Assembly (NCBI GenBank): GCA_016207165.1
Contig: JACQQD010000012.1
Coordinates: 1 to 64,000 of the forward strand
Length of the DNA stretch: 64,000 bases
Direction of reading: 5' to 3'
From: Candidatus Micrarchaeota archaeon
GTDB taxonomy: Archaea > Micrarchaeota > Micrarchaeia > Norongarragalinales > Norongarragalinaceae
The notes beneath the pieces were generated by a model. That model did no database searches. It saw nothing but the letters and a program-made list of their open reading frames with translations, and was not told where the DNA came from. Position numbers and translations under genes: made by a program. How positions within the stretch are numbered: position 1 is the stretch's first letter; each line of letters opens with the position of its first letter. Positions 1 to 64,000 of the stretch are shown piece by piece.

Positions 1-247
1 AAGACAAAAGGGCGGCGGAACCCGTGGTCATGAAACGCTTTTTTCCCTCAAGAAACGCCGGAGCCACCAACCCGTTGGACGACAACAAAGAAACGGCGTC
101 GTACACCGTCCGGCGGTGGATGCCGGTGAACTGGGCCAAGCGTTCGGCGGTGGACGGGCCCAGTTCAGCCAGCGCCGCATAAATGCGGGCCTCCAGCTCG
201 CCCAAACCCAGCCGTCGGAGCGCCGAAATGCCCTCTTGAAATTCCAC
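1..247 (-). CDS. TrmB-family HTH transcriptional regulator (runs off window start; not in ORF track)
   Basis: Manual translation from GTG at 247: MEFQEGISALRRLGLGELEARIYAALAELGPSTAERLAQFTGIHRRTVYDAVSLLSSNGLV, a typical TrmB N-terminal wHTH pattern. Confidence 0.8.
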   Translation of the reverse strand, partial: MEFQEGISALRRLGLGELEARIYAALAELGPSTAERLAQFTGIHRRTVYDAVSLLSSNGLVAPAFLEGKKRFMTTGSAALLS

Positions 248-332
248 AAAACCCCCAAAGAAGCCGATATTTATATTTGTGGTGGTTTATCCCCCACAAT
301 CCAAGAAAAGCCGTCCGGACCAGTTTCATGGC

Positions 333-638
333 ATGGACGCCGTCATTTCCGGGAGTGGGTGGGAACACCATGCACTGGTATTTTTCGCGTTGATGCTGAC
401 CGTGGGCTTTGTTTCCGGTGAATCGCTTTCCGAAAACCCGGCGGTAGTGGCCGCTGGGCTTTTCATGGCAGTTCCCTCGGCCCTGCTTGGCGTGATCGGC
501 GCCACGGCGCCTCTGTTGGCCCCCGTGGCCTTCATCATCATGGTAGGGTACCTGTTCAATGGATATCGCGCGGCGTGGGGAGACGCGGGGTTCATGGTCA
601 TTGCCGGAAGCTTTCTTGCACTGGTAGCCGGGGTCTAA
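333..638 (+). CDS. small hydrophobic membrane protein (paralog of 2449-2763 and 18829-19128)
   Basis: 101 aa from ATG 333, hydrophobic; LLAPVA..GD..GV C-terminus shared with two other ORFs in the window. Confidence 0.7.
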   Translation: MDAVISGSGWEHHALVFFALMLTVGFVSGESLSENPAVVAAGLFMAVPSALLGVIGATAPLLAPVAFIIMVGYLFNGYRAAWGDAGFMVIAGSFLALVAGV

Positions 639-1375
639 GCTTTTTGTTCTTCAATCACGCGTTGCAACCCTTTGAGCAAAAGCACGTGCTTGCGTTCGTC
701 GGCTTCCACGGATTCAATCAAGAGCCTTGCCGCCGGGCCGAGCCGGGCTTTGAGGGGCCCCAGGTCCGCTTCGTCGGCGGCTTCTTCTTGTTGGATCATT
801 TTGTCCACCGCTTCCTTGGACGGCAGTTTCACGTCGAAGAAGGATTCGGGCTCTTCCAAGTGGTGAATCAATACGGACACGGTATCCGCGTGCCGCAGCG
901 AATCCGAAGCGATCTGCCGGAACATGGTCTGAATCAGTTCGTCCTCGCAGGATTGTGCGAATCGCATGCTTTCCGAGGCGGCGTGCTGTTCTTCTTCCAA
1001 CCGGTCACGCAACAACAACAAGTATTTCCGACGCGAACCTTCGTAGGACAAGCTGGATGACGGGGATTTGGGAATTTCGGAAACCTGGATTTTTTCCGCG
1101 GTTTTCAGAAGCAACGTCGCCGCATTCTTGCCGGGTTTTCCACTGGCGCGAAGCAGTTCGTCGGCCAGCTTCTTGACGTGCGCCATGTTTTGCTTGTCGT
1201 GTTCGATGTCCACAGCCAGCTTACCGCCGCGTTTTCCGGACACGTACTGGGAAACGGCGGGGGCCGTCACTCCTAAGACTTTGGCAGCTTTGGCCCTGGA
1301 AAGTCCCTTGCTTAACACCAGTTCCTTGGCTACGCAGGCGCGGACCGATTGAAGAATGGATTCCGTTGACGTCAT
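635..1375 (-). CDS. HTH regulator fused to a ferritin-like (rubrerythrin-type) domain
   Basis: N-terminal XRE-like HTH (LSRAKAAKVLGVTAPAVSQYVSGKRG); C-terminal repeats with E...DSLRH and E...DERKH four-helix metal-binding motifs. Confidence 0.75.
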   Translation of the reverse strand: MTSTESILQSVRACVAKELVLSKGLSRAKAAKVLGVTAPAVSQYVSGKRGGKLAVDIEHDKQNMAHVKKLADELLRASGKPGKNAATLLLKTAEKIQVSEIPKSPSSSLSYEGSRRKYLLLLRDRLEEEQHAASESMRFAQSCEDELIQTMFRQIASDSLRHADTVSVLIHHLEEPESFFDVKLPSKEAVDKMIQQEEAADEADLGPLKARLGPAARLLIESVEADERKHVLLLKGLQRVIEEQKA

Positions 1376-1386
1376 GAGCGCTTACC

Positions 1387-1456
1387 TAACAGCGTTTTTG
1401 ATTGGATTCACATTGTAACGTCGTTATCCTTTTAAATGTTCTTAACAATGGTTAAG
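1387..1456. promoter_or_regulatory. divergent promoter region with TAAC..GTTA palindromes
   Basis: CTTAACAATGGTTAAG (1441-1456), TAACGTCGTTA (1416-1426), TAACAGCGTT (1387-1396) and TATA-like TTTAAA (1431-1436). Confidence 0.5.
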
Positions 1457-1466
1457 TCCGGTTTTC

Positions 1467-1622
1467 ATGCGCGGGCACTCTGAAGTCATGTACCTGGAAA
1501 TGGTGGCCATGGCCATCGGCGGGTGGCTGATGTACACCGGTGACTTGATCACCGGCGGCATCTTGTTTGTCATCGGAGCCGCCGTACATTTTGGCTTGGG
1601 CGGCTTTGCCACCGGGTTTTGA
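1467..1622 (+). CDS. 51-aa small membrane protein upstream of FTR1 (below ORF-track cutoff)
   Basis: MRGHSEVMYLEMVAMAIGGWLMYTGDLITGGILFVIGAAVHFGLGGFATGF*; follows the TATA element and ends 9 nt before the FTR1 start. Confidence 0.6.
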   Translation: MRGHSEVMYLEMVAMAIGGWLMYTGDLITGGILFVIGAAVHFGLGGFATGF

Positions 1623-1631
1623 GGGAATGAA

Positions 1632-2444
1632 ATGGTTTCCGCGTTCGTCATTCCGTTCCGAGAAACGCTTGAGGCCACGCTGATTGTCGGCGTAGTCTTG
1701 GCGTATTTGCACAAGACGAACAACCAATCCCTATCCAGACACGTGTTTTTTGGGGTGGCCGCCGCCATCGTCGCGAGCGTCTTGACGGCCATCGGGTTCC
1801 AGGTGTTTGCCGGGGGCTTCTCCGGAGCCAACGAGCAAATCTTTGAAGGCGCGACCATGTTTTTGGCTGCCGGCGTCTTGACGTACGTCATCTTCTGGAT
1901 GGCGGCCCAAACCCAATTCTCCAAAAGAATCGAGCAGAAAGTCGATGAGCACCTGACTTCTGGAAAAGTTCTTGGATTGACGGCGTTGTCGTTTTTCGCA
2001 GTATACCGGGAAGGCGTGGAAACGATTTTGTTCATGGGGGCGACGCTTTTTGCCGCCGGCGGACACTTGGACGTGCCATTCGCTTTGGCGGGCGTCTTGA
2101 CCGCGGCGGGCATTGGCTTTTTGGTGTTCAAGTCTGCGCTTCGCTTCCAGCTCAAAACCATCTTCAACGCCACCAGCATTTTGTTGTTGCTGTTTGCCGC
2201 CGGCTTGACCGCGCACGGGGTTCACGAATTTCAGGAAGCCAACGTGTTGCCGACACCGCTTGGAAAAGTGTGGGACACCAACTGGCTTTTGGACGAAAAA
2301 AGCACGGCGGGCACGTTTGCCAAGGCGTTGTTCGGCTACAACGCCGACCCATTTGAATTGGAGGTCGGGGCGTACGCCGCCTACCTGGTGCTAGTCGGCG
2401 TTGCGTACTTGCATTGGGTCCGACCCAAAGCCAAGCCGACTTGA
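1632..2444 (+). CDS. FTR1/EfeU-family iron permease
   Basis: Two RExxE motifs (RETLE, REGVE) and multiple TM helices. Confidence 0.9.
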   Translation: MVSAFVIPFRETLEATLIVGVVLAYLHKTNNQSLSRHVFFGVAAAIVASVLTAIGFQVFAGGFSGANEQIFEGATMFLAAGVLTYVIFWMAAQTQFSKRIEQKVDEHLTSGKVLGLTALSFFAVYREGVETILFMGATLFAAGGHLDVPFALAGVLTAAGIGFLVFKSALRFQLKTIFNATSILLLLFAAGLTAHGVHEFQEANVLPTPLGKVWDTNWLLDEKSTAGTFAKALFGYNADPFELEVGAYAAYLVLVGVAYLHWVRPKAKPT

Positions 2445-2448
2445 GAAC

Positions 2449-2763
2449 CTAGACACCCAAAAACATGATGAGGGCACCCGAAAAAATGCCCCAGTAAATG
2501 GCCTCGCCCAGCGTATCTTTTAGGAAGACCAGCCACCAGAGAAACGCCAGCGCCGCCAAGGGTGCCAAGAGGCCGCCGGAAGCCGTGGTGACCACTTTGA
2601 CCACCATCATGGGAATGGCGGCAAGCATGCCCAGCGACCAAATCCAGAAGCTCTGCGACGCGGAGACGCCGTGGACGTACATGTCGGACGCGACCAGAAT
2701 GAAAATCAGGGACAAAAACGTCCCCAACGGAAATCCGTCCCGCAAATCCACCATTTGTTTCAC
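2449..2763 (-). CDS. small hydrophobic membrane protein (paralog family)
   Basis: ~101-104 aa with LLAPLAALA..GE..GV C-terminus; alternative ATG at 2754. Confidence 0.7.
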   Translation of the reverse strand: MKQMVDLRDGFPLGTFLSLIFILVASDMYVHGVSASQSFWIWSLGMLAAIPMMVVKVVTTASGGLLAPLAALAFLWWLVFLKDTLGEAIYWGIFSGALIMFLGV

Positions 2764-2851
2764 TTAAAAGTAGTTACATCTGATTTTGATTAAGAGAATT
2801 TGTCCTCCTGAAAAGGACAACGTTTTTATTTAACTCATCCGTGGGCAGTGG

Positions 2852-3601
2852 GTGGAGAAGCTGGACGCCGACCAATGGCAGACCCTGAAAGGCTTGGGGC
2901 TGACGGACAACGAAGTGCGCACGTATTTGGCGCTTTTGGAGCAAGGCGCCACGACCGTCGGCCCCCTGGTGCCGAAAACGCAGATGCACCGCTCGCGCGT
3001 GTACGCTTCCCTGGAGCGGTTGGTGGAAAAGGGGTTCGTCTCCGTCATCCGGAAAAGCCAGAAACACATCTACCAGGCGTTGGCGCCGGAATCGTTGCTG
3101 GAAATGTTGGAGGAGAAAAAGCGGGGCGTCACGGAACTCTTGCCTGCGCTTTCCGCCATGGCGACGCCCAGCGTCCTGTCGGCGGCCATGTACGAGGGCA
3201 TTCCGGCGATGAAGGCGGTGCGCATGAAGCTCTTGTCGGAAATGAAGGCCGGGGAAACCCTGCTGGTGCAGGGTGCGCCAAGCCTTGGCAACAAGCGCAT
3301 CGAGGCGTGGTACCTGGAGTTTCACCGCCAACGCGAGAGAAAGGGCGTGAACGTCAAGATTTTGTACAACGCGGACGCGCGGCAATACGGCGAAAAACGG
3401 TTGAAGTTGTTCAAGCGCCTGCAGTGCCGGTACATGGAGGAAAAAACGGTGACCCCCGCTTGGGTGGACGTCTTCTCGGACTCCATCATGATCGTTGTGT
3501 TCAAGCCGCCGGTAATTAGCTTCGTGGTCAAAGACCGGGGATTGCGGGATAGTTTTGCCGCCTTTTTTGACGTGCTTTGGAAGAATGCGGCGCGGCGGTA
3601 G
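2852..3601 (+). CDS. TrmB-family transcriptional regulator
   Basis: LKGLGLTDNEVRTYLALL..HRSRVYASLERLVEKG wHTH plus C-terminal effector domain (YEG). Confidence 0.9.
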   Translation: MEKLDADQWQTLKGLGLTDNEVRTYLALLEQGATTVGPLVPKTQMHRSRVYASLERLVEKGFVSVIRKSQKHIYQALAPESLLEMLEEKKRGVTELLPALSAMATPSVLSAAMYEGIPAMKAVRMKLLSEMKAGETLLVQGAPSLGNKRIEAWYLEFHRQRERKGVNVKILYNADARQYGEKRLKLFKRLQCRYMEEKTVTPAWVDVFSDSIMIVVFKPPVISFVVKDRGLRDSFAAFFDVLWKNAARR

Positions 3602-3641
3602 TATAAATCCGAGACGCTTAAAACCAAATGGCAACACCTGC

Positions 3642-3992
3642 ATGAATCCCGTGAAATGCCGGCTTTGGAAAGCGGACCTAAAACCCGAAGACCTTCGACT
3701 CAAGGAACGCTTTGAATTGGTTACCACGTACTTCAAAGACGATGACTGGTGGCGGTATTTGCTGAAGTGCCGGGAATGCGGGCAATTGTACTTTTTTGAA
3801 TTCTATGAGGAACGGGATTGGGAGAAAGGCAACGATCCCCAGTATAGCGTCTGGATTCCCGTGGCATCCGGGGAAGAAGGCAAGGAAATGGCGCACAAGT
3901 CCAAAGCCGAACTGCGCACCGTCGTGCCGCGCATTCAAAGCGATTGGCCGGCAGACCAAGAAAAAAAGGACGTTCGGTGGATCAGGGAATGA
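3642..3992 (+). CDS. hypothetical protein with CxxC motif
   Basis: 116 aa from ATG 3642, LKCRECGQLY; ATGA overlap with next gene. Confidence 0.65.
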   Translation: MNPVKCRLWKADLKPEDLRLKERFELVTTYFKDDDWWRYLLKCRECGQLYFFEFYEERDWEKGNDPQYSVWIPVASGEEGKEMAHKSKAELRTVVPRIQSDWPADQEKKDVRWIRE

Positions 3993-4543
3993 AAAAAACT
4001 CCCAAGGACATCGTCGAGAAAGCCGCCCGAATTGCCGTGGTCGCGCACGCGAAGCAAAAACGCAAAGGCGACGGCTCGCCCTACATCGTGCACCCCTTCA
4101 GGGTGGCGTTAAAGCTTGCTCAGAACGGGTTTAGCGACGAAGTCATCGCCGCGGCGCTGGTGCACGACGTGCTGGAGGACACGACGTACCCGGAAAAAAA
4201 GCTCCGGAGAGAACTGGGCGAATCCGTGTACCGCATCGTCAAAGCCGTGACCAACGACGACTCGCTTTCCTGGGAGGAAAAAAAGAGGAAATACGTGCAA
4301 ACCGTGCGCGCCGGGCCCGCGGGCGCCAAAGCCGTATGCGTGGCGGACAAAATCCACAACATGGAAAGCCTGTTAACCGATTACCAAAAACAAGGCCCCG
4401 CCATTTGGAAGAAGTTCAACCGGGGCAAGAAACAGAAAAAGTGGTTTGAACGCATGGTGCTTGAAATGCTTCGGGAAACATTCAAGCACCCGCTGGTGGA
4501 TGAATACGCACAACTCATTGAAAGGGAAGAAAAACTCAAGTAA
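3989..4543 (+). CDS. HD-domain protein, Mesh1/small alarmone hydrolase-like
   Basis: RKGDGSPYIVHP, AALVHDVLEDT and ADKIHN motifs of the RelA/SpoT HD domain. Confidence 0.85.
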   Translation: MKKTPKDIVEKAARIAVVAHAKQKRKGDGSPYIVHPFRVALKLAQNGFSDEVIAAALVHDVLEDTTYPEKKLRRELGESVYRIVKAVTNDDSLSWEEKKRKYVQTVRAGPAGAKAVCVADKIHNMESLLTDYQKQGPAIWKKFNRGKKQKKWFERMVLEMLRETFKHPLVDEYAQLIEREEKLK

Positions 4544-4648
4544 AAGGGGCTCCCGAAATTCAGTGCGGACAAAGGGGACCCGAAACCCTAAATAAACGCG
4601 GACGCCTAGAACGTATTCGGAAACGTTTTTTGTTGGCTTGAAGGGTTA

Positions 4649-7402
4649 GTGAAGGACATGGCGGAAAAATCAAAGGCCTTGTACGAGTTTAGAAAACAAG
4701 TCAAGGCCCTCAAAGAGTACCGCGGACGCGGGACGGAACTGGTCACCGTGTACATCACTCCGGGGTACCCCATCCACGAAATCGCGTCCAAACTCCGCGA
4801 CGAATACGGGCAGGCCGGCAACATCAAATCCAAGACCACCCAGAAAAACGTGCAAGGAGCGCTGGAACGCATCCTGAATCATTTGAAGACGTTCAAGAAA
4901 ACGCCGGAAAACGGGGTGGCCTTGTTCGCCGGCAACATTTCGGAGAAAGAGGGCCGCACCGACATCCAACTGTTCACCATCGAGCCGCCCATGCCGCTTC
5001 ACACGCAATTCTACCGGTGCGAAAGCATCTTCGTGACTGAACCGCTGGAGGAGCTCTCCGAGAAAACAGATTCATACGGGTTGGTGGTTTTGGATGGAAA
5101 GGAAGCCACCATCGCGGTTCTGGCAGGAAAGAAAATCAACGTGATCAAGCACGTGCACACCACGGCCCACCAAAAAGTGGCAAAGGGGGGGCAATGCATC
5201 CATGAAAGCGAGTTGGTGACGCTTGCGGATGGGTCCATCGTCCCCATTCTGGAAGCCACCGAAAAATGTGACTTGGCAAGCCTTGACTTTGCCTCTCAAA
5301 AAACGCTAATGGCCAACTGCGACGCCGTATTCAGGCGTCAAGCACAAAAAGCGTACATTTTGACGACCAAAAACCCGAAGACAACGATTCAAACAACGCC
5401 GGAACACGTTTTCTTCGTCATCGGGTCAGAAGGCATTGCGGAGAAACACGTAGAAAACCTCAAAGTCGGCGACCGACTGGTAAGCGTACGGGAAATTGCA
5501 GCACCGCTTGCAAGCTACGTACGCCTGGAAGCCTGCATCCCGCTGAGCACCCCCACGTTAAACGCCGCCGGATGCAACACGCTAACTATGATTCGGCAGC
5601 AACGGGGATTGCGTCAAAAAGACGTGGCCCGGTCAATCCAAACTGACCAAATGTCCGTTTCAGAACTTGAACGTGGAACGGCTAACTTCAAGAAAGAACG
5701 GCTAGCCCGAATCCTTTTATTCTACGGTTTGGACGAAGGGAAATTTTATTCAAAGTACGTTGTACAAAAGCCGTTAATCCAATTCCCGGAAACACTTAAC
5801 CCGCCTTTGGCGCAAATGCTCGGCTACCTCATCGGCGATGGGACACACGACGGAAACCGGTTCATTTTTTACGAACCGGATCGGCAATGCGTCCTGCACT
5901 ACAAGCAATTAATTGAGAACACATTTGGCGTCAAGTGTAAAGTTAAGCCAAAGCCGCACCGCGGGTACCATGAGTTGCGGGCCTACAGCAAGTATCTGGT
6001 TGAAGCCATTGAAACGCTCTTTCCGGAAGCCCTCGATAAAAAAGTACCCCGTAAAGTCATGCAGTCCCCCAGCGACGTCACCGCCGCTTTTGCAAAAGGC
6101 CTGTTTGATGCCGAGGGAAGCGTCGGCAGCGGACGCGTGGCCATTGCCATGGCCAACAAGCAAGTCATCCACGTCTTGCACGCCTTGTTGCTCCGCCAAG
6201 GCATCATTTCAAGCGTCGGACCCAAAAAAGCCAAACACCAGCCTCAATACCAGCTGGAAGTCAACGACTACACTTCCCTAAAGCGATTCGCGGAAGTGAT
6301 TGGCTTTTCTCACGATAGAAAACAACGCGCGTTGTACGCCGTTTTGGCCCGAAAAACGAATAGGAACTATACCGACCAGATTCCATTGAATGGCCGCCTC
6401 GTTTCCAGATTGGCAAAACAAATGGGACTGCGTCACGCCCGATTCAAGGGGTTGCCGGGTTTCCTTAATGGACAGCGAAACATCAGTCGCGAGATTTTCG
6501 CAAACCGCGTGCTCCCCGTTTTCAAGACTCAACTCCAGCGTTTAAGCGAAACACAAGACCTGGAAGACCCAAAGACCCAAGAAGCCCAGCGCATCCTCGA
6601 ATTCCTGGAAAAAACAGCCTCTGGAACCGTCATTCCAGCTATCCTGGCCAAAAAAACCAGCGTCAAACCCACCGGACAATTCATTGACTTGACGATACCT
6701 CAAACCCAAAACTTCATCGTTAACGGGCTGGTCGTCCACAACAGCGCCGCGCGGTACGACCGCCTGCACACCGAAGCCGTGGAATACTATTACAAGCGAA
6801 TCGGAGAAGCCATGGACGCGTTCTTGAACGTGAAAAACTTCAAGGGCGTCATCGTCGGCGGACCGGGGCCCACGAAAGAGAATTTCCTGAAAGCCAACGC
6901 ATTCAATTACCAACTCAACGTCTTGGGCACCGTGGACACAGGGTACACGGACGAATACGGCTTGCGCGAGTTGCTGGAGAAAGGCCAGGATTTAATTGCC
7001 CAACAGGAATCCGTCAAGGAAAAACAACTCATCGACCGCTTCATGAAGGAAGTCTCCACCAACGGTTTGGCGGCGTACGGCTATACGGACATCAAGCAAA
7101 AACTGGAGAACCACCAATTGGAGGCGTTGCTGGTCTCCGAGGATCTGGACTTGATGCAATTTGACGCGGTTTGCTCGCAATGCGGGAAAGTGCGGACGGT
7201 GTTCGGCGAAAAATTCGAGGAAAGCGAGTGCTCCTGCGGCGGCAAGTACAGACTGAAAAGCGATACGCACGCCTCCAACGCCCTGATCGAGGAAGCCGAA
7301 CGCCAAAACGTTCCCGTGGAACTCATTTCGCGGGACACGGCGGAAGGCGCCACGTTCTACGCCACCTTCAAGGGATTGGGCGCGTTTTTGCGATACCGGT
7401 AG
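4649..7402 (+). CDS. prf1: peptide chain release factor aRF1, intein-containing precursor
   Basis: GTELVTVYI, NIKS, YRCES and GGQ/S motifs; ~400-aa extein after intein removal; alternative ATG at 4658. Confidence 0.95.
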   Translation: MKDMAEKSKALYEFRKQVKALKEYRGRGTELVTVYITPGYPIHEIASKLRDEYGQAGNIKSKTTQKNVQGALERILNHLKTFKKTPENGVALFAGNISEKEGRTDIQLFTIEPPMPLHTQFYRCESIFVTEPLEELSEKTDSYGLVVLDGKEATIAVLAGKKINVIKHVHTTAHQKVAKGGQCIHESELVTLADGSIVPILEATEKCDLASLDFASQKTLMANCDAVFRRQAQKAYILTTKNPKTTIQTTPEHVFFVIGSEGIAEKHVENLKVGDRLVSVREIAAPLASYVRLEACIPLSTPTLNAAGCNTLTMIRQQRGLRQKDVARSIQTDQMSVSELERGTANFKKERLARILLFYGLDEGKFYSKYVVQKPLIQFPETLNPPLAQMLGYLIGDGTHDGNRFIFYEPDRQCVLHYKQLIENTFGVKCKVKPKPHRGYHELRAYSKYLVEAIETLFPEALDKKVPRKVMQSPSDVTAAFAKGLFDAEGSVGSGRVAIAMANKQVIHVLHALLLRQGIISSVGPKKAKHQPQYQLEVNDYTSLKRFAEVIGFSHDRKQRALYAVLARKTNRNYTDQIPLNGRLVSRLAKQMGLRHARFKGLPGFLNGQRNISREIFANRVLPVFKTQLQRLSETQDLEDPKTQEAQRILEFLEKTASGTVIPAILAKKTSVKPTGQFIDLTIPQTQNFIVNGLVVHNSAARYDRLHTEAVEYYYKRIGEAMDAFLNVKNFKGVIVGGPGPTKENFLKANAFNYQLNVLGTVDTGYTDEYGLRELLEKGQDLIAQQESVKEKQLIDRFMKEVSTNGLAAYGYTDIKQKLENHQLEALLVSEDLDLMQFDAVCSQCGKVRTVFGEKFEESECSCGGKYRLKSDTHASNALIEEAERQNVPVELISRDTAEGATFYATFKGLGAFLRYR
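5195..6742 (+). mobile_element. intein (516 aa) with LAGLIDADG homing endonuclease and XRE-type HTH
   Basis: Begins C (GGQ|CIHESE), block B TTPEH, ends VVHN|S; LGYLIGDG and AKGLFDAEG motifs; IRQQRGLRQKDVA..VSELERG HTH. Confidence 0.95.
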
Positions 7403-7416
7403 TCGAGTTAACCTCC

Positions 7417-8604
7417 ATGTTCCGAGCTCAAAACCCAAGCGAGTTCATCGTCGAGGAAATCCTTTCCGACGGCACCGTTTTGGAAATAGACAAGCCCATC
7501 GACTTGGGAAAGCCGGAAGACCAAGGCCTTGAACGCGACTACTTTACTCATTTCGTATTGCAGAAAACGGATTGGAACACCATGCAGGCCTTGGGGTCGC
7601 TGGCTCACCGCTTGAACGTTAAACCTGGCCGACTGAATTTTGCGGGCACCAAAGACAAAAAGGCGGTGACGGTCCAGCGGTGCTCCGCGTTTGCCGTGGA
7701 GCCTCAACGCATTTTGTCGGCGAACGTCAAGGACGTGGTGGTGTTGGGGGCGTGGAAGGCCAAGGAAAAAATGCGTTTGGGCGACTTGGGCGGCAACCGG
7801 TTCACCATTACGCTTACAAAGGAAAACACGGGGGCAACGGTTGACGCCGAACGCGTCCAGGAAAACGTGGAAGCATCCAAGTACACGATGAAGAACTTGT
7901 TTGGCGCGCAACGCTTCGGTTCCCTTCGCCAGAACACCGCCACCGTGGGAAAACACGTCGTCGCCGGAAACTTGGAGTCTGCCGCCTGGGAGTATTTGGC
8001 GGGTGAAGGCCCGGAACCGGAAAACTTCGCTTCCGTGCGAAAAAAGTTGCGCGAGGAAAAGGATTTTGCGGCGGCGCAAACGTATTTCCCGCATCCGTTG
8101 CGGTACGAAAAACAGATGCTGGCGCATTTGGCGGTAACATCCACGGATTTCGGTGGGTCTCTCCGCAGGCTTCCGCGGAACCTTCAGCTCATGTTCGTGC
8201 ATGCCTTCCAGGCCGAACTCTTCAACGAATACGTTGCAGAGAACGAAGGCGACTACTCGTGTCCGTCCAACCCGCTGGGTTTCCCGGACGTTCAAAAAGC
8301 CGTGCCTGGAAGCGAGTTGGAGTGGCCGTGCGCGCATGTCATCGGCTACGACGTGGAATTGTCGGAAAGCGAAGGAGCGTTTTTGGAGGAAAAGGGCGTG
8401 GACGCGTCGGCGTTCAAGCTCAAATCCATGCCGGAACTCAGCGCGAAGGGCGTTTTGCGTCCGACGCGCGTGCCGTTGAAAGACTTTCAAATCGTGTCGG
8501 AAGAGCCGTTGGTCGTCCGGTTTTCGTTGCCGTCGGGAAGTTATGCGACGACGGCGTTGGACGTGCTGCTCCAACAGGAAAACCTTAATAGCCAGGCATC
8601 ATGA
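7417..8604 (+). CDS. truD: tRNA pseudouridine(13) synthase TruD
   Basis: FIVEE, FAGTKDKKAVTVQ, LGGNRFTI, FGAQRFG and FSLPSGSYAT motifs; ATG 7417. Confidence 0.92.
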   Translation: MFRAQNPSEFIVEEILSDGTVLEIDKPIDLGKPEDQGLERDYFTHFVLQKTDWNTMQALGSLAHRLNVKPGRLNFAGTKDKKAVTVQRCSAFAVEPQRILSANVKDVVVLGAWKAKEKMRLGDLGGNRFTITLTKENTGATVDAERVQENVEASKYTMKNLFGAQRFGSLRQNTATVGKHVVAGNLESAAWEYLAGEGPEPENFASVRKKLREEKDFAAAQTYFPHPLRYEKQMLAHLAVTSTDFGGSLRRLPRNLQLMFVHAFQAELFNEYVAENEGDYSCPSNPLGFPDVQKAVPGSELEWPCAHVIGYDVELSESEGAFLEEKGVDASAFKLKSMPELSAKGVLRPTRVPLKDFQIVSEEPLVVRFSLPSGSYATTALDVLLQQENLNSQAS

Positions 8605-8611
8605 ACGGTTC

Positions 8612-9163
8612 ATGCAACCGCATAAAGCGGCTGGCGTCATGGCCGCCTTGGGGTCCGTGGCCTTCATTTTCCTTGTGATCCTGGCCACTGCCAAGTACCC
8701 CGGCTACTTGTTTTCGGAAAACTATTTGAGCGACTTGGGCGTGCACTCCGAAGCCGGGTTGTTCTTTTTCACGGCTACAATCCTAATGGGTTTGGCGTTG
8801 GCGGCGGTGGGCGCGCTTTGCTGGAAAAACGAGTTGGTGCCGAAGGCCGCGGCGGGGTTGCTGGTCGCGGCGGGCTTGGGGCTAATGGGAGTCGGTTTTT
8901 TTCCGAAGGAAGTGGAGCCGCACCACAGCGTTTCTGCGGGGTTGACGTTTTTAAGCGTGGGGCTGGCGGGACTGAATGTGGCGTGGAATTGGTTTCAAGA
9001 GAAGCAAAGCATGCTTTTGAGTTTGGGGGCCGCGGTGGTGGGCTTGGCCCCGTTGGCGTACGTGGCCTTCTTTCAGGATAGCCCGTTGGCGCAGAAAATC
9101 GCGGTCAGCGTCATGGTGCTGGGTTTTATTGGATTGGGTTTTTGGTTGCTGAAGAAAAAGTAG
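8612..9163 (+). CDS. DUF998-like membrane protein
   Basis: YPGY..NYLSDLG motif, GVGFFP..H, several TM segments. Confidence 0.75.
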   Translation: MQPHKAAGVMAALGSVAFIFLVILATAKYPGYLFSENYLSDLGVHSEAGLFFFTATILMGLALAAVGALCWKNELVPKAAAGLLVAAGLGLMGVGFFPKEVEPHHSVSAGLTFLSVGLAGLNVAWNWFQEKQSMLLSLGAAVVGLAPLAYVAFFQDSPLAQKIAVSVMVLGFIGLGFWLLKKK

Positions 9164-9165
9164 AA

Positions 9166-9184
9166 AAGGGGCAAAGAGCCCCTT
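9166..9184. terminator. hairpin between convergent genes
   Basis: AAGGGGC-aaaga-GCCCCTT inverted repeat. Confidence 0.4.
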
Positions 9185-9194
9185 CAAACGGATT

Positions 9195-9365
9195 TTACAA
9201 GTCGGCGGGGTACAGGGTTTGGCGCTTGTTGGCCTTGCAGCGCTTGACGGCTTCGCCCAAAAGCCACTCGACTTTCTTGTCCATTTCGTCGTAGAAGTCT
9301 GCCGAAACGCGGACGCCCGCTTTCTTGGCCTTCTCGCCGACCATTGACTTGACTACTAGAGCCAT
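9195..9365 (-). CDS. short histone-fold protein (56 aa, truncated alpha3, face-to-face/DUF1931-like)
   Basis: MALVVKSMVGEKAKKAGVRVSADFYDEMDKKVEWLLGEAVKRCKANKRQTLYPADL with RxS..RxT..D histone pattern; GGTGAT RBS upstream. Confidence 0.85.
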   Translation of the reverse strand: MALVVKSMVGEKAKKAGVRVSADFYDEMDKKVEWLLGEAVKRCKANKRQTLYPADL

Positions 9366-9459
9366 AGAGAGATCACCTGCAGTGGATACGCATAACGTGT
9401 TTATAAACTTTTCAGAATTCGGGGGATTCAAGGCTCTGCGGCGCGTTTTACCCGTGGCT

Positions 9460-9918
9460 TTAAGTAGGCCTGCGGGTCCAGAAAAACGCCGAGAGCGCGA
9501 CAAGCACGACGAAAAGTTCGGGTAATTCAGGGATGGCCGACGCGTTCTCCTGTAAAACGGGGAACGCGCACGGGTTGCTGGTGGAGCCGTTGACTTGGGC
9601 TTGAAGCGAATAGTTGCCAAGCGTTCGCACGTCGACGATGAAGACGTGTTCGCCGGTTTGCGGGTACACGACGGAAGGAGAAAGAGTGACGGATCCGCCT
9701 TCGGATTGGTACCGCAATTGCATGGATTCGTTGGCCACCGGAGCGCCGTTGACGAAGTAAAACGCGGAGGCGCGCGTGGTGTTCACGCCAATTTGTGGCA
9801 GGGGGCAGTCCAAAGACAGTTGCTCGTGTCCACGGGTTGGGGGGTCAAACGATTCGGCGGCGCCGGCGACAAAAAGCAGGAACAGGACAGCGGCAACCGG
9901 CAGGCGATCCACGTGCAT
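9460..9918 (-). CDS. secreted surface protein with PEF-CTERM-like sorting signal
   Basis: Signal peptide, several NxS/T sequons, C-terminal IPELPE + TM + RR. Confidence 0.7.
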   Translation of the reverse strand: MHVDRLPVAAVLFLLFVAGAAESFDPPTRGHEQLSLDCPLPQIGVNTTRASAFYFVNGAPVANESMQLRYQSEGGSVTLSPSVVYPQTGEHVFIVDVRTLGNYSLQAQVNGSTSNPCAFPVLQENASAIPELPELFVVLVALSAFFWTRRPT

Positions 9919-9946
9919 ACGGTGTGGGTAAAGGGAAAAACGGCTC

Positions 9947-11440
9947 TTAACGCCTTCGGTGGCGGGGCTTGGCGCGCCGACCCAGTTGCCGAAGTTTGTG
10001 CACGGACCCGCGCAGAGCGTGGGCGTTGAAGTACTCGACGCGGTCCAGGACTTGGTCTTCCCGGCGTTCCAGTACGCGCAAGCCGTGGCCGGTCACGCGT
10101 ACGGTCGAATACGCGTCTTGTTGCAGTACCAAGTACATGTTTTTCAGAGGCAAGTACGTCACGGATTTGAGGTAGTCGTTCAGTTGCCCGGCATTGGGAA
10201 GGGGCCGCGCACGCAATCCCGGCAAAAACAGTATGGCGGTGGCCAGCCGGAGGATGGCGGAGACTAAAAACACCCACAAGAGGCCGTGAATGCCAAAAAC
10301 CGTAAAACCGTTTTCCCGGAAGAAGCCGTACAAGACGGCGCCCGCCAAGGCACCGACGAACGCCGAGGCACTTACGGCGACGTTGTACCAGGCCACGAAT
10401 CGAGGGCGTCGAAGCGCGGGTGATGCCTCAATCAAGCGGTTGAACGCCGCCAATTTTTGGCCGGCCCAGAAAATGCCGCTGAACAACTCGATGACGAAAA
10501 AGTATGCGGCGTCGTGGAAGGGCATCAAAAACGCGAGGGGAATCAATGGGATGGCCAGCGCCGTGTACGTCAATACTTTTTGCGAACCCAAGCGATCCGA
10601 CATCTTGCCCCAGTACGGCATGCTCAAGTAGGAACCAAACGCGATGACCGTCAGCAAGGCGGCGTAGACGGGATACGAAAAACCGAGGTCCTCCAAGTAA
10701 TACACGACGAAAAACGGGGCGGCGACCCAGACTGAAAACGCGTACGCCGATGAATAAAAAACGTAATGGACGAAGTGGGGTGCTTGCTTCAAGTCCAGGC
10801 CCCAACCCGGGAAAACTACGGGGCACGTGGGATGCCGGCGTTCGGAAGAACGGAGGAAAAAATGCAGGCCCACCAACCGAGCCAAAGAGGCGCCGACGAA
10901 CAGAACGCCGAAACCGAAAAGCGCTTGGTTGAACGACTCGAAAACGCCGAGCACCAAGCCGCCCAAAAACGTGGCAAACACCAGCACAAAGCCCGTGAAC
11001 TTGTTTCTAACCGCAAAAAAACGGCCTCGCTGAATTTCGGGCACCCAATCGGAAATCCACGCCGTCCAAAACGGGTTGATGACTCCGGCGACCACCGTCA
11101 ACAACGCGTGAACCAGCAAAAGAAACGCCAGCGACTGGCTGAAACCAAAAAAAGAGATTGCCGCCAAACTCGTCCACAAAACCACTTGCAGAAACACGCC
11201 GGCTCGAATGACGGGCAAACGCGTGGCGGAAACCCTTCCCAACCGGATGGAGACGAACTGCGCCAACGCGTGGAGAAGCTGCGGCAAGGCGGAAAGAAGA
11301 CCGATGAACGCGGCGTCGGCGCCCAAACGCAAGGCAAACGCCGGGACAAAGTCGGTGCCCAAGCCCTGCATGACGGCGGCGGCGTTGCCTTCGGAAATGG
11401 ACTGCTTGAGTTGGCGGCTGCGCGTTTTCTTCAATGACAT
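9947..11440 (-). CDS. MFS transporter
   Basis: ~12 TM segments, GKMSDRLG motif. Confidence 0.85.
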   Translation of the reverse strand: MSLKKTRSRQLKQSISEGNAAAVMQGLGTDFVPAFALRLGADAAFIGLLSALPQLLHALAQFVSIRLGRVSATRLPVIRAGVFLQVVLWTSLAAISFFGFSQSLAFLLLVHALLTVVAGVINPFWTAWISDWVPEIQRGRFFAVRNKFTGFVLVFATFLGGLVLGVFESFNQALFGFGVLFVGASLARLVGLHFFLRSSERRHPTCPVVFPGWGLDLKQAPHFVHYVFYSSAYAFSVWVAAPFFVVYYLEDLGFSYPVYAALLTVIAFGSYLSMPYWGKMSDRLGSQKVLTYTALAIPLIPLAFLMPFHDAAYFFVIELFSGIFWAGQKLAAFNRLIEASPALRRPRFVAWYNVAVSASAFVGALAGAVLYGFFRENGFTVFGIHGLLWVFLVSAILRLATAILFLPGLRARPLPNAGQLNDYLKSVTYLPLKNMYLVLQQDAYSTVRVTGHGLRVLERREDQVLDRVEYFNAHALRGSVHKLRQLGRRAKPRHRRR

Positions 11441-11512
11441 GGTGGACCCCGAAGGAAGCTGAAGCGGTTAGGAAGCCGCAGAATAAAAAGAGCAATAACC
11501 GGGAGAAAAAAG

Positions 11513-11596
11513 CGCGGGGGGAGGGACTCGAACCCTCGGATCCTTTTGGGAAAACAGGTTAGCAACCTGCCGCCATAGCCACTAGGCGACCCCCGC
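11513..11596 (-). tRNA. tRNA-Ser(GCT)
   Basis: GCGGGGG..CCCCCGC acceptor stem, CAGG-TTGCTAA-CCTG anticodon arm, long variable arm, GGTTCGAGTCC T-arm. Confidence 0.93.
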
Positions 11597-11665
11597 AAAC
11601 GAATTCAAAAGGCGTTAGGCAGATAGTAGCCGCAACAACTTTTAAACCATGCTTGGCGGGTCCAG

Positions 11666-12403
11666 TTACGCTTTCGCAGTCAGGACGTCAAGAAGATGCC
11701 GGAACTGATTGTGCCCTTCAACCCGCTCCTTCAGGTAGGCCTGACCGTGAACGAATTGATCCGCGTACGGCGAGTCGTCGATGACATGAAGCGCTGAAAC
11801 GGGTTGGCCCAACTGGTGTGCCATGTCCACGCCATGGATGCCTCCGACGACCACGGCATCCAGACGGTCCGCCGCCGCATTGGAGAGCATGAGCGTGGAG
11901 TGGTGGTACGTCAGAGCAAGGTACAAATCCGTCAATTGCTGGTGCGTCAAATTAGGACAGTGTTCGGTAATCGTGTCCCATAAAGCCGGTAAACGTTCCG
12001 CCCGTTTTACGTGGTCTTTAAACTCGGGCAGCTTGTCCTTCATTCGTTTGACAAACAAGTTCCATGAAATCGCATCGCGAACGGGGAAGTTTCGGGCAAT
12101 GGAAAGCGAAGCGTTCAGGCTCTGCAAGGCTTCTTCTTTGGGGCCTTCAAGAGGCACTACGTCAACGCCTTCTTTCTTCGCACGCAAAAAAACGTGGCGC
12201 CAGTACAGGTTTTCCGGGTCCCGTTCTTGTTCGGGAGTAAGCGGCTTGTCGGAATAGTACTCAACCCCGATGCGCGTGATGCGGTGCTGTTTGAGTTGCT
12301 CAAACAAGCGGTCAACGTAGTTTGTGGGAGGATGATGGATTGAATACGCGTCATTTATCATCTTGTGGGTGCTGTGCTCGACCGCAAAAATGTGTTCAAC
12401 CAT
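11666..12403 (-). CDS. hypothetical protein
   Basis: 245-aa ORF with upstream TATA-like TTATAT; no recognisable family. Confidence 0.6.
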   Translation of the reverse strand: MVEHIFAVEHSTHKMINDAYSIHHPPTNYVDRLFEQLKQHRITRIGVEYYSDKPLTPEQERDPENLYWRHVFLRAKKEGVDVVPLEGPKEEALQSLNASLSIARNFPVRDAISWNLFVKRMKDKLPEFKDHVKRAERLPALWDTITEHCPNLTHQQLTDLYLALTYHHSTLMLSNAAADRLDAVVVGGIHGVDMAHQLGQPVSALHVIDDSPYADQFVHGQAYLKERVEGHNQFRHLLDVLTAKA

Positions 12404-12438
12404 AGAAAACAGTTGGGAGTCGCCAGCAGATATAAGCC

Positions 12439-13212
12439 CTAGGAGACTTTCATGAGGTTGTAGGCGTCCAAAACGTTTTCCACTTCAAGAATAGTTAGGC
12501 CAGGTACTTGGGAGGAAACGTCGACTTTTTTTGTCGTGGACGAGCATTCGCGAACGAACGTATTGCCGACGCGGCGGTCGCGGCATTCTTCAACCACGAC
12601 GTTCTGCGTGGATTCGCCGACGGGTACCAGCAACGTCGGGTAACCGGCTTGCCGGACTGCCTGCGCTTTTTCCAAAATCTTGCCTACGGGTCCGATGCGT
12701 CCGTCCGCCTCCACGGTGCCGGTAAACAAGACGTCGGAGCGGAGTTTTTCGCCGCGAAGCGCCGCCATGGTGGCCACCGTCGCCGCGGCGCCGGCGGAGC
12801 GGCCTCCGACGACGTCGGATTCCGTGGAAAACGAGTAAAACACGTCCAGGTTGCGGGTGGAACCGGAGGCGGCGTTCTTCGCGACGTCCAACGCGATGCG
12901 GAGGCTGGACTGCGTGTCGGCGTTCACCAATGGGCTGTCGTTGACGCCGATGTAGACTTTACCGGAACCGGTTTTGACTTCCACGGAAAACGACGCCAAC
13001 GCCCCGGAGCCTTGGCGGTCAACGGCCGGCAATTCCAACGTCACTTTGCGGGAGATTTCAGGCGGCGAGACGAATTCCTGGGCGGCGGGAGCGGGAAGAG
13101 GCTGGAATTCGGGTTGGGCTTGAAGGGAGACGTTGGAGGCGTAACCCAGGAAAAACGCCATCAAAACCGAGATGACGAGCAATCCAATGAAAATGGTGCG
13201 CATGCAATCCAA
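12439..13212 (-). CDS. membrane-anchored Lon-like (S16) serine protease domain protein
   Basis: N-terminal TM; GGRSAGAA (catalytic Ser) and GPVGKILEK (catalytic Lys). Confidence 0.85.
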   Translation of the reverse strand: MDCMRTIFIGLLVISVLMAFFLGYASNVSLQAQPEFQPLPAPAAQEFVSPPEISRKVTLELPAVDRQGSGALASFSVEVKTGSGKVYIGVNDSPLVNADTQSSLRIALDVAKNAASGSTRNLDVFYSFSTESDVVGGRSAGAAATVATMAALRGEKLRSDVLFTGTVEADGRIGPVGKILEKAQAVRQAGYPTLLVPVGESTQNVVVEECRDRRVGNTFVRECSSTTKKVDVSSQVPGLTILEVENVLDAYNLMKVS

Positions 13213-13254
13213 TAATCAAGCCGCAAAGCCAATAAAAACGTGCGTCCTTGAAGC

Positions 13255-13794
13255 GTGTACCAAATGGATCAATTCATTGCCGATTTGGGGCGGCTGCATG
13301 GATGGCAGTACATGGGTTCCGAGGGAAGTAAAACCGGCCGTGTGGAAAACCCGTCCCGCCAAGCGCCGCTGATGTACTTCCAAGCTCCCTTGAAAAAACT
13401 TTTGAAACAGGTGGAAGCTAACTGCTGGAAGTTACGCGATTCGGCCCTCAAGGGCGACAAGCCGCAGAAAGCGCGGAAGTGGGCTGAACGGGCCGCTTAC
13501 TATGGAGCGTGCGGTGCCGGCCTACCCGACAGCGCCCAAGAGAAGGAATTGCTTGCCCAACTGAACGCCGATGTCCGGGCGCACCTGGCACCGGCAATTC
13601 TGAACTTGTTTAACCGGAAAGGGTTGCCAGGCAATGCCTCGTTCGTCACGGTTTTTGCCATGGTGCACAAAGAGAAACAAAAAACATGGGTCCACTTGGC
13701 GCTGCTTGCCTTCGCTCGCGCTTTAAATGGAAAAGTGCAACGGGCGTTCCCAGCCGTGGAGCGCGGTTTTGCACGCAAGAGAGTCCAGGTTTAA
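13255..13794 (+). CDS. hypothetical protein (3' end overlaps SRP RNA antisense)
   Basis: 179-aa ORF, no recognised motif. Confidence 0.45.
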   Translation: MYQMDQFIADLGRLHGWQYMGSEGSKTGRVENPSRQAPLMYFQAPLKKLLKQVEANCWKLRDSALKGDKPQKARKWAERAAYYGACGAGLPDSAQEKELLAQLNADVRAHLAPAILNLFNRKGLPGNASFVTVFAMVHKEKQKTWVHLALLAFARALNGKVQRAFPAVERGFARKRVQV

Positions 13795-14006
13795 GCTCAG
13801 TCTTGGATCTTGCAAGCACGCGTTTCAATGCTTAGAGTTGCTCCTTCCGGCCTGGCTCGGTTCGCGTTGGACCGCGTAACGCAAGGCAAAACGTCGACGC
13901 CGCCACCCGGGCCTGCGCGCAAGCGCCACGCCCGCCGACCGGGATTCGTCCACCTCAAAGGAGTTGGTGCGGGAGAGGATCCTTAGCCCTCCGACTAGCC
14001 CGTTGC
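13737..14006 (-). ncRNA. ffs: SRP (7S) RNA
   Basis: Helix 8 motif GCCAGGCCGGAAGGAGCAAC; terminal helix GCAACGGGC/GCCCGTTGC; TTTTAATT promoter-like element upstream and T-run downstream. Confidence 0.9.
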
Positions 14007-14060
14007 AAGGAAAAACAATGTCGTTGATACAATTAAAAGCCGTGCGTTCGCGGTCGCCTA

Positions 14061-14459
14061 CTACAGGGTTTTCAGCCGGTCGCGGACGTTCCGCATGGGG
14101 GGCAACAACGAAGTGGGCGGGCCGTGCGCGGAAAAGCGTACCACCGTGCGCGAGGGCACGTGATCCTCTTCGTACTTGTGGAGCCACGGACTGGAGTGGT
14201 TTTGGAAGTGCCGGTCCAAAATGGCGTCAAGTTGTCTCTCGAATTCCTCTGCGGTGGCGGGATTGGGGTGTTGAATTTCGACGGAGAGCGTGTTTTGGTG
14301 TTCGGCCACGTTCCGTACCGGGCCGCTTGGGGACCGGACATAGCCATGGATGCGGGAATCCACTGTGACGTTCAGGATGCGGCTTCCCTTTTCTCGGACG
14401 AAGCGTTGGAAGTGGCCGAACAAGTCACCGTGAAACTCCGACCAAGCGCCAAGGCCCAT
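14061..14459 (-). CDS. hypothetical protein
   Basis: 132-aa ORF with upstream TTTAATA element. Confidence 0.5.
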   Translation of the reverse strand: MGLGAWSEFHGDLFGHFQRFVREKGSRILNVTVDSRIHGYVRSPSGPVRNVAEHQNTLSVEIQHPNPATAEEFERQLDAILDRHFQNHSSPWLHKYEEDHVPSRTVVRFSAHGPPTSLLPPMRNVRDRLKTL

Positions 14460-14558
14460 GTCCTGTAATCGGGGAAGAAACCTTTATTAAAACGCCTGGA
14501 AACTAGAGTTGCAACGTTGAATTCAACGCGTTTTCTTTTTTCAAAAGGGGGTTTTCGA

Positions 14559-15638
14559 ATGGAGGACTTGGTCAAGGAAGCAATGGACAAGAAGATGGCT
14601 TTGGATGTCCGCGGAAGCGACGACATTTTTGAAACTCCCCGCATCATGGTCGTTGGAACGGGGGGAGCGGGCTGCAATTCCGTGAACCGGCTGGCCAAAG
14701 CAGGCATCAAGGGCGCGGAACTCATTGCCATTAACACCGACAAAATGCATTTGCTGACTATTTCCGACTCCGTCAAGAAGCTCTTGATTGGCGCGTCGCT
14801 CACGCGGGGCCTTGGGGCAGGAGGGTATCCTGAAATGGGGGCCAAGTGCGCCGACGTCTCGCGGGAAGCGTTGGAAAAGACGTTTGACAAGGCGGACATG
14901 GTGTTTCTCACGTGCGGTATGGGCGGCGGGACCGGTACGGGTTCGGCTCCGGTGCTGGCGGAAATCGGGAAATCCAAGGGGGCCATCGTCATCTCGATTG
15001 TCACGTATCCTTTTGCGTTGGAGCGCGCGCGGCTGGCGAAAGCCGACCAAGGCATTGACAACCTCAAAAGCCAATCCGACACGCTGATTGTCATCGACAA
15101 CAACCGCTTGGTGCAGTTGGTGCCGAATTTGCCCATTGACCAGGCTTTTAACGTGGCCGACGAAATCATTGCGCGCGCAGTCCGCGGCATCACGGAAACC
15201 ATCACGACTCCAAGTTTAATCAACTTGGATTTTGCCGACGTGCGGGCCGTCATGTCCAACGGCGGCGTGTCCATGATTGCCGTTGGCGAATCCAAGGGAA
15301 ACAATCGCGTGGACGACGTCGTGAAAAACACGTTGCACAACGTGCTGTTGGATGTTGACTACGCTGGCGCGCGAGGCGTTTTGCTGCATGTGACGGGCGG
15401 TCCGGACATGACGTTGGGTGAATGCAACCAGATTGGCGAGATGTTGACGGAGAAAGTGGATCCGAACGCCACCGTGATTTGGGGGGCGCGCATTGACCCC
15501 ACCATGGAAGGCAAAATCGAGGTCATCGCGATTTTCACCGGCATCCAGTCGCCGTATGTCTTGGGCAAGAAAGTCGTGGCCCAGGAAACCGGTCGCAAAG
15601 CCATGGCTGGCCACGTGGACGACATCGAGTTTCTGTAG
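14559..15638 (+). CDS. ftsZ: cell division protein FtsZ (FtsZ2 type)
   Basis: GGAG, GMGGGTGTG, NLDFAD motifs; PRIMVVG and FALERAR resemble archaeal FtsZ2. Confidence 0.95.
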   Translation: MEDLVKEAMDKKMALDVRGSDDIFETPRIMVVGTGGAGCNSVNRLAKAGIKGAELIAINTDKMHLLTISDSVKKLLIGASLTRGLGAGGYPEMGAKCADVSREALEKTFDKADMVFLTCGMGGGTGTGSAPVLAEIGKSKGAIVISIVTYPFALERARLAKADQGIDNLKSQSDTLIVIDNNRLVQLVPNLPIDQAFNVADEIIARAVRGITETITTPSLINLDFADVRAVMSNGGVSMIAVGESKGNNRVDDVVKNTLHNVLLDVDYAGARGVLLHVTGGPDMTLGECNQIGEMLTEKVDPNATVIWGARIDPTMEGKIEVIAIFTGIQSPYVLGKKVVAQETGRKAMAGHVDDIEFL

Positions 15639-15935
15639 ACCAAATCAAAAGAGATTTAGGGCATCAGACTCTCAAGGCAAAACGGCTGACTCCAACTGGA
15701 TTTAGGGCTTCAGCGCGTCGTGGGCCATACGCGCCGAGTCATCAAAAAGTATACGGCAAACGCCTAAACGACGAACAAGTGGGAGAGGGCCCGGGTGCAT
15801 CGATCTTCTCGGTGGGGAGAGAATCAGAAAAGCGCACCCGGAACCCAAATTTTTCTGTTGGTGGGGTTAAACCAGTTTTCCTGCCTGCAAAGGCCGGTTA
15901 AACCGGTTTAAATGTGATTCTTGGCCTGCATCCAT

Positions 15936-16337
15936 CTACTTCGTCGTGAAGTAGACTTTCTTTCCCGCCTGGTGCTTGACTAGCAAACCCAAACGGAAAA
16001 GCGCGTTGAGCCGCGCGGAGGCGGCATTGCTTCCTTTGTAATTGAATTTCTCTTGGACGTCCTGCGCCGTCACCTTCGACGCTGTGGAAACGAAATCCAT
16101 GATGTCCTGGTCCACGTCGGCAATGATGGGTTGAGCGTTGGAAGGCGTTAACGCGGAGTTCGCGGCGGAAAGCCGGGATTCGATGCGGTCCAGTTTCGCG
16201 TTGATTTCCTTGAGGACCAAGTTCGTCGAAGTCCGCTCCTCGTGCAATGCTTGAAGCAGGGCGCCGACGACCAAGGGGTCTTTCATGTCGGCCTGGAACT
16301 TGTGAAAGTCCTTTGCGATTTCCTCAAACCCAGCCAT
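15936..16337 (-). CDS. coiled-coil + winged-helix DNA-binding protein
   Basis: Heptad region (LKEINAKLDRIESRL); C-terminal wHTH (AQDVQEKF..ASARLNALFRLGLLVK..GKKVYF). Confidence 0.7.
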   Translation of the reverse strand: MAGFEEIAKDFHKFQADMKDPLVVGALLQALHEERTSTNLVLKEINAKLDRIESRLSAANSALTPSNAQPIIADVDQDIMDFVSTASKVTAQDVQEKFNYKGSNAASARLNALFRLGLLVKHQAGKKVYFTTK

Positions 16338-16380
16338 TGGAAAACCCTTTTATTTCCCGCCGCAGTAAGGGGGAGAGTGT

Positions 16381-16442
16381 TCGTGAAATGCGTCAAGACG
16401 TTGTCTTGAAACAATCACGAACAAGTCATGATATCATCATGA
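16381..16442. repeat. array of six TCNNGA hexamers at ~11-bp period
   Basis: TCGTGA 16381, TCAAGA 16393, TCTTGA 16404, TCACGA 16415, TCATGA 16426, TCATGA 16437. Confidence 0.8.
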
Positions 16443-16553
16443 CACATATTTAAACCTTTTGCTTGCCTTTCATTTGGTATTCAGGCCTATTACCAGGCGG
16501 TTTGCGGGCATGGGGGCGGCGGTTTTAAATGGGTTCGCCGCGTAGGTGGGGTC

Positions 16554-17081
16554 ATGGGGTTGGCGGATGACTACGTGCTGCGGCTTTTGGAAGCCTTCAA
16601 ACAGGGCCGCATGAATGACGTGAAGACGTTTAGCGGGGACGCGGCGCGCGAGGCGTTCGTGCATGAAGACGTCGACTTAGTCAATGTTTCCCTGATTGCC
16701 TACGCGTTGTACAAGTTGGACCAGAAAAGCTACATCCGCGACAGCAAAGCCTGGAAAAAGTTCCGCCAAAAGGCGTTGGATGTCTTGGAAGCCTGCAAGA
16801 AAAAGGAGTCCGACAACCACCAAATCCACGACTTGCTTCACGGCGTGCACGAGTTAAGCCTCAAGTTCGGGCGTTTTGCGCAAAGCGTGGTGGAAAAGGG
16901 AAGGCTGAAAGCCGCGGCGCAAATGTACGCACACGGCGCTTCCCTGGGAAAAGCCGTGGAGCTTTCCGGCGCGCCCATTCAAGAAGTCGCCTCCTACATT
17001 GGGGCCACGAACATTGCGGAAAAGTATGAGACGCAGCCCATTGCCAAGCGCCTCAAGACCGTCCGGAGCTTGTTTTCATGA
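16554..17081 (+). CDS. protein with C-terminal UPF0175-like HTH
   Basis: AQMYAHGASLGKAVELSG resembles the UPF0175 antitoxin HTH; ATGA overlap with PIN gene. Confidence 0.6.
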   Translation: MGLADDYVLRLLEAFKQGRMNDVKTFSGDAAREAFVHEDVDLVNVSLIAYALYKLDQKSYIRDSKAWKKFRQKALDVLEACKKKESDNHQIHDLLHGVHELSLKFGRFAQSVVEKGRLKAAAQMYAHGASLGKAVELSGAPIQEVASYIGATNIAEKYETQPIAKRLKTVRSLFS

Positions 17082-17755
17082 ACTTTGTCTGCGACAGTTC
17101 GACGCTCATCTCGTTGGGCGAAACCTGCACGTTGGGCGCGTTGACGTTTTTGAAGGAGAAGACGGGCGCGCGGTTCTTGGTGCCGCCGGCGGTGGTCTTT
17201 GAAAGCATGCAGCACCCCGAACAAATCAAGCGGTACGCGTTTTCGGGGTACAAAATACAGCATCAACTGGAAGCCGGCGTCCTGGAGGCCACGCCGCCGA
17301 CGAAGAATTTGGAGCAAAATGCCCGTGAAATCCTGGGGCAAGCCAACCGCGTGTTTTCCGTCAACAAGAAACCCCTTAAAGTGCTTCAAATCGGGGAAGC
17401 AGAGTGCCTGGCCGCATACAACGCAGAAGCGGCGAAAGGCGTTCTGGTGGACGAGAAGACGACGCGGCTGTTCATCGAGGACCCCACGCTTCTCAAGGAG
17501 AGTCTGTCCGCGGAGTACCACCGGCCCGTGGAAGTCAACCGGGACGCCTGGGAGGCCGTTCGGAAGTTCACCGGCGGCATGGTGGCGGTTCGGTCCACCG
17601 AGATTTTGGCCATGGCCTACGAATACGGTTTTTTTGACGGGTACCAACAAAACGCCGCCAACGCCTTTCATTCCGCGTTGTACGCCCTGCGCAACGCCGG
17701 GTGCTCCATTACGTCGCACGAACTCTTGGAGTACCAGCGCGTCCAAAAGACCTAG
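17078..17755 (+). CDS. PIN-domain protein (DUF3368-like)
   Basis: VCDSSTLI, GEAECLA and VDEKTTR acidic PIN motifs. Confidence 0.75.
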   Translation: MNFVCDSSTLISLGETCTLGALTFLKEKTGARFLVPPAVVFESMQHPEQIKRYAFSGYKIQHQLEAGVLEATPPTKNLEQNAREILGQANRVFSVNKKPLKVLQIGEAECLAAYNAEAAKGVLVDEKTTRLFIEDPTLLKESLSAEYHRPVEVNRDAWEAVRKFTGGMVAVRSTEILAMAYEYGFFDGYQQNAANAFHSALYALRNAGCSITSHELLEYQRVQKT

Positions 17756-18735
17756 CGCGGCTTTTTCGTGCGCATCGGATAGAAGTCGAATTTGAAAACG
17801 CGGTAAATGGTGAGCACCGAATAGTCTTTGAGCACGTCGGAAAACAGGCTCTTGAAATCCATGAGGATGCGCCGAAACTCGGCGGCGTTGGACACTTCCA
17901 CATTGAACTCGGCGTCAAAAGGCCCCAGGGCCTGGCTTGAAAAATAGATGCGGGGTTGCGCACGCAAGTACGCGTCCAAGTCGCGTTTCCGTTTTTTGTC
18001 CATGGGGTGCAATCGCAAAAGAAGCTTGTAGTGCGGCTGGCCCAGTGCCTCGTTGTCCAGCACCAATGCATAATGTTGGATCACTCCGGTTTTCTCCATT
18101 TTTTTGATGCGAAGGCGAACCGCGTCCGCGGACACGCCGACGGCTTGAGAAATCCGAACATACGGAAGGCGCGCATCCTGGCATAAAACCCCCAGAATCG
18201 ACAAGTCCACGTCATCCAGTCGGGCCAACGCCTCACGCGAGCCAAACCGAACCGGCTTGAACAATTCCGAGGAAGGCGCGGACACCAGGTAGGCGCGCGT
18301 GTAAAACTGGGCATCAAGCAGCACGACGATTTGGCGTTCGGAAATGTAGGCGCCGAATTCCTGGTTTAGGGCCTGAAGCTGGTCAAAGGCGTCCTCCGAC
18401 GAGCGGGCAAACAGGTTGAAAACGACGTCAAAGGCGCCATCGGTGCCCGCCAGCCACTGCACGCGCGGATGGCGCATCAAGTAGTCGAGGATTTTTTTCT
18501 CGGTGTGCGGATCCGCGTCCTGCAGCCGCAGGAAAACCTTGTAGCCGGTGTAGCCCAGCTTGGCCAGATCCACGATGGCCAAATACTTCTGGATGGCCGT
18601 TTTTTCCAGTCGGGAAAGCCTGTGGAACACGGCTTGTTTGCTTAATGACGCGGCATTCGCCAAGGCGGCCAGGGGCTGGCGGGCGTTTTGGTCCAACGCG
18701 TACAAAATCTTTCGGTCCTTGACGTCAAGAGGCAT
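17752..18735 (-). CDS. Lrp/AsnC-family regulator with duplicated HTH-RAM unit
   Basis: LDVKDRKILYALDQNAR and LDDVDLSILGVLCQDAR repeats; ATG 18735. Confidence 0.88.
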   Translation of the reverse strand: MPLDVKDRKILYALDQNARQPLAALANAASLSKQAVFHRLSRLEKTAIQKYLAIVDLAKLGYTGYKVFLRLQDADPHTEKKILDYLMRHPRVQWLAGTDGAFDVVFNLFARSSEDAFDQLQALNQEFGAYISERQIVVLLDAQFYTRAYLVSAPSSELFKPVRFGSREALARLDDVDLSILGVLCQDARLPYVRISQAVGVSADAVRLRIKKMEKTGVIQHYALVLDNEALGQPHYKLLLRLHPMDKKRKRDLDAYLRAQPRIYFSSQALGPFDAEFNVEVSNAAEFRRILMDFKSLFSDVLKDYSVLTIYRVFKFDFYPMRTKKPR

Positions 18736-18828
18736 GATTAACAAAAATGATTTTTTGATATAAATTACTTTGTTTTGTCAAATAATTTAGTAGAATCAAT
18801 TAAATTTATCTGATTTCACGTTCAAGCC

Positions 18829-19128
18829 GTGGCACTCAGCGAATTCCAGACAGGCACCGTGGTCTCCGTGCTCATGGTCATCGCCGTGGGGCACGCCGCG
18901 TTTGTGGGGGGCTCGCCTATGGACAGCGTGTGGATGTGGGGGCTGGGCTTTTTGTCTTACGCGCCCGTCATGCTGCTGAACGCGTTGGCCTCCTCGTCAT
19001 GGGCGTTACTGACTCCGCTGGCCGCGTTGGCGGTACTGGCGTACTTGATGGAATTGCAGAAAGCGGTCGGGGAAGGAATCTACTTGGTTATTTTGGCCGC
19101 CGGCATCTTGATGGGTTGGGGCGTGTAG
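18829..19128 (+). CDS. small hydrophobic membrane protein (paralog family)
   Basis: 99 aa with LLTPLAALA..GE..GV C-terminus. Confidence 0.7.
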   Translation: MALSEFQTGTVVSVLMVIAVGHAAFVGGSPMDSVWMWGLGFLSYAPVMLLNALASSSWALLTPLAALAVLAYLMELQKAVGEGIYLVILAAGILMGWGV

Positions 19129-19254
19129 CGTCCAGAAGCCTTAAAACGGCTTCACCTCCATATACCCTTTTTCTCCGGGGCCCAAAGCAAAGACCGTAAT
19201 GTTCCTCGGTTAGTTTGCCATCGCGCCCGGCAGGGCCGATGGGTTCGCTCAAAA

Positions 19255-19326
19255 GGGCTCGTAGTCGAGTGGTAAGACGCCGCCTTCGCAAGGCGGAGAC
19301 CGCGGGTTCAATTCCCGCCGAGTCCA
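19255..19326 (+). tRNA. tRNA-Ala(CGC)
   Basis: Cloverleaf with CCGCC-TTCGCAA-GGCGG anticodon arm and G3:U70 pair. Confidence 0.95.
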
Positions 19327-19327
19327 T

Positions 19328-19495
19328 AGTAGTTTGAGTAACCGCAAGTCTTTCAGTTCTGCGGCTGCTCGGACACGGGCCTTACGTGCGGTCGCTTCCC
19401 TGCAAAAAAGAGGGAGGGGATCGGGGTAACGTAGGACTAAGGGGAACCGTAGGTGCCCCTTAGTCCCGGCGTGGTTCAATTCCCGCCGAGTCCAT
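19328..19495 (+). mobile_element. 145-nt non-coding insert with GTAG+hairpin, followed by 23-bp duplication of tRNA-Ala 3' end
   Basis: GGTTCAATTCCCGCCGAGTCCAT at 19305-19327 and 19473-19495; hairpin GGACTAAGGGG..CCCCTTAGTCC 19434-19466. Confidence 0.7.
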
Positions 19496-19499
19496 TTTC

Positions 19500-20612
19500 A
19501 TGGAGAGTCGGCCGAAACGCATCGCGATTGCCGCCATGGGTACCGGCGGCCACATTTATCCAGGAATCGAGATCGCGCGCAAGCTTCGGGAACAGGGTCA
19601 CGAGGTGCTGTTCGTGGGCACCACGGACCGCATGGAAAAAGAGTTGGTGCCTGCGCAGGGGTTTCCGATTGAGTTGATTCGGGCCGAGCCGTTTGCCGGC
19701 GAAGGGGTTCTGGGAAAAATCCGGGCGCTGGTGAACTTGGTTCCGGCGACGGCGAAAAGTTTTCGGATTTTGAGGGACTTCAAGGCGGATGGCGTAGTGG
19801 GCACTGGGGCGTACGGCTCGGTGCCAGTGGCTTTGGCGGCCAAGCTTCGGGGCTTGCCGTTGGTAGTGTATGAACCCAATGGGCATCCGGGGTTGGCGAA
19901 CCGCGTTTTGTCGTGGCTGGCGGACTCGGTGTTCACTCCTTTTTCGGCGTTTGTGGACCGGTTTCCGAAGTCCAAGGTGAAAGTAGGGGCCGTGGTCAAG
20001 AAAGAGGCTTTATCCGCGGAAAGGAACCTGGGGCGGAACGGGTTTACGGTTTGGGTGTTTGGGGGAAGCCAGGGGTCGCGGGTGTTGAATCAGGCGGTGG
20101 TGGAGGCGTTGCCGCATTTGGAAGAAGGAATCAGGGTATCTCACATGACGGGGCGCAACGAGTTTGACGCGGTGCGGCGGCAGTACCCGGTGGATGGGGG
20201 GCATCGCGTGGTGCCGTACGTGGATGACGTTGGGAATGCGTACGGGGAAGCCGACGTGATCGTGATGCGGGGAGGCGCTACCAGCCTCACGGAAATCTCG
20301 GTTTTTCGGGACCCGCATGGAAAATCCAGGCCGGTCATCGCGGTTCCGTTCGAGGGACAAGGCGGCCAACAGACCACGCCCAACGTGTTGGCCGAAAAGG
20401 GGGCCCTTTTGGTCATTCCGCAAAGCAGGCTTTCCGGTCCCGCGTTGGCGCAAGCCGTCAACGGGTTGTATCGGGATGGAAAGACTCGGAAAGCGTTGGC
20501 GGACGCGTTGGCAGGGCAAGTCACGTCAAGCGAGGGCGCGCACGCTATTGCCGGCGAAATCGTTTCGCTGGCAGAGCGGCGGAACGGCGAGAAAATCCGG
20601 CAGCCGCGTTGA
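19500..20612 (+). CDS. MurG-like GT28 N-acetylglucosaminyltransferase
   Basis: GTGGHIYPG, EPNGHPGLANR, GGSQGS and RGGATSLTE motifs. Confidence 0.85.
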   Translation: MESRPKRIAIAAMGTGGHIYPGIEIARKLREQGHEVLFVGTTDRMEKELVPAQGFPIELIRAEPFAGEGVLGKIRALVNLVPATAKSFRILRDFKADGVVGTGAYGSVPVALAAKLRGLPLVVYEPNGHPGLANRVLSWLADSVFTPFSAFVDRFPKSKVKVGAVVKKEALSAERNLGRNGFTVWVFGGSQGSRVLNQAVVEALPHLEEGIRVSHMTGRNEFDAVRRQYPVDGGHRVVPYVDDVGNAYGEADVIVMRGGATSLTEISVFRDPHGKSRPVIAVPFEGQGGQQTTPNVLAEKGALLVIPQSRLSGPALAQAVNGLYRDGKTRKALADALAGQVTSSEGAHAIAGEIVSLAERRNGEKIRQPR

Positions 20613-20664
20613 CGGTCTTCGGAATTCTGGAAAGGTTTTAACGGGGCGCCGCCCTTTTTTTGTG

Positions 20665-21594
20665 ATGAAGAAGCAATTGCTTTTGTTGGCCAACGTGTTG
20701 GTGGCGTTGGCGCTGGCTTATTTTTTCCTTCAGTCCGCGGGCTTGGAGCGGGTGGGCGACTTTCTGTCGCGGGCGCGGCTTGAATTCGTGGTGTTGGGCG
20801 CGTTGTTTTACTCGGGCATGAATCTAGTGAACTCGTTTCGCATTGCGTGGGGGGCGAAAAGGCCGTGGCAACCGGCGTTGTTTTTCAAGCACATGACGTC
20901 CATGCTGGTGTCCGATTTCACGCCGGGGCGGGCGGGTTACTCCACCATCATCTTAAAGCTTCGGGCCGTTGGCGTGGAAAGCGGGTTGGCTATCAAGGCG
21001 TTGGGCATGGTGTTTGCCTCCGATTTTTTCAGCCGGGCCGTTTTGGCGGCCGCGGCGGTGCTGTATTTTGCGGGGCGCGTGGATGGCGCCGTGTTGTGGG
21101 TTACCGTTGGAGTCATGCTGGGTTTGGGCGTGGCGGTGTTGGGCGTTCTGGTGTTCCGCGTCAAGCTCGTGGAAAAGTTGTTGGCGTGGTTGCCGGGAAT
21201 CGGCGTGCGGCTGCAAGGGGCGTACCGGCACGTGATTTCCGCGCGATCCAGTCCGCGTTTTTTGGCGGGAAACGTCGCATTGAGCCTTTTTGGGGCGCTG
21301 CTGCGGGGAACGGCGTGGATGCTGGTTTTTTGGGCGATTGGGGGTTTTGGGCTGGAAGTCTGGGTGCCAGCGATTCTGGTGAGCGCGTTGGTGACGGCGT
21401 TAAGCTTTGTGCCGGTGTCGTTGGCTGGCCTTGGGTTGCAGGAGGGCGCGGGCGCGTATCTTTTTTCGGTGGCGTTGGGCGCGTCCTTGGAGCTTTGCGC
21501 GGCGGCCATGGTTCTTATTCGCGTCATGGAATTTGGTTCGAACGCGTTTTGGGGTTGGCGGGAGTTGTTGACGAACTGGCGGAAAAAGCGGTAA
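20665..21594 (+). CDS. UPF0104/LPG-synthase TM-domain (flippase-like) membrane protein
   Basis: DFTPGRAG and PVSLAGLGLQE motifs; many TM segments. Confidence 0.8.
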   Translation: MKKQLLLLANVLVALALAYFFLQSAGLERVGDFLSRARLEFVVLGALFYSGMNLVNSFRIAWGAKRPWQPALFFKHMTSMLVSDFTPGRAGYSTIILKLRAVGVESGLAIKALGMVFASDFFSRAVLAAAAVLYFAGRVDGAVLWVTVGVMLGLGVAVLGVLVFRVKLVEKLLAWLPGIGVRLQGAYRHVISARSSPRFLAGNVALSLFGALLRGTAWMLVFWAIGGFGLEVWVPAILVSALVTALSFVPVSLAGLGLQEGAGAYLFSVALGASLELCAAAMVLIRVMEFGSNAFWGWRELLTNWRKKR

Positions 21595-21610
21595 AGCGAT
21601 TTGACGGCGT

Positions 21611-22678
21611 TTAGCGGTAAAACGATTTGACGGCTTCCGCGATTTCCTGGATTTGGGCTTCGGTGACGGACGGGTGGACGGGCAAGCTCAACACGGTTTG
21701 ACAGAGTTTTTCCGTGATCGGGGTTTGCGCGTTCGCGTTGAAGGTTGCCAGCGAGTGAAGCGGGTGCGGGTAGTAGACGTTGGCCCCAATTTCCTTCTTT
21801 TTTAGGTGTTCCCAGAGCGCGTCGCGGTTTTCGGCTTTGACGGTGTACTGGTTAAAGACGTGGAACGCGTGCTCGCGTTCGGTTGGCGTTTGGATTTGGG
21901 GGACGCTGGAGAGCAAATCGTTGAGTATCCGAGCGTTCTTGCGGCGGGCCTCCGTGAATTTCGGAAGTTTTTGGAGTTGCGCGGAGCCCATGGCGCAGTT
22001 CACAGCCGGCAGGCGGTAGTTGTAGCCGGCGCAGGCGTAGTCGTAGGGCTTGCGTTGGCCGATGTTGCGCCACAGCCGGCATTTTTCCGCCAAATCGCTG
22101 GAGTCAGTCAATATCGCGCCGCCTTCGCCGGTCGTCATGTTCTTGGTGGGGTAAAAGGATTGGATTTGGGCGGCGTCGCCGAGGTTGGCGTTGGACTTCC
22201 ATTTCGCGCCGATGCTTTGGGCGTTGTCGCTTATCACGAGAAGGTCGTGTTCTTTGGCGATTTTGGAGATTTCATCCACGTCGTAGGCTTGGCCGTACAG
22301 GGAAACGGGGACAATGGCTTTGGTCTGGGAAGTGATGGCGGCCTCCAACGCGTGCGGGTCCATGGTGAAAAAGTCCGGGTCCACGTCCACGAACACGTTG
22401 TTCGCGCCGACGTAGCGGGCGGCGTTGGCGGTGGCGATGAAGGTGAAATCCGGGACGATGACCTGGTCGCCGGGACCGATGCCCAAGGCGTGGAAGATGA
22501 CGTGGAGGGCGGCTGTTCCACTGGACACGGCCACCGCATGCGGGTAACTGCAGTAATGGGCGAGTTCTTTTTCGAATTGTTCGACGAAGGGGCCAGCCGT
22601 GAGTTTGCCGCTTTCCAAGACTTTTTGCATGGCGGAAAGCTCTTCAGAACCAACCAATGGTTTGGCAATGGGAATAAT
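21611..22678 (-). CDS. DegT/DnrJ/EryC1/StrS aminotransferase (WbpE-like)
   Basis: SSGTAAL, DNAQSIG, SFYPTKNMTTGEGG, GYNYR; start uncertain (ATT 22678/22675 or TTG 22657). Confidence 0.9.
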   Translation of the reverse strand: MIPIAKPLVGSEELSAMQKVLESGKLTAGPFVEQFEKELAHYCSYPHAVAVSSGTAALHVIFHALGIGPGDQVIVPDFTFIATANAARYVGANNVFVDVDPDFFTMDPHALEAAITSQTKAIVPVSLYGQAYDVDEISKIAKEHDLLVISDNAQSIGAKWKSNANLGDAAQIQSFYPTKNMTTGEGGAILTDSSDLAEKCRLWRNIGQRKPYDYACAGYNYRLPAVNCAMGSAQLQKLPKFTEARRKNARILNDLLSSVPQIQTPTEREHAFHVFNQYTVKAENRDALWEHLKKKEIGANVYYPHPLHSLATFNANAQTPITEKLCQTVLSLPVHPSVTEAQIQEIAEAVKSFYR

Positions 22679-22684
22679 TCAACG

Positions 22685-23293
22685 TCACTTCCGGAGTTTC
22701 TCGTAGTCGGAAAGGGGAATAAAGTGAGGGGATGCGCAGGCGGTGCAAGACATTTCCGCGTTTTTTTCGTTTTTCTTGTCGAGTTTTAGTTTGTGGCCGC
22801 AGGCGCAGACAAAACCCATGACGCGCGCGGGGTTGCCTACCACCAAGCCATGGTCGGGGACGTCTTTGGTCACCACGCTCCCGGAGCCAGTCATGGCCCA
22901 TTTTCCGACGGTCACGCCGCAAACCAGGATGGTGCCGGCGCCCAGGGCCGCGCCGTCTTTGATGTGCGTAGTGGACACCTGCCAGTCGGAGCCACTTTTT
23001 AGGGAACCGTCGGGGTTGACCGCTCTGGGGAAGCGGTCGTTGGTGATCACGCAATGCGGGCCGACAAAGACGCCGTTTCCCAGGGAGGCGCCGTGGTAGA
23101 TGGAGCAATTGTTTTGGATTTTGCAAAAGTCGCCTATTTTCACGTCAAAGTCGATGTACACGTTTTTTCCGACGATGCAATTTTTTCCAAGGGAGGCGTT
23201 TTCGCGGATTTGGCTTTGGTGCCAGACTTGCGTGCCATCGCCCAGGTTGGCTTTGGGCGAGACGTCGGCAGTGGGGTGGATGCGGACGGTCAT
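22685..23293 (-). CDS. hexapeptide-repeat N-acetyltransferase (WbpD/WlbB-like)
   Basis: IHPTADVS, KIQNN, TNDRFPRA, VVGNPAR and C-terminal CxCG. Confidence 0.9.
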   Translation of the reverse strand: MTVRIHPTADVSPKANLGDGTQVWHQSQIRENASLGKNCIVGKNVYIDFDVKIGDFCKIQNNCSIYHGASLGNGVFVGPHCVITNDRFPRAVNPDGSLKSGSDWQVSTTHIKDGAALGAGTILVCGVTVGKWAMTGSGSVVTKDVPDHGLVVGNPARVMGFVCACGHKLKLDKKNEKNAEMSCTACASPHFIPLSDYEKLRK

Positions 23294-24201
23294 GTCACCA
23301 CGGTTTTCAGCCAGGCATGCGTTTTTTCCAGGCCTTCGTCCAGACTGGTTTGAGGCTCAAAGCCCAGGGCGGAAAGCGAGGAGACGTCGGCGAGTCGGTG
23401 GGCGATGTGGTCCCAGTCGCGGCGCGGTGTGAATTCAATGGGAGCAGGGTTGCCGGTGAGATCGTTGATTTTCTCGGCTAGAACTTTGATGGGAGTGGGT
23501 TGTCCGTTGCCGATGTTGGTGACTTTACCCGAGGTTTTCTCCGAACACAACAGCGTGGCTTTGACGGCGTCATCCACGTACGTGAAGTCGCGGGACTCGT
23601 CTCCGGTGCCGGTGATGGTCAGCGGTTTTTTTTTCATGGCGGCTTGAAAGAATTTGGGGATGACGTTGCGGTACGGTCCCGGATGCTCGCCGGGTCCGTA
23701 GACGTTGAAGTACCGAACCGACGTGGCCTTCAACCCGTAGTAGTCGTGGAAGTATTGCGAATAGTATTCACCCAAGAGCTTGGTGATGCCGTAAGGGGTT
23801 TCGGGTTGGGGCCGCAGGTCCTCGCGCATCGGCGGCTTCGCGGCCCCGTAGACGCAGGAGGAAGAAGAGTAGAGAAACCGTTCGACGTCGTATTTTCGGG
23901 AAAGTTCAAGCAATCGGAGGGTGACTTCGCCGTTGACTTCCAAGTCCATGAAGGGGTCCTCCACGGATTTCTGGTTGGCGAAATGCGCGGCGAGGTGGTA
24001 AACGTGCGTGAACTCGTTTTTTTTGAAGAGGTTTTCCACGAACGCGGCGTCGCGCAAGTCATGCGGAATGAAGGACGCGTTTGGGGGGACGTTTTCGCGG
24101 TGGCCTTCGGAGAGGTTGTCCACCACCACGACGTCGCCTTCCAGCGCGGCGGCCAGGCGGGATGCAATGAAGCCGGCGCCACCGGTAACCAGGGAAACCA
24201 T
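23290..24201 (-). CDS. NAD-dependent epimerase/dehydratase
   Basis: TGGAGFIA, SSSSCVYG, YGITK. Confidence 0.9.
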   Translation of the reverse strand: MVSLVTGGAGFIASRLAAALEGDVVVVDNLSEGHRENVPPNASFIPHDLRDAAFVENLFKKNEFTHVYHLAAHFANQKSVEDPFMDLEVNGEVTLRLLELSRKYDVERFLYSSSSCVYGAAKPPMREDLRPQPETPYGITKLLGEYYSQYFHDYYGLKATSVRYFNVYGPGEHPGPYRNVIPKFFQAAMKKKPLTITGTGDESRDFTYVDDAVKATLLCSEKTSGKVTNIGNGQPTPIKVLAEKINDLTGNPAPIEFTPRRDWDHIAHRLADVSSLSALGFEPQTSLDEGLEKTHAWLKTVVT

Positions 24202-24211
24202 CCAAAAACCA

Positions 24212-24252
24212 ATGTAAAGCTTTATTTACATTAAGTATATATGTCTTTACAT
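24212..24252. promoter_or_regulatory. two ATGTAAA-N6-TTTACAT-type boxes in a divergent promoter
   Basis: ATGTAAAGCTTTATTTACAT (24212) and AAGTATATATGTCTTTACAT (24233). Confidence 0.75.
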
Positions 24253-24293
24253 CCGTTCAGCGTCTTTTAAGCCTTTGGAGATGAAAGCGTAGC

Positions 24294-25376
24294 ATGAAAA
24301 TCGTCAGCGTGGTGGGGGCGCGGCCCAACTTCATGAAGATGGCGTCGCTGGATGCGGCATTTCGGAAATCCGGGAAGGTCCAGAACGTCCTGGTGCACAC
24401 CGGCCAGCACTACGACGACGCGATGAGCCAAGTGTTCTTTGACGAACTGCAGTTGCCCAAGCCCGACCAGTACCTCGGCGTGGGTTCCGGGTCGCATGCA
24501 CAACAGACGGCGGAAGTCATGAAACGATTCGAGCCGGTCATGGATCTGGAAAAACCGGATGCCGTGCTGGTAGTGGGAGACGTGAATTCGACGCTGGCGT
24601 GCGCGTTGGCGGCAGCAAAAAAACAGGTGCCGGTGGCGCACGTGGAAGCGGGGTTGCGGTCGTTTGACAAAAACATGCCGGAGGAAGTCAACCGCCTGGT
24701 GACGGACCATTTGTCCACGTGGCTGTTCACGTCGGAGCCCTCCGGAGCAAAAAACCTGGAAAAAGAAGGTATCACGGACGACGTTTTTTTTGCTGGAAAC
24801 ACCATGATTGACACCCTCCGGTTTTTCCATAAAAAAGCCAGAGACTTGAACATGAAGGAGAAGCTGGATTTGGAGGGATACGGATTGGTAACGCTTCACC
24901 GGCCCGAGAATGTGGACGATTCAAAGACATTGGCTAAAATCGTGGCGCTTTTGGAAGTGGCGTCCCGGCATGAAGAATTGGTGTGGCCCGTCCACCCCCG
25001 GACGAAAAAACAGTTGGAGCACACGGGCCTCAACCAACGCATCGCCGACAACAAAAAAATTCGGTTGCTGGAACCCCAAGGATACCTTGAATTCTTGAGT
25101 TTGCAAATGGACGCGCGCTTCGTGCTGACGGATTCCGGCGGAATCCAGGAGGAAACCACGTTTTTGGACGTACCCTGCCTGACTCTCCGCGAGAACACGG
25201 AGCGGCCGGTGACGGTGGAACAAGGATCCAACACCCTGGTCGGGTCCGACAAAGGGAAACTCAGGGCTGCCCTGGAGCAAATCGGCCGGGGCACGTACAA
25301 GCACGCCACGGTTCCAGAGAACTGGGATGGCAAAGCCGGGCAACGCATCGCCGAGTATTTGGAGGCCACGGAATGA
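24294..25376 (+). CDS. wecB: UDP-N-acetylglucosamine 2-epimerase (non-hydrolysing)
   Basis: GARPNFMK, HTGQHYD, HVEAGLRS, DSGGIQEE, RENTERP. Confidence 0.93.
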   Translation: MKIVSVVGARPNFMKMASLDAAFRKSGKVQNVLVHTGQHYDDAMSQVFFDELQLPKPDQYLGVGSGSHAQQTAEVMKRFEPVMDLEKPDAVLVVGDVNSTLACALAAAKKQVPVAHVEAGLRSFDKNMPEEVNRLVTDHLSTWLFTSEPSGAKNLEKEGITDDVFFAGNTMIDTLRFFHKKARDLNMKEKLDLEGYGLVTLHRPENVDDSKTLAKIVALLEVASRHEELVWPVHPRTKKQLEHTGLNQRIADNKKIRLLEPQGYLEFLSLQMDARFVLTDSGGIQEETTFLDVPCLTLRENTERPVTVEQGSNTLVGSDKGKLRAALEQIGRGTYKHATVPENWDGKAGQRIAEYLEATE

Positions 25377-26299
25377 AACTGGTGACCGGAGGGGCGGGAT
25401 TCATCGGCAGCCACTTGTGCGAGGCTTTGGCAAAAAAAGACGATGTGCGCGTCCTGGACAACTTCAGCGTGGGCACGCAGAACAAGGCGTGGTTGGAAGA
25501 AAAAGGCGTGGACGTGGTGGAAGGCGACATCCGGGACCTGGAAATCGTGAAGGAAGCCATCGCGGACTGCGACGCGGTGTTTCACCTGGCGGCGATGAAC
25601 CGCGCGGCGCGCAGCATCGAAAACCCGTTGGAGGCCAACGCCGTGAACGTGGACGGGACGCTTAACGTATTGGAGGCGTGCCGGAAAGCGGATGTGGAAA
25701 AACTCGTTTTCGCCTCGTCTTCCTCCGTGTACGGCGGCGGAACGGAATTGAACCGCGAGGACCAAGCCTGCCGGCCGCTTCACCCCTACGCCGTTGGAAA
25801 GTTGGCGGGCGAAGAGTACAGCCGCGTGTACTATTCTCTGTACAATCTCAAGACGGTCGTGTTGCGGTACGTCAGCGTGTACGGGCCCCGCCAGCGCGGC
25901 GACATTTCGTATGCCGCCGTGGTCCCGAAATTCATCGAGCAAATCACGGCCGGGAAAAAAGTGACGGTGTACGGCTCGGGAGACCAGACGCGTCAGTTCA
26001 CGTACGTGGCGGACACCGTGGCGTTGACTTTGGCGGCCGCGAAAAGCCCAAAAGCGGTGGGACACGTCTTCAACGTGGCATCGGAACAACCCAGACGCGT
26101 CAACGAAATCGTTTCCTGCCTCGAAAAAATCACGGGAAAAAAAGCGAAGGTCACCCACGAACAAAAAAAGCCGGGTGACCCCGACGCCAACCCCATTGAC
26201 ACGAAAAAAAGCCGGGAGTTCCTCGGCGTTTCCGCGACCACGGCCTTGGAACAGGGTTTAAGCGAAATGGTGGAATGGTACGAGAAAACGAGGGAATGA
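25373..26299 (+). CDS. NAD-dependent epimerase/dehydratase
   Basis: TGGAGFIGS, ASSSSVYG, YAVGK. Confidence 0.9.
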   Translation: MKLVTGGAGFIGSHLCEALAKKDDVRVLDNFSVGTQNKAWLEEKGVDVVEGDIRDLEIVKEAIADCDAVFHLAAMNRAARSIENPLEANAVNVDGTLNVLEACRKADVEKLVFASSSSVYGGGTELNREDQACRPLHPYAVGKLAGEEYSRVYYSLYNLKTVVLRYVSVYGPRQRGDISYAAVVPKFIEQITAGKKVTVYGSGDQTRQFTYVADTVALTLAAAKSPKAVGHVFNVASEQPRRVNEIVSCLEKITGKKAKVTHEQKKPGDPDANPIDTKKSREFLGVSATTALEQGLSEMVEWYEKTRE

Positions 26300-27609
26300 C
26301 GATGAATTTGCTTGAAAAAATTGCTTCCAAGAAAGCCACGGTGTGCGTGGTGGGCGCAGGCTACGTGGGGCTTCCCACCGCGCTTCTATTCACCGAAAAA
26401 GGATTCACCGTGATTGCCGCGGACAAAAACCCGCGCGTAGTGGATCTGACCAACCAGGGAAAAAGCCACATCAATGACTCGGAGTTAAACGAACGCGTGC
26501 CGAAGGCGTTTGAAAGTGGAAGGCTTTCGGCCACGGTGGACGTAACGGAAGCCGTTCGAAAAAGCGACGCGGTGCTGGTCTGCGTGCCCACGCCCGCGGA
26601 GAACGGCGAACCGGACCTCCAATTCGTCATGGCCAGCGGAAAAGACATTGGCGCGGGACTCAAAAAGGATTCCTTGGTCGTGTTGGAAAGCACGGTGTAT
26701 CCAGGGGTAACGGAAAACGTGTTGGGACCCATCTTGGAAAAGCAAACCGGAATGAGGAAGGGAAGCGGCTTTTTCCTGGCGCATTGCCCGGAACGGTTGA
26801 ATCCGGGCGACGCCAAACACAAAATCGACAATACGCCGCGCATCGTCGGCGGCGTCAACGCGAAATCCCTTCAAGCGGCCAAGGCGTTGTATGAATCCGT
26901 GGGTTTGAACATGCACGCCGTGCCGGATCTGCACACGGCGGAATTGGTCAAGCTCGTGGAGAACACGCAACGGGACGTGAACATCGCGTTCATCAACGAG
27001 ATGGCGCTTCTGTGCGAAAAAATCGGGGTGGACGCCAAGGCGTTGGTGGAGGCGTGCGGCACCAAGTGGAACTTTTACAAACTCTTGCCGGGCCCGGGAG
27101 TGGGGGGACATTGTTTGCCGAACAACCCGTACTACATCGCTAAAAAAGCAAAAGAAGTGGGTTTTGACCCCAAGTTGATGTTGTTGGCGCGAGAGCGCAA
27201 CAACGAAATGCCGTTGCACGTGGTGGATCTTCTGGAAGAAGGACTGAAAAAAGCCGGGAAAAAAATCCAGGGCACGCGCATTGCCCTGGTTGGAGTGGCG
27301 TACAAAGCCAACGTCGACGACGTCCGGCAAGCCCCATCGCGGACCATTGCGGAGGCACTCCGGGAAAAAGGTGCGGACGTCGTCATCACGGATCCGTACG
27401 TGAACGAAAGCAACATGAAAAAAGTCCACGGGCAAACGGTTTCCCTCAATGAGGCGCTTTGCTCCGAGGCCGTGGTGTTCTTGTGTGCGCACGACGCGTA
27501 CAAGAACGTCAAGCCGGCCGACGTCAAGGCGGACGTCGTCGTGGACGCCGCGTTTCTGTTCAATCCCGGCGAATTCAAGGGCGTATACAAACGGGTGGGC
27601 CTCGGATGA
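26296..27609 (+). CDS. UDP-N-acetylhexosamine 6-dehydrogenase (WecC/WbpA family)
   Basis: GAGYVGLP, ESTVYPG, PERLNPG, GVGGHC. Confidence 0.9.
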   Translation: MTMNLLEKIASKKATVCVVGAGYVGLPTALLFTEKGFTVIAADKNPRVVDLTNQGKSHINDSELNERVPKAFESGRLSATVDVTEAVRKSDAVLVCVPTPAENGEPDLQFVMASGKDIGAGLKKDSLVVLESTVYPGVTENVLGPILEKQTGMRKGSGFFLAHCPERLNPGDAKHKIDNTPRIVGGVNAKSLQAAKALYESVGLNMHAVPDLHTAELVKLVENTQRDVNIAFINEMALLCEKIGVDAKALVEACGTKWNFYKLLPGPGVGGHCLPNNPYYIAKKAKEVGFDPKLMLLARERNNEMPLHVVDLLEEGLKKAGKKIQGTRIALVGVAYKANVDDVRQAPSRTIAEALREKGADVVITDPYVNESNMKKVHGQTVSLNEALCSEAVVFLCAHDAYKNVKPADVKADVVVDAAFLFNPGEFKGVYKRVGLG

Positions 27610-28694
27610 GAATCCTCGTCTTGAATGCCGGACGGTTCTCGAGCCTGGACGGGGGAGCCGTCCGGTGCCGGGAACTCGTGGTCAAGGCGGGCCACGACGT
27701 GACGTGGGTGGACCCCGTCACGTCCAAAAACTACTACAAAACGGAGGAGGTCGTGCACGGCGTGCCGAAAAACGTGGAATGGGTTCCCGGACGGTACGTA
27801 AAGGCCAATCCATTGGGCGAATGGTGGGCCCGCGAAAAGCACTTTTTGTCCGCGGCCAAAAAATTTGACGGAGACGTGGCGGTGTTCTACAACGCGTGGG
27901 GCACGTGGCGCGCGCGGAGGCACTTGCAGGAAAAGGGCGTTCCGGTGGTGTTTGACTACATCGACTTGATGCACGCCTTCCGAAGCAACGCGGTGGAGCG
28001 AGCGGTTTCCCGAAAAGCCACCGTGCAAGCACTCCGGCAGAGCGATGCCGTGGTGGCCACGGCCACGGATCTGGTGCGAGACGCGAAGCCATTCAACGAC
28101 TGTGTGGCGTTGGTGCCCAATGGCGTGGACACGGCGTTTTACGCCTCGGCCAAGCCCTTTAAAACCAAAAAGCCGTGCGTGGGATTCGTCGGAGGATTCG
28201 GGCCATGGCTGGATGTGGCGGCCGTAGCGTTGGCCGCCAAGGAGAATCCACAAGTTCAATTCCACGTCATCGGCGACGGGTTGCAGCGAAAGACGTTGGA
28301 ATCCGTGGCCAAAAAGCAGTCCAACGTCACGGTGTCGGACGGCTTTGTTGCACCGGGACGGGCCCGTCGGTGGATGGCGTCGTTTGACGTGGGACTGATT
28401 CCCTTCAAGCAAAATGCGTTGACGGACGCCGTGTGCCCGTTGAAGTTGTTTGAGTACTGGGCCACCCAAACCGCGGTGATTGCCGCGCCCAACAAGGAAG
28501 TCAAGCACGTGGCCGGTGACGCGGCGTATTGGGCCAAAACGCCTGGGGAACTTGCCGACGCGGTGCGTAAAGTCACGCACAACGCGTCCAAGCGCAGGGC
28601 ATTGGTGCAAGCCGGAAGCAAAAAAGTGGCGGCGTACGACTGGAAGACGCTCCGCAAAAAGTTTTTGGCGGTGCTGGAGGACGTGGCGGCATGA
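27606..28694 (+). CDS. GT4 glycosyltransferase
   Basis: VPNGVD and PLKLFEY motifs; ATG 27606. Confidence 0.85.
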   Translation: MRILVLNAGRFSSLDGGAVRCRELVVKAGHDVTWVDPVTSKNYYKTEEVVHGVPKNVEWVPGRYVKANPLGEWWAREKHFLSAAKKFDGDVAVFYNAWGTWRARRHLQEKGVPVVFDYIDLMHAFRSNAVERAVSRKATVQALRQSDAVVATATDLVRDAKPFNDCVALVPNGVDTAFYASAKPFKTKKPCVGFVGGFGPWLDVAAVALAAKENPQVQFHVIGDGLQRKTLESVAKKQSNVTVSDGFVAPGRARRWMASFDVGLIPFKQNALTDAVCPLKLFEYWATQTAVIAAPNKEVKHVAGDAAYWAKTPGELADAVRKVTHNASKRRALVQAGSKKVAAYDWKTLRKKFLAVLEDVAA

Positions 28695-29587
28695 AAAAAT
28701 TGTTGCGCCGCGGCGCGGCGTGGGCGGCCCCGCTTTTGTGGAGAAAATTCTTCCACGGCGGGACGAAACCGGTTTGGCCGCATGGTAAAAAAGCGGCGGT
28801 GACCGTGAGCTTCGACCCGGATTACCCCGAAGACGTGCAAAGCATTCCACGGCTTTTGGAAATATTCAACGGCGCGGGTTTCAAGTCATCGTTTGCGTGC
28901 ATTGGCCGGTGGATCGAGAAATACCCCCGCGTCCACCACCAAATCCTCGACGAGGGCCACGAGATCATCAACCACACGTACAGCCACCCCAACAATGAGT
29001 TTCTCAACGCCGAACAATTCTTCAACAAAATGCCGGAAAAAGAGCAGGAGCAGGAAATCGCCGGATTTGAAGCCACGGCCAAAACCGTGTTGGACTACAC
29101 GCCTGTGGGTTTTCGGTCCCCGCATTTTGGGGACTTGCATACGCAGAGCGTGTACAACGTGTTGGAACGGCGGGGGTACGCCTACTCCAGTTCCACGAAC
29201 ATGACGGTGACGGACAGTCACGGATTGCCGTATCGGCCGTCCAAGGGAAACTTCCGGAAAAAAGACGAGAACGGGTACAACGTATTGGAGTTGCCGATGG
29301 TGGCGTGCCCGGAGCACTTTTTCCCGGTGTTTGATACGTGGCACTGCTACCGGACCCAGCCTCCGGCGCACCCGGAAGACGGGGAGTTCTCGCGGTTATT
29401 CAAGAAAGCCATCACGCTTGCGGAACGCCATGGCACGTACGCCAACTTCTATTTCGACCCCCGCGACGTGGCGCACCGAAACGAATTTCAGGAGTGCATG
29501 GATTGGTTGAAGGGGCGTTGCGTCTGGGTGGCGTCCAGCCGCGACGTGGCGCACTATTGGAATAAGACGGTGACGTCAAGGACATGA
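28691..29587 (+). CDS. polysaccharide deacetylase (CE4)
   Basis: SFDPD, HEIINHTYSH, GFRSP. Confidence 0.88.
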   Translation: MKKLLRRGAAWAAPLLWRKFFHGGTKPVWPHGKKAAVTVSFDPDYPEDVQSIPRLLEIFNGAGFKSSFACIGRWIEKYPRVHHQILDEGHEIINHTYSHPNNEFLNAEQFFNKMPEKEQEQEIAGFEATAKTVLDYTPVGFRSPHFGDLHTQSVYNVLERRGYAYSSSTNMTVTDSHGLPYRPSKGNFRKKDENGYNVLELPMVACPEHFFPVFDTWHCYRTQPPAHPEDGEFSRLFKKAITLAERHGTYANFYFDPRDVAHRNEFQECMDWLKGRCVWVASSRDVAHYWNKTVTSRT

Positions 29588-30903
29588 AGCTTTTCGGTTT
29601 GACTCGCGCGGCCGCACAAAAGGCGTTCACGAAAGGCCAAGTCACCGTCAGCGTGTTTGGGTTGGGTAAAATGGGGTTGCCGTTGTCGGCGGTCATGGCT
29701 GACGTCGGCGCGAAAGTCATCGGCGTGGACGTGGATGCGCAACGCGTGCACCAAGTCAACGATGGAAGAAATCCGTTTCCCGAAGAGCCACAGCTTTCGG
29801 AACTCATCGCCGGAAACGTCAGGCAAAAGCGTTTTTCCGCGACGACGAACGCTTCGCACGCCGTGGAAAAAGCCGACGTGCACGTCATCTTGGTGCCCAC
29901 CACCATGCAACATCAAAACGCCAAGAACTCGCCGGTGTTTGCCGCCGCACGCGTCATTGCCAAAAGCCTGCACCCAGGCGACGTCGTCATCACGGAGTGC
30001 ACCCTTCCGCCGGGCACAACCGACGAATTGGCTGAAGTCCTCGAACAAAGCGGTTTGGTTTGCGGGAGGGACTTCGGGGTGGCGCATTGTCCGGAGCGCA
30101 CCATGTCCGGAACCGCGATTCGGGACATCCGGGGCCAGTACCCCAAAATCGTGGGAGCCAACGACGAAAAAACGCGTCAAGCCGTGGCGGGCATGTACGC
30201 CGCGTTCAACCAGAACCAAGTCGTGGTCCTGGAAAGCGTCAAGGAGGCGGAATGCGTCAAAGTGTTTGAAGGCGTGTACCGGTTCGTCAACATTTCGCTG
30301 GCCAACGAGTTGGCGGACGTGGCCGAGCGGATCGGCGTGGACGCTCGACGCGTGTTTGCCGCGGCCAACACGCAGCCGTTCTCCCACATTCATGCTCCTG
30401 GCGCGGGGGCCGGCGGGCACTGCATTCCGGAGTACCCCAAATTCATCGCGTCCAAGCAAACCCGCGTCATCCATGCGGCGACGCAAGTCAATGACGGCCG
30501 ACCCAGGCACGTGGTGGACTTGCTGGAATCCGGATGGGGTGCGGCTGGACTCAAGGCGAAAAGCGTGGCGGTGTTGGGGTTGACGTTTCGGCCCAACGTC
30601 TTGGCGTTTGAGAACACGCCGGCTGGGCCCATCATAGCGGAACTTAAAAAACGCGGAGCCCACGTCTCGGCATTGGACCCGCTCTGCCGCGATGCGCAAT
30701 ACGAAAAGTTCGGCGTGCCGAAGATGAACCGCCTTGCGGACGTGGATGCCGTGGTGATCGTCAACAAGGATGCGGCGTTCTTGGAATTGGATTGGGCGGC
30801 GTTTTCCGGGAAGGCCATGGTTGACGCCGCCGGATTGCTGGACCGGCAAAAAATGGAGGGGTACGGCATCCGATACAAAGCGGTTGGAGGCGGCGGGCCG
30901 TGA
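29584..30903 (+). CDS. nucleotide-sugar dehydrogenase (second WecC/WbpA-family copy)
   Basis: GLGKMGLP, ECTLPPG, PERTMSG, GAGGHC. Confidence 0.88.
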   Translation: MKLFGLTRAAAQKAFTKGQVTVSVFGLGKMGLPLSAVMADVGAKVIGVDVDAQRVHQVNDGRNPFPEEPQLSELIAGNVRQKRFSATTNASHAVEKADVHVILVPTTMQHQNAKNSPVFAAARVIAKSLHPGDVVITECTLPPGTTDELAEVLEQSGLVCGRDFGVAHCPERTMSGTAIRDIRGQYPKIVGANDEKTRQAVAGMYAAFNQNQVVVLESVKEAECVKVFEGVYRFVNISLANELADVAERIGVDARRVFAAANTQPFSHIHAPGAGAGGHCIPEYPKFIASKQTRVIHAATQVNDGRPRHVVDLLESGWGAAGLKAKSVAVLGLTFRPNVLAFENTPAGPIIAELKKRGAHVSALDPLCRDAQYEKFGVPKMNRLADVDAVVIVNKDAAFLELDWAAFSGKAMVDAAGLLDRQKMEGYGIRYKAVGGGGP

Positions 30904-32060
30904 AGTTGGCGGTGGTCGCCGGCCAGCCCATGGAGGCGTTCGTCCGGAAAGGCGAAGTCAAGGCGCGGTACTACAACCCTGGAAACGTTTTTGACGAAGT
31001 GCATTTCCTGACCTTCGCAAAAAGCGACGTGGAACCCAAAAAAATCAAGAAAACGGTGGGAAACGCCAAGGCGTTCATCCACGTCTTGGGTCCGTTGAGT
31101 CTGGGCCAAATGCCTGCCGGGGGACGCCGCGTCAAGGAAGCGCTTTTGGAGATTCGGCCGGATGTGGTGCGCAGTTTTACTCCGGGTCCCAAGGGGAGGT
31201 TGGCGGCGGAGGCGGCCTTGGCGGTGGGCGTGCCGTTCGTCTTGTCGCTTCACTCCAATTTTGACGACTTGCGGGACTTGGCTAAAACGCAGGGGCGGTT
31301 GGGCGAGTACGCGCGGCTGTTGTTTTCCAAGGTGTACGCAGAACGCAAGACGGTTTCCAGTGCGGATGCCGTCATCGCCGTGTACCCCTTCATCGTGCCT
31401 TACGCCGAAAAGTTCGGTGCGAAGCATGTGGACGTCATTTACAACAAGGTGTACCCGGAAGACTTTGAAAACGTCCATCCGGTATTGCCGCGGGATGGAC
31501 GAACGGTCATCGGCGTGGGCCGCTTGATTCCGGAAAAAGACCCGACTCCCATCGTTCAGGCCGCGGCGAAAGTGGGGGCGCGGTTGATTTGGGTGGGCGA
31601 CGGCCCGCTGAAAGACAAAGTCCTGGAATCCGCGGCGGAATGCGGCTGCCATTGGGTGCACCGTGCATCCGTTCCCAACGAAAAGCTTCCGGGATACTAC
31701 GCCAGCGCGGACGTATACGCGCAAAACCTTTCCATTGGCGGCGTGTCCATTCCGACCCTTGAAGCCATGGCCGCGGGGTTGCCGGTCGTCGTGTCTGCGC
31801 CCAAAAAATACCCTCGGCCGGATTTGGTGGCAAAAGCCGGCGTCGTGGTGGAGGGTTCACCAGCCGGGTTTGCGCATGCGTTTTCGGAATTGTTCTCCGA
31901 CGCGGCGCGGCGGAAAAAACGGGGCCGGGCGTCGAGAAAAACGTTGCAGGAAATCAACGGCCACCACATGGAGGCTTGTGAAGCCTCGGTGTACCGGCGC
32001 GTTTTGGCGCAACGGGGGATGGGGGTCCGTAAACCGAGAAGAGGCGGCAAACCATTTTAA
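30900..32060 (+). CDS. GT4 glycosyltransferase
   Basis: VGRLIPEKD and LEAMAAGLPVV. Confidence 0.88.
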   Translation: MKLAVVAGQPMEAFVRKGEVKARYYNPGNVFDEVHFLTFAKSDVEPKKIKKTVGNAKAFIHVLGPLSLGQMPAGGRRVKEALLEIRPDVVRSFTPGPKGRLAAEAALAVGVPFVLSLHSNFDDLRDLAKTQGRLGEYARLLFSKVYAERKTVSSADAVIAVYPFIVPYAEKFGAKHVDVIYNKVYPEDFENVHPVLPRDGRTVIGVGRLIPEKDPTPIVQAAAKVGARLIWVGDGPLKDKVLESAAECGCHWVHRASVPNEKLPGYYASADVYAQNLSIGGVSIPTLEAMAAGLPVVVSAPKKYPRPDLVAKAGVVVEGSPAGFAHAFSELFSDAARRKKRGRASRKTLQEINGHHMEACEASVYRRVLAQRGMGVRKPRRGGKPF

Positions 32061-32154
32061 ACACGGAAAGGGCCTATGGTAGACAGCGGCCCGCGTTCAA
32101 CATGCACATGGGCCCATGCGCCGTTCAAACAGGCGGCGGCTTCAAGGTAACGAA

Positions 32155-33900
32155 ATGATTATTTTAGGCGTATCCAACACCAAGGACAGCGGGGCGGCGT
32201 TGATCAAGAATGGCGAAATCGTGGCCGCCGCCAACGAAGAACGCTTCACGCGAAAGAAATTGATTCGGGCGTTTCCGCTGCACTCCATCCAATACGTGTT
32301 GGAGGAAGGCGGCGTGAAGTGGGAAGACGTCGACGCGATCACCACCGGCGCCTGGAAGGGCTTGAACCAGGATGAAATCCTGATGGGTTTGGTTGAGGAC
32401 GTGATTTGGAACGCGAAAAATGACCCGGAATCCGGGGCCATCATCATGCAACGGACGAAAGTCGCCGTTCAACGCGACGCCACGTTCAAAAAAGAGCTGG
32501 TGGAGGAACTGGGGAAGCGAAACGTCTTGGACAAACTGCACTACGTCGATCACCACCTGGCGCACGCGGCGTCCGCGCATCACTGTTCGCCTTTCAGCGA
32601 TTCGCTCACCGTGGTCATGGATGGGCGGGGGGACTTCAAGGCCAACAGCGTCTATTGCGTTCGAAACAACGCGTTGGAACTCGTGGATTGCAGCAGTCAC
32701 TTGAATAGCTTGGGATTCGTGTACGCGTTTGTCACCCGCTACCTGGGCTTCACGCCGGACAAACACGAAGGAAAAGTCACGGGGCTGGCGGCGTTTGGCG
32801 ATGCGCAAAAAACCGTCGACATTTTCAGGAAAATGGTTTCCATCGATGAAAACGGCCGGATTCGCGCCCACGTGGGGAAGTATTACTCGCCGTTTTTGAC
32901 CGCCCAAATTCCAGTCATCGAAGAGGAGCTGGCCAAACACAAAAAGGAAGACGTGGCCGCCGGAGTTCAAGCGTGGTTGGAGGAAACGGTCGTGAAATTC
33001 GTGTCCTTTTTCCTCGAAAAGTACCCCATGCGCCACGTTTGCTTGGCGGGCGGCATTTTCGCCAACGTGCGAGTCAACCAGAAAGTCCGGGAAATTCCGG
33101 GCGTGGACAACGTGTACATTCACCCGCACATGGGCGACGGCGGGCTGAGTTTGGGAAGCGCGTTGGCGTATTGGTACGAGCACGGCGGGCGAACCGAAAA
33201 ACCGCTGGAAACCGCGTTTCTGGGGCCTGAATTTTCCGACGATAAAGTCGAAGAGACGCTCCGGAAAAGCTCGGAGGCGCTCGCGTACGTGAAGGTGCAG
33301 GACAAGGCCAAGGCCGTGGCGAAACTGCTTTCAGAAGACCAAATCGTGGGCTGGTTTCAAGGCAGAATGGAGTACGGTCCCCGCGCCTTGGGTCACCGAA
33401 GCATCCTGGCGGCCGCCACGGACAAGAACATCAACCACAACCTCAACCAGCGCCTGCACCGAACCGAATTCATGCCGTTTGCCCCCATGACGCTGGAAGA
33501 ATACGCGTCGTCAAGTTACATCGACTGGAATAAAGACCACATCAGCAGCCGCTTCATGACGATCTGCTATTACTGCCACCCCATCGTCAAAAAGCAGTCC
33601 CCGGCCATCGTCCACGTGGACAACACGGCGCGGCCCCAGATTGTGGGGCCGAAAGACAACCCCGACATTCATGCCCTCATCACGCAATATCATCGGCTCA
33701 CCGGCATCCCGACCATCGTCAACACCAGCTTCAACAACCACGAGGAACCGATTCTGTGCTCGCCGCAGGACGCCGTCGACAGCTTGCTTCGGGACAACGT
33801 CGACGTTCTGTGCATCGGCAACTTCCTGGTGGTTCCCAAGGGCAAGGAGTTCCGAATCGCGTCGGTATCCGATTCAACGGCCACAGACGGCATAAAATAG
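32155..33900 (+). CDS. carbamoyltransferase (NodU/CmcH family)
   Basis: EERFTRKK, HHLAH, DGRGD, EGKVTGLA, GRMEYGPRALG, NTSFN. Confidence 0.92.
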   Translation: MIILGVSNTKDSGAALIKNGEIVAAANEERFTRKKLIRAFPLHSIQYVLEEGGVKWEDVDAITTGAWKGLNQDEILMGLVEDVIWNAKNDPESGAIIMQRTKVAVQRDATFKKELVEELGKRNVLDKLHYVDHHLAHAASAHHCSPFSDSLTVVMDGRGDFKANSVYCVRNNALELVDCSSHLNSLGFVYAFVTRYLGFTPDKHEGKVTGLAAFGDAQKTVDIFRKMVSIDENGRIRAHVGKYYSPFLTAQIPVIEEELAKHKKEDVAAGVQAWLEETVVKFVSFFLEKYPMRHVCLAGGIFANVRVNQKVREIPGVDNVYIHPHMGDGGLSLGSALAYWYEHGGRTEKPLETAFLGPEFSDDKVEETLRKSSEALAYVKVQDKAKAVAKLLSEDQIVGWFQGRMEYGPRALGHRSILAAATDKNINHNLNQRLHRTEFMPFAPMTLEEYASSSYIDWNKDHISSRFMTICYYCHPIVKKQSPAIVHVDNTARPQIVGPKDNPDIHALITQYHRLTGIPTIVNTSFNNHEEPILCSPQDAVDSLLRDNVDVLCIGNFLVVPKGKEFRIASVSDSTATDGIK

Positions 33901-33951
33901 GACGCCGACTCACAGAAGGTGCCGGCATGGCGATGCGGTGACCCAGGGAAC

Positions 33952-35178
33952 ATGACATCGAACGAATCCACGTGGGAAAAGGCGGTGGCGCTCTCCAGAA
34001 AGTTTTACCGCATTGCGTTTGCGCACGCCGACTTCCGCCACGGGGAACTGGGTAGAGCCGTTGACTTGATCTTGCAAGGTAAAGCCGTGCAAGGGCCGTA
34101 CATCGCCGAAGCCGAACGCGTTTTTTCGCCGTGGACGCAAAAAGAGGCGGCCGGCACCAGCAGCGGCGAAGCCGCCATTCACGCGGCCATCCAAAGCATT
34201 GGAAGAACCGGCGACGTCATTATTCCGTCGTATTGTTGTGGAAACGTTTACTTTGCCGTCACGAAGGCCGGAGGCCGGCCGCGTTACGTGGACGTAAACG
34301 ATTCCTACAACGTGGACGCCTCAGACTTGGAAGACAAGATTACGTCCAAGACCATCGCGGTGGTGGCGCCCAGCCTCTACGGGTTGCCCGCGGAATTGGA
34401 GAAAATCGAGGCGATCTGCCGCCGGCACGACGTGTTCATGGTGGATGACGCGGCCCAGTGCCTGGGGGCGTTTCGTCGGGGCCTGCCCACCGGAAGTTTT
34501 GGCGATGCGGGAGTATACAGTTTCGCCGGAAAGACGATTACGGCCACCGGAGGCGGCATGCTGGTGGGCAAAAAATCAGTGATGCTGGAAGGCGTCCGAA
34601 GCGCCGCGCCTGAATCGGCGTCCAGCGTCGCAAAGGCGTTTTTGGGCATGCTGGCGCATTACCGGTACCGGAGGCACGCGTTGCCGTTTTTGATCCTGAA
34701 AAATTTGGCCCGGCAGGCCGTTGGACGCACCACGCAGCGACGGTATGGCCGGATCTGCAATTTGGACGCCTTTTTGGCGGTCAGTCAGCATGCCGACGTG
34801 GATTGGGTCAACGCGAAGCGTACCCGGAACGCGTCGCTGCTTTGCGAGGCGTTAAACGGCGTCGTGGAATTGCCGCAGAAATCCCGTGGACACGTGTACA
34901 GCAAGTTCGTCGTGCAACTGCCGTTTCGCGCCAAAGCGGAAAGGACGCGGCCGCCGGAGATGGTGCGGTTCGTGCGAGAGATGGCCAAAAAAGGAATCGA
35001 GTGCGAGTGGTGCTACGTGCCCCTGCATTTGCGGTTTGGCGGAGGCAAGAACTTGGAAAACACGGAGCGCGTGGCGGCCACGGCCATGGCCCTTCCCAAC
35101 CACGTTGGCTTGACGGAAGGCCAAGTGCATCAAATCGCCAACGCCGTCAAGGACACGCTGAAATCCATGAACGCGTAG
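33952..35178 (+). CDS. DegT-family PLP-dependent aminotransferase-like protein
   Basis: DDAAQCLG and YSFAGKTITATGGG. Confidence 0.8.
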   Translation: MTSNESTWEKAVALSRKFYRIAFAHADFRHGELGRAVDLILQGKAVQGPYIAEAERVFSPWTQKEAAGTSSGEAAIHAAIQSIGRTGDVIIPSYCCGNVYFAVTKAGGRPRYVDVNDSYNVDASDLEDKITSKTIAVVAPSLYGLPAELEKIEAICRRHDVFMVDDAAQCLGAFRRGLPTGSFGDAGVYSFAGKTITATGGGMLVGKKSVMLEGVRSAAPESASSVAKAFLGMLAHYRYRRHALPFLILKNLARQAVGRTTQRRYGRICNLDAFLAVSQHADVDWVNAKRTRNASLLCEALNGVVELPQKSRGHVYSKFVVQLPFRAKAERTRPPEMVRFVREMAKKGIECEWCYVPLHLRFGGGKNLENTERVAATAMALPNHVGLTEGQVHQIANAVKDTLKSMNA

Positions 35179-35216
35179 CGTGGAAAAACCAAGTCCCTTG
35201 CGCCAGCCGCAGGTTA

Positions 35217-35320
35217 TAGCAAACCGCGAAAGTTTCCCGAAACTTTCGCGCCGTGAAGCAAATTCGCAAAGCGAATTTGCTGCATGCAGCAAGTCGCCCG
35301 ACGACTTGCTTCATTTGCTA
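35217..35320. repeat. multibranched palindrome cluster bounded by TAGCAAA..TTTGCTA
   Basis: Hairpins CGCGAAAGTTTC/GAAACTTTCGCG, AGCAAATTCGC/GCGAATTTGCT, AGCAAGTCG/CGACTTGCT. Confidence 0.75.
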
Positions 35321-35321
35321 G

Positions 35322-35368
35322 ATAGCAATCCCCGACTAGTTCGTCGGGTTACTTTCGGGGATTGCTAT
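35322..35368 (+). repeat. 47-nt hairpin site (TAGCAA family)
   Basis: ATAGCAATCCCCGA-ctagttcgtcgggttactt-TCGGGGATTGCTAT. Confidence 0.85.
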
Positions 35369-35422
35369 AATAAGCGGTCTTTTCTTTGGATGTAAGAAAA
35401 ACGGAGGAGGCGAGATTTTTTT

Positions 35423-36028
35423 TTGGTGGACATCGTCGGGTACTGGAAGCGTCAAAGCCAGACGACCGAGCGTATCGGCGAGTACACGGAAGAAAAAGTC
35501 GTCGGATTGGTGACGCGCTTGCTTGGGCTTAACCCCAAGAAAACGTTGTTGGACGTGGGGTGCGCCACCGGAAAAATGCTCTCCCGACTTAGGGCCAGAC
35601 GAAAAACGGGCGTGGATTACTCGGAAAAGTACGCCAAGAAGGCGCGGAAAAAAAATCCCTCCGCAAAAATCGTGGTGGCGGAAGCGGCAGAGTTGCCTTT
35701 CAAAAACGCGTCGTTTGACGCGGTGTTGTGCCATTCCCTGATGCACTTGATGGATCCCGCGTACGCGGCCCGCGTGGTGGGCGAGTTGGAACGCGTGTGC
35801 AAGAAAGGCGGCCGCATCGTGATTGGCGACGTGCCGGATCCTCGGACGTACCCCGGAGGAAAATGGGTGTACCGGTTGCGCACGGAGGCGCTCAAGGCAG
35901 TCAACAAACCGCATTACACCATGTTTTCCCCGGCGTTTTTCAAAGAGAAGGGGTACGCGATTGTGGCGGGGCCGGTCAACGACCGGTACTACGCGTACAA
36001 GCAAAAGTACAGCAAACCAAGAAAGTAA
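35423..36028 (+). CDS. class I SAM-dependent methyltransferase
   Basis: LLDVGCATG, GVDYS, LPFKNASFD, RVCKKGG. Confidence 0.9.
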   Translation: MVDIVGYWKRQSQTTERIGEYTEEKVVGLVTRLLGLNPKKTLLDVGCATGKMLSRLRARRKTGVDYSEKYAKKARKKNPSAKIVVAEAAELPFKNASFDAVLCHSLMHLMDPAYAARVVGELERVCKKGGRIVIGDVPDPRTYPGGKWVYRLRTEALKAVNKPHYTMFSPAFFKEKGYAIVAGPVNDRYYAYKQKYSKPRK

Positions 36029-36100
36029 CCCGACAAAATAGTCTTGGTTTGCTGTCTAGCAAGACCGGCCTATTCGTCGTGAAATTTGCCGGTCTTGCTA
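36009..36100. repeat. two adjacent TAGCAA-family hairpin sites (36009-36055 inverted relative to 35322; 36057-36100 direct)
   Basis: Reverse complement of 36009-36055 is ACAGCAAACCAAGA-ctattttgtcgggttactt-TCTTGGTTTGCTGT; 36057 is TAGCAAGACCGGC-ctattcgtcgtgaaattt-GCCGGTCTTGCTA. Confidence 0.85.
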
Positions 36101-36128
36101 TAATGTCAACGCGTTTTTGAACGGGCCG

Positions 36129-36647
36129 CTAACTTTTCTTGAACAGCCAATAGAATTTGGCCAAAATTTTGCTGAACAGTCCGCCGGTGAGGCTGCGTCC
36201 GGCTTTCAGGCTGTTTTGAGCGGGGTGGGGGTTCCACTTGTGCTTCCAAGTGCCTTCGCCGGCCAAGTCCAGGCCGACTTTTCCGCTTTTGAGGCTTAAA
36301 TCCAGGCCGCAGTAAACCAAGTATGAAAACGCGTAGTAAGGACTTTTCTCGTCGATGGAAACGCCTTGTACGACGAGGCGGTCATCCAGGGGGTAAAGCG
36401 CCATGGAGCACAAGTACGTGCCGTCGGGAGTGAACGCGCCGTAGTAGGTGCGCGGGATGTCCAGGTCAAACGGCGGCATCAACAGCCCTTTTCGCTTACG
36501 GTATTGCCGCAAGTGTGTTTCGTGCTCGGAGTCGGGGATGACTCGGACTTGGAGGTTTTCGCGTTGGGCGCGGTTCACTTCGTTGCGGATGTTTTTGGAG
36601 ACGGCACTCAAATCCAAATGGCTTGCGTCCAGCACCAGGGTTTCCAT
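36129..36647 (-). CDS. hypothetical protein, possibly GNAT/FemAB-like
   Basis: SKNIRNEVNRAQRENL and LDLAGE..WKHKW resemble FemAB-like acyltransferase ends. Confidence 0.5.
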   Translation of the reverse strand: METLVLDASHLDLSAVSKNIRNEVNRAQRENLQVRVIPDSEHETHLRQYRKRKGLLMPPFDLDIPRTYYGAFTPDGTYLCSMALYPLDDRLVVQGVSIDEKSPYYAFSYLVYCGLDLSLKSGKVGLDLAGEGTWKHKWNPHPAQNSLKAGRSLTGGLFSKILAKFYWLFKKS

Positions 36648-36653
36648 GGAAAG

Positions 36654-38087
36654 TCACACGTTGTTGTAGATGTCTTTGGTGCCGTCCAAGACGTCCAAGC
36701 CGCCGACGTCCGTTTTGCGGCCCAAGAGATGGTCGGCGGCCAAAAGCCCGGACTCGACGGCGTGGCCCATGTTGTTGTAGCGGTAGATGGCGGAGCGGCC
36801 GATGGATTGCAGGTTCTTGAATCCGGCGAGGTACTCCGTCACGGTTTGGACGTGGTCTTGGTAGCCGATGAAGTAGACGGGGTACGCGTTTTTCGCCCGA
36901 AGCACCGACGAGCCCACGACGCGTTGGGTTTGAACCAAACCCGATTTCTCAAGTTCATCTTTGGCGAGTTCAATGATTTGAGCGTCGCTTTTCCTCCAGA
37001 AATCGTCGCCGCGGAAGCAGTTGTACTCCACGGAAAGGGGGCACAACGGGCCTCGGCCCATGGCGTCGGAGAGGTTGCGGAAGTTGGTGATGCGGTAGGC
37101 CTGCAAGTCGTCGGAAATGATTTGCAGCCATTGGCCGTCAAACGGGTTGCCGTCCACCACGAAATTGACCATGACGAGGTCACGGAAGTAGAGCTTGGAC
37201 GCGGCGTCAATAACGTCTTGGGGCGGTTTTGGCTTAAGCATTCCGACGAAGTCGTTCAGCGGCAACGTGGAAATAAAGTGTTCACCGGTTACGGCATGGG
37301 TGCCGTCCCGCGTTTGGGTGTCCACGGCGGTGATGCGATCGTGCTGGTGGTGGATGCCGGTTACTTCGGATTGCAGGTGGAATTTCGCGATACCGGTTTT
37401 CTCCGTGATTTCCTTGAGGTGGTCGTACAGGTGTCCGGACCCGTTTTTGTGGTGGAAAAAGACGTGGCCGGCGCCGGTGGGCTCCGCGTCCGCCTTGGCT
37501 TTGGCTTTCTTGGATTGGTTCATCCATGCGTGAATCATCCGCTTCGCCATGGCCAAAAACGAGGGGCGCGAAAGCATGCGGTGCGCCCACTTGCGCTCGA
37601 TGTGTCCGGGGTCGACGCCCCAGAATTTCTTCTGGGGGCCTTCGTGAAATACCGAATACATTTTATCGCCGTAGTCGTTGACCATTTGATCCCGGTAAGA
37701 GGAGGGACGTGGTTTGGGAAGCAGGCTGCGTCGAAGAAAACTGGCGGCAATGGAGGCTTGTTCAGTGACCGGCAGACTCAGGAAAATCTCAGAAAACGAG
37801 CCGAACGCTTTGCCGCGAAAGTACTGCTTCGAGTTTTCGTGCAGGGAAAACATCTGGTTTTCTCCGATGAGCTTCCAGAAGTTGACGATGCGCTCGTTGC
37901 GCCGGATGAAGATGTGGGGGCCCAAGTCAAACTGGCAGCCCAGCAATTCCGTGGTGCGCGAGAGGCCGCCGACCGCCTGGCTTTTCTCGACGACGTCCAC
38001 GGGTTTTCCATGGATGGAAAGTTCATAGGCGGCGGCAAGTCCGGTGGGGCCGGCACCCAAAATCACGGTGTTCAATGGAGAAGTCAT
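36654..38087 (-). CDS. FAD-dependent oxidoreductase (protoporphyrinogen oxidase/amine oxidase-like, glycan-cluster type)
   Basis: ILGAGPTGL, VGGLSRT, FDLGPH, GR..YRYNNM; ATG 38087. Confidence 0.85.
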   Translation of the reverse strand: MTSPLNTVILGAGPTGLAAAYELSIHGKPVDVVEKSQAVGGLSRTTELLGCQFDLGPHIFIRRNERIVNFWKLIGENQMFSLHENSKQYFRGKAFGSFSEIFLSLPVTEQASIAASFLRRSLLPKPRPSSYRDQMVNDYGDKMYSVFHEGPQKKFWGVDPGHIERKWAHRMLSRPSFLAMAKRMIHAWMNQSKKAKAKADAEPTGAGHVFFHHKNGSGHLYDHLKEITEKTGIAKFHLQSEVTGIHHQHDRITAVDTQTRDGTHAVTGEHFISTLPLNDFVGMLKPKPPQDVIDAASKLYFRDLVMVNFVVDGNPFDGQWLQIISDDLQAYRITNFRNLSDAMGRGPLCPLSVEYNCFRGDDFWRKSDAQIIELAKDELEKSGLVQTQRVVGSSVLRAKNAYPVYFIGYQDHVQTVTEYLAGFKNLQSIGRSAIYRYNNMGHAVESGLLAADHLLGRKTDVGGLDVLDGTKDIYNNV

Positions 38088-38130
38088 GGACAGTGGATTC
38101 AACCTGGAAAAGACAACACCAACAACAAGA

Positions 38131-38171
38131 AAGTAAAACTTTATATACATTTTGTAAAGTAATCTTTACCT
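38131..38171. promoter_or_regulatory. two ATGTAAA-N6-TTTACAT-type boxes
   Basis: AAGTAAAACTTTATATACAT (38131) and TTGTAAAGTAATCTTTACCT (38152), 21-bp spacing. Confidence 0.7.
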
Positions 38172-38213
38172 ATCGGGCGTAGAGTTTGGAAGGATTTGGG
38201 TTAGTTTCAAGCC

Positions 38214-39632
38214 ATGGCAACGGAGCGAACCACATTTGTCAAGAACACGGCCCTGATTTTGGCGGCCAACGTCTTGGTCTTGGCCATCAGCTTTTTTTTG
38301 CGCCCCCTCATCGCACGATTCATTGGCCCTGACCAGTACGGCGTGTTCGCGTTGATTCTGACCACGTCGATGGTAGTCACTGCGTTCACCGCGTTTTCCA
38401 TGAACAGCGCCGTACTTTACTTCGTATCCAAGCACCACGGCCAGCGACAAAAAGTGGGCCAAACCATGGGCTCGGCTTGTTGGTTCGTCACCGCACTTTT
38501 TGCCGCGTTCTTCGTGCCGCTGTGGCTGCTGATTCCGGCGTTGGTCTCGGAAATCACGTGGTGGCCGTTTGCCACCGCGTACGTCCTTTCGTACGCCAGC
38601 GTCATGCTGTACCTGCTTCAAGCCGGCCAACAGGGCCTCGAAAAATTCAGGGACTACAGCGCCACCCTTTTCCTGTCAACGTTTTTGGCCGGCGTTTTGT
38701 CCGTGGGCGCCGCCTATTTCTTCGGCGACGCATTGGCGGCCGCCGCGCTCCGGGTAGCGGGACTGGCCGCGGTGGTCATCGCCGGATTTTCCATGCTGAA
38801 ACTCGCGTGGGGTTTCAATCGCACACCCCTCAACACGTTACTTCGGTACGCGACGCCCCTGGCCGTCGGCGGGTGGTTTGGATCCTTTTACGCGGTGGTG
38901 GACCGCTACCTCATCGCCCACTTTCACCCGACCGCGGAAGTCGGCTTCTACGACGTGTCGTATGCACTGGTCGTCGCCGTGATCCCGTTTGCGTCCACGT
39001 TTTTCACCGTCATGTCACCCCGCGTCATCAAGAACACGGAATCCTTTCCCACGTATTTCAAGAACATTTCGCGGGCCACGACGTTGGCCGTCACCGGGTT
39101 TGCCTTGGCGGCGTTTTACTTCTCCGACGTCATCGTAACCCTGTTGCTGGGTTCCGAGTACCTGGCGGCGACTCCCATGATCAAAGTATTGGCATTGGCC
39201 GTGCCGTTCATGGCGCTTTACGGATTGAACGCCACGTCGCTTAACGCCTTGGGTAAAACCAAGCTGTCGTCGGGCCTGGCGGTTTTGCTGTTGGCCAGCC
39301 TTCTGGCGCTCAACCTGTTCCTGGTCCAGCCGTTGGGCGGAGTGGGGGCGGCGTGGGCCACCGTGGCCGCGTACGCCCTGGTGACGGGACTGGGAATCGC
39401 GTACGTGCGGGTGAGGCACCGCGTCACCGTGCGGCCGGTGGCGACACAGCTAGCCCTGTTTTACGCGTTCGTGTTGGCGTACGGGTTCCTGGTCGAGCCA
39501 TGGGGTTTCAAAGCCAAGGCCGCGGCTTTCGTGGCGTTTAGTTTGACGACGCTGGCGCTCAACCGCGACCTGATTCAATCCGTGCTCGCCGACGCCCATC
39601 TAAGCCGGTTCATTGAAAAGTGGAAGCGGTAA
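38214..39632 (+). CDS. Wzx/MOP-family oligosaccharide flippase
   Basis: ARFIGPDQYG, VDRYLI..EVGFY, GGVGAAWAT; many TM segments. Confidence 0.88.
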   Translation: MATERTTFVKNTALILAANVLVLAISFFLRPLIARFIGPDQYGVFALILTTSMVVTAFTAFSMNSAVLYFVSKHHGQRQKVGQTMGSACWFVTALFAAFFVPLWLLIPALVSEITWWPFATAYVLSYASVMLYLLQAGQQGLEKFRDYSATLFLSTFLAGVLSVGAAYFFGDALAAAALRVAGLAAVVIAGFSMLKLAWGFNRTPLNTLLRYATPLAVGGWFGSFYAVVDRYLIAHFHPTAEVGFYDVSYALVVAVIPFASTFFTVMSPRVIKNTESFPTYFKNISRATTLAVTGFALAAFYFSDVIVTLLLGSEYLAATPMIKVLALAVPFMALYGLNATSLNALGKTKLSSGLAVLLLASLLALNLFLVQPLGGVGAAWATVAAYALVTGLGIAYVRVRHRVTVRPVATQLALFYAFVLAYGFLVEPWGFKAKAAAFVAFSLTTLALNRDLIQSVLADAHLSRFIEKWKR

Positions 39633-39640
39633 GACCCGTT

Positions 39641-40405
39641 CTATCGTTTTTCGTTCAGCACAACGGAGAGTTCATGGGCGTTGGGAAAATTGATGAGCAC
39701 CGCCCGGTTTCTGCCCATGTATACGGCCATGCTTCCGGCGGCCACCGCCGACGCACCGGCGTCCACGGCTTGCTTGAAATGCATGAGTTCCCAGGCACCG
39801 CCGCAAGCGATGACGGGAATGGAGACGGCGCGGGAAACTTGGCGTATGAGTTCCAAGTCGTAGCCTTGCAGGGTGCCTTCGCGGTCAATGGACGTGAGGA
39901 AAATCTCGCCGGCGCCCCGCTTCTGCACGTTCAACGCATGGGCGGCGGGATCCAGGCCCGTGGGCGTCGTACCGCTGCGAGTAAAGACTTCGTAGCCGGA
40001 ACCGGTTTTTTTGGCGTCGATGGAAACCATTACGGCTTGCGCCCCGAACACCTCGGAGGCCTGCGTGATGAAGGAGGGGTTTTCCACGGCATGGGTGTTG
40101 ACCACGATTTTCTCGACGCCCAAGGCGAAAAGCCGGCGGGCGTCGTCCAAACTCGTTATGCCGCCGCCGTACGTAAGCGGCATGAAGCACTCGTCGGCAA
40201 TCTGCTGGATGGCCTCAAACGCAGGTTTTCGGTTCTCCCGCGTCGCGGAAATGTCTAAAACCACCAACTCGTCCACCTGCTTTTCGTTGTAAATCTTGAT
40301 GGCATTCACCGGGTCGCCGACGTAGTTGGCGTCCTTGAATTGGATGGTCTTGACGAGCCGGTCGTTCTTCAAAAGCAGGCAAGGCATGACGCGGGTTAAC
40401 AACAT
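39641..40405 (-). CDS. HisF-like cyclase subunit (WbuZ/AglZ type)
   Basis: RVMPCLL, YVGDPVNA, FMPLTYGGG, SIDREGT. Confidence 0.88.
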   Translation of the reverse strand: MLLTRVMPCLLLKNDRLVKTIQFKDANYVGDPVNAIKIYNEKQVDELVVLDISATRENRKPAFEAIQQIADECFMPLTYGGGITSLDDARRLFALGVEKIVVNTHAVENPSFITQASEVFGAQAVMVSIDAKKTGSGYEVFTRSGTTPTGLDPAAHALNVQKRGAGEIFLTSIDREGTLQGYDLELIRQVSRAVSIPVIACGGAWELMHFKQAVDAGASAVAAGSMAVYMGRNRAVLINFPNAHELSVVLNEKR

Positions 40406-40409
40406 ACCG

Positions 40410-41036
40410 TCACGCCTTCCTGACGAAGTTTTCCAACAGCTTCATTCCAAACGAGTGGCTTTTTTCGGGGTGGAACTGGACGCCGAAGATGTTGCCTTTG
40501 GCCACCGACGAAGTGAAATCGTAGCCGTAGGGCGTGGTGGCGGCCACGTCCGACGGGTTTTGGCAGACGACGTGGTAGGAGTGCACGAAGTAAAACCGCG
40601 AGTCGTCGGGCATGCCCGAAAACAGGGGGTCTTCTTGCTGGATGGACACGCGGTTCCACCCCATGTGCGGGATTTTCAGTCCCATCTTCGGGTTGAACTT
40701 GAATCGGACGGTCTCTCCTTGAATCCAGCCCAGGCCCGGAAGTTTTCCTTCCTCGCTTTTTTTGCTCAAGAGTTGCATGCCGAGGCAAATGCCCAGCACC
40801 GGGGTCTTGTCTTTGAGGACTTTTTTGTTCAATACCGGGATCAGCCCGCTTTGGTTCAACGCCTGCATGCCGGAGTCAAAAGCGCCCACGCCCGGCAAGA
40901 ATAGTTTTTCCGCGGCCTCGATGACGGCGGGATCCGACGACACGGTGGCCCGGACGCCGATGCGTTTGAGCATGTTCTGAATGGAACCCAAATTGCCGAT
41001 GCCGCAGTCCACGATGACCAGCATGGGCTTACTCAT
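40410..41036 (-). CDS. HisH-like glutamine amidotransferase (WbuY/AglY type)
   Basis: LPGVGAFD, GICLGMQ, PHMGWN, QFHPEKS. Confidence 0.9.
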   Translation of the reverse strand: MSKPMLVIVDCGIGNLGSIQNMLKRIGVRATVSSDPAVIEAAEKLFLPGVGAFDSGMQALNQSGLIPVLNKKVLKDKTPVLGICLGMQLLSKKSEEGKLPGLGWIQGETVRFKFNPKMGLKIPHMGWNRVSIQQEDPLFSGMPDDSRFYFVHSYHVVCQNPSDVAATTPYGYDFTSSVAKGNIFGVQFHPEKSHSFGMKLLENFVRKA

Positions 41037-41089
41037 GGCAAGTACCCCATAAAACCGTCGCCATGGAATCGAAATCCGGTGTCTTCACG

Positions 41090-42136
41090 TCAGGTCAGCC
41101 CCTCATACGCTTGAATGAGTTGGCGGGTAATGGGTTGCCACTGGTGGTGCTTGAGCACGAATTTTCGGGCGCGCTCGCCCATTTTTTCCCGGTAGGCCGG
41201 ATCGGCCAAGGCCAACAGTCCGGCCAGGATTTCCTCCTGCGTGTGGGCGTTGGCAATGGGCGGTTTTTCCCCGTAGAAGCGTTCGCCGAGTTTTTCGTCG
41301 ATGTACCGCAGGACCGGTTTTCCGCAAGACATGGCCTCAAGCGCCACCAACCCAAAGGAGCCGATGTTGAACTCGTCAGCCAAGAAATCGGCTTTTCGGT
41401 ACCACGAAAGCATTTCGGCTTGGCTGAGCCAATTTAGAAACGTGACGTTGCGTCCGATGCCCAATTCGGAAACCAGCGCCTTGCTTCTCTCTTTATGGAT
41501 GTCCCAATCCACGGCAAACAACTGCGCATCGGGATGGGTCTTGAGAAATTCGGCGAAGGCCCTGAAGAACTTGTCGTTGCCTTTCGTCACCCAGGAATGC
41601 CGGGTGGGATAGAAAATGGTCAGCCGCGGGTCGGCTCGCGCGACGGAACGCGGCGAATACGTTTCCGTGTCAATGATTTGGAAGACGAATTCCGCATCCA
41701 GGCCCATCTTTTCGAACAACCCCACCTGATCCGGCTGGGAAAAAAGGAGGTGGTCGCACGACGCATACGCGCGCCGCAACAAGAAACCCAGCAAGGTATT
41801 TTCCTGTGCGAACAACCTCAAATCGCTTCCCACGGGTTGCGCGATGAACGGCTTCCCCAAGAGTTGCGCGTAGACGACGCGGCCCCCATGCGCGTGGATC
41901 ACGTCGTATTTCCGCGTGTTTTTCCAGAGCGTGTACAGCGTCTTTGCCGGGTTCTGGGGCCGCCAGTATTTGACCCAAAAATGCCGCTGGTCTTCCGGTG
42001 GCAGTTCCACATCGCTTGGATCGCTGGAGACCATCAACTCGCAGTCTACGCCAGCCTGCCGCAAGTATTTAGCGTAATTGAACGACAGGTTGCAGACGTT
42101 GCCCAGCTGAAGCACTTTCACGACCCATGCACCCAC
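41090..42136 (-). CDS. GT4 glycosyltransferase
   Basis: KGNDK and GLVALEAMSCGKPV; exact start uncertain. Confidence 0.85.
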   Translation of the reverse strand: MGAWVVKVLQLGNVCNLSFNYAKYLRQAGVDCELMVSSDPSDVELPPEDQRHFWVKYWRPQNPAKTLYTLWKNTRKYDVIHAHGGRVVYAQLLGKPFIAQPVGSDLRLFAQENTLLGFLLRRAYASCDHLLFSQPDQVGLFEKMGLDAEFVFQIIDTETYSPRSVARADPRLTIFYPTRHSWVTKGNDKFFRAFAEFLKTHPDAQLFAVDWDIHKERSKALVSELGIGRNVTFLNWLSQAEMLSWYRKADFLADEFNIGSFGLVALEAMSCGKPVLRYIDEKLGERFYGEKPPIANAHTQEEILAGLLALADPAYREKMGERARKFVLKHHQWQPITRQLIQAYEGLT

Positions 42137-42171
42137 GCCGGCGTCTTGCGGCCGACACCACGCTCAGAGAA

Positions 42172-42235
42172 ATGTAAAGTTTGTTTTACATGCCCCTATT
42201 TAACGGTTTTTAGAGATGTAAAGTTTATTTAACAT
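42172..42235. promoter_or_regulatory. two ATGTAAA-N6-TTTACAT-type boxes
   Basis: ATGTAAAGTTTGTTTTACAT (42172) and ATGTAAAGTTTATTTAACAT (42216). Confidence 0.75.
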
Positions 42236-42247
42236 GGCGTCGCCGGT

Positions 42248-43108
42248 ATGCCCATGGAGAAAGTGCTCATCACCGGCGCCAACGGCTATCTGGGAGCGCG
42301 GCTTGCCGAACAACTGCAATCCGGCTACGACGTCATCGGACTGGTCCGAAGCCAAAAAAAAATGCCGTTTGAAAGCGTCGTTCACGACTTAAGCTCGCCG
42401 GACCAGCTGGAAGTGGACTTTGACGCCGCCATCCACGTGGCCGCCATGGAGCCGGACGCATGCCGAAAAGACCCGGTACAAGCGGAGCGCACCAACGTTT
42501 TCGGAACCATCAAACTCCTGGAAGCCGCCAGGAAAAACAAGGCCGAAAAGTTCATCTACGCATCCACCGGATCCGTATACGGCCCAAACGAAAAGCCCGC
42601 CCGCGAAACCATGGCCGTGAATTGCCAGGACGCGTATTGCAGAACCAAATACGGGGGGGAATTGGCCGCGCGACGCTTCAGCCGGTTCTTCCCGGTTTGC
42701 ACGCTGCGTTACTTTTTTCCCTACGGCCCCGGAACACACCCCAGCCGGCTAGTGCAACGAATGGTCAAACACATCCAAACAGGGCAACCCGTTGAACTAA
42801 ACAACGGGAATCGCCCGCAACTCAATCCCCTGTACATCGATGACGTGGTGGCCGCCACCCGCCTTGCGTTGGAACAGGACACCGGCGCGCATGCCGTTCT
42901 GAACGTGGCCGGCGAGGAAAAAACGGACATCCGGGACTTGGCGGAAAAAATCGGCCGCGCCCTCGGCGGGAAGAAACCGGTTTTCAAAAGAACCGGGAAA
43001 ACGTGCTCCAATTACTTGGCGGACATCACCGAGCTAAAAAAAACAGGCTTCCGGCAACGATACTCGCTGGAAGAAGGAATCCTCAAGACGGTTCAAGCCA
43101 CGGCGTAG
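42248..43108 (+). CDS. NAD-dependent epimerase/dehydratase
   Basis: TGANGYLG, STGSVYG, YCRTK. Confidence 0.88.
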   Translation: MPMEKVLITGANGYLGARLAEQLQSGYDVIGLVRSQKKMPFESVVHDLSSPDQLEVDFDAAIHVAAMEPDACRKDPVQAERTNVFGTIKLLEAARKNKAEKFIYASTGSVYGPNEKPARETMAVNCQDAYCRTKYGGELAARRFSRFFPVCTLRYFFPYGPGTHPSRLVQRMVKHIQTGQPVELNNGNRPQLNPLYIDDVVAATRLALEQDTGAHAVLNVAGEEKTDIRDLAEKIGRALGGKKPVFKRTGKTCSNYLADITELKKTGFRQRYSLEEGILKTVQATA

Positions 43109-43112
43109 GCCA

Positions 43113-44282
43113 TCACGTGGCCGGCCGCGTGTACTTGATGTAGAAACTCTTGGGAACCAGTTCCGTTTTGTACATGAGCCAGAAAAGCGGCCGCAGCATG
43201 CGGAACGTGGGGTGATACGTCTCAAAGTCCTTGTGCGTCCGATGCGGCGCACGCAGTATCTCTTCAAACTCCTCGTCGCTTAAGTTCAACCGTTTCTTGA
43301 CTTCCTCCGTGACTTCGTCGTCGTAGGGCACCGGAGTCTTGAGTTCTTCCAGGGCCGCCTCGCGGCTTAACTGCCCGGAGCGGACCATGGCGGCCAATTC
43401 CGTGTAACGCAGGTCCCGGCCGAATTTGCCGGCGAGAATCAAGTTATCCCCAAAAATCGTGTAGCGGTTTTCCATGTGGTGGCCGCCGTACCACTGCCAA
43501 CCAAATTCTTTCGACAGAAACGTCTTGGTTTCCTCCTTCTGGTAGTCCACGTAGTACAAAGGCCGGGCCCGCTTGATGCCTTTCAACAGCCACTTCATCC
43601 ACTTGGACAGCCACAAGTTCGGGTAATGCTTGATTTTCATCGTACCGTAGCGTTTGTGCACGCTTTCCACGTACTTGCCGTCAAAATAGAACCACCCCAA
43701 CGGCGCAAAGCCCTCGGTGCGAAACGAGTGCCCGTCCAGAATGTACTTGACGTGGTGCTTGTCCGCCGCCTCGTACAACGTGGTAATCAAGCCGATGTCG
43801 GTGACGCAATCCGCTTCCGGCACCGAAGCCTTGAGAAAGGCCCGAACCAAGTCATTGAATTCGTCGTTGTCCATGACATACGTGTACAAGTCAATGTCCA
43901 GCTTCCGAAGCACGCGGTGGATGTTCTCCACGGCGATGCGCGAATTCCACGTATTGTCAAAATGAACGGCCAAGGGGCGCAGCCCCAACTTGACTTTCGC
44001 CAGGTACAACAAATACGAGGAATCGCACCCTCCGGAAACGCCGATCACGCAATCATACTTGTTGTTCTTGCCGGAAGCCTTGATACGCTCGGCCAACTCC
44101 ACCAACTTTTTCCAGCCAGCCTCGCCCGTGGGGTACTCGCGATCCATTTGGTCGTGCATGGCGCAGTAATTGCACACGCCCCGATCGTCAAACGTGGTGC
44201 GGGGAATGGTCGTGTCATACACGCACCTCACGCAGGTTTGCCGGGGGCCGGAGCCTCGTTTTTCGTCCATCACAAAAGTCAC
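43113..44282 (-). CDS. N-acetyl sugar amidotransferase (WbuX/AglX type)
   Basis: CxxC..CNYC, PP-loop GVSGGCDSS, YGGHHME; alternative ATG at 44270. Confidence 0.9.
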   Translation of the reverse strand: MTFVMDEKRGSGPRQTCVRCVYDTTIPRTTFDDRGVCNYCAMHDQMDREYPTGEAGWKKLVELAERIKASGKNNKYDCVIGVSGGCDSSYLLYLAKVKLGLRPLAVHFDNTWNSRIAVENIHRVLRKLDIDLYTYVMDNDEFNDLVRAFLKASVPEADCVTDIGLITTLYEAADKHHVKYILDGHSFRTEGFAPLGWFYFDGKYVESVHKRYGTMKIKHYPNLWLSKWMKWLLKGIKRARPLYYVDYQKEETKTFLSKEFGWQWYGGHHMENRYTIFGDNLILAGKFGRDLRYTELAAMVRSGQLSREAALEELKTPVPYDDEVTEEVKKRLNLSDEEFEEILRAPHRTHKDFETYHPTFRMLRPLFWLMYKTELVPKSFYIKYTRPAT

Positions 44283-44373
44283 ACTATAGGGTCAAGCCAA
44301 TCCAAACCAAGCGGCGGACCATCGAGTCGAAGCCACGATGCCACCCCGCCTTTTGAAGCAAACCTAGGAACGA

Positions 44374-44393
44374 ATGTATATAAAACTTTACAT
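44374..44393. promoter_or_regulatory. ATGTAAA-N6-TTTACAT-type box
   Basis: ATGTATATAAAACTTTACAT in a divergent intergenic region. Confidence 0.7.
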
Positions 44394-44471
44394 CCTCACG
44401 TACCATGGGAAATCGGAAAAAAAGAAAAGCGATCAAAAAGATTCGAACACGAAAAACCGTGGACAAACGAT

Positions 44472-45446
44472 ATGGCGAAAAACCAGGTGTTGGTAACCGG
44501 CGGCGCCGGATTCATTGGCAGCTTCGTGGTCGAACAACTCGTGCGACGAGGCAAAGACGTCGTGGTATTGGACAATTTCCGCTCCGGAAAACGCGGGAAC
44601 CTCTCGGCGGTGGCCAACCAAGTCAAAATCGTGGAAGGCGACATCCGGAGTCTGGACACCTTGGACCGCGTCATGCGGGGAATTCAAACCGTGTACCACA
44701 TGGCCGTCGAGCCCTTGACCATTGGATTGATTGACCCGTTCCTGATGGATTCCGTCAACAGCACCGGAACGCTCAACGTGTTGTACGCCGCCAAAAAACA
44801 CAAAGTCGTGCGCTTCAACTACGTGTCGTCATCCGAAGTATATGGCACGGCGAAGCATGTGCCCATGGACGAAGGCCACCCCTTGGATCCGTACACCACG
44901 TACGCGGCGTCCAAAGCCGCCGGCGAAGCGTACACGCGGGCCTACCACAACTGCTACGGCATGGACTACACCCTGATTCGGCCGTTCAACGCCTTTGGAC
45001 CCAGGCACCGCATGGACAGCTACAGCGCCGTGATCTTCCGGTTTTTGGAGCGCTTTTTGGCCGACAAACCGCCCATCGTCTACGGAACTGGAGAGCAGAC
45101 GCGGGACTTGAGCTTCGTCAAGGACTCCGCGCGCGGCATCGTGTTGGCGGGAGAATCGCCGGCCACCATCAACGACGCCATCAACATCGGCACCGGAACC
45201 GAGGTCAGCGTCAACGAAATCGCGCGCGTCATGGGGAAAGTGATGGGAAAAGACTTCGCGCCCCGGTACGAAAAAGAGCGGCCAGGCGACGTCATGCGCC
45301 ACTTGGCCGACGTGTCCAAAGCCAAGAAAGTCTTGGGCTTCAAGCCGGAACACACCTTTGAACAGGGCATCCGGGAAACGGTGGCTTGGTACAAAAACGC
45401 CCACGAGAACCACAGGCCGATTTCCGTCGGGGAAAAGAAAACGTGA
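44472..45446 (+). CDS. NAD-dependent epimerase/dehydratase
   Basis: ATG 44472 MAKNQVLVTGGAGFIGS, SSSEVYG, YAASK. Confidence 0.9.
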   Translation: MAKNQVLVTGGAGFIGSFVVEQLVRRGKDVVVLDNFRSGKRGNLSAVANQVKIVEGDIRSLDTLDRVMRGIQTVYHMAVEPLTIGLIDPFLMDSVNSTGTLNVLYAAKKHKVVRFNYVSSSEVYGTAKHVPMDEGHPLDPYTTYAASKAAGEAYTRAYHNCYGMDYTLIRPFNAFGPRHRMDSYSAVIFRFLERFLADKPPIVYGTGEQTRDLSFVKDSARGIVLAGESPATINDAINIGTGTEVSVNEIARVMGKVMGKDFAPRYEKERPGDVMRHLADVSKAKKVLGFKPEHTFEQGIRETVAWYKNAHENHRPISVGEKKT

Positions 45447-45506
45447 GCAAACCAAAGGGTTTTAACTCATTGACGGAAACAGTCCCTTTCAGCGTGTGAC
45501 CATCCA

Positions 45507-48254
45507 ATGCCTGTCGAGTTCTTGCCTTTGTTGTTGGCCTTTACCGTCTTGACGGTGCCCGGCATCGCGATGAGCTTCGCGCTCTTGCGAGGCACGTCAC
45601 TGAACCGGGCGGACAAGGCGCTCTTGGGCGCGGTTTTGGGTTTTGTCGCGGTGCCGCTTCTTTCATTCGTTGAATACTTGTTTCTGGGCATCGGCTTTAG
45701 CGCGCAACTGGTTTTGGCCAATTCGCTTTTGGTGTTGTTGGCGTCGCTTTTCGCCATGCACCTGCAGGGCGCGAAAATAAAAAAGCCCTCCCTGGGCGTG
45801 GATCTTTCAGGGGGTGCCCTGGACGTCCTCAAACGACACAAGAAACCCGCCATCTACCTCGCGCTTCTGGCCATCATGGCCCTGACGTTCTACGTGCGTT
45901 TTGCGCCTGCCTTTGACGCCACGTTTTTCGAGTTTGACCCGTATTACTACGAAAAACTCACGGAGCGGCTCGTCACCGCGGGGCACATCGACGCGTTTAG
46001 CGGCGACGCGTACTACCCGGAAAAGGCGTTCCAAGCCTGGCCGCCTTTGACGCAGTACCTCACCGGATCCTGGTACCTCTTGCACCAGTTCTTCGCCGGC
46101 CAATCCTACGACAAGACCACACTGATTTTGGTTTCCCAACTTTATCCCCCGGTGGTGGCCGCGTTCATGGGCTTTGTCGCGTTTTTGCTGGTGCGCACGG
46201 AATACAACGCGTACTACGGCCTAGTTGCCGCCGGCCTCATGGCGTTCACGCCGCAATTGGTCAAAAAATTCGGGGCCGGCGTGGCCGAGACGCAGCCGTG
46301 GGCGCTTTTTGCCGCCGTGCTTTTGTTTGCGCTGGTGCTTTTGATGCTCAAGGAAAAAAGCTACCGACTCGGCGCCCTGGCCGGCATCGCCGCACTTTCC
46401 AACCTGCTGGGCAGCCAGCAATACATTTGGCCCATCATCGTGCTGGGCGTGTTCATCGGCATCCAAGGCGTCCTGTACTTCTTGTCCAACTCGTTTGACG
46501 CCAAAAAATGGCAGCTCTTGGGCCTGGTGACCGCCGGCGTGCTTTTGGGCAACACGATTTTGGCCCTGTATCAAGGCCAGTACATCATCACGTTTACCGA
46601 CCCCATTCCCATGACGCTGTTGGCGGCCTACGTTTTTGGCACCATCCTTTTTGCCGCCGCCAAGTTCCTGCCATTAAAGACCATGACGCACCGCGTCGGA
46701 GCCCTCGGCGCGATTACCGTTCTTGGAATTGTCGCCTCCAGCTTCACGCCGCTTCTGAACATTTTGGCCAACACCGTGTTAAGCCAGTCCCGCGCCGCGT
46801 TTGCGCGAGGCGCGTTGGGTCAAACCATTGCCGAGGAAGGCCGAACCGTGCCCAGCCTCTTTGAGCCCTCGTTTGGCTCATTGAATCCCCCGCTTTTGCT
46901 GGGATTGGCGGCTCTGGTCACCCTGCTGTTGGCCGTCGTGTGGCTGGCCCGCCGCGACCACGTCAAATCCGCCGGAGTCTTGGCGGTTTTCGGCTTTTCC
47001 TTGATTTTCCTCAACCCCGTGGTGGACTCCGGTCTTTCAGCCCTGGAAAAAGCCATCCAGAACCCCGACGTTTCCGGATTGATCAACCTGTTCATCCAGA
47101 ACGACGTCTTCGGATACCTGCTGATCGCCTTGGTTTCCGTGTCCGCCTTGTACCTGACGTTGCCGGAAAACCAGCGAAGCGAAACCACGCTCTTGATGGC
47201 GCTCATCGTTTTTCCCATCGCGTTTGTGGGCCTGAACAAACTCAAGTTCATCGTGCACTTGTCCGTGGGGTTGACCCTCGCTCTGCCGTACGTCTTGGGC
47301 GAAAGCCAGCGGCTCTTGGAAGCCCTCAACGAATGGTTCAAGGTGTTTGCCAATCCGGCATCGTTCCGCATCGGCGTGCTGGCGTTTTTACTAGCCATCG
47401 GAGCCTTCGGCGTCTTCGCGCAAAGCCAAACCGTGGGGCAGAGCATGACGGAATTGCAGTTCACGCGCATCCCATCGGATTGGGTGCAAGCCTACCAATG
47501 GATGAACGCCAACACCCCCGTGGATTCCCGCATCATGTCGTGGTGGGATTACGGGCACTGGACGAACTTTTTTGGCGACCGGGACTCGGTGCTGGCCCCC
47601 ACGAACTTGTACGGCAAATTCAACCACGGAGTGGCGCGGGCGTTCGTCAACGGCGACGTCGACGAGCTTTACGACCGCATGGATTTTCACCAGGCCACGC
47701 ACGTGCTGGTGGACGCCGACTTGGTCGGCAAATGGGGGGCGCTGGTGTACCTCAGCGGCACCTGCCAGCAATCCGACGTGGCCTTCTGCCCTAAAGCTCC
47801 GGACGTGAACCTCTCCAACAGCCCCGGACAAAGCAAGTACGAAACGGAACACTACTTTGAAACCCTCGCCGTGGTGGGCAACTGCCCGGCATCGCTGACC
47901 GGCGTGCCGGTTCCGGCCATGCAAAGCAGCTTCGGCCTGGTGTACTGCGTAACGCAAAACGAGTTGCTGTTGGTGACCAACGACGGCCAACTCTCCGGCA
48001 CGGCCAGGTCCTACAAACTGGTCGGCCGCGACAACATCACCCAACTCTCCGAAAACGAGTCCTACTTGTTTGCCATCGGCGAAAACCAGTTCATCAACGT
48101 CAACCCCGACCTGGAACCCTTCAACATGAAAAGCAACGTCTTTAACGCGGCATTCACGCGCCTGTACTTCTTCGAATCCCTGCCCGGCTTTGAACTGGCG
48201 TACCGGTCCCCCAACAGCCAAGTCAAAATCTTCAAGTACACCGGCCGGCCTTGA
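45507..48254 (+). CDS. aglB: oligosaccharyltransferase AglB (STT3)
   Basis: EFDPYYY, TIAE and SWWDYGHW motifs; multi-TM. Confidence 0.92.
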   Translation: MPVEFLPLLLAFTVLTVPGIAMSFALLRGTSLNRADKALLGAVLGFVAVPLLSFVEYLFLGIGFSAQLVLANSLLVLLASLFAMHLQGAKIKKPSLGVDLSGGALDVLKRHKKPAIYLALLAIMALTFYVRFAPAFDATFFEFDPYYYEKLTERLVTAGHIDAFSGDAYYPEKAFQAWPPLTQYLTGSWYLLHQFFAGQSYDKTTLILVSQLYPPVVAAFMGFVAFLLVRTEYNAYYGLVAAGLMAFTPQLVKKFGAGVAETQPWALFAAVLLFALVLLMLKEKSYRLGALAGIAALSNLLGSQQYIWPIIVLGVFIGIQGVLYFLSNSFDAKKWQLLGLVTAGVLLGNTILALYQGQYIITFTDPIPMTLLAAYVFGTILFAAAKFLPLKTMTHRVGALGAITVLGIVASSFTPLLNILANTVLSQSRAAFARGALGQTIAEEGRTVPSLFEPSFGSLNPPLLLGLAALVTLLLAVVWLARRDHVKSAGVLAVFGFSLIFLNPVVDSGLSALEKAIQNPDVSGLINLFIQNDVFGYLLIALVSVSALYLTLPENQRSETTLLMALIVFPIAFVGLNKLKFIVHLSVGLTLALPYVLGESQRLLEALNEWFKVFANPASFRIGVLAFLLAIGAFGVFAQSQTVGQSMTELQFTRIPSDWVQAYQWMNANTPVDSRIMSWWDYGHWTNFFGDRDSVLAPTNLYGKFNHGVARAFVNGDVDELYDRMDFHQATHVLVDADLVGKWGALVYLSGTCQQSDVAFCPKAPDVNLSNSPGQSKYETEHYFETLAVVGNCPASLTGVPVPAMQSSFGLVYCVTQNELLLVTNDGQLSGTARSYKLVGRDNITQLSENESYLFAIGENQFINVNPDLEPFNMKSNVFNAAFTRLYFFESLPGFELAYRSPNSQVKIFKYTGRP

Positions 48255-48283
48255 CGGGCGGCAACGGCACCTATAAAAACACA

Positions 48284-48303
48284 ATGTAAAGTATACTTTA
48301 CAT
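48284..48303. promoter_or_regulatory. perfect palindromic box ATGTAAAGTATACTTTACAT
   Basis: Lies between TATAAAAA and the start codon of the GT4 gene, overlapping the ATG. Confidence 0.8.
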
Positions 48304-49414
48304 GCATTTTTTGGTGTTGGGCTCCAAAGAGTACCCGGTGGGGCAAGGACAAAACGCGGACCCCTTGCCTTCGGGAGGTATGGAACGATACACCCAGGAA
48401 CTAGCCGACGGCCTGAAAAAAGCCGGTCACGACGTGACGGTGGTCACCCGAAGATTCGGACGAAAAAAATACGAGGACCTCCGGGGCATCCGCGTCGAAC
48501 GCGTAGGCTGGATTTCGGGATTTTTCCTGCGCAATCCGTCGTTCAACCTCAACGCCTACCGCCGCGCGCGAAGCCTGGACTACGACGTCTGCATCGCCCA
48601 AGGCGCCCTGGCGACGTTGGCGGCGCTGGCCTTGAAGGCTGAAAAGAAAAAACCCGTCATCGCCCGGCCCGCAGGCGTGGCGTTTCTCCAACCTCAATAC
48701 CCCGCCTGGCTGAAGGCACTGCTTTACCGGTTGGAGCGGTTCGCGTACCGCCACGCCGACGCCGTCGTATTTCCCAACCCGCAAGAGCAAGAAGCGTTCA
48801 AAAAGAAACTCGGCTTCCGCCCGTCCCGCGCCGTGCTCATCCCGACGGGCGTCAACGCAAAGCGGTTCCGTCCCCGCAAAAAGGCCAAGAAACGCCAGCC
48901 CACCGTCGTGTTCGTCGGACGGCTCCAAAAAGTCAAAGGCACGCAATACCTCATTGACGCCATGGCGGGGCTGGACGCGAGACTGGACATCGTGGGAAGC
49001 GGTCCTGAAGAAAAGCACTTGAAGAAACGGGTGGCTGAAAAAGGCCTTGAAAAAAAAATCCGGTTCATGGGAAACCAAACCAATGTTGAACCCCTTCTTT
49101 CCAAAGCCGACGCATTCGTCCTGCCATCGCTGTCCGAAGGCCTGCCCATCGCGCTTCTGGAGGCCTGGGCCGCGAAGGTGCCGGCCGTGGTCACAGACAT
49201 CGGTTTGCCCGCCGAGAATGGAAAAGATGCCTTGGTCGTGAAACCCGGAGACTCCAACGCCCTGCGCCAAGCCATTGGACGCATTCTATCCAATGAGAAA
49301 CTGGCCCGCCGACTTTCAGAGAATGCGTACCGGCGCGTCATGCGGGAATACAACTGGGACCACGCCGTCAAAAAATACGTTGAGGTGGCCAAGCGCCTGT
49401 GTGCGGCATCGTAG
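48302..49414 (+). CDS. GT4 glycosyltransferase
   Basis: GGMERY, FVGRLQKVKG, SEGLPIALLEA. Confidence 0.9.
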   Translation: MHFLVLGSKEYPVGQGQNADPLPSGGMERYTQELADGLKKAGHDVTVVTRRFGRKKYEDLRGIRVERVGWISGFFLRNPSFNLNAYRRARSLDYDVCIAQGALATLAALALKAEKKKPVIARPAGVAFLQPQYPAWLKALLYRLERFAYRHADAVVFPNPQEQEAFKKKLGFRPSRAVLIPTGVNAKRFRPRKKAKKRQPTVVFVGRLQKVKGTQYLIDAMAGLDARLDIVGSGPEEKHLKKRVAEKGLEKKIRFMGNQTNVEPLLSKADAFVLPSLSEGLPIALLEAWAAKVPAVVTDIGLPAENGKDALVVKPGDSNALRQAIGRILSNEKLARRLSENAYRRVMREYNWDHAVKKYVEVAKRLCAAS

Positions 49415-51225
49415 GCGTGCTGGGTCTTTCGGACCGGCGGCTCATTGAACGCATGAAAAAAGCCGTGGCCCACCGGGGGCCGGACCAGCATGGCACGTAC
49501 ATGGGAAAAAGCGTGATGCTGGGCCACCAGCGCCTCAGCATTCTGGACCTCTCCGAGAAAGGACGCCAACCCATGGCAGACCACGAAGGAAACGTCGTGG
49601 TGTTCAACGGAGAAATCTACAACCACAAAGCCCTGCGAGGCGAACTGGAAAAAAAAGGATACCGATTCGTCAGCCAAAGCGACACGGAAGTCCTGGTACA
49701 CGGCTTTTCCGAATGGAAGAATGCCTTGCCCGAAAAGCTGGACGGCGAATACGCGTTTGCCGCCTGGAACGAAGACCGCCGCGAACTCCTGCTGGCCCGC
49801 GATGCCCTCGGCGTCGTGCCTTTGTACGTGGCGAAAACCCGCGACGCATTCTTCTTCGCTTCCGAACCCAAGGCGTTTTTTGAATTCGAAGGCATTCAAC
49901 CCAAACTCAATTCAAGCGCGCTGGATTCGTACCTCACGTACCGCTACCCCGTGGCCCCGGACACCTTGTTTGAAGGCATCCAAAAAGTCCGGCCCGGACA
50001 CGCCCTGACGGTGAACGCCAAAATCCGTCAACGACGGTTCTACGTTCCCCCCACGCAAGAAACCGCGGTAACGGCCACCGAAGCCCAAGCCCGCATCCAA
50101 GCGCTTTTCGCCGCTTCAGTCAAAAAGCGGCTGCAAAGCGACGTTCCGTTGGGTGCGTACCTCTCCGGGGGACTGGACTCAAGCTTCATCGTCGCCCAAA
50201 TGAGCCAATGGACCAAACCCCGCACCTTCTCCGTGGCATTTGGGGCGGAAGACGACGAGACGCCGTTTGTCGAGGAAATCGTCTCCCACTACGACACGAT
50301 CCACACCCCGCTTCATGTCGAGGCGGACCGCTTCGACTTGTTGCCTCAAATCACGTGGCACCTGGACGCGCCGGCCGCGGACATCGCCGCCCTCCCGACG
50401 TACCTCATGGCGCAAGCCACCAAAAAGTACGCCACCGTGGTGTTGACCGGCGACGGCGGCGACGAAGTGTTCGCCGGCTACAACCGGTACCAGCGGCTGT
50501 TGGCCTTGGAGCGCATCCGAAAAATTCCAGCGACTTGGACGCGTGCCGCCGCCCTCTTTCTGCCGAAAACCACGGCCGCCCGCCTAACGGAAGCCATGCA
50601 CGCGAAAAGCCGCGCCGAACTGGTCGTCGCGTACAGCGCCGCGTACTCGGAAAACGAGAAAACCGCGATGGGCGTAAAACCTTCCGGCATGGCGGTCCGC
50701 TTGGCGGAAGAGTTCTTCAAAACCGACCAGACCTTTCTCAACCAAATGCTGGCCATGGACCAAGCCACGTTGCTGCCGGACGACTACCTCTTGAAAGTCA
50801 ACACGCAAAGCATGGCGCACGGCGTCGAGGCGCGCGTGCCCTTCTTGGACACGGCATTGGTCAATTACGCCGCCACCCTTCCCGCGTCGCTCAAGGCCAC
50901 GTGGAAAACCACGCGCATCATCCAACGCCGCGCCATGAAAGCCATGGGCGTGCCGGAGAAAATCCTGAAACGGAAAAAACACGGCTTCAACGTGCCCACC
51001 GCGTCCTGGCTGAAACAAGGACTGATCGGAGTGGCGGAGCAATGCTTTGAAAGCCTGGACCAAAGAAAACTCATGAAACCCGGTGCAGGCCAACGCGTGC
51101 TGAAACAATTTGACGAAAGCCCGGCGTACTTTACGCGCCAGTTCTGGACGCTGTTGGGCCTGGAACTCTGGTGCCGTGTTTACTTGGATTGCGGAAAGCC
51201 CGTCAAACCAAAGTGGAAACTCTGA
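49399..51225 (+). CDS. asnB: asparagine synthase-like amidotransferase (glycan amidation)
   Basis: N-terminal CGI, HRGPD, FNGEIYN, LSGGLDSS, EARVPFLD. Confidence 0.9.
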   Translation: MCGIVGVLGLSDRRLIERMKKAVAHRGPDQHGTYMGKSVMLGHQRLSILDLSEKGRQPMADHEGNVVVFNGEIYNHKALRGELEKKGYRFVSQSDTEVLVHGFSEWKNALPEKLDGEYAFAAWNEDRRELLLARDALGVVPLYVAKTRDAFFFASEPKAFFEFEGIQPKLNSSALDSYLTYRYPVAPDTLFEGIQKVRPGHALTVNAKIRQRRFYVPPTQETAVTATEAQARIQALFAASVKKRLQSDVPLGAYLSGGLDSSFIVAQMSQWTKPRTFSVAFGAEDDETPFVEEIVSHYDTIHTPLHVEADRFDLLPQITWHLDAPAADIAALPTYLMAQATKKYATVVLTGDGGDEVFAGYNRYQRLLALERIRKIPATWTRAAALFLPKTTAARLTEAMHAKSRAELVVAYSAAYSENEKTAMGVKPSGMAVRLAEEFFKTDQTFLNQMLAMDQATLLPDDYLLKVNTQSMAHGVEARVPFLDTALVNYAATLPASLKATWKTTRIIQRRAMKAMGVPEKILKRKKHGFNVPTASWLKQGLIGVAEQCFESLDQRKLMKPGAGQRVLKQFDESPAYFTRQFWTLLGLELWCRVYLDCGKPVKPKWKL

Positions 51226-51291
51226 AGGATTAAAAATGCAGGAGACCTACCTGAAGAAAACGCCGCGCGTCCATGAAGTGAAAAAAATCAG

Positions 51292-52290
51292 ATGAACGAG
51301 TCCATCATCCTGACAGGCCTCCTGGTGGCACTGGTCACCACATGGGCACTGACACCCTTGGTCATCAAGGCCGCCACGCGCCGCGGATTTTTGGAACACG
51401 ACGACAACAAGAAGAAAAGGCCCCTGGTTCCGGGAATGGGCGGATTCGCTATTCTCGCCGGAATGATGGCCGGCATCCTCGTCGGCATCCTGTACGGCGC
51501 CTACGCCGAACCAGACCCCTTGCTGCAACGCACGCTTTTGGCCGGGCTTTCCACCGTGGCCATGGTCGCCATCGTCGGCGCCCTGGACGACTTGTTCAAG
51601 ATCCGTTTGTGGTTCAAAACGTTGCTGCCGGTGTTGGGTTCACTTCCCCTGGTGGCCACCAAAGCCGGTCAAAGCGTGATGAACCTGCCGCTTTTAGGTA
51701 CCGTGAGCCTGGGGCCGCTGTACAACTTCGTCTTGGTGCCCTTGGGCGTCACCGGCGCGGCCAATGCCGCCAATCTGACGGCCGGCTACAACGGCTTGGA
51801 AGCCGGCTTTGGCGTGGTGGCGTTCTCCACGTTGTTGATCATCGCCGTGCAAAGCGGCGCATTTCCAGCCGCCGTTTTGTTGGCTGCTGGCCTGGGCGCG
51901 TGCATCGGTTTCCTGAAGTACAACTGGTTTCCAGCCAGAATATTTCCAGGCGACGTCGGCACGCTTTCCATCGGCGCGCTTCTGGCATCCGCGGCCATCG
52001 TGGGAAACATGGAAAAATACGCCGTCATCCTCGTGCTTCCCGTCCTCTATGAGTTGACCGCCACAGTGTACTATTCCCTCAAAGGCGTTTCCCGCCGAAA
52101 AGCCGTGCACAGCCCCGTCATCGCCATGGACGGAACCCTTTCGCCGCCCCGAGGATCAAAGTACTACAACCTGCCGCATTTCATCCTGTCACGAAAACCC
52201 CTCCGCGAACCGCACCTCGTCCGGGTTTACTTGAGCCTGTTTGCGGCATCCGGCCTTTTGGCGCTGGCGACGTTTTGGCTGGGAATCTGA
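51292..52290 (+). CDS. aglH: UDP-GlcNAc:dolichyl-phosphate GlcNAc-1-P transferase (AglH/GPT)
   Basis: GALDD, ANAANLTAGYNGLE, PARIFPGDVG. Confidence 0.88.
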   Translation: MNESIILTGLLVALVTTWALTPLVIKAATRRGFLEHDDNKKKRPLVPGMGGFAILAGMMAGILVGILYGAYAEPDPLLQRTLLAGLSTVAMVAIVGALDDLFKIRLWFKTLLPVLGSLPLVATKAGQSVMNLPLLGTVSLGPLYNFVLVPLGVTGAANAANLTAGYNGLEAGFGVVAFSTLLIIAVQSGAFPAAVLLAAGLGACIGFLKYNWFPARIFPGDVGTLSIGALLASAAIVGNMEKYAVILVLPVLYELTATVYYSLKGVSRRKAVHSPVIAMDGTLSPPRGSKYYNLPHFILSRKPLREPHLVRVYLSLFAASGLLALATFWLGI

Positions 52291-52347
52291 CGGGTTTTTC
52301 AAAACACGAAACCACATCAATGCAACGAATTCTTGCGAGACGTTTCC

Positions 52348-53433
52348 ATGGGCATCACCGAAAAAATCAAGGAAATCGAAGACCAGATGGCCAAGACCCA
52401 GAAGCACAAGGGCACCGAACACCACTTGGGCATGCTGAAAGCGAAACTCGCCAAACTCAAAAAGGAACAACTCGGGGGGTCGGCAGGAGGAGGCGGAGCC
52501 GCCGGCGGGTTTGCCGTCAAGAAATCCGGGAACGCCACCGTCGCCTTCATTGGTCTGCCTTCCGTGGGAAAATCCACGCTCTTGAGCGCCTTGACGGGCG
52601 CGAAAAGCAAGGCCGCCGCCTACGCCTTCACCACGCTGACGTGCATCCCCGGCATGCTGCAATACAACGGCGCCAACATCCAATTACTGGACTTGCCCGG
52701 CATCATCGCCGGCGCCAAAACCGGCCGGGGGCGCGGACGGGAAGTGCTCGCCGTGGCCCGCTCCGCCGACCTGGTTTTGTTGATCGTCGACGTGTTTGAC
52801 CCCCATTACGCGTCCAAGCTCAAGGAAGAACTTTACGGCATCGGCATCCGGGTGGACGAGAACCCTCCGGACATCGTCGTCGAGACGGCCGTCCGCGGCG
52901 GATTGAACGTCGAGTTCACGAAAAAGCAGTCGGAACTCGACGAAAAAACCGTGACGGGCGTCGTCAACGAGTACGGCATCTTCAACGGCTCCGTCATCAT
53001 CCGTCAAAACGCCACCGTCGACGAACTCATCGACGTCTTGACCGCGAACCGGCGCTACATTCCCTCTTTGACCGTGGTTAACAAAGTGGATTTGGCCAAG
53101 GCATCCGATCTAAAGAAATGGGATAAAGGCTTCGTCGGCGTCTCGGCGCAGAACCGCGAGAACATCGAGCAACTCAAGGAAGCCATCTTCCAAAAACTGC
53201 AGTTAATCCGCGTCTACACCAAGACCCGCTTCAAAGGCCCCGATAAAGACGAGCCCATGATGCTCAAACGGGGCGCCACCATCGCGGATTTTTGCGACCA
53301 AGTGCACCGCGACATGCGTTCCCTCTTGAAGTACGCCCAAGTTTGGGGGGCGTCCGCCAAGCACCCCGGCCAAAAAGTCGGCTTAAGCCACGTCATTGCC
53401 GACGGCGACGTCGTGCAACTACACAAACGCTAG
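52348..53433 (+). CDS. DRG-family GTPase (OBG clan) with TGS domain
   Basis: GLPSVGKS, YAFTT, DLPG, NKVD, C-terminal TGS. Confidence 0.93.
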   Translation: MGITEKIKEIEDQMAKTQKHKGTEHHLGMLKAKLAKLKKEQLGGSAGGGGAAGGFAVKKSGNATVAFIGLPSVGKSTLLSALTGAKSKAAAYAFTTLTCIPGMLQYNGANIQLLDLPGIIAGAKTGRGRGREVLAVARSADLVLLIVDVFDPHYASKLKEELYGIGIRVDENPPDIVVETAVRGGLNVEFTKKQSELDEKTVTGVVNEYGIFNGSVIIRQNATVDELIDVLTANRRYIPSLTVVNKVDLAKASDLKKWDKGFVGVSAQNRENIEQLKEAIFQKLQLIRVYTKTRFKGPDKDEPMMLKRGATIADFCDQVHRDMRSLLKYAQVWGASAKHPGQKVGLSHVIADGDVVQLHKR

Positions 53434-53775
53434 TCGTTTTTGCCATGACCCACGGCGTCAACAAAAAAGTCAGTTCCCCCCCCCACAAGAAGGATTTCCG
53501 TTGAGGCTTAAGATCGGTCCTTTTTCGACAAATAATACCATAACGCCAATGCGTGTGCCAGCATTTCCTCCCCCCACCTTCTCTGCCGTTTGGCTGCCAA
53601 CAGAACCGTATTAAGTGTTAAAACAATTATCAGCAAAATGATTTCAAAAAAGGAGAGTTCAGGCAAAAATACTTTAAAAAAAATACAAAAAACAGCATGG
53701 TATTTATATTAATGGAAGTGGGGGGTGGGACAAGCAAAGTCCTATTACCCGGCTTGATGAAGGTATTCCAACGGC

Positions 53776-54513
53776 ATGAAGCTGAAGTTCTCCAGCATTT
53801 TAAGCGAAGTCCGGGACGAGTTCTCGCCTTACTCCGCCGACGTGCTGTACTTGGGCGGCTGCCCCCTTCGGTGTCCGTACTGCTTCGTGCCGGACTTGTT
53901 GGACACGAAAACCTGTGAAGAAAAAGACGTCGAAGAACTGGCCGCCTATTTTTTGAAGAAGAACACGCGGGCGCTCTCCGTCAAAGGAGGCGAACCCTTC
54001 ACGCAAGGCAACGCCCTGCTGCAACTGCTTCGCATGCTGAAAGGACACGGCGTCAAGACCAAAACGGAAACCGCCGGCTACTTCCCCGAAAGCCTGCGGG
54101 CCGCACTGGAGTGGCTGGACCACGCCGCCGTCGACGTCAAGACGCGCTTGGAGCCAAAAGCCTACCATGAAATGACGGGCGTCAAAGGCGACTTGGCGTT
54201 GATGAACCTCCTCAAAACGCTCGCGTTTTTGGAGTCCACGCCCTTTCCGGTTTTCCGGGAAATCCGCTTTACGGTGGTGCCGGGAAAAAACGATGACCCC
54301 AAAACCGTTCAGGACGTGGCGTCCTACGTGCGGAACTACTGCGATTTGTTCGTCCTCCAGCAATTCGACCCAAAACCCCGTTTAGTAGATGAACGCTACC
54401 GCGCCATGGCGGCAACCCCCATCCAAAGCCTAACGGACCTAGCCATGCTGGCGCGCAACCTGGTTCCCAACGTCGCCATTAAAACGGCAAACGGCGTGCA
54501 ATACCTGAAATGA
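53776..54513 (+). CDS. radical SAM activase, NrdG-like
   Basis: GCPLRCPYC, GGEP, VDVKT, LQQF. Confidence 0.82.
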   Translation: MKLKFSSILSEVRDEFSPYSADVLYLGGCPLRCPYCFVPDLLDTKTCEEKDVEELAAYFLKKNTRALSVKGGEPFTQGNALLQLLRMLKGHGVKTKTETAGYFPESLRAALEWLDHAAVDVKTRLEPKAYHEMTGVKGDLALMNLLKTLAFLESTPFPVFREIRFTVVPGKNDDPKTVQDVASYVRNYCDLFVLQQFDPKPRLVDERYRAMAATPIQSLTDLAMLARNLVPNVAIKTANGVQYLK

Positions 54514-55256
54514 TGCGGAAAATCAAGGAGTGGGGATACCAAGTCTACCACGGCAAGTTCCCGCCCGGCGCGATCCGCTTCCAATACAACGTGTCACTGG
54601 GACAAGAACTCACTGAAGAAAACCGCCGAGAAATCCAGGGAATCAAAGAACGCTTCGACTTGACGGACGTCTACGTCGGCCACGGCACCACCATCCAACG
54701 CAACGGGTCCGCCCACGCAATCTTGGGTCCGCCCGGCATCGGAAAAACCCGGCTATTGAAAAACCTGGAAAAAACCGGTGCCCTCACCGGCTTGGATGAC
54801 GGCCTCATCGTCCTGGGAAAAATGCGGGACGGCCGCATGGTCACCATCACCACCGGAACGCTTCGAACCAACCTGCGCAAAGCGTTCGTCGAACAAAAAC
54901 TCCGCGGCATGGCCGACTACAAAAGCCCGTACTTGGGGGAACCAAGCGGCAGAGAACTCACGACGCGCCTGAAAAAAGACGCCATCATTGCACGCATCGC
55001 CCAACTGGCCAGCTTGTTTCTATGGAAAGACCGAAAACCGTTCGAACCGCAAGCCATTGAACTGGGAAACGGCGTGTACGTCCAACACCCCAAAAACCCC
55101 TTCGCCTTCCGCCACGTCAACGAGTCCGGCCAAACCCGGAAACTAAACCAAGAGGAAATCGAAGAAGTCTTCGGCACCCACCTCCAATCCATCCCAAGCC
55201 AGCCCGGCTGGCACCATGAAGCCGCCGGGAGAATCAATGCGACGCCGGTGACTTGA
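54510..55256 (+). CDS. hypothetical P-loop protein (HPr-kinase-like motifs)
   Basis: HG..AILGPPGIGKT..LDDG. Confidence 0.55.
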   Translation: MMRKIKEWGYQVYHGKFPPGAIRFQYNVSLGQELTEENRREIQGIKERFDLTDVYVGHGTTIQRNGSAHAILGPPGIGKTRLLKNLEKTGALTGLDDGLIVLGKMRDGRMVTITTGTLRTNLRKAFVEQKLRGMADYKSPYLGEPSGRELTTRLKKDAIIARIAQLASLFLWKDRKPFEPQAIELGNGVYVQHPKNPFAFRHVNESGQTRKLNQEEIEEVFGTHLQSIPSQPGWHHEAAGRINATPVT

Positions 55257-55259
55257 ACC

Positions 55260-55958
55260 ATGCGGAAGCCCGCGGCCGAGACAGCCCAAATCCTGGCTGA
55301 ACTCAAACGCCAAACCAACTTGAAAAACGTCGCCGGCATGAAGCGCTTCGGCATTTCCGGATCAAAAATGCTCGGCATCTCCATGCCCGTCTTGCGCCAA
55401 ATCGCCAAAAAAACCGGGAAAAACCACGCCTTGGCGCTAATGCTTTGGGAGTCCGGCTACCACGAAGCCCGGATTTTGGCCTCCATCGTGGACGAACCCG
55501 GCAAAGTGACCCCCCGACAGATGAACCAATGGATGGAAGAACTTGACTCGTGGGACGTGTGCGACCAAACGTGCGGAAACCTGTTCGATAAAACCCCGTT
55601 TGCGTGGAAAAAGGCCGCCGAGTGGGCCAAACGAGAAAAAGAATTCCAGCGCCGAGCCGGTTTTGCGTTGATGGCGACTTTGGCATGGCACGACAAGCAA
55701 AGCCCGGACAAGCAGTTCGAGGCCTTCTTACCACTCATCGCAAAGTACGCCACGGACGAACGCCGCTTCGTTCGGAAAGCCGTGAATTGGGCCTTGCGGC
55801 AAATCGGCAAACGAAACGAACGGCTTCGAAAAAAAGCCATACAAAACGCGAACCAAATCCTGAAAGTGCATCCGGATTCCACATCCGCAAAATGGATTGC
55901 CAAAGACGCCCTCCGGGAACTTGAAAATCCGGCCACCATCCAACGATTAAAATCCTAG
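55260..55958 (+). CDS. DNA alkylation repair protein (AlkD-like)
   Basis: LGISMPVLR, DSWDVCD, FVRKAVNWALRQIGK. Confidence 0.9.
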   Translation: MRKPAAETAQILAELKRQTNLKNVAGMKRFGISGSKMLGISMPVLRQIAKKTGKNHALALMLWESGYHEARILASIVDEPGKVTPRQMNQWMEELDSWDVCDQTCGNLFDKTPFAWKKAAEWAKREKEFQRRAGFALMATLAWHDKQSPDKQFEAFLPLIAKYATDERRFVRKAVNWALRQIGKRNERLRKKAIQNANQILKVHPDSTSAKWIAKDALRELENPATIQRLKS

Positions 55959-55974
55959 CAACCAAAGCCATATC

Positions 55975-56730
55975 ATGCAATTGGAGGAAGGCCAACGCGT
56001 CATCCAGCAGGCGCTTTTGCGCGGAAGGCTGTGCGTGGTGGTTGGGCACTGTCATGTCAAGTACCACGGTCGCGCCGCGTCCAAACTCTCGCAAGGCGAC
56101 CGGCTTTTGGTTGTAAAACCCGACGGCACGTTCTTGGTGCACCAAGGCAAGAAAATGGCGGCGATTAACTACCAGGGCCCCGGCGCCATCGTGTCCGCCG
56201 AATTGAAGGAAGGCGCGCTCTTGGTGAAAGCCGAGCGGTCCAAACCCATGAACGAAGTCATCGAAGTCTCGTTTGATTCCCTGCAGGCCGCGCACAGTTT
56301 TACGTTGAAAGACGACGAGAACCTCCGGCTTTTCGGCTCGGAACGCCAGTTGGCCGATCTTTTGGAACAGGACCTCGCCTTGATTGAACCTGGGCTGAAA
56401 CCCTTGAAAAAGGAGGCGTTCATGCGGAAAGGCCGCATCGACTTGATGGCCCAAGACAAAAAAGGCGCCCTGGTCGCCATCGAACTGAAGCGCCGAAACG
56501 CGGGCTTGGATGCCGTGACGCAATTGAAGCGCTACGTTGACGAACTCTCCAAGCGCCAGAAATTCGAAGTCCGGGGAATTTTGTGCGCCCCCGAAATCAC
56601 GGCAAACGCCTTGAAAATGCTGGAACGCGAGGGACTCGAGTTTTTCAAGTTGGATTACGAGGTATCCAACCCTTCCGCAAAAATTAAAGGGCTGGAAAAG
56701 AAACAGAAGATGCTCAACGAATTCAGGTGA
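55975..56730 (+). CDS. nucS: endonuclease NucS (EndoMS)
   Basis: CHVKYHGRAAS, KPDGTFLVH, RIDL, IELKR, QLKRY. Confidence 0.93.
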   Translation: MQLEEGQRVIQQALLRGRLCVVVGHCHVKYHGRAASKLSQGDRLLVVKPDGTFLVHQGKKMAAINYQGPGAIVSAELKEGALLVKAERSKPMNEVIEVSFDSLQAAHSFTLKDDENLRLFGSERQLADLLEQDLALIEPGLKPLKKEAFMRKGRIDLMAQDKKGALVAIELKRRNAGLDAVTQLKRYVDELSKRQKFEVRGILCAPEITANALKMLEREGLEFFKLDYEVSNPSAKIKGLEKKQKMLNEFR

Positions 56731-56734
56731 AAAA

Positions 56735-57202
56735 ATGCCGAACGTGCACTTCACGAAAAAAGACGGAAAATACGCCATCGCGTTGTCGTATTCCCCAAAC
56801 GAAATCAAGGACTTGGCGGAGAAAGGCCTGTTTTTGGAAGCATTTGGCAGGCTGGATAAAATGATGGACCAAGCCTGCTTCGGGTTGATGCACCAGCACT
56901 TCAACGACGAGAAACTCGTTTCCGCATTGGTCGACGACGAATTGTCAGGGTTGGAAGCGTGCAAAGTCCTCTACCGAACCGGCGTCTTGGACAAGAAAAC
57001 CTTTCAGGACATCAAAAACTTCAAGAACGACCGCAACACCGTCACGCACGACATCTACGGCCACTACGCCCTGGCTTTGCGCCAAGCCGGCGAAATCCGA
57101 GACGAAGCGGATTTGAGGAAAAAAGCCGACGCGAAAGCCCAAAGCGCACTGCAAAAAGGGCTGGACGCATTCCATTTCCTCATGGCGTCGCTGAAGCGCT
57201 AA
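56735..57202 (+). CDS. hypothetical protein with possible HEPN motif
   Basis: Helical protein with Rx4H motif RNTVTH. Confidence 0.55.
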   Translation: MPNVHFTKKDGKYAIALSYSPNEIKDLAEKGLFLEAFGRLDKMMDQACFGLMHQHFNDEKLVSALVDDELSGLEACKVLYRTGVLDKKTFQDIKNFKNDRNTVTHDIYGHYALALRQAGEIRDEADLRKKADAKAQSALQKGLDAFHFLMASLKR

Positions 57203-57584
57203 GCGCCTCGCAGTACGCACCCAATTGGGGCGCGCCGTCCGGAAAATCCGTGCTCCCCGTAAACGGAAACGCCAGGCAATCAATGAAGCGGTCCTCCAAC
57301 AAATTCGCCAAATCCCGGCACGAGGCTTGCCGGTCCTCGGGATACCACACGCAAATTTGGGGGTCCACGTTCTTGAGGCGCTGGCGGTAGGCACTGCAAA
57401 ACTCTTTCGTGGTTACAGCCCCATACGTGTACGAGCCATTGACATTCTCGCAGAACAAGTCGGTGAGCACCGGCGACGCGGCCTGCCTAAGGCCGGGAGT
57501 CAACAACCACACCCCAACCACCGACGCGCCGACGATGACCAGCGTGGCGGCCAACAAAACCGTTCGTACCGACGACTCATCCAT
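57180..57584 (-). CDS. small membrane-anchored Cys-rich protein
   Basis: N-terminal TM and six Cys. Confidence 0.55.
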   Translation of the reverse strand: MDESSVRTVLLAATLVIVGASVVGVWLLTPGLRQAASPVLTDLFCENVNGSYTYGAVTTKEFCSAYRQRLKNVDPQICVWYPEDRQASCRDLANLLEDRFIDCLAFPFTGSTDFPDGAPQLGAYCEALSASATP

Positions 57585-57619
57585 ACCCTTTAAAGGGCTT
57601 CACGCCGTTTTAATGCGTT

Positions 57620-58588
57620 ATGGCTTTCGGAGACGTCATCAAGGCCCCGCTTCGGTGGCTCAAAGAAGACCCCGTCCTGTTTTTGCCGGCGATTCTCACC
57701 TGGATTCCCTTGATTTTGGCCGCCGCCTTGGCGCTGGCCATGTTCGGCCCCTTCATCTCCGGACTGCTATCCAGCGGGGACGCCTCGCAATACTTCCTGA
57801 ACAACGCAGGCCAAATCCTGGGCCTCGTCGTGCAACTCTTCATCCTGATTTTGGTGGTCGGCGTCGCTTCCTTCTTCATCGGCGTCTTTGTCAACCTGGC
57901 CTACGCGTACGCCGCCAAACAAAAACACGACGGACAAAAATTGTCTCTCTCCGATGCCTTCCGCGAAGCGAAAACCAAACTGGCGCACGGAATTTGGAGC
58001 CAGTTCTTGGGGGGCGTCGTCTACGGCGCGGCGTTTTTGGTCTTAATCATTCTGGTGGTGGCCGCCATTTTCTCGGCTTCCATCCCCGCTGTCGGAATCC
58101 TCATTGCCGTCTTGTTGGGGCTGGTGGCCGCCATCGGATTGCTGGCCCTGATTTTCCTGGGCTCCGCGACGTTCTACTACCTCATGCCGCAAATCGCCTT
58201 TTCCGACATGAAAGGCTTTTCCGCGTTCAAGACGTCCTGGAACCTCGTCTGGAAGTACAAACTGCAAAGCGTGGCCCTCGTTTTATTGTTGAGCATCGTC
58301 AGCAACATCTTGTCTCAAATTGCCACGGCCGCGCTTTCCACCATCTGGTTGTTCGTCATCTTGTTCGCCATCGTCTCGCTTTTCATCACGGCGTGGGTGG
58401 CGCTGACGGCCGCGGAATTCTGGCTGGTTTACTCCGGCGGTTCCCTGCCGAAAAGTGCACCCACCCCAAAACAGTCTACCCCCGCTGAAGCCAAGAAACC
58501 CGACTATACCAAAACATCCACGCAAAAACCGGTGCCGAAGCCCGCGGGCCGTACCGTGAAAGTCAAAGTCGTGCCCAAGAAAAAGTAG
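57620..58588 (+). CDS. multi-pass membrane protein with basic Lys/Pro-rich tail
   Basis: Several TM segments; AFKTSWNL motif. Confidence 0.7.
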   Translation: MAFGDVIKAPLRWLKEDPVLFLPAILTWIPLILAAALALAMFGPFISGLLSSGDASQYFLNNAGQILGLVVQLFILILVVGVASFFIGVFVNLAYAYAAKQKHDGQKLSLSDAFREAKTKLAHGIWSQFLGGVVYGAAFLVLIILVVAAIFSASIPAVGILIAVLLGLVAAIGLLALIFLGSATFYYLMPQIAFSDMKGFSAFKTSWNLVWKYKLQSVALVLLLSIVSNILSQIATAALSTIWLFVILFAIVSLFITAWVALTAAEFWLVYSGGSLPKSAPTPKQSTPAEAKKPDYTKTSTQKPVPKPAGRTVKVKVVPKKK

Positions 58589-58618
58589 AATTCCAAAGAA
58601 GGCACTTGGAAAAAACAA

Positions 58619-58754
58619 TGGAGGGGGAGGGATTTGAACCCTCGAACCCACAAAGGGAACAGATTCCCCAACCCGGCCGAAAAGCCGGAACGTTCATGGG
58701 AGTTGGCCTGGGATCTTGAGTCTGTCGCGTTTGACCAGGCTTTGCTACCCCTCC
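58619..58754 (-). tRNA. tRNA-Leu(CAA) with 50-nt intron at 37/38 (58665-58714)
   Basis: ACAGA-CTCAAG|intron|A-TCTGT; BHB central helix CTCA/TGGG; acceptor GGAGGGG/CCCCTCC. Confidence 0.92.
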
Positions 58755-58761
58755 ATTTGAG

Positions 58762-58836
58762 CGAAGCGATTGGTCTACCTGACCAATCGCGGGCTCCGAT
58801 TAAACGAAGCGATTGAACCCATTTGGCTCAATCGCG
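58762..58836. repeat. two related CGAAGCGATTG..CAATCGCG hairpins upstream of tRNA-Leu
   Basis: GCGATTGGTC-tacct-GACCAATCGC (58766-58790) and GCGATTGAACC-cattt-GGCTCAATCGC (58809-58835). Confidence 0.75.
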
Positions 58837-58918
58837 ATCTACACGGAACCGTAGGCGCGACTGGAAACGCTTATGCCGCACCCAGTTATTAAAGCCTTTT
58901 TACCTCGTTTTAAACGAA

Positions 58919-59908
58919 ATGAAAAAAACAAGGAGCGTGTTTGTCACCGGTGCCACGGGAAGGCTGGGCCGAGTGTTTGTGCGTTGGGCCCAGAAAAAGG
59001 GCTGGAAAGTAACGGCGTTGGTGCGCAACCCCGCCAAAGCCAGAAAGGTGTTGCCCCAAGGAGTTCACATCGTGAAAGGCGACTTGGATTCCATGCCGTT
59101 TCTGGAATTGTGCCGGGCGCTTCGGGGCAAAAGCGTGGTGCACATGGCCGGAGTCGTGGATTTCCGCGCGAACGCCGAACGGTTTTTCCGCATCAACGCC
59201 GCGGGAACACTCAAAATGGTGCAGGCCGCGGAACGCGAGCGAACGCCGCGGTTCGTGCACACGTCCAGCACGTCCATCTACCACTACGTCAACCGGCTTC
59301 CCATCACGGAACAGTTTGACCCGTCGCCGGCCAACGCGTACGGCAAAAGCAAGCTGGAAGCGGAAGCCGTCGTGCGCCGAAGCCAACTTAACTACGCCAT
59401 CATCCGGCCCTGCGCCATCTACGGCCCGGGGTTTGACGAGGGATTCAGTCAGGTGATGCAATGGGTAAAGAAAGGCAAAATGCCGATTCTGGGTTCCGGG
59501 AAAAACCACATCCCATTGATTCACGTTGAGGACGCCGCGCAGGCGTTGTGGCTGGCGTTGGAGAACGACGCCTACCAAGAGGACTTTATTGTCAGTAGCG
59601 GCGAACAATTCACGCAGGAAGAAGCGCTTTGCATGCTGGCAGACGCCCTCAAGGCGCCAAGGCCCACGCGTCACGTGATGAGGCCCCTGGCGTACGCGCT
59701 GGCGGGATTGGATGCCTTGAACGGCTTGTTCACCGGAAAAAGAAAGCTGTTGCGCACGCACGTGGACTTTTTGATGGAGGACCGCGTGTTTGACATTTCC
59801 AAAGCCCGGCGAATCCTGGGCTTCAGACCCAAAATCACGTTACAGCAAGGCATCCGGGAACTGGTCCGCGACACGTCACGCCGAACACCGCGTCAGCATG
59901 GGTCTTAA
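58919..59908 (+). CDS. extended SDR, NAD-dependent epimerase/dehydratase family
   Basis: VTGATGRLG, YGKSK, IRPCAIYGPG. Confidence 0.85.
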   Translation: MKKTRSVFVTGATGRLGRVFVRWAQKKGWKVTALVRNPAKARKVLPQGVHIVKGDLDSMPFLELCRALRGKSVVHMAGVVDFRANAERFFRINAAGTLKMVQAAERERTPRFVHTSSTSIYHYVNRLPITEQFDPSPANAYGKSKLEAEAVVRRSQLNYAIIRPCAIYGPGFDEGFSQVMQWVKKGKMPILGSGKNHIPLIHVEDAAQALWLALENDAYQEDFIVSSGEQFTQEEALCMLADALKAPRPTRHVMRPLAYALAGLDALNGLFTGKRKLLRTHVDFLMEDRVFDISKARRILGFRPKITLQQGIRELVRDTSRRTPRQHGS

Positions 59909-59968
59909 AAAAACCGCCTGCACTAATGCATGAAATGAATAAAGCAAGTCGCACGAGGAGAGCCAATC

Positions 59969-61075
59969 ATGGTTGACGTGTTGGGCGCCGTGTTGCCGGA
60001 TTGGGCGGCGGCCCTTGGAATCTTCATCGGATCCATCGTCTTGGCCGAGGGCGTCATCGTCGTCATCGACAAGCTCATCCGGCCGCTTTTGTCCAAGACC
60101 AAGACCGTCTTGGACGACTACCTCTTTGAAAACCTCCGGGGGCCCCTGAAACTCTTGTTCTCGGTGTTCGGAGCCTACTACGGCATCAAACTGCTGTACA
60201 GCGATTTCCAAGTTTGGGGATACGGACTGGACGCGTTGCTGGGCTTTGCCCTCATTGTTTCCGTGGGGCACGCCGTCGCGCGCGCGCTTTCCGCCGTCCT
60301 GAAGTGGTACGTCCAAGAAATCGGCATCCAGCAAAAAAGCCGGGTCGGCGACGTGTTCCCCATCCTCTCCAAAATCCTCAAGGCCGCCGTCTACTTCGGC
60401 ACCCTCATCGTTCTGTTGAGTGAATTGGGCGTGGAGATTGGGCCCCTCATTGCAGGACTTGGCGTCGCGGGGTTGGCCGTGGCCTTGGCCCTGCAAGATT
60501 CGCTGAAAAACTTTTTCGCCGGCGTGTACCTGTTGGCCGACAAACCCATTCGGCAAGGCGACATCATCGCCTTGGATAGCGATAAATCGGAAATCAAGGG
60601 AACCGTCGAGGAAATCGGTTGGCGGGCCACCCGCATCCGGGGGGTTGCCAACGCCATCCACATCATTCCCAACGAAAAACTCGCGCAAAGCGTGATCGTC
60701 AACTACAGCAAAGGACGAGATACGCGGACGCTCATGGTGAAAGTCGGCGTGCCATACGGCGAAGACCCCCAGAAAGCCCTGGACGCCCTGAAGAAAGCGG
60801 CGGAAGAGGCTATTGCGTCCTCGCCGGCTACCGACCAAAGCGTCCCCGCCGAAGTGCGAATCAACGAGTTCCTGGATTCCTCCGTGGAACTGGCGGCGTT
60901 GGTACGCGTCAAAGACTACGGCGAACGCTTCAAAGTGGCCACGGAACTTCGAAAAAACATCTTGCGCATCTTCAAAAAGCAACGCATCGAGATACCGTTT
61001 CCCATCCGGACCATTCATTTGAACGACGGGCGCGCCACCCCAAAGCAAAAGCACACGGCCAAAAAAACCCAGTAA
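59969..61075 (+). CDS. mscS: small-conductance mechanosensitive channel (MscS family)
   Basis: GLGVAGLAVALALQD, PIRQGD, IPN, IPFP. Confidence 0.92.
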   Translation: MVDVLGAVLPDWAAALGIFIGSIVLAEGVIVVIDKLIRPLLSKTKTVLDDYLFENLRGPLKLLFSVFGAYYGIKLLYSDFQVWGYGLDALLGFALIVSVGHAVARALSAVLKWYVQEIGIQQKSRVGDVFPILSKILKAAVYFGTLIVLLSELGVEIGPLIAGLGVAGLAVALALQDSLKNFFAGVYLLADKPIRQGDIIALDSDKSEIKGTVEEIGWRATRIRGVANAIHIIPNEKLAQSVIVNYSKGRDTRTLMVKVGVPYGEDPQKALDALKKAAEEAIASSPATDQSVPAEVRINEFLDSSVELAALVRVKDYGERFKVATELRKNILRIFKKQRIEIPFPIRTIHLNDGRATPKQKHTAKKTQ

Positions 61076-61177
61076 CGCGGCACCAAAACCCCAAGACAGA
61101 CCACAGAACCCCCGCATCAAAAGGACGCGGCAAAGCATAACGCCGTTATTTTTATTGTCGAAGACATAACGCTTATA

Positions 61178-61224
61178 TACCTACATATGGTATCTGATCA
61201 TACAAAAAACACAAGATATTGTGT
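61178..61224 (+). promoter_or_regulatory. tandem NrdR-like boxes
   Basis: TACCTACATATGGTAT (61178) and ACACAAGATATTGTGT (61209), 31 bp apart, upstream of nrdD. Confidence 0.7.
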
Positions 61225-61240
61225 TTTCGGGGGAGTGGGC

Positions 61241-63295
61241 ATGGTCATCCGGAAAATCAGGAAACGCGACGGCCGGTTGGAGGACTTTGACCACAAGCGC
61301 ATTTCCACCGCGATTTTCAAGGCCGCCAAATCCGTGGGGGGCCAGGACTGGTCGCTGGCGGAAAAACTGACGGACGACGTGGTCCGGCAACTGGAAGCCC
61401 AATTCGCGGGCCAGACGCCGACCGTAGAGCAAGTCCAGGACCTCGTGGAAAAGACGCTCATTGAATCCGGGCACGCCAAGACCGCGAAAACCTACATTTT
61501 GTACCGCAAACAGCGCGCCGACATCCGCGACGTGCGGAAACTCATGGACTCCGACGAACTGGTGGACGGGTACCTGGGGGAAATGGATTGGCGCGTCAAG
61601 GAAAACGCGAACATGAGCTACAGCCTTCAGGGTCTTAACTTCCACATCTCTTCGGCCGTGATTTCCAGGTACTGGCTGAACAAGTTGTACCCGGAAAAAA
61701 TCGCTTCCGCCCATTCGTCCGGGGACTTCCACATCCACGACCTCGGCATTCTGGGGCCGTACTGCGTGGGCTGGGACCTCAAGGACCTTTTGTTGAACGG
61801 GTTTGGCCACGTGTCCGGAAAAATTTCAAGCAAGCCCGCCAGGCACTTCCGCACGGCTCTGGGCCAAGTCGTCAATTTCTTCTATACCTTGCAAGGCGAG
61901 GCCGCCGGAGCGCAGGCGTTTTCCAGCTTCGACTCGTATTTGGCGCCGTTCATCCGCTACGACGGACTGGACGAAAAGCAAGTCAAACAAGCCCTCCAGG
62001 AATTTGTTTTCAACATCAACGTGCCCACCCGCGTGGGCTTCCAGACGCCGTTTACCAACATCACCATGGACTTAAACGTGCCGAACATGATGAAAGGCGA
62101 GCCCGTCATTGCGGGCGGAACATTCCAGAACGAGGTATACGGCGACTTTCAGCCGGAACTGGACGTCTTGAATCAGGCGTTTGCCGAAGTCATGATGGAA
62201 GGCGACGCGCAAGAAAGGGTGTTCACGTTTCCCATTCCCACGTACAACATCACGAAAAACTTCAATTGGGACGCGCCGGTCGTGAAAAACGTGTTCGAAA
62301 TGACGGCCAAGTACGGCGTGCCATACTTTTCCAACTTTGTCAACTCCGACATGTCGCCGGAAGACGCCAGGAGTATGTGTTGTCGATTGAGGCTCGACAA
62401 CCGGGAACTGCGCAAACGCGGCGGAGGACTCTTTGGAGCCAATCCGCTTACCGGAAGCGTGGGGGTCGTCACCATCAACTTACCCCGCATTGGCTTTACG
62501 TGCAAGACCGAAGACGCGTACTTTGAAAAACTCGACGCCTTAATGGACTTGGCCAAAGAAAGCCTGGAAACCAAGCGCCACGTATTGGAAGGCTTCACGG
62601 AAAAAGGGCTGTACCCGTATTCACGGTACTACCTGCGCGACATCAAAAGCCAGTTCGGCCAATACTGGAAAAACCACTTCGCCACCATCGGCCTCATTGG
62701 AATGAACGAGTCCGTCCAGAACTTTTTGGGCGTGTCCATCGCCGACATCCAAGGCAAAGCCTTTGCACTCAAAATCCTCACCCACATGCGCAACCGCTTG
62801 GGCCAGTACCAGGAGGAAACCGGAAACATCTATAACCTGGAGGCCACTCCCGGCGAAGGCACGTCGCACCGCTTGGCGCGGCTGGACGCCGCCATGCACC
62901 CCGGCATCCGCGTGGCCAACCAAAACGCCGTCAACGTCCGCCAGGCCGCGGCATACTACACGAATTCCTCGCACCTACCCGTAGGCCACACGACGGACGT
63001 TTTCGAAGCCTTGGAACACCAAGACGAACTCCAAACCCAGTACACCGGCGGAACGGTGCTCCACGGATTTTTGGGAGAACAAGTCTCGGACTGGCGGACT
63101 GCCCGGGACTTGGTGCGCAAAATCGCGGAAAACTTCCACCTCCCGTACTTCACGTTGACACCCACGTTTTCCGTCTGCCCCAACCACGGGTACCTTGCGG
63201 GCGAGCATTTCTATTGCCCCACGTGCGACGAAGAAATCGGGTACGTTCAAGAAAAGGAGGAGAAAACCCATGGAAGCGCAATGCACCCCACATGA
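61241..63295 (+). CDS. nrdD: anaerobic (class III) ribonucleotide reductase large subunit with ATP cone, lacking the glycyl-radical motif
   Basis: IRKRDG ATP cone, HIHDL, RSMCCRL, EATPGE, YTNSS, TGGTVLH, SVCPNHG..CPTC. Confidence 0.93.
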   Translation: MVIRKIRKRDGRLEDFDHKRISTAIFKAAKSVGGQDWSLAEKLTDDVVRQLEAQFAGQTPTVEQVQDLVEKTLIESGHAKTAKTYILYRKQRADIRDVRKLMDSDELVDGYLGEMDWRVKENANMSYSLQGLNFHISSAVISRYWLNKLYPEKIASAHSSGDFHIHDLGILGPYCVGWDLKDLLLNGFGHVSGKISSKPARHFRTALGQVVNFFYTLQGEAAGAQAFSSFDSYLAPFIRYDGLDEKQVKQALQEFVFNINVPTRVGFQTPFTNITMDLNVPNMMKGEPVIAGGTFQNEVYGDFQPELDVLNQAFAEVMMEGDAQERVFTFPIPTYNITKNFNWDAPVVKNVFEMTAKYGVPYFSNFVNSDMSPEDARSMCCRLRLDNRELRKRGGGLFGANPLTGSVGVVTINLPRIGFTCKTEDAYFEKLDALMDLAKESLETKRHVLEGFTEKGLYPYSRYYLRDIKSQFGQYWKNHFATIGLIGMNESVQNFLGVSIADIQGKAFALKILTHMRNRLGQYQEETGNIYNLEATPGEGTSHRLARLDAAMHPGIRVANQNAVNVRQAAAYYTNSSHLPVGHTTDVFEALEHQDELQTQYTGGTVLHGFLGEQVSDWRTARDLVRKIAENFHLPYFTLTPTFSVCPNHGYLAGEHFYCPTCDEEIGYVQEKEEKTHGSAMHPT

Positions 63296-63437
63296 AAACC
63301 TGGAAAACAAGCGAACGAAATGCGAAGTCTACAGGCCGCGGAACCGCGGGGGACACCTCCGCTTCGCTCCGGTTTCCCCCTCAGTTCTACGTTCCTCCGG
63401 ATCCCCCTTCCCACGAAAAGAGGACCAAGAGGTGTAA
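63270..63437 (+). pseudogene. interrupted 5' copy of the NrdD glycyl-radical peptide gene
   Basis: AGGAGG RBS + MEAQCTPHENLENKRTKCEVY, then runs into the insert. Confidence 0.55.
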
Positions 63438-63445
63438 GCATGCAG
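63335..63445 (-). mobile_element. 111-nt insert with GTAG+hairpin between 41-bp direct repeats
   Basis: GAAAACCTGGAAAACAAGCGAACGAAATGCGAAGTCTACAG at 63294-63334 and 63446-63486; reverse complement aligns with 19412-19470. Confidence 0.7.
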
Positions 63446-63580
63446 GAAAACCTGGAAAACAAGCGAACGAAATGCGAAGTCTACAGCCGAGTCGTCGGAT
63501 ACCTTCGACCCGTAGACCAATGGAATGAAGGCAAGCAAGCCGAGTTCTCGGAACGCAAAACATACCGGGTCCAACCATGA
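63440..63580 (+). CDS. NrdD C-terminal glycyl-radical peptide (46 aa)
   Basis: GAGGTG RBS; MQENLENKRTKCEVYSRVVGYLRPVDQWNEGKQAEF. Confidence 0.85.
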   Translation: MQENLENKRTKCEVYSRVVGYLRPVDQWNEGKQAEFSERKTYRVQP

Positions 63581-64000
63581 GAATCGGCGGCTTCCAAAAG
63601 ACGACGCTGGTGGACTATCCCGGAAAAATCGCCTCGATCGTCTTTTTGTCGGGGTGCAACATGCGGTGCGGGTACTGCTACAATGCGCCGTTGGCCACAG
63701 GAAAACTGCCGGATTTAGGCGAGGAAAACGTTTTCCGCGAGATCTCTCAGAGAAAAAAGTACGTGGACGCCGTGGTCATCACCGGAGGCGAGCCCACGAT
63801 TTGGCCCGACCTGCCCCAACGCCTCCAACAACTCAAAAAAGAAGGGTTCCTGGTGAAGTTGGACACCAACGGCTTGAACCCCGAGAAACTCCGGCAAATC
63901 CTTGAATCCGGCGACGTGGACTTTGTCGCCATGGACGTCAAGGCGCCTTGGGCCAAGTACCAAGGCGTGTGCGGGGCCAGGCTTGACGAACGCCGCATCC
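63577..64000 (+). CDS. nrdG: anaerobic RNR activating enzyme (runs off window end)
   Basis: MRIGGFQKTTLVDYPGK..GCNMRCGYC..TGGEP..KLDTNG. Confidence 0.92.
   Translation, partial: MRIGGFQKTTLVDYPGKIASIVFLSGCNMRCGYCYNAPLATGKLPDLGEENVFREISQRKKYVDAVVITGGEPTIWPDLPQRLQQLKKEGFLVKLDTNGLNPEKLRQILESGDVDFVAMDVKAPWAKYQGVCGARLDERRI

Follow-up and report, generated by a model that had tools for sequence, protein, structure and literature searches.

Gene-less hairpin cassettes flanked by long repeats of gene ends in a Micrarchaeota genome

Why should the last nucleotides of a tRNA gene stand on both sides of a small insert? In the DNA analysed here, a 64,000-nt stretch of a Candidatus Micrarchaeota genome that we refer to as the window, 145 nt (19328-19472) lie directly 3' of a tRNA-Ala(CGC) gene, between two copies of that gene's last 23 nt. 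A preliminary description took the insert for either a small non-autonomous element or the scar of an integrative one, and likened it to REP sequences. The questions are whether the duplication is real, whether it belongs to a wider family, and what kind of movement would leave such repeats behind.

The tRNA-Ala locus and a second copy at nrdD

The duplicated stretch is an exact 23-mer, 19305-19327 repeated at 19473-19495, and the window has 0 further matches when up to 3 mismatches are allowed; 100 shuffles give an expectation of 0. The features of this locus, and of the one other family copy in the window, are as follows.

19255..19326, + strand: intact tRNA-Ala(CGC) with a G3:U70 pair, read as the regenerated target gene (ARAGORN; Rfam RF00005, 72.6 bits)
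19305..19327, + strand: left repeat copy T_L, within the intact tRNA (exact 23-mer)
19328..19409, + strand: variable left part of the insert (sequence reading; fold)
19410..19426, + strand: G-rich box GAGGGAGGGGATCGGGG, conserved 5' module of the family (24-copy alignment; model match 19409-19471)
19434..19466, + strand: GC hairpin (fold; covariation across copies)
19467..19472, + strand: 6-nt tail CGGCGT, from the hairpin to the displaced repeat (sequence reading)
19473..19495, + strand: right repeat copy T_R, the displaced 23-nt tRNA 3'-end fragment (exact 23-mer)
19500..20612, + strand: downstream gene, a family-28 glycosyltransferase, MurG-like (ORF list; Pfam PF03033 1.2e-33, PF04101 3.7e-22)
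63294..63486, - strand: second family copy, in reverse orientation, with 41-nt exact repeats around a 111-nt insert (repeat search; covariance model)

T_L takes in the last 2 bp of the T-stem 5' strand, spans the T-loop and reaches 1 nt beyond the discriminator, and the repeat begins at GGTTCAATTCC, the T-stem end and T-loop. The insert starts 2 nt past the discriminator (tRNA end 19326, insert 19328). It is therefore outside the mature tRNA, and an archaeal BHB tRNA intron, which would lie inside it, was rejected as a candidate. The variable left part opens with a degenerate version of the TTTGATTCGC-type motif known from other family copies and holds a C-rich stretch that is predicted to pair with the G-box; the covariance model with filters off gave no additional family match there. 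The hairpin consists of 11-bp arms (19434-19444 and 19456-19466) and an apical part of 11 nt, has GTAG at its foot (19431-19434), and ends 6 nt before the displaced repeat, in agreement with the ~6-7 nt noted earlier. As a whole the insert folds with z = -4.76 (against 200 shuffles). It is without a notable ORF in the window's ORF list, and a permissive Rfam threshold returned nothing but the tRNA and sub-threshold noise.

T_R runs straight into the native downstream flank (TTTC, then ATG), and identical downstream letters follow the displaced tRNA-Ala fragment in a sister genome, G001. Because the glycosyltransferase start codon is 4 nt past the displaced fragment, the repeat also keeps that gene's native upstream bases.

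The copy near nrdD, which the preliminary description had recognized as a relative in opposite orientation, is bounded by repeats at 63294-63334 and 63446-63486. It sits in the 5' part of a small glycyl-radical gene split off from nrdD, and its element side contributes an RBS-like stretch and an ATG (63440) that make a new start; the 46-aa ORF at this copy matches Pfam NRDD positions 531-562. GTAG precedes the palindrome here as in the tRNA-Ala copy. With filters off, the covariance model finds only these two copies in the window, scoring 43.5 and 43.8 bits, but both are among the 24 used to build the model and so match by construction. The earlier statement that the target gene is left intact holds for tRNA-Ala, whereas in two sister genomes nrdD already consists of two genes, one large and one small.

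A false tandem join at the repeated 23-mer would make the duplication an assembly artefact. The genome is a metagenome bin, and the support for its junctions comes from assembled contigs, not raw reads. These contigs, from three runs in Logan, nevertheless cross both junctions with zero differences: one of 1,710 nt covers 19270-19700, one of 15,946 nt covers 19298-19700, and one of 157 nt, from a separate sample, covers 19326-19482. The first two may come from source samples of the assembly; one of the three runs is not flagged as a source. The same architecture also recurs in three genomes that were assembled separately, both at orthologous positions and elsewhere. The 23-nt duplication is not an artefact of a single assembly, and we give an assembly error a negligible chance. 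Among the contigs of the runs examined there was neither a joint representing an empty tRNA-Ala allele nor an excised circle.

A fourth contig joins the exact upstream flank of this genome to a G001-type element, and may be chimeric via the 72-nt tRNA that is identical in both organisms. Parts of the locus without cover in the run of this contig and in that of the 157-nt contig were not counted as evidence.

A dispersed family and the character of its flanking repeats

The genome containing the window (G000) is a 1.27-Mb groundwater Micrarchaeota genome, 90% complete; G001 and G002 are congeners, and G009 belongs to another genus. A BLAST search of G000 with the 145-nt insert did not find a second copy, the family being too divergent for this method, and a profile and a covariance model were therefore needed. 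With nhmmer, 23 family matches were obtained in the 1.27 Mb at E<0.01 and 28 at E<=10, and a covariance model built from the alignment of 24 G000 copies matched 29 times in G001 and 18 times in G002. The family is present in one Micrarchaeota genus and some neighbouring genera. In the literature searched, we found no description of it.

All this bears out the idea of a small, multi-copy element; the family is gene-less and occupies dozens of sites. Its layout, read 5' to 3', comprises a G-rich box, a covarying GC hairpin and a short tail of 3-6 nt, with a T-rich left motif as an optional addition. Both-sided changes in 7 of 10 consensus pairs across copies extend the compensatory stem changes that had been noted earlier between the two window copies. 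The common core is ~55 nt, and the inserts measure about 51-167 nt (46 duplication-bearing copies in three genomes). The same core recurs at many tRNAs and at over 20 different protein genes. Two G000 sites have an identical 56-nt core in common, and a G009 copy is 96% identical over 54 nt beside a flanking gene that is 72% identical. That cores should be so nearly the same at sites without relationship, and even across genera, suggests recent spread. Some copies lie inside ARAGORN-predicted tRNA introns (L053, L066), and inverted element pairs occur within a single repeat pair (C8:8628, L049). Tandem repeat-element-repeat arrays at tRNA ends (L042, L066 and the 5' side of the G001 tRNA-Ala) are what repeated Campbell-type entry predicts.

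By the preliminary description, a lack of target duplications at other copies would have refuted its reading. Of the 57 copies examined, 46 carry a flank duplication above shuffle controls, 18-95 nt long (median 37); for most tRNA 3' sites the length is 19-30 nt. In many copies the two repeats match throughout: 23/23 at tRNA-Ala, and 43/43, 38/38 and 30/30 elsewhere. Measured from the model end, the right repeat begins at -10 to +5 nt (median +1), and the left repeat stops -6 to 102 nt short of the core. For the G000 copies without nearby repeats, no distant partner repeat was found.

The repeats are polar at tRNA genes. All 14 tRNA sites have the intact tRNA on the G-box side. In 13 duplication-bearing copies the left repeat coincides with the 3' terminus of an intact tRNA in the orientation of the element, and in 1 with a tRNA 5' end that lies on the opposite strand; in 0 duplication-bearing copies is the right repeat part of an intact tRNA. 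For protein genes we asked which of the two repeats, left or right, a long ORF is continuous with, but long frames extend on both sides at 28 of 46 sites in this compact, GC-rich genome, and we therefore draw polarity from the tRNA sites. Empty-site alleles, which the preliminary description proposed to look for in relatives, do exist. G000 lacks an insert at four sites that are filled in G001/G002, as well as at the G009 metK site, and G002 is empty at one site that is occupied in G000 and G001, where the right copy retains the native downstream tRNA.

Differences between the two repeat copies at protein genes fall mostly on positions that preserve the amino acid. With automated frames, 83 differing bases are preserving and 29 changing (random expectation for preserving 0.235; P = 1.6e-29), and after correction of four frames the count over 22 protein sites is 96 preserving versus 15 changing of 111, in sites that come from three related genomes and so are not fully independent, with local alignments that may favour alignable stretches. 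At one site 26 residues agree despite 18 synonymous differences, among them AGC versus TCT serine codons, and all 9 differences at the RNR-R2 end are synonymous. At the metK end of G009 there are two differing C-terminal tails, each within the range of relatives; the donor of this allele was not found among 26 genomes of the family. Because the differences are mostly synonymous, the repeats do not look like decaying target-site duplications. To judge from their codons, they look like a regenerated gene end and a displaced, recently functional fragment, comparable to attL and attR. These constraint-like differences are an observation new to this analysis.

For one site, the sequences of G002 and of four other genera were set beside both repeat copies of G000 and of G001. 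The identities, 48-61 of 78, are saturated, and similarity therefore cannot tell the native copy from the other. Both G000 copies have the lineage-specific residues V and R in common, which fits long co-residence better than a foreign allele. The same site has an apparent left/right swap of a serine/glutamate codon patch, which is suggestive only.

Possible routes of movement

We hypothesize that the insert represents a family of small (about 55-170 nt), non-autonomous hairpin cassettes that move by homology-anchored recombination, a mini integrative element rather than a transposon, and we hold this reading tentatively, with a confidence just short of even. A cassette would enter a gene end via recombination anchored in homology with that end, either by Campbell-type integration of a small circle or by homology-facilitated illegitimate joining at the hairpin end. 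Its G-box side is joined to the intact gene, where it would bring or preserve a working copy of the gene terminus, and its hairpin side to an internal point of the target, so that a displaced gene-end fragment of 18-95 nt follows. At tRNA-Ala the displaced fragment starts in the T-loop region, a classic crossover place for integrators at tRNA genes. The incoming DNA would often derive from another lineage, the cassette may leave and re-enter through its repeats, and the catalyst could be host recombination or a tyrosine recombinase of the genome acting in trans.

This cassette model covers homologous gene ends, with the first arrival at a new gene outside its account. Among the points against it are the perfectly identical repeats, just what a fresh staggered-cut duplication would leave, the median repeat length of 37 nt, compared with ~100 bp for the recombinase Int-pTN3, and the lack of an excised circle or an empty tRNA-Ala allele among the contigs. 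A broader form of the proposal is that gene-less hairpin cassettes are an unrecognised kind of mobile DNA, carrying a replacement gene terminus in, out and between species, with the hairpin setting the other joint; this we consider possible but rather doubtful.

Candidate enzymes were sought in the 90%-complete G000. It encodes three tyrosine recombinases. A Zn-ribbon tyrosine recombinase is patchily distributed (20 of 41 genomes of the order) and does not track the hairpin family. G000 also has an 11.7-kb island with a 15-nt tRNA-Met repeat at its flanks and an integrase at one end. Among the transposase families searched (PF01609, PF01797 and PF07282), PF01609 (DDE_Tnp_1) gave 0 matches and PF01797 (Y1/RAYT transposase) 0 at E<=0.01, with a control that matched 6 of 14 known genomes. 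PF07282 (TnpB), PF00078 (reverse transcriptase) and PF01867 (Cas1) were likewise not found in G000. Terminal inverted repeats are at chance level: when the first 25 nt are compared with the last 25, 1 of 46 inserts beats 95% of shuffles.

Several of these results bear on ordinary transposition in trans, in which staggered nicks at variable spacing would produce long target-site duplications and selection would keep the insertions that span gene ends. Many identical repeats (23/23, 43/43, 38/38), the wide range of repeat lengths (18-95 nt), the inverted pairs inside one repeat pair at C8:8628 and L049 and the identical cores at two sites would all follow, and IS1634-group elements do make long variable duplications. 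A decaying displaced copy should not, however, differ from its partner by 96 synonymous bases versus 15. The orientation fixed at 14 of 14 tRNA genes, the chance-level inverted repeats (1/46) and the absence of PF01609, PF01797, PF07282, PF00078 and PF01867 from G000 also speak against it, and we judge this explanation unlikely, though it deserves to be taken seriously. The comparison with REP sequences handled by a RAYT (HUH/Y1) transposase started from the GTAG that precedes the palindrome in the tRNA-Ala and nrdD copies, and the family is indeed small, structured and multi-copy. Yet of 24 aligned copies only 5 have GTAG at the foot of the hairpin, and 7 have it at any position on the 5' side, and PF01797 has no match; with GTAG unconserved and no RAYT found in the 90%-complete G000, the analogy fails. 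To our knowledge, moreover, REPs do not make target duplications, whereas long ones flank 46 of 57 copies here. On this sequence evidence the REP/RAYT reading appears largely refuted, and we assign it a very slight chance.

Enzyme-free copy-choice would dispense with a dedicated enzyme, none having been found in the Pfam searches of G000. In the course of replication or repair, a nascent strand would switch to another element copy at the gene end and return upstream via microhomology with the tail, re-copying 18-95 nt. The variable repeat length agrees with this, as does the extension of the repeat alignment 1-10 nt into the last positions of the element at 20 of 46 sites, which indicates microhomology; the tail resembles the start of the T-stem/T-loop at tRNA sites, and a stable hairpin (z = -4.76) is a plausible stalling point. 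What such copying predicts is identical fresh repeats followed by neutral decay, not synonymous-only differences or differing C-terminal tails, and it leaves near-identical cores in different genera unaccounted for; we think it rather improbable. The inserts could instead be scars, a large virus or plasmid having once occupied each site and left the hairpin module beside attR when its body was deleted. The regenerated gene, the displaced fragment and its T-loop start would be explained in this way, and the tRNA-Met island shows that an integrase-bearing element of 11.7 kb does reside in this genome. But the 46 sites in three genomes share the same ~55-nt core with inserts of merely 51-167 nt and no intermediate sizes seen, the repeat-less G000 copies have no distant partner repeat, and more than 20 protein-gene targets would require equally many site specificities. 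Dozens of sites with that core and nothing else make a remnant of a larger element improbable, and we give the scar reading little credence. Of the earlier suggestion, the likeness to integrative elements fits best and survives in the cassette model.

Known systems and what the family may mean

The closest parallels are islands and prophages that use tyrosine integrases (Islander-type tDNA islands, e14, Ms6), in which a regenerated gene likewise stands on one side and a displaced fragment on the other (PMC4383910). At tRNA genes these islands share with the hairpin family a fragment from the T-loop region to the 3' end and a fixed orientation, and phage Ms6 is described as recombining in the T-loop of tRNA-Ala (PMC1762012). 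In the account of e14, the element sits between icd and the icdC fragment, its excision is visible as synonymous icd changes, and the element-side protein-gene end differs synonymously from the displaced one (PMC13626634), as in our protein-gene repeats. The hairpin family differs in being only 51-167 nt, without integrase or cargo, and in having dozens of unrelated targets instead of one att site; what is conserved in it is the G-box and the covarying hairpin, and its repeats vary from 18 to 95 nt by site. The att-like architecture is known, and here it surrounds gene-less inserts of about 60-150 nt.

Other precedents share single traits. Int-pTN3, a tyrosine recombinase of Thermococcus nautili, is reported to recombine any homologous pair of about 100 bp, and offers an archaeal route by which arbitrary homologous segments integrate or excise; its activity was shown with segments from about 100 bp upward (PMC5495485), against a median of 37 nt for the hairpin-family repeats. 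We name it as a precedent by function, not by relationship to the G000 recombinases, whose distribution (20 of 41 relatives) does not follow the hairpin family. In mobile-element models of how archaeal tRNA genes are disrupted and gain introns (the Caldiarchaeum tRNA-Thr locus, transposed BHB introns), tRNA fragments are also scattered beside a mobile insert, but the Caldiarchaeum insert is 1.8 kb with a recombinase gene (PMC3293823), and our tRNA-Ala copy lies outside the mature tRNA and requires no splicing.

The family is small, non-coding, multi-copy and hairpin-forming, as are MITEs, REP/REPIN, Correia, ERIC and Rickettsia palindromic elements, with which it also shares a location at gene boundaries, sometimes inside genes, and presence/absence polymorphism between relatives. 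It departs from them in having no terminal inverted repeats, no short fixed target-site duplication and no parent IS or RAYT found in the searches of the 90%-complete G000 for PF01609, PF01797 and PF07282, and in its long flanking repeats, which behave like working gene ends. Two specific assignments were rejected: an IS with long variable duplications (IS4 family, IS1634 group), given 0 matches to PF01609 and no terminal inverted repeats, and a MITE, given inverted repeats in 1 of 46 inserts and a duplication of 18-95 nt that is neither short nor fixed. Homology-facilitated illegitimate recombination, seen in laboratory transformation of bacteria, makes one junction in homology and the other at a microhomology of a few bp. 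It resembles the gene-side and hairpin-side junctions of the cassettes, but is not known as the routine route of a repeated family and does not by itself account for the constant hairpin joint.

For annotation, displaced fragments and element-supplied starts and stops alter gene models, the small nrdD gene being an example. If the cassette model is true, a tiny symbiotic archaeon would carry dozens of minimal, gene-less 'integrative' units that follow the att logic of prophages and islands at many targets, and the landing site of a selfish element could be set by homology, not by a site-specific enzyme. The model would account for the partial tRNA and gene copies scattered through these genomes and would offer a testable route to archaeal tRNA gene fragments, leaders and introns. 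As a matter of routine, a process of this kind would give rise to displaced pieces of tRNAs and genes, to new starts and stops and perhaps also to tRNA introns.

The tRNA-Ala and nrdD inserts

The window (C12:1-64000) belongs to a 1.27-Mb genome (12 contigs, 90% complete; G000) and codes for archaeal proteins, among them TFB and A/V-ATPase subunit D. At tRNA-Ala, a four-part insert lies between two copies of the end of the tRNA gene:

19255-19326, tRNA-Ala(CGC), intact by ARAGORN and Rfam
19305-19327, left repeat copy: last 23 nt of tRNA-Ala, including one base past the discriminator
19328-19472, insert of 145 nt
left part of the insert, ahead of 19410: variable part
19410-19426, G-rich box
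19434-19466, hairpin with 11-bp arms
between hairpin and right repeat copy: 6-nt tail
19473-19495, right repeat copy: exact recurrence of the 23 nt
four bases past the right repeat copy: start of a family-28 glycosyltransferase gene

The preliminary description had reported a target duplication here, beside an intact tRNA gene and with the hairpin ending just short of the duplicated target, and each of these points is borne out. The exact 23-mer occurs twice, a match reached in 0 of 100 shuffles, and contigs (not raw reads) of three public runs, one of them from a sample not marked as source of the assembly, span both junctions without difference. The hairpin stops 6 nt ahead of the target, and the fold of the 145-nt insert is well above its shuffles (z = -4.76). 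Because the glycosyltransferase gene starts four bases past the right copy, the duplication preserves both tRNA-Ala and the native upstream bases of that gene. In a further run (X4), a 604-nt contig (record 25) matches 19100-19326 exactly and then enters the start of an element of the type found in the congener G001. The contig may come from a close strain in which a different cassette occupies this site, or be a chimera formed via the tRNA, whose 72 nt are common to the G000 and G001 organisms.

The nrdD insert, previously aligned with the tRNA-Ala insert, belongs to the same family: with filters off, these two are the only window matches to R1, a covariance model built from 24 copies that include both. 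Two congeners (G001 and G002) also have nrdD in two pieces, a large gene and a small one for the glycyl-radical end with other small frames between, so the split predates the element. Here the small gene carries the element past its codon 22. The displaced fragment on the hairpin side, now running into the element, is the native start (MEAQCTPH...), and the working copy, on the other side, has a new ATG with an RBS-like stretch ahead. Its 46-aa product matches the last 32 positions of the NRDD model. The spacers of the split gene vary and hold small frames in each of the three genomes of the genus (window 63271-63580; loci L086 and L087), and the genus may have a naturally two-piece anaerobic ribonucleotide reductase. 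Elsewhere in the window, a tRNA-Leu(CAA) at 58619-58754 (- strand) is interrupted by about 50 nt in the region of the anticodon loop. It was found by the Rfam tRNA model (40.2 bits) and missed by default ARAGORN, and it has its 3' 40 nt in common with another tRNA-Leu (C6:20926-20985).

Structure, range and polarity of the family

Searching the genome for the core yields a multi-copy family. A script for exact direct repeats of at least 15 nt, 40-260 nt apart, returned 48 pairs, 19 of which, judged by eye, enclose the same G-box-plus-hairpin core in either orientation; a profile search gave 28 matches, 23 at E<0.01. Aligning 24 copies shows that both partners have changed in 7 of 10 consensus pairs, which indicates that base pairing is conserved rather than sequence, and the outer stem alternates among the forms GGAC/GTCC, GGTCG/CGACC and AAGC/GCTT. 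R1 also matches 29 times in G001 and 18 times in G002. At E<=0.001 and with stricter filters, only 5 genomes in a sample of 151 from the phylum have matches (22 in G000, 22 in G001 and one in each of three others), and BLAST finds copies in a further genus (G009). In the literature searched, on archaeal MITEs that duplicate their targets at tRNA genes, on Micrarchaeota repeats and tRNA introns, and on DPANN repetitive elements, we found no description of the family.

Long duplications, first noted at tRNA-Ala, are common among other copies. Requiring the left/right flank match to outscore every one of 30 shuffles with a margin, we found one in 46 of 57 copies (27 from G000 and 30 loci from G001 and G002), with lengths of 18-95 nt and a median of 37. 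The right repeat starts directly past the hairpin tail, -10 to +5 nt from the model end, and in 20 of the 46 the match extends a few bases into the element end; the left repeat ends -6 to 102 nt ahead of the core. Where tRNA genes are involved (ARAGORN, introns allowed), 13 copies have an intact tRNA, oriented like the element, whose 3' end is the left repeat; in one copy the left repeat is a 5' end of a tRNA on the opposite strand; and no duplication-bearing copy has an intact tRNA on its hairpin side. In three more copies it is the hairpin end that touches a tRNA 3' end, and these are inverted and lack a duplication; tandem arrays and inverted pairs also occur. This fixed polarity at tRNA genes is new here, as is the absence of transposon hallmarks: terminal inverted repeats are not a family trait (1 of 46).

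ARAGORN also predicts tRNA-Phe genes in G001 (L053, C11:705-767) and G002 (L066, C42) with a hairpin element inside long 'introns' of 107 and 77 nt, respectively. Direct repeats have been described at intron borders (PMC11782384), and so have mobile elements that scatter tRNA fragments in Caldiarchaeum (PMC3293823); the route of tRNA intron arrival in Asgard archaea is left open in another account (10.64898/2026.10.13.758758).

Empty sites and candidate enzymes

Empty-site alleles do exist in related genomes. Four G001/G002 insertions have an empty site in G000: at the rpl23/rpl2 junction, the RNR-R2 3' end, a gene start and a thioredoxin-reductase-like 3' end, the last with a duplication of about 100 nt. 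The G009 insertion behind metK is likewise empty in G000, and one site is filled in G000 and G001 and empty in G002. There the G001 right repeat is followed by the same tRNA as the empty site, which identifies the right copy as native context. G001, too, carries a member of the family behind the tRNA of the syntenic tRNA-Ala/glycosyltransferase locus, with a 92-nt insert, a different hairpin and a displaced fragment with 2-3 mismatches; G002 has an identical tRNA-Ala with nothing behind it in a different neighbourhood.

The G001 tRNA-Ala is also preceded by two AT-hairpin inserts in tandem, each with a partial 5' tRNA copy, for both of which G000 is empty. They represent a second family, an AT-rich hairpin plus A-rich stretch inserted ahead of tRNA genes (L006, G001 C1:303560-303890; L007, G002; G000 C6:92109-95514), and every copy comes with a displaced partial duplicate of the tRNA 5' end. 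At the end nearest the gene stands a GCGAATC motif, the mirror of GATTCGC at the left end of the GC-hairpin family. The metK 3' end is a recurrent landing place: besides the G009 insertion, a different-looking relative, a hairpin element of another subfamily, lies 3' of the stop codon in another genus (L098 in G011 and L099 in G017).

The suggested kinship with REP sequences handled by RAYT transposases is not supported, as GTAG occupies the homologous position in only 5 of 24 copies and no RAYT was found in G000. Searches of this genome for Y1/RAYT, RVT_1, the TnpB zinc-ribbon domain, DDE_Tnp_1 and Cas1, the only families searched in an assembly 90% complete, found none. It encodes one serine recombinase and three tyrosine recombinases. 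Two of the latter are paralogues that each carry a zinc ribbon at the C-terminus (C3:309-1529 and C5:32432-33720; 62% identical). The zinc-ribbon enzyme occurs in 20 of 41 relatives, a distribution that does not track the element; such patchy spread is what mobile-element integrases typically show. An integrated island of 11.7 kb outside the window (C1:152884-164870) runs from tRNA-Met through a tyrosine recombinase gene to a serine recombinase near its far end, where a 15-nt copy of the tRNA-Met 3' end lies at 164682. This island is a full-size example of the hairpin-cassette architecture in the same genome. An inverted pair of hairpin elements lies directly past the 15-nt copy.

Gene-end versions and the origin of the repeats

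Past the exact repeat, left and right copies often continue as diverged homologues. With automated frames, 29 sites were called coding and the differing bases divide into 83 amino-acid-preserving versus 29 changing codons (binomial P 1.6e-29 against 0.235), in a set where three frames or strands are wrong and several of the ORFs, lying over tRNAs, are spurious. Once four frames had been fixed by known peptides and seven spurious rows removed (six without differences and one tRNA site with 0/3), the remaining 22 protein sites, 20 with differences, give 96 preserving versus 15 changing (P about 1e-44 against 0.235); these sites come from three related genomes, and the local alignment retains only stretches still alignable, although neutral divergence of equal degree would still align under this scoring. 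In one case a 26-residue end is identical in both copies despite 18 differences, including AGC versus TCT serine codons. The R2 end has 9 differences, all synonymous, with the same stop position, the first 16 codons of ATPase D have 5, all synonymous, and TFB has 4. At the G009 metK site, five shared codons differing at 4 third positions are followed by two different C-terminal tails, both within the range of relatives.

Two rival explanations, ordinary transposition that makes long duplications of variable length and template switching without an enzyme, are still live, and each predicts many perfectly identical repeats, including the 23-mer at tRNA-Ala. An untranslated fragment displaced by target-site duplication should, however, decay mostly through amino-acid-changing and frame-breaking changes, whereas the copies that differ do so mostly synonymously (96 versus 15). 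This pattern argues that the displaced copy either worked until recently or is renewed at regular intervals. Signs of recent, horizontal movement also appear in the sequences: two G000 sites, the ATPase D start and a C10 gene end, have a 56-nt identical core, with their own flank repeats diverged, and a G009 copy is 96% identical to these cores over 54 nt next to a gene only 72% identical to its G000 counterpart.

In bacterial transformation, foreign DNA can be captured through homology on one side and joined illegitimately on the other. Such capture, with the illegitimate joint at the hairpin, could have brought the elements in, or they could have entered as small circles of the Campbell type. 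The gene-side joint would be homologous, bringing a spare gene end, and the hairpin-side joint would form at an internal target point with little or no homology. Published systems offer parallels: phage Ms6 recombines at the T-loop of tRNA-Ala (PMC1762012), e14 is flanked by icd and an icdC fragment, so that excising it registers as a group of synonymous changes (PMC13626634), and the archaeal tyrosine recombinase Int-pTN3 recombines any homologous pair of about 100 bp (PMC5495485). By analogy with these, our preferred reading of the GC-hairpin family is that of miniature, non-autonomous integrative cassettes. What is new here is that both repeat copies look like working gene ends, the element-adjacent one apparently being a separate, selected version.

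Follow-up and report, generated by a model that had tools for sequence, protein, structure and literature searches.

The window, i.e. the entire stretch of 64,000 nucleotides that was analysed, stems from the Micrarchaeota genome G000 (1.27 Mb, 90% complete) and closes on a class III RNR locus in which one gene carries an insertion. The following features are referred to below:

61187..63295, plus strand: nrdD large chain, 702 aa, with ATP-cone and NRDD core, ending before the glycyl-radical segment
63270..63437, plus strand: truncated old reading frame (uORF), with native SD AAGGAGG (63254-63260), ATG 63270 and stop TAA (63435-63437)
63294..63334, no strand assigned: repeat copy 1 (orphan), continuous with native upstream DNA
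63338..63410, minus strand: S element, with purine-rich 5' box GAAGGGGGATCCGGAGGAACGTAG, hairpin AACTGAGGGGG...CCCCCGCGGTT and tail CCG
63411..63439, plus strand: spacer ("var") between the S 5' end and the functional gene copy, with SD GAGGTG (63429-63434) and the uORF stop
63440..63580, plus strand: glycyl-radical peptide gene, 46 aa, RVVGY motif, functional copy, its stop overlapping the nrdG start
63446..63486, no strand assigned: repeat copy 2, lying within the functional gene
63577..64000, plus strand: nrdG activase (radical SAM), cut by the window end
19255..19495, plus strand: sister copy, composed of tRNA-Ala(CGC) (19255-19326), an 84-nt spacer, S (19411-19469) and a tRNA repeat (19473-19495)

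The large chain covered positions 1-532 of the 562 positions of the Pfam NRDD profile (E 4e-182) in addition to the ATP-cone, and the 46-aa peptide covered positions 531-562 (E 4e-11) and was alignable with the peptides of relatives. The locus displayed the features by which class III RNRs are recognised, i.e. the NRDD core, the C-terminal RVxGY motif (here on the separate 46-aa ORF) and an adjacent radical-SAM activase. This host gene deserves attention in its own right since in the G000 lineage the radical-bearing glycine of a class III RNR is located on a separate peptide of 46 residues; no description of such an arrangement was found in the literature on split NrdD and Micrarchaeota repeats (titles and abstract openings, RNR reviews aside). 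A second RNR is present in the genome, so that selection on nrdD may be conditional.

The exact direct repeat of 41 bp (63294-63334 / 63446-63486) and the 111-nt insert that it bounds (63335-63445), both reported in a preliminary description of this DNA, were borne out. Allowing for one mismatch, the repeat extended to 44 nt (63291-63334 / 63443-63486). The chance expectation for an exact 41-nt repeat within 1.5 kb is about 1e-19 by hand arithmetic. The insert is composed of a 73-nt element termed S (63338-63410, sense on the minus strand), whose CCG tail is separated from repeat copy 1 by 3 nt, and of a spacer of about 33 nt. The start of repeat copy 1 and its upstream flank were homologous to the tail of the large chain in the related genome G001, as judged by eye from the sequences only. 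In Rfam, no family reached the gathering threshold for the insert, and just two chance-level matches appeared at E <= 10.

Contigs of four metagenome runs from one study, possibly with the source sample among them, confirmed that the insert in the nrdD peptide gene is real. The joint between repeat 1 and the insert was bridged in all four runs (X1 record 3, X2 record 12, X3 record 16 and X4 record 19) and the joint between the insert and repeat 2 in X1, X2 and X3. In X1, the depth of the 41-mer was 49.8, versus about 24 in the flanks. An artefact might be suspected since the repeat exceeds the assembler word size and contigs break there; yet both junctions were bridged in several runs with a depth as in the flanks, and the same layout recurred at ten further loci of the genome as well as in locus L176 of another lineage (see below), which leaves misassembly a negligible chance of being the source. 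The empty allele envisaged in the preliminary description did not turn up: no joint skipping the insert occurred in the contigs of the four runs, which is not proof of absence since assembled contigs drop rare variants. nrdD sites devoid of S were recorded in genomes G001 and G002.

Reading frames also agreed with the earlier proposal that the ATG at 63270 reads into the insert while the right end of the latter provides GAGGTG and an in-frame ATG at 63440. The ORF opened by ATG 63270 begins MEAQCTPHENLENKRTKCEVY, i.e. it codes for MEAQCTPH and the first repeat copy, then traverses the antisense strand of S without a stop and ends at TAA 63435-63437; it had no Pfam match. This stop lies 2 nt ahead of the new ATG 63440, which opens MQENLENKRTKCEVYSRVVGYLRPVDQWNEGKQAEFSERKTYRVQP followed by its own stop.

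S is a dispersed, non-coding and hairpin-forming mobile element family of Micrarchaeota, of which no description was found in the literature. Its members are about 55-75 nt long. They start with a purine-rich 5' box, which is followed by a conserved stem (AACUGAGGGGG/CCCCCGCGGUU) whose loop is variable; a short tail at the 3' end pairs back. The AAC and GTT that form the base of the stem were invariant, and the stem contained an unpaired A/G. Among 57 sequences, 92.1% of cells were paired, a value reached by 0 of 500 shuffles, and compensatory forms were frequent at pair 22-72 (CG 22, GC 11, UA 11, GU 4) and at pair 37-59 (AU 28, GC 14, CG 5). The element folds on one strand only since U29-G67 was kept in 56 of the 57 sequences and pair 32-64 included 13 GU. 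The GTAG sequence, regarded as a family feature in the preliminary description, turned out to be restricted to a subfamily, the consensus at this place being AAC-N-T-N-A/G-AAC.

The nrdD copy scored 67.2 bits (E 4e-15) with covariance model R1, and its RNA fold reached -41.5 kcal/mol (z -1.89); the sister copy next to tRNA-Ala scored 22.8 bits (E 0.005). Homology between the nrdD insert and the tRNA-Ala insert (19327-19472), as proposed earlier, held in part: it was found on the minus strand and concerned a conserved element of about 46 nt, whereas the remainder of the two inserts was unrelated. The similarity stood out clearly from shuffled sequences (Smith-Waterman score of 38 versus 16.0 +/- 2.3 for dinucleotide shuffles, 0 of 2000 reaching it).

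Fourteen copies of S were detected in G000 (model R1, E <= 0.014). Matches to the same model occurred in 47 of 151 sampled genomes of the class and in 30 of 91 genera. Copy numbers reached 27 per genome, and many copies lay at contig ends. A pattern scan of species genomes uncovered 51 loci, of which about 45 look genuine (mostly Micrarchaeota, a few with other DPANN labels); 6 were devoid of the 5' box and look like chance matches. A single match on a viral contig, also without 5' box, was discarded on the same grounds. Sequence beyond the 5' end of S was common to copies at different targets in L058/L070 (27 nt) and L066/L068 (11 nt), and a TTGATTCGCG box was recognised by eye in several G000 copies, which points to a 5' extension borne by the element. 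In L022, S makes up the 3' portion of a tRNA intron, its 3' end adjoining the next exon. Tandem insertions at one target were seen in L032, and the only arrays encountered were tandem copies of one unit (L046, L092 and L019/L038).

Direct repeats of the target flanked 11 of the 14 copies in G000, 7 of these repeats being exact, and measured 18, 18, 19, 23, 24, 30, 32, 41, 41, 43 and 51 nt; the 3 other copies had no flanking repeat. In other genomes, the same layout was found for 25 of 59 copies at the score threshold used. The 3' junction of S is precise, the downstream repeat in G000 starting 0-5 nt past the tail, and the 5' side is variable. Targets were 3' ends of tRNA genes and both ends and starts of protein genes. 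The earlier view of a recurring element that occupies unrelated conserved targets, has one conserved end and leaves the interrupted gene regenerated was thereby upheld. In all five tRNA-gene cases of G000 the repeats spanned the T-loop to the 3' end and included the trailer base of the gene, not CCA. At tRNA-Ala, the repeat measured 22-23 nt (19305-19326/7 and 19473-19494/5) and extended from the T-arm to the 3' end; the same junction was used in G001. The C11 site was empty in both G001 and G002. The repeat copies were also compared for a synonymous bias as a sign of foreign origin; their differences amounted to 6 synonymous and 28 non-synonymous ones, with frames crudely assigned from stop-to-stop ORFs. 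No motif was common to the target junctions, whether in G000 or elsewhere, and no segment of S matched the targets apart from the flanking duplication itself.

An 11.7-kb integrase-bearing island on C1 was considered as a possible partner of S and rejected, as it is bounded by a 15-nt tRNA repeat (E 0.002, 20-kb search) that leaves S outside. The simplest reading is that S adjoined the tRNA gene before the island integrated, as at C9:20073.

When 80 metagenome nrdD loci were profile-searched for S at the nrdD site, a single one (L176) was positive, with S at the same codon, in the same orientation and in the same gene as in G000. The NrdD of this locus shared 91.8% identity with that of G001, 90.4% with that of G002 and 79.9% with that of G000. 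The repeats were nevertheless lineage-specific: in G000 they were identical over 41/41 positions of ENLENKRTKCEVY-coding DNA, whereas those of L176 correspond to QRT(R/K)CEVY-coding DNA, as found in its relatives G001 and G002. Since the repeats are of each lineage's own type and the two closer relatives carry no S, the duplications were in all likelihood made in place and not borne by an attP; judged from these alignments, the duplicated DNA would be resident DNA copied at insertion.

The S-plus-spacer units of G000 and L176 were alignable over their whole length, and the two nrdD junctions differed by 2 nt plus a 4-nt filler. The spacers alone were similar by one scoring scheme (score reached by 7 of 3000 shuffles) and weakly so by another (64 of 1000). 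The spacer further resembled native 5' leaders of the same gene in G001 (9 of 1000 shuffles reaching the score) and G002 (7 of 1000). An origin from upstream DNA of G000 itself was tried and dismissed for lack of similarity (418 of 2000 and 630 of 1000 shuffles reaching the score). The 33-nt spacer being unique in the genome, it is not demonstrably part of S. Its resemblance to the leaders of G001 and G002 suggests that a fragment of a homologous locus may have been carried along, so that part of the earlier idea of attP-borne gene fragments would survive for the nrdD copy alone. The nrdD site (G000 and L176) and the tRNA-Ala site (G000 and G001) were each used in two lineages, for which three causes come into consideration: a preference for the site, inheritance with later loss, and spread through homologous recombination.

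A stop of the old frame 2 nt upstream of the new ATG is likewise common to G000 and L176. The positions involved are non-homologous and the frames run through the spacer 1 nt apart, which argues for selection and suggests that the uORF stop and the new ATG are translationally coupled in both lineages.

The reading that we consider probable is that a copy of S inserted into the split nrdD peptide gene, that 41 bp were duplicated in place, and that expression was rescued by the start in the spacer and by coupling to the old frame. S would have entered the glycyl-radical-tail gene of a naturally split class III RNR behind codon 21, in antisense orientation, and 41 bp of resident target would have been copied so as to leave one repeat on each side of the insert. 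The repeat beside the 3' tail of S would have remained joined to the old start as a dead end, the other one running into the intact gene. Widely and variably staggered ends left at the target would be the most likely route, with either a trans-acting enzyme recognising the S hairpin or a replication or repair template switch into an S copy and back as options. Gene ends would mostly appear as targets because only there is such a long duplication harmless. Two features would then rescue expression: GAGGTG and the in-frame ATG would come from the 33-nt spacer that separates S from the functional copy, and ribosomes entering the old frame at its strong native ribosome-binding site would traverse S and could restart at the new ATG, since that frame terminates 2 nt upstream. 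A compact archaeal genome would thus tolerate an insertion within a gene by having enough of the gene end duplicated for survival, the dead first copy being apparently reused as a coupled uORF.

The closest competitor of this reading concerns the nrdD copy only and does not replace the primary insertion mechanism of the family. It states that a related lineage, in which S already adjoined the leader of the radical-peptide gene, donated this copy through homologous recombination (homing-like gene conversion or homology-facilitated illegitimate recombination), the 41 bp of the recipient being duplicated by the geometry of the exchange. As the spacer resembles a leader of the G001/G002 type and not the upstream DNA of G000, recombination from a related allele fits better than fresh transposition; S at the same codon in L176, the full-length alignment of the two S-plus-spacer units and repeats that are identical over 41/41 positions and of G000's own type point the same way. 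However, with a donor about 20% diverged in protein, homologous stretches would be very short, G000 and L176 do not share the same junctions, the spacer similarity is weak by one of the scoring schemes (64/1000), and the 80 metagenome loci yielded no donor allele, so that we regard this route as possible though doubtful. Less likely still is a miniature integrative element. S, the spacer and one repeat would then form an attP served in trans by a tyrosine integrase, attL and attR would correspond to the two repeats, and a gene fragment carried by the element would restore the gene end, in keeping with the comparison to attP-borne gene fragments drawn in the preliminary description. The insert does lie between direct repeats of the target, and the interrupted gene has been regenerated. 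Repeats from T-loop to 3' end, observed in 5/5 tRNA cases of G000, are reportedly the classic footprint of tyrosine integrases, and the resemblance to tRNA-gene integration extends to the intact gene, to orphan tRNA fragments and to one site being reused (the tRNA-Ala junction common to G000 and G001, tandem insertions at the L032 target). Moreover, the nrdD spacer resembles a natural leader plus start, and the genome contains three tyrosine recombinases. With one ORF that looks like a serine recombinase, as judged by eye from the N-terminus, these were the only recombinases encountered, and none of them is linked to S. Archaeal mobile elements whose attP carries tRNA fragments and introns, described in Sugahara et al. 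2012 (PMC3293823) and in a review (PMC8371274), would be a precedent. Yet the nrdD-site repeats are lineage-specific and apparently of resident origin, near-identical copies of S occupy 11 different targets, protein-gene starts and ends among them, in one small genome, the inserts are gene-free and only 83-190 bp long (60-150 nt for the "element" itself), no core motif is common to the junctions, and the strand-specific G-U pairing points to a single-stranded form. No integrase was found in or beside the insert, and neither an integrase nor a larger element ending in the same hairpin, of the kind that the preliminary description proposed to look for, was present in the rather short flanks covered, namely 3 kb on each side of the 80 nrdD loci and about 600 nt around 45 S copies; the sole integrase-bearing island beside S, on C1, can be accounted for by an integration that came later, into a tRNA gene already adjoining S.

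Other alternatives fared worse than the proposed insertion with in-place duplication. Retroposition, in which an S RNA with defined 3' end would be copied into a nicked target in a LINE/SINE-like manner, would account for the precise 3' junction and variable 5' side, the duplications of 18 to 51 bp, the RNA-like G-U covariation in the hairpin and the location of S next to tRNA genes and inside a tRNA intron. It is nonetheless very improbable: RVT_1 had no match in G000, G001 or G002; reverse transcriptases occurred in 67 of 401 genomes of the phylum (unpublished genome G220 included), and among the 17 other genomes with BLAST-detectable S just 4 had one; and the repeats end with the trailer base of the gene instead of CCA. 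Flexible or programmable targeting, also suggested in the preliminary description, would take the repeat beside the S tail as a guide, comparable to TnpB omega-RNAs or CAST homing spacers, and the layout of a scaffold followed, 0-5 nt after its tail, by a copy of the target is in line with it. Against it, no TnpB, IS110 or Cas1 gene was matched, neither a target-matching segment nor a junction motif was found, the repeats are not of constant length (18-51 nt), and the tail-side repeat is the target itself and not a guide because it is contiguous with resident flanking DNA; we give this proposal hardly any credit. The same scant credit goes to a bulge-helix-bulge (BHB) intron spliced from the mRNA so as to restore the old frame. 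The occurrence of S inside the L022 tRNA intron and a Micrarchaeota splicing endonuclease whose broad specificity is reported in PMC3239211 would favour it, but the fold of plus-strand RNA 63280-63500 did not surpass that of shuffled sequences (z +1.16; 176 of 200 at least as stable) and showed no BHB motif, no pairing is possible between direct repeats, S runs antisense at nrdD, and a working SD and ATG are present.

Among known systems, S resembles MITEs, REP/BIME/REPIN sequences, Correia elements and ERIC in being short, non-coding, hairpin-forming, multi-copy, patchy among relatives, located at gene boundaries and assembly-breaking. Contrary to MITEs, it displays no terminal inverted repeats (its ends are GGGGGATC... 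and ...GCGGTTCNG, and those of the insert are likewise not inverted), and its target duplications vary from 18 to 51 bp instead of being fixed at 2-10 bp or lacking. Nor was a partner enzyme found among the families searched: G000 had no match to reverse transcriptase, Y1 transposase (PF01797), TnpB, IS110 transposase or Cas1. REP/REPIN sequences differ from S in their GTAG, which is not conserved here, and in their RAYT, of the Y1 type (PF01797) that went unmatched in G000, and compensatory changes together with a fixed G-U pair, i.e. a one-strand fold, set S apart from MITEs and REPs alike.

Tandem duplications with templated inserts arise by replication template switching (MMBIR) or by flap ligation in FEN1 mutants, hairpins being known to stall forks and to resist flap cleavage. 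They share with S the arrangement of target, insert and same target, a variable duplication length and independence from a transposase; however, they are sporadic and their inserts arbitrary, whereas S is one conserved element, inserted repeatedly and with a precise 3' end. Integron attC sites are also strand-specific single-strand hairpins and resemble S in the 55-75 nt length, AAC...GTT at the stem base, an unpaired stem base and a variable loop. Yet the consensus of the attC flanking boxes is RYYYAAC/GTTRRRY, which the flanking boxes of S do not fit, and no IntI, attI or cassette arrays of unrelated genes were recognised with S; furthermore, integron recombination makes no target duplication, in contrast to S insertion. 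Integrons have been reported in Archaea (PMC9668308).

Variable duplications of 18-51 bp around a conserved strand-specific hairpin thus fit none of the prokaryotic transposition classes tested, and a new enzyme or a replication/repair route would have to be found. More tentatively, S might represent a new class of transposase-less archaeal mobile element. Replication intermediates that have stalled or broken would capture its single-stranded hairpin, or a host-type enzyme would recognise it; the hairpin would then be pasted in along with a target copy of considerable and variable length, and tRNA introns would be seeded in the same way. Transposed tRNA introns of Thermoproteales, where one family occurs in introns of different tRNAs (Fujishima et al. 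2010, as cited in 10.64898/2026.10.13.758758), come close to the L022 case, in which the 3' end of S lies against the next exon. S differs from them in occurring also outside tRNAs, on either strand and with target duplications, traits not described for those introns as far as the cited account extends. The same 2026 preprint states that the arrival of archaeal tRNA introns "remains open". If S is indeed a transposase-less class, the family would be a live model for the origin of these introns; with S in a tRNA intron and against tRNA ends, filled and empty S sites provide a concrete test of how tRNA introns arrive.

The exact 41-bp direct repeat around a 111-nt insert, which was the starting point of the preliminary description, was borne out by repeat search. 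It is the exact part (63294-63334 and 63446-63486) of a 44-nt repeat with one mismatch, and its two copies enclose 111 nt. On the minus strand, this insert corresponds to a 73-nt hairpin-forming element (hereafter S) and a remaining 33-35 nt, the spacer, which is unique in the genome (1.27 Mb in 12 contigs, completeness 90%; the window corresponds to C12:1-64000). The insertion point lies within a small gene, behind its ...CEVY codons. Record titles of the related loci were consistent with Micrarchaeota (DPANN archaea).

Features of the nrdD locus
61187-63295, nrdD large chain, 702 aa, with ATP-cone and NRDD core (profile positions 1-532 of 562)
63338-63410, minus strand, S
63440-63580, glycyl-radical peptide ORF, 46 aa, with the RVVGY motif and the last 30 NRDD profile positions
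63577, start of nrdG

The insert-bearing allele is real, since contigs from four runs of one study bridged both junctions at flank depth, the 41-mer reached twice the flank depth, and no contig skipping the insert was found among them. As far as contigs can show, the allele is fixed.

Judged from sequence, the split of nrdD is ancestral and the insert is not its cause. In each of the 11 loci read from relatives, the radical motif occupied its own short frame behind the large chain; the 80 best metagenome nrdD loci comprised 36 split and 30 fused ones, 7 unclear cases and 7 that failed the motif screen. In this split class III ribonucleotide reductase (RNR), RVVGY lies on a peptide of its own, about 40-50 aa long and served by a separate SD and ATG (61187-63580; loci L007-L017 and L110-L189 from relatives and metagenomes). 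Among the papers listed by literature searches on split NrdD or Micrarchaeota repeats, none announced a separate radical peptide in class III RNR in its title or opening abstract lines. A spacer of 250-350 nt separates the large chain from the radical peptide in the related genomes G001 (L007) and G002 (L008), of the same genus, and in locus L176 (2690-2845); it contains two tiny Lys-/Cys-rich ORFs, e.g. MTEKPAKKKTKAKTEGCCGKGCCG and MKPTKKTAKKGKSRCKPRC, conserved in all three. The genome under study also encodes a second RNR of 967 aa, from the class I/II large-subunit family. In the same region (C1:122420-124366), a copy of S with a repeat of 32 nt (C1:124310-124366) is situated some hundreds of nt past the matched domain of this RNR, so that both RNR loci of this genome have S nearby.

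The likeness of the insert, on the minus strand, to the one behind tRNA-Ala (19411-19469) proved significant: S reached a Smith-Waterman score of 38, against 16.0 +/- 2.3 for shuffles, none of 2000 equalling it. An alignment of 57 copies, from relatives and one genome per species, gave the consensus AGGGGGATCAGGAGGA-N-C-N-T-N-AAACTGAGGGGG-loop-CCCCCGCGGTTC-N-G. Its stem consists of 14 pairs with 92.1% of cells paired over the 57 sequences (0/500 shuffles equal it); pairing dropped to only 55-65% when the partner was shifted by one column. Both sides of pair 22-72 changed in 27 sequences (CG 22, GC 11, UA 11, GU 4), pair 37-59 occurred as AU (28), GC (14) or CG (5), and U29-G67 was retained in 56 of 57. 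As G-U pairs turn into A-C on the opposite strand, S folds on one strand, which at nrdD is antisense to the gene. The folded form could be RNA or single-stranded DNA, the sequence being compatible with either.

A covariance model derived from the aligned copies detected 14 copies in the genome (E <= 0.014). Of 151 genomes sampled from the class, 47 gave matches (30 of 91 genera); a single genome contained as many as 27 copies, and copies frequently lay at the ends of contigs. No family like S was found in Rfam, nor any published description in literature searches. Direct repeats of 18-51 nt flanked 11 of the 14 copies, seven of them exact, and the downstream repeat started 0-5 nt past the S tail.

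Targets of the 11 repeat-flanked copies
tRNA genes, 5 copies, the repeat (18-24 nt) running from the T-loop to 1-2 nt beyond the 3' end
3' ends of protein genes, 4 copies
5' starts, 2 copies, nrdD being one

The same repeat layout was displayed by 25 of 59 copies in other genomes, at a score threshold of our own. The 3' junction was precise, and 0-105 nt of extra sequence occurred on the 5' side. Copies at different targets have part of it in common (27 nt in L058/L070, 11 nt in L066/L068), so at least part of the extra belongs to the element; by eye, a TTGATTCGCG box is also common to several copies of the genome. S lay within a few nt of tRNA gene ends at L040, L061, L063, L064, L069, L089 and, in the genome under study, C9:20073, and at L022 within a 173-nt intron-containing tRNA, its tail against the next exon.

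A second lineage with S at the nrdD site was provided by L176, the sole further S-bearing locus among the 80 metagenome nrdD loci of the profile search. Its NrdD is 91.8% identical to that of G001, 90.4% to G002 and 79.9% to the present genome. S lies there on the same strand and behind identical ...CEVY codons; copy 1 (METEQPQRTRCEVY) runs into S, and copy 2 (MEEKQRTKCEVYSRVVG...) comes after 25 nt of spacer that include GAGGTG. The preliminary description had proposed that the element regenerates its target from a carried gene fragment, as from an attP site. Such a fragment would be the same in both lineages, whereas the repeats of L176 are of G001/G002 type and those of the present genome are of its own type (41/41 identical), which speaks against this proposal. 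On this comparison the target duplication is made in place. S was absent from the nrdD site in G001 and G002, and likewise from their counterparts of the C11 site; at tRNA-Ala, S occupied this junction in G001 too, where the orphan repeat has decayed and the spacer is of unrelated sequence.

The functional copy has lost the native start, and a new one comes from the right end of the insert, as had been noticed beforehand: GAGGTG (63429-63434), in the spacer, lies 5 nt ahead of the in-frame ATG 63440. The old frame (ATG 63270, native SD AAGGAGG) reads MEAQCTPH, repeat copy 1 and on into the insert. In both lineages it is open through S and its TAA lies 2 nt ahead of the new ATG (63435-63437/63440; L176 3008-3010/3013), at non-homologous positions since the frames through the two spacers differ by one base. 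We infer that this layout reflects selection for termination and re-initiation. ATG 63270 overlaps the large-chain end, so the peptide would natively be coupled to the large chain, and the layout suggests that the truncated old frame maintains this coupling chain. In the L176 peptide gene (3058-3100), the Tyr codon of GY is TAA and a conserved Trp codon is AGG, which reflects gene decay or else errors in the assembly.

The spacer showed no similarity to the genome's own upstream DNA and resembled the native peptide-gene leader of G001 and G002 (score equalled by 9 and 7 shuffles per 1000, respectively, the two tests being mutually dependent and not separate supports). For this reason, S at nrdD may have arrived by recombination with a related allele bearing S beside a leader of this type. 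Another possibility is that the arrangement as a whole is of old date and that homogenisation of its 41 bp is recent. Similarity to the L176 spacer was strong in one scoring scheme (7/3000) and weak in another (64/1000). A ...TQPENLE... stretch is kept in the G001 large-chain tail and is, by eye, homologous to repeat copy 1; on this evidence, breakage and duplication of this short stretch happened more than once within the genus.

Duplications that are long and of variable length, a 3' end that is precise and a 5' end that is loose, a hairpin confined to one strand and the multitude of targets within a single genome point to one of two possible routes. An enzyme could act on the folded hairpin with widely staggered nicks, or replication or repair could copy S, drop off at the hairpin foot and re-enter the original template behind the exit point. 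Gene ends could be over-represented because only there would duplication be harmless, genome spacers being very short. Integrase-type insertion is kept alive by the tRNA repeats, which uniformly run from T-loop to 3' end, reminiscent of integrase sites. Among the three tyrosine recombinases of the genome, the one found beside a cluster of S copies is part of an 11.7-kb island (C1:152886-164696). A search for RVT_1, Y1 transposase, TnpB, IS110 transposase and Cas1 returned none in the genome. Reverse transcriptase occurred in 67 of 401 genomes of the phylum (including the unpublished G220), in none of three in the genus and in 4 of 17 other genomes with BLAST-detectable S. Among known kinds, S comes nearest to small non-autonomous repeats (MITE, REP), to the att footprints that integrases leave in tRNA genes, to archaeal tRNA introns of the transposed type and to attC hairpins, but it differs from each in at least one defining feature.

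The island adjoins an intron-containing tRNA (anticodon CAT), and its limits are set by a repeat of 15 nt from the 3' end of this tRNA, S lying outside. It encodes a tyrosine integrase (152995-154113), a P-loop ATPase, a winged-helix regulator and, by eye, a serine-recombinase-like ORF (~162931-163713).

Tandem arrays of S and a 20-45-nt unit were observed at L019, L038 (genome G168), L046 and L092, other small hairpins nested within S in G168, and three copies of one gene end with two different S copies between them at L032. At C3:43992-44052, the first S bases (G-TAG) seem to give the stop codon of a gene with duplicated last 41 nt (..CAC CAG TAG versus native ..CAC CAG TGA; putative frame). 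S also lies between the 16S rRNA 3' end and tRNA-Ala of an rRNA operon (L061:597-656), with its tail at the tRNA 5' end. A second hairpin family, with core CTTTTCTTTCTTGGGAAGAAAGAAAAG, likewise duplicates tRNA ends (L103; C6:92126-92212 and C8:845-908 of the genome under study); at L103 (G001 C1:303250-303900), the tRNA-Ala 5' end occurs in three tandem copies with this hairpin between. Finally, a tRNA at 58619-58754 (minus strand; Rfam 40.2 bits, missed by ARAGORN), by eye with anticodon CAA (Leu), has a long variable arm and a 53-nt anticodon-loop insertion, in which AACGT precedes a hairpin, loosely as in S.
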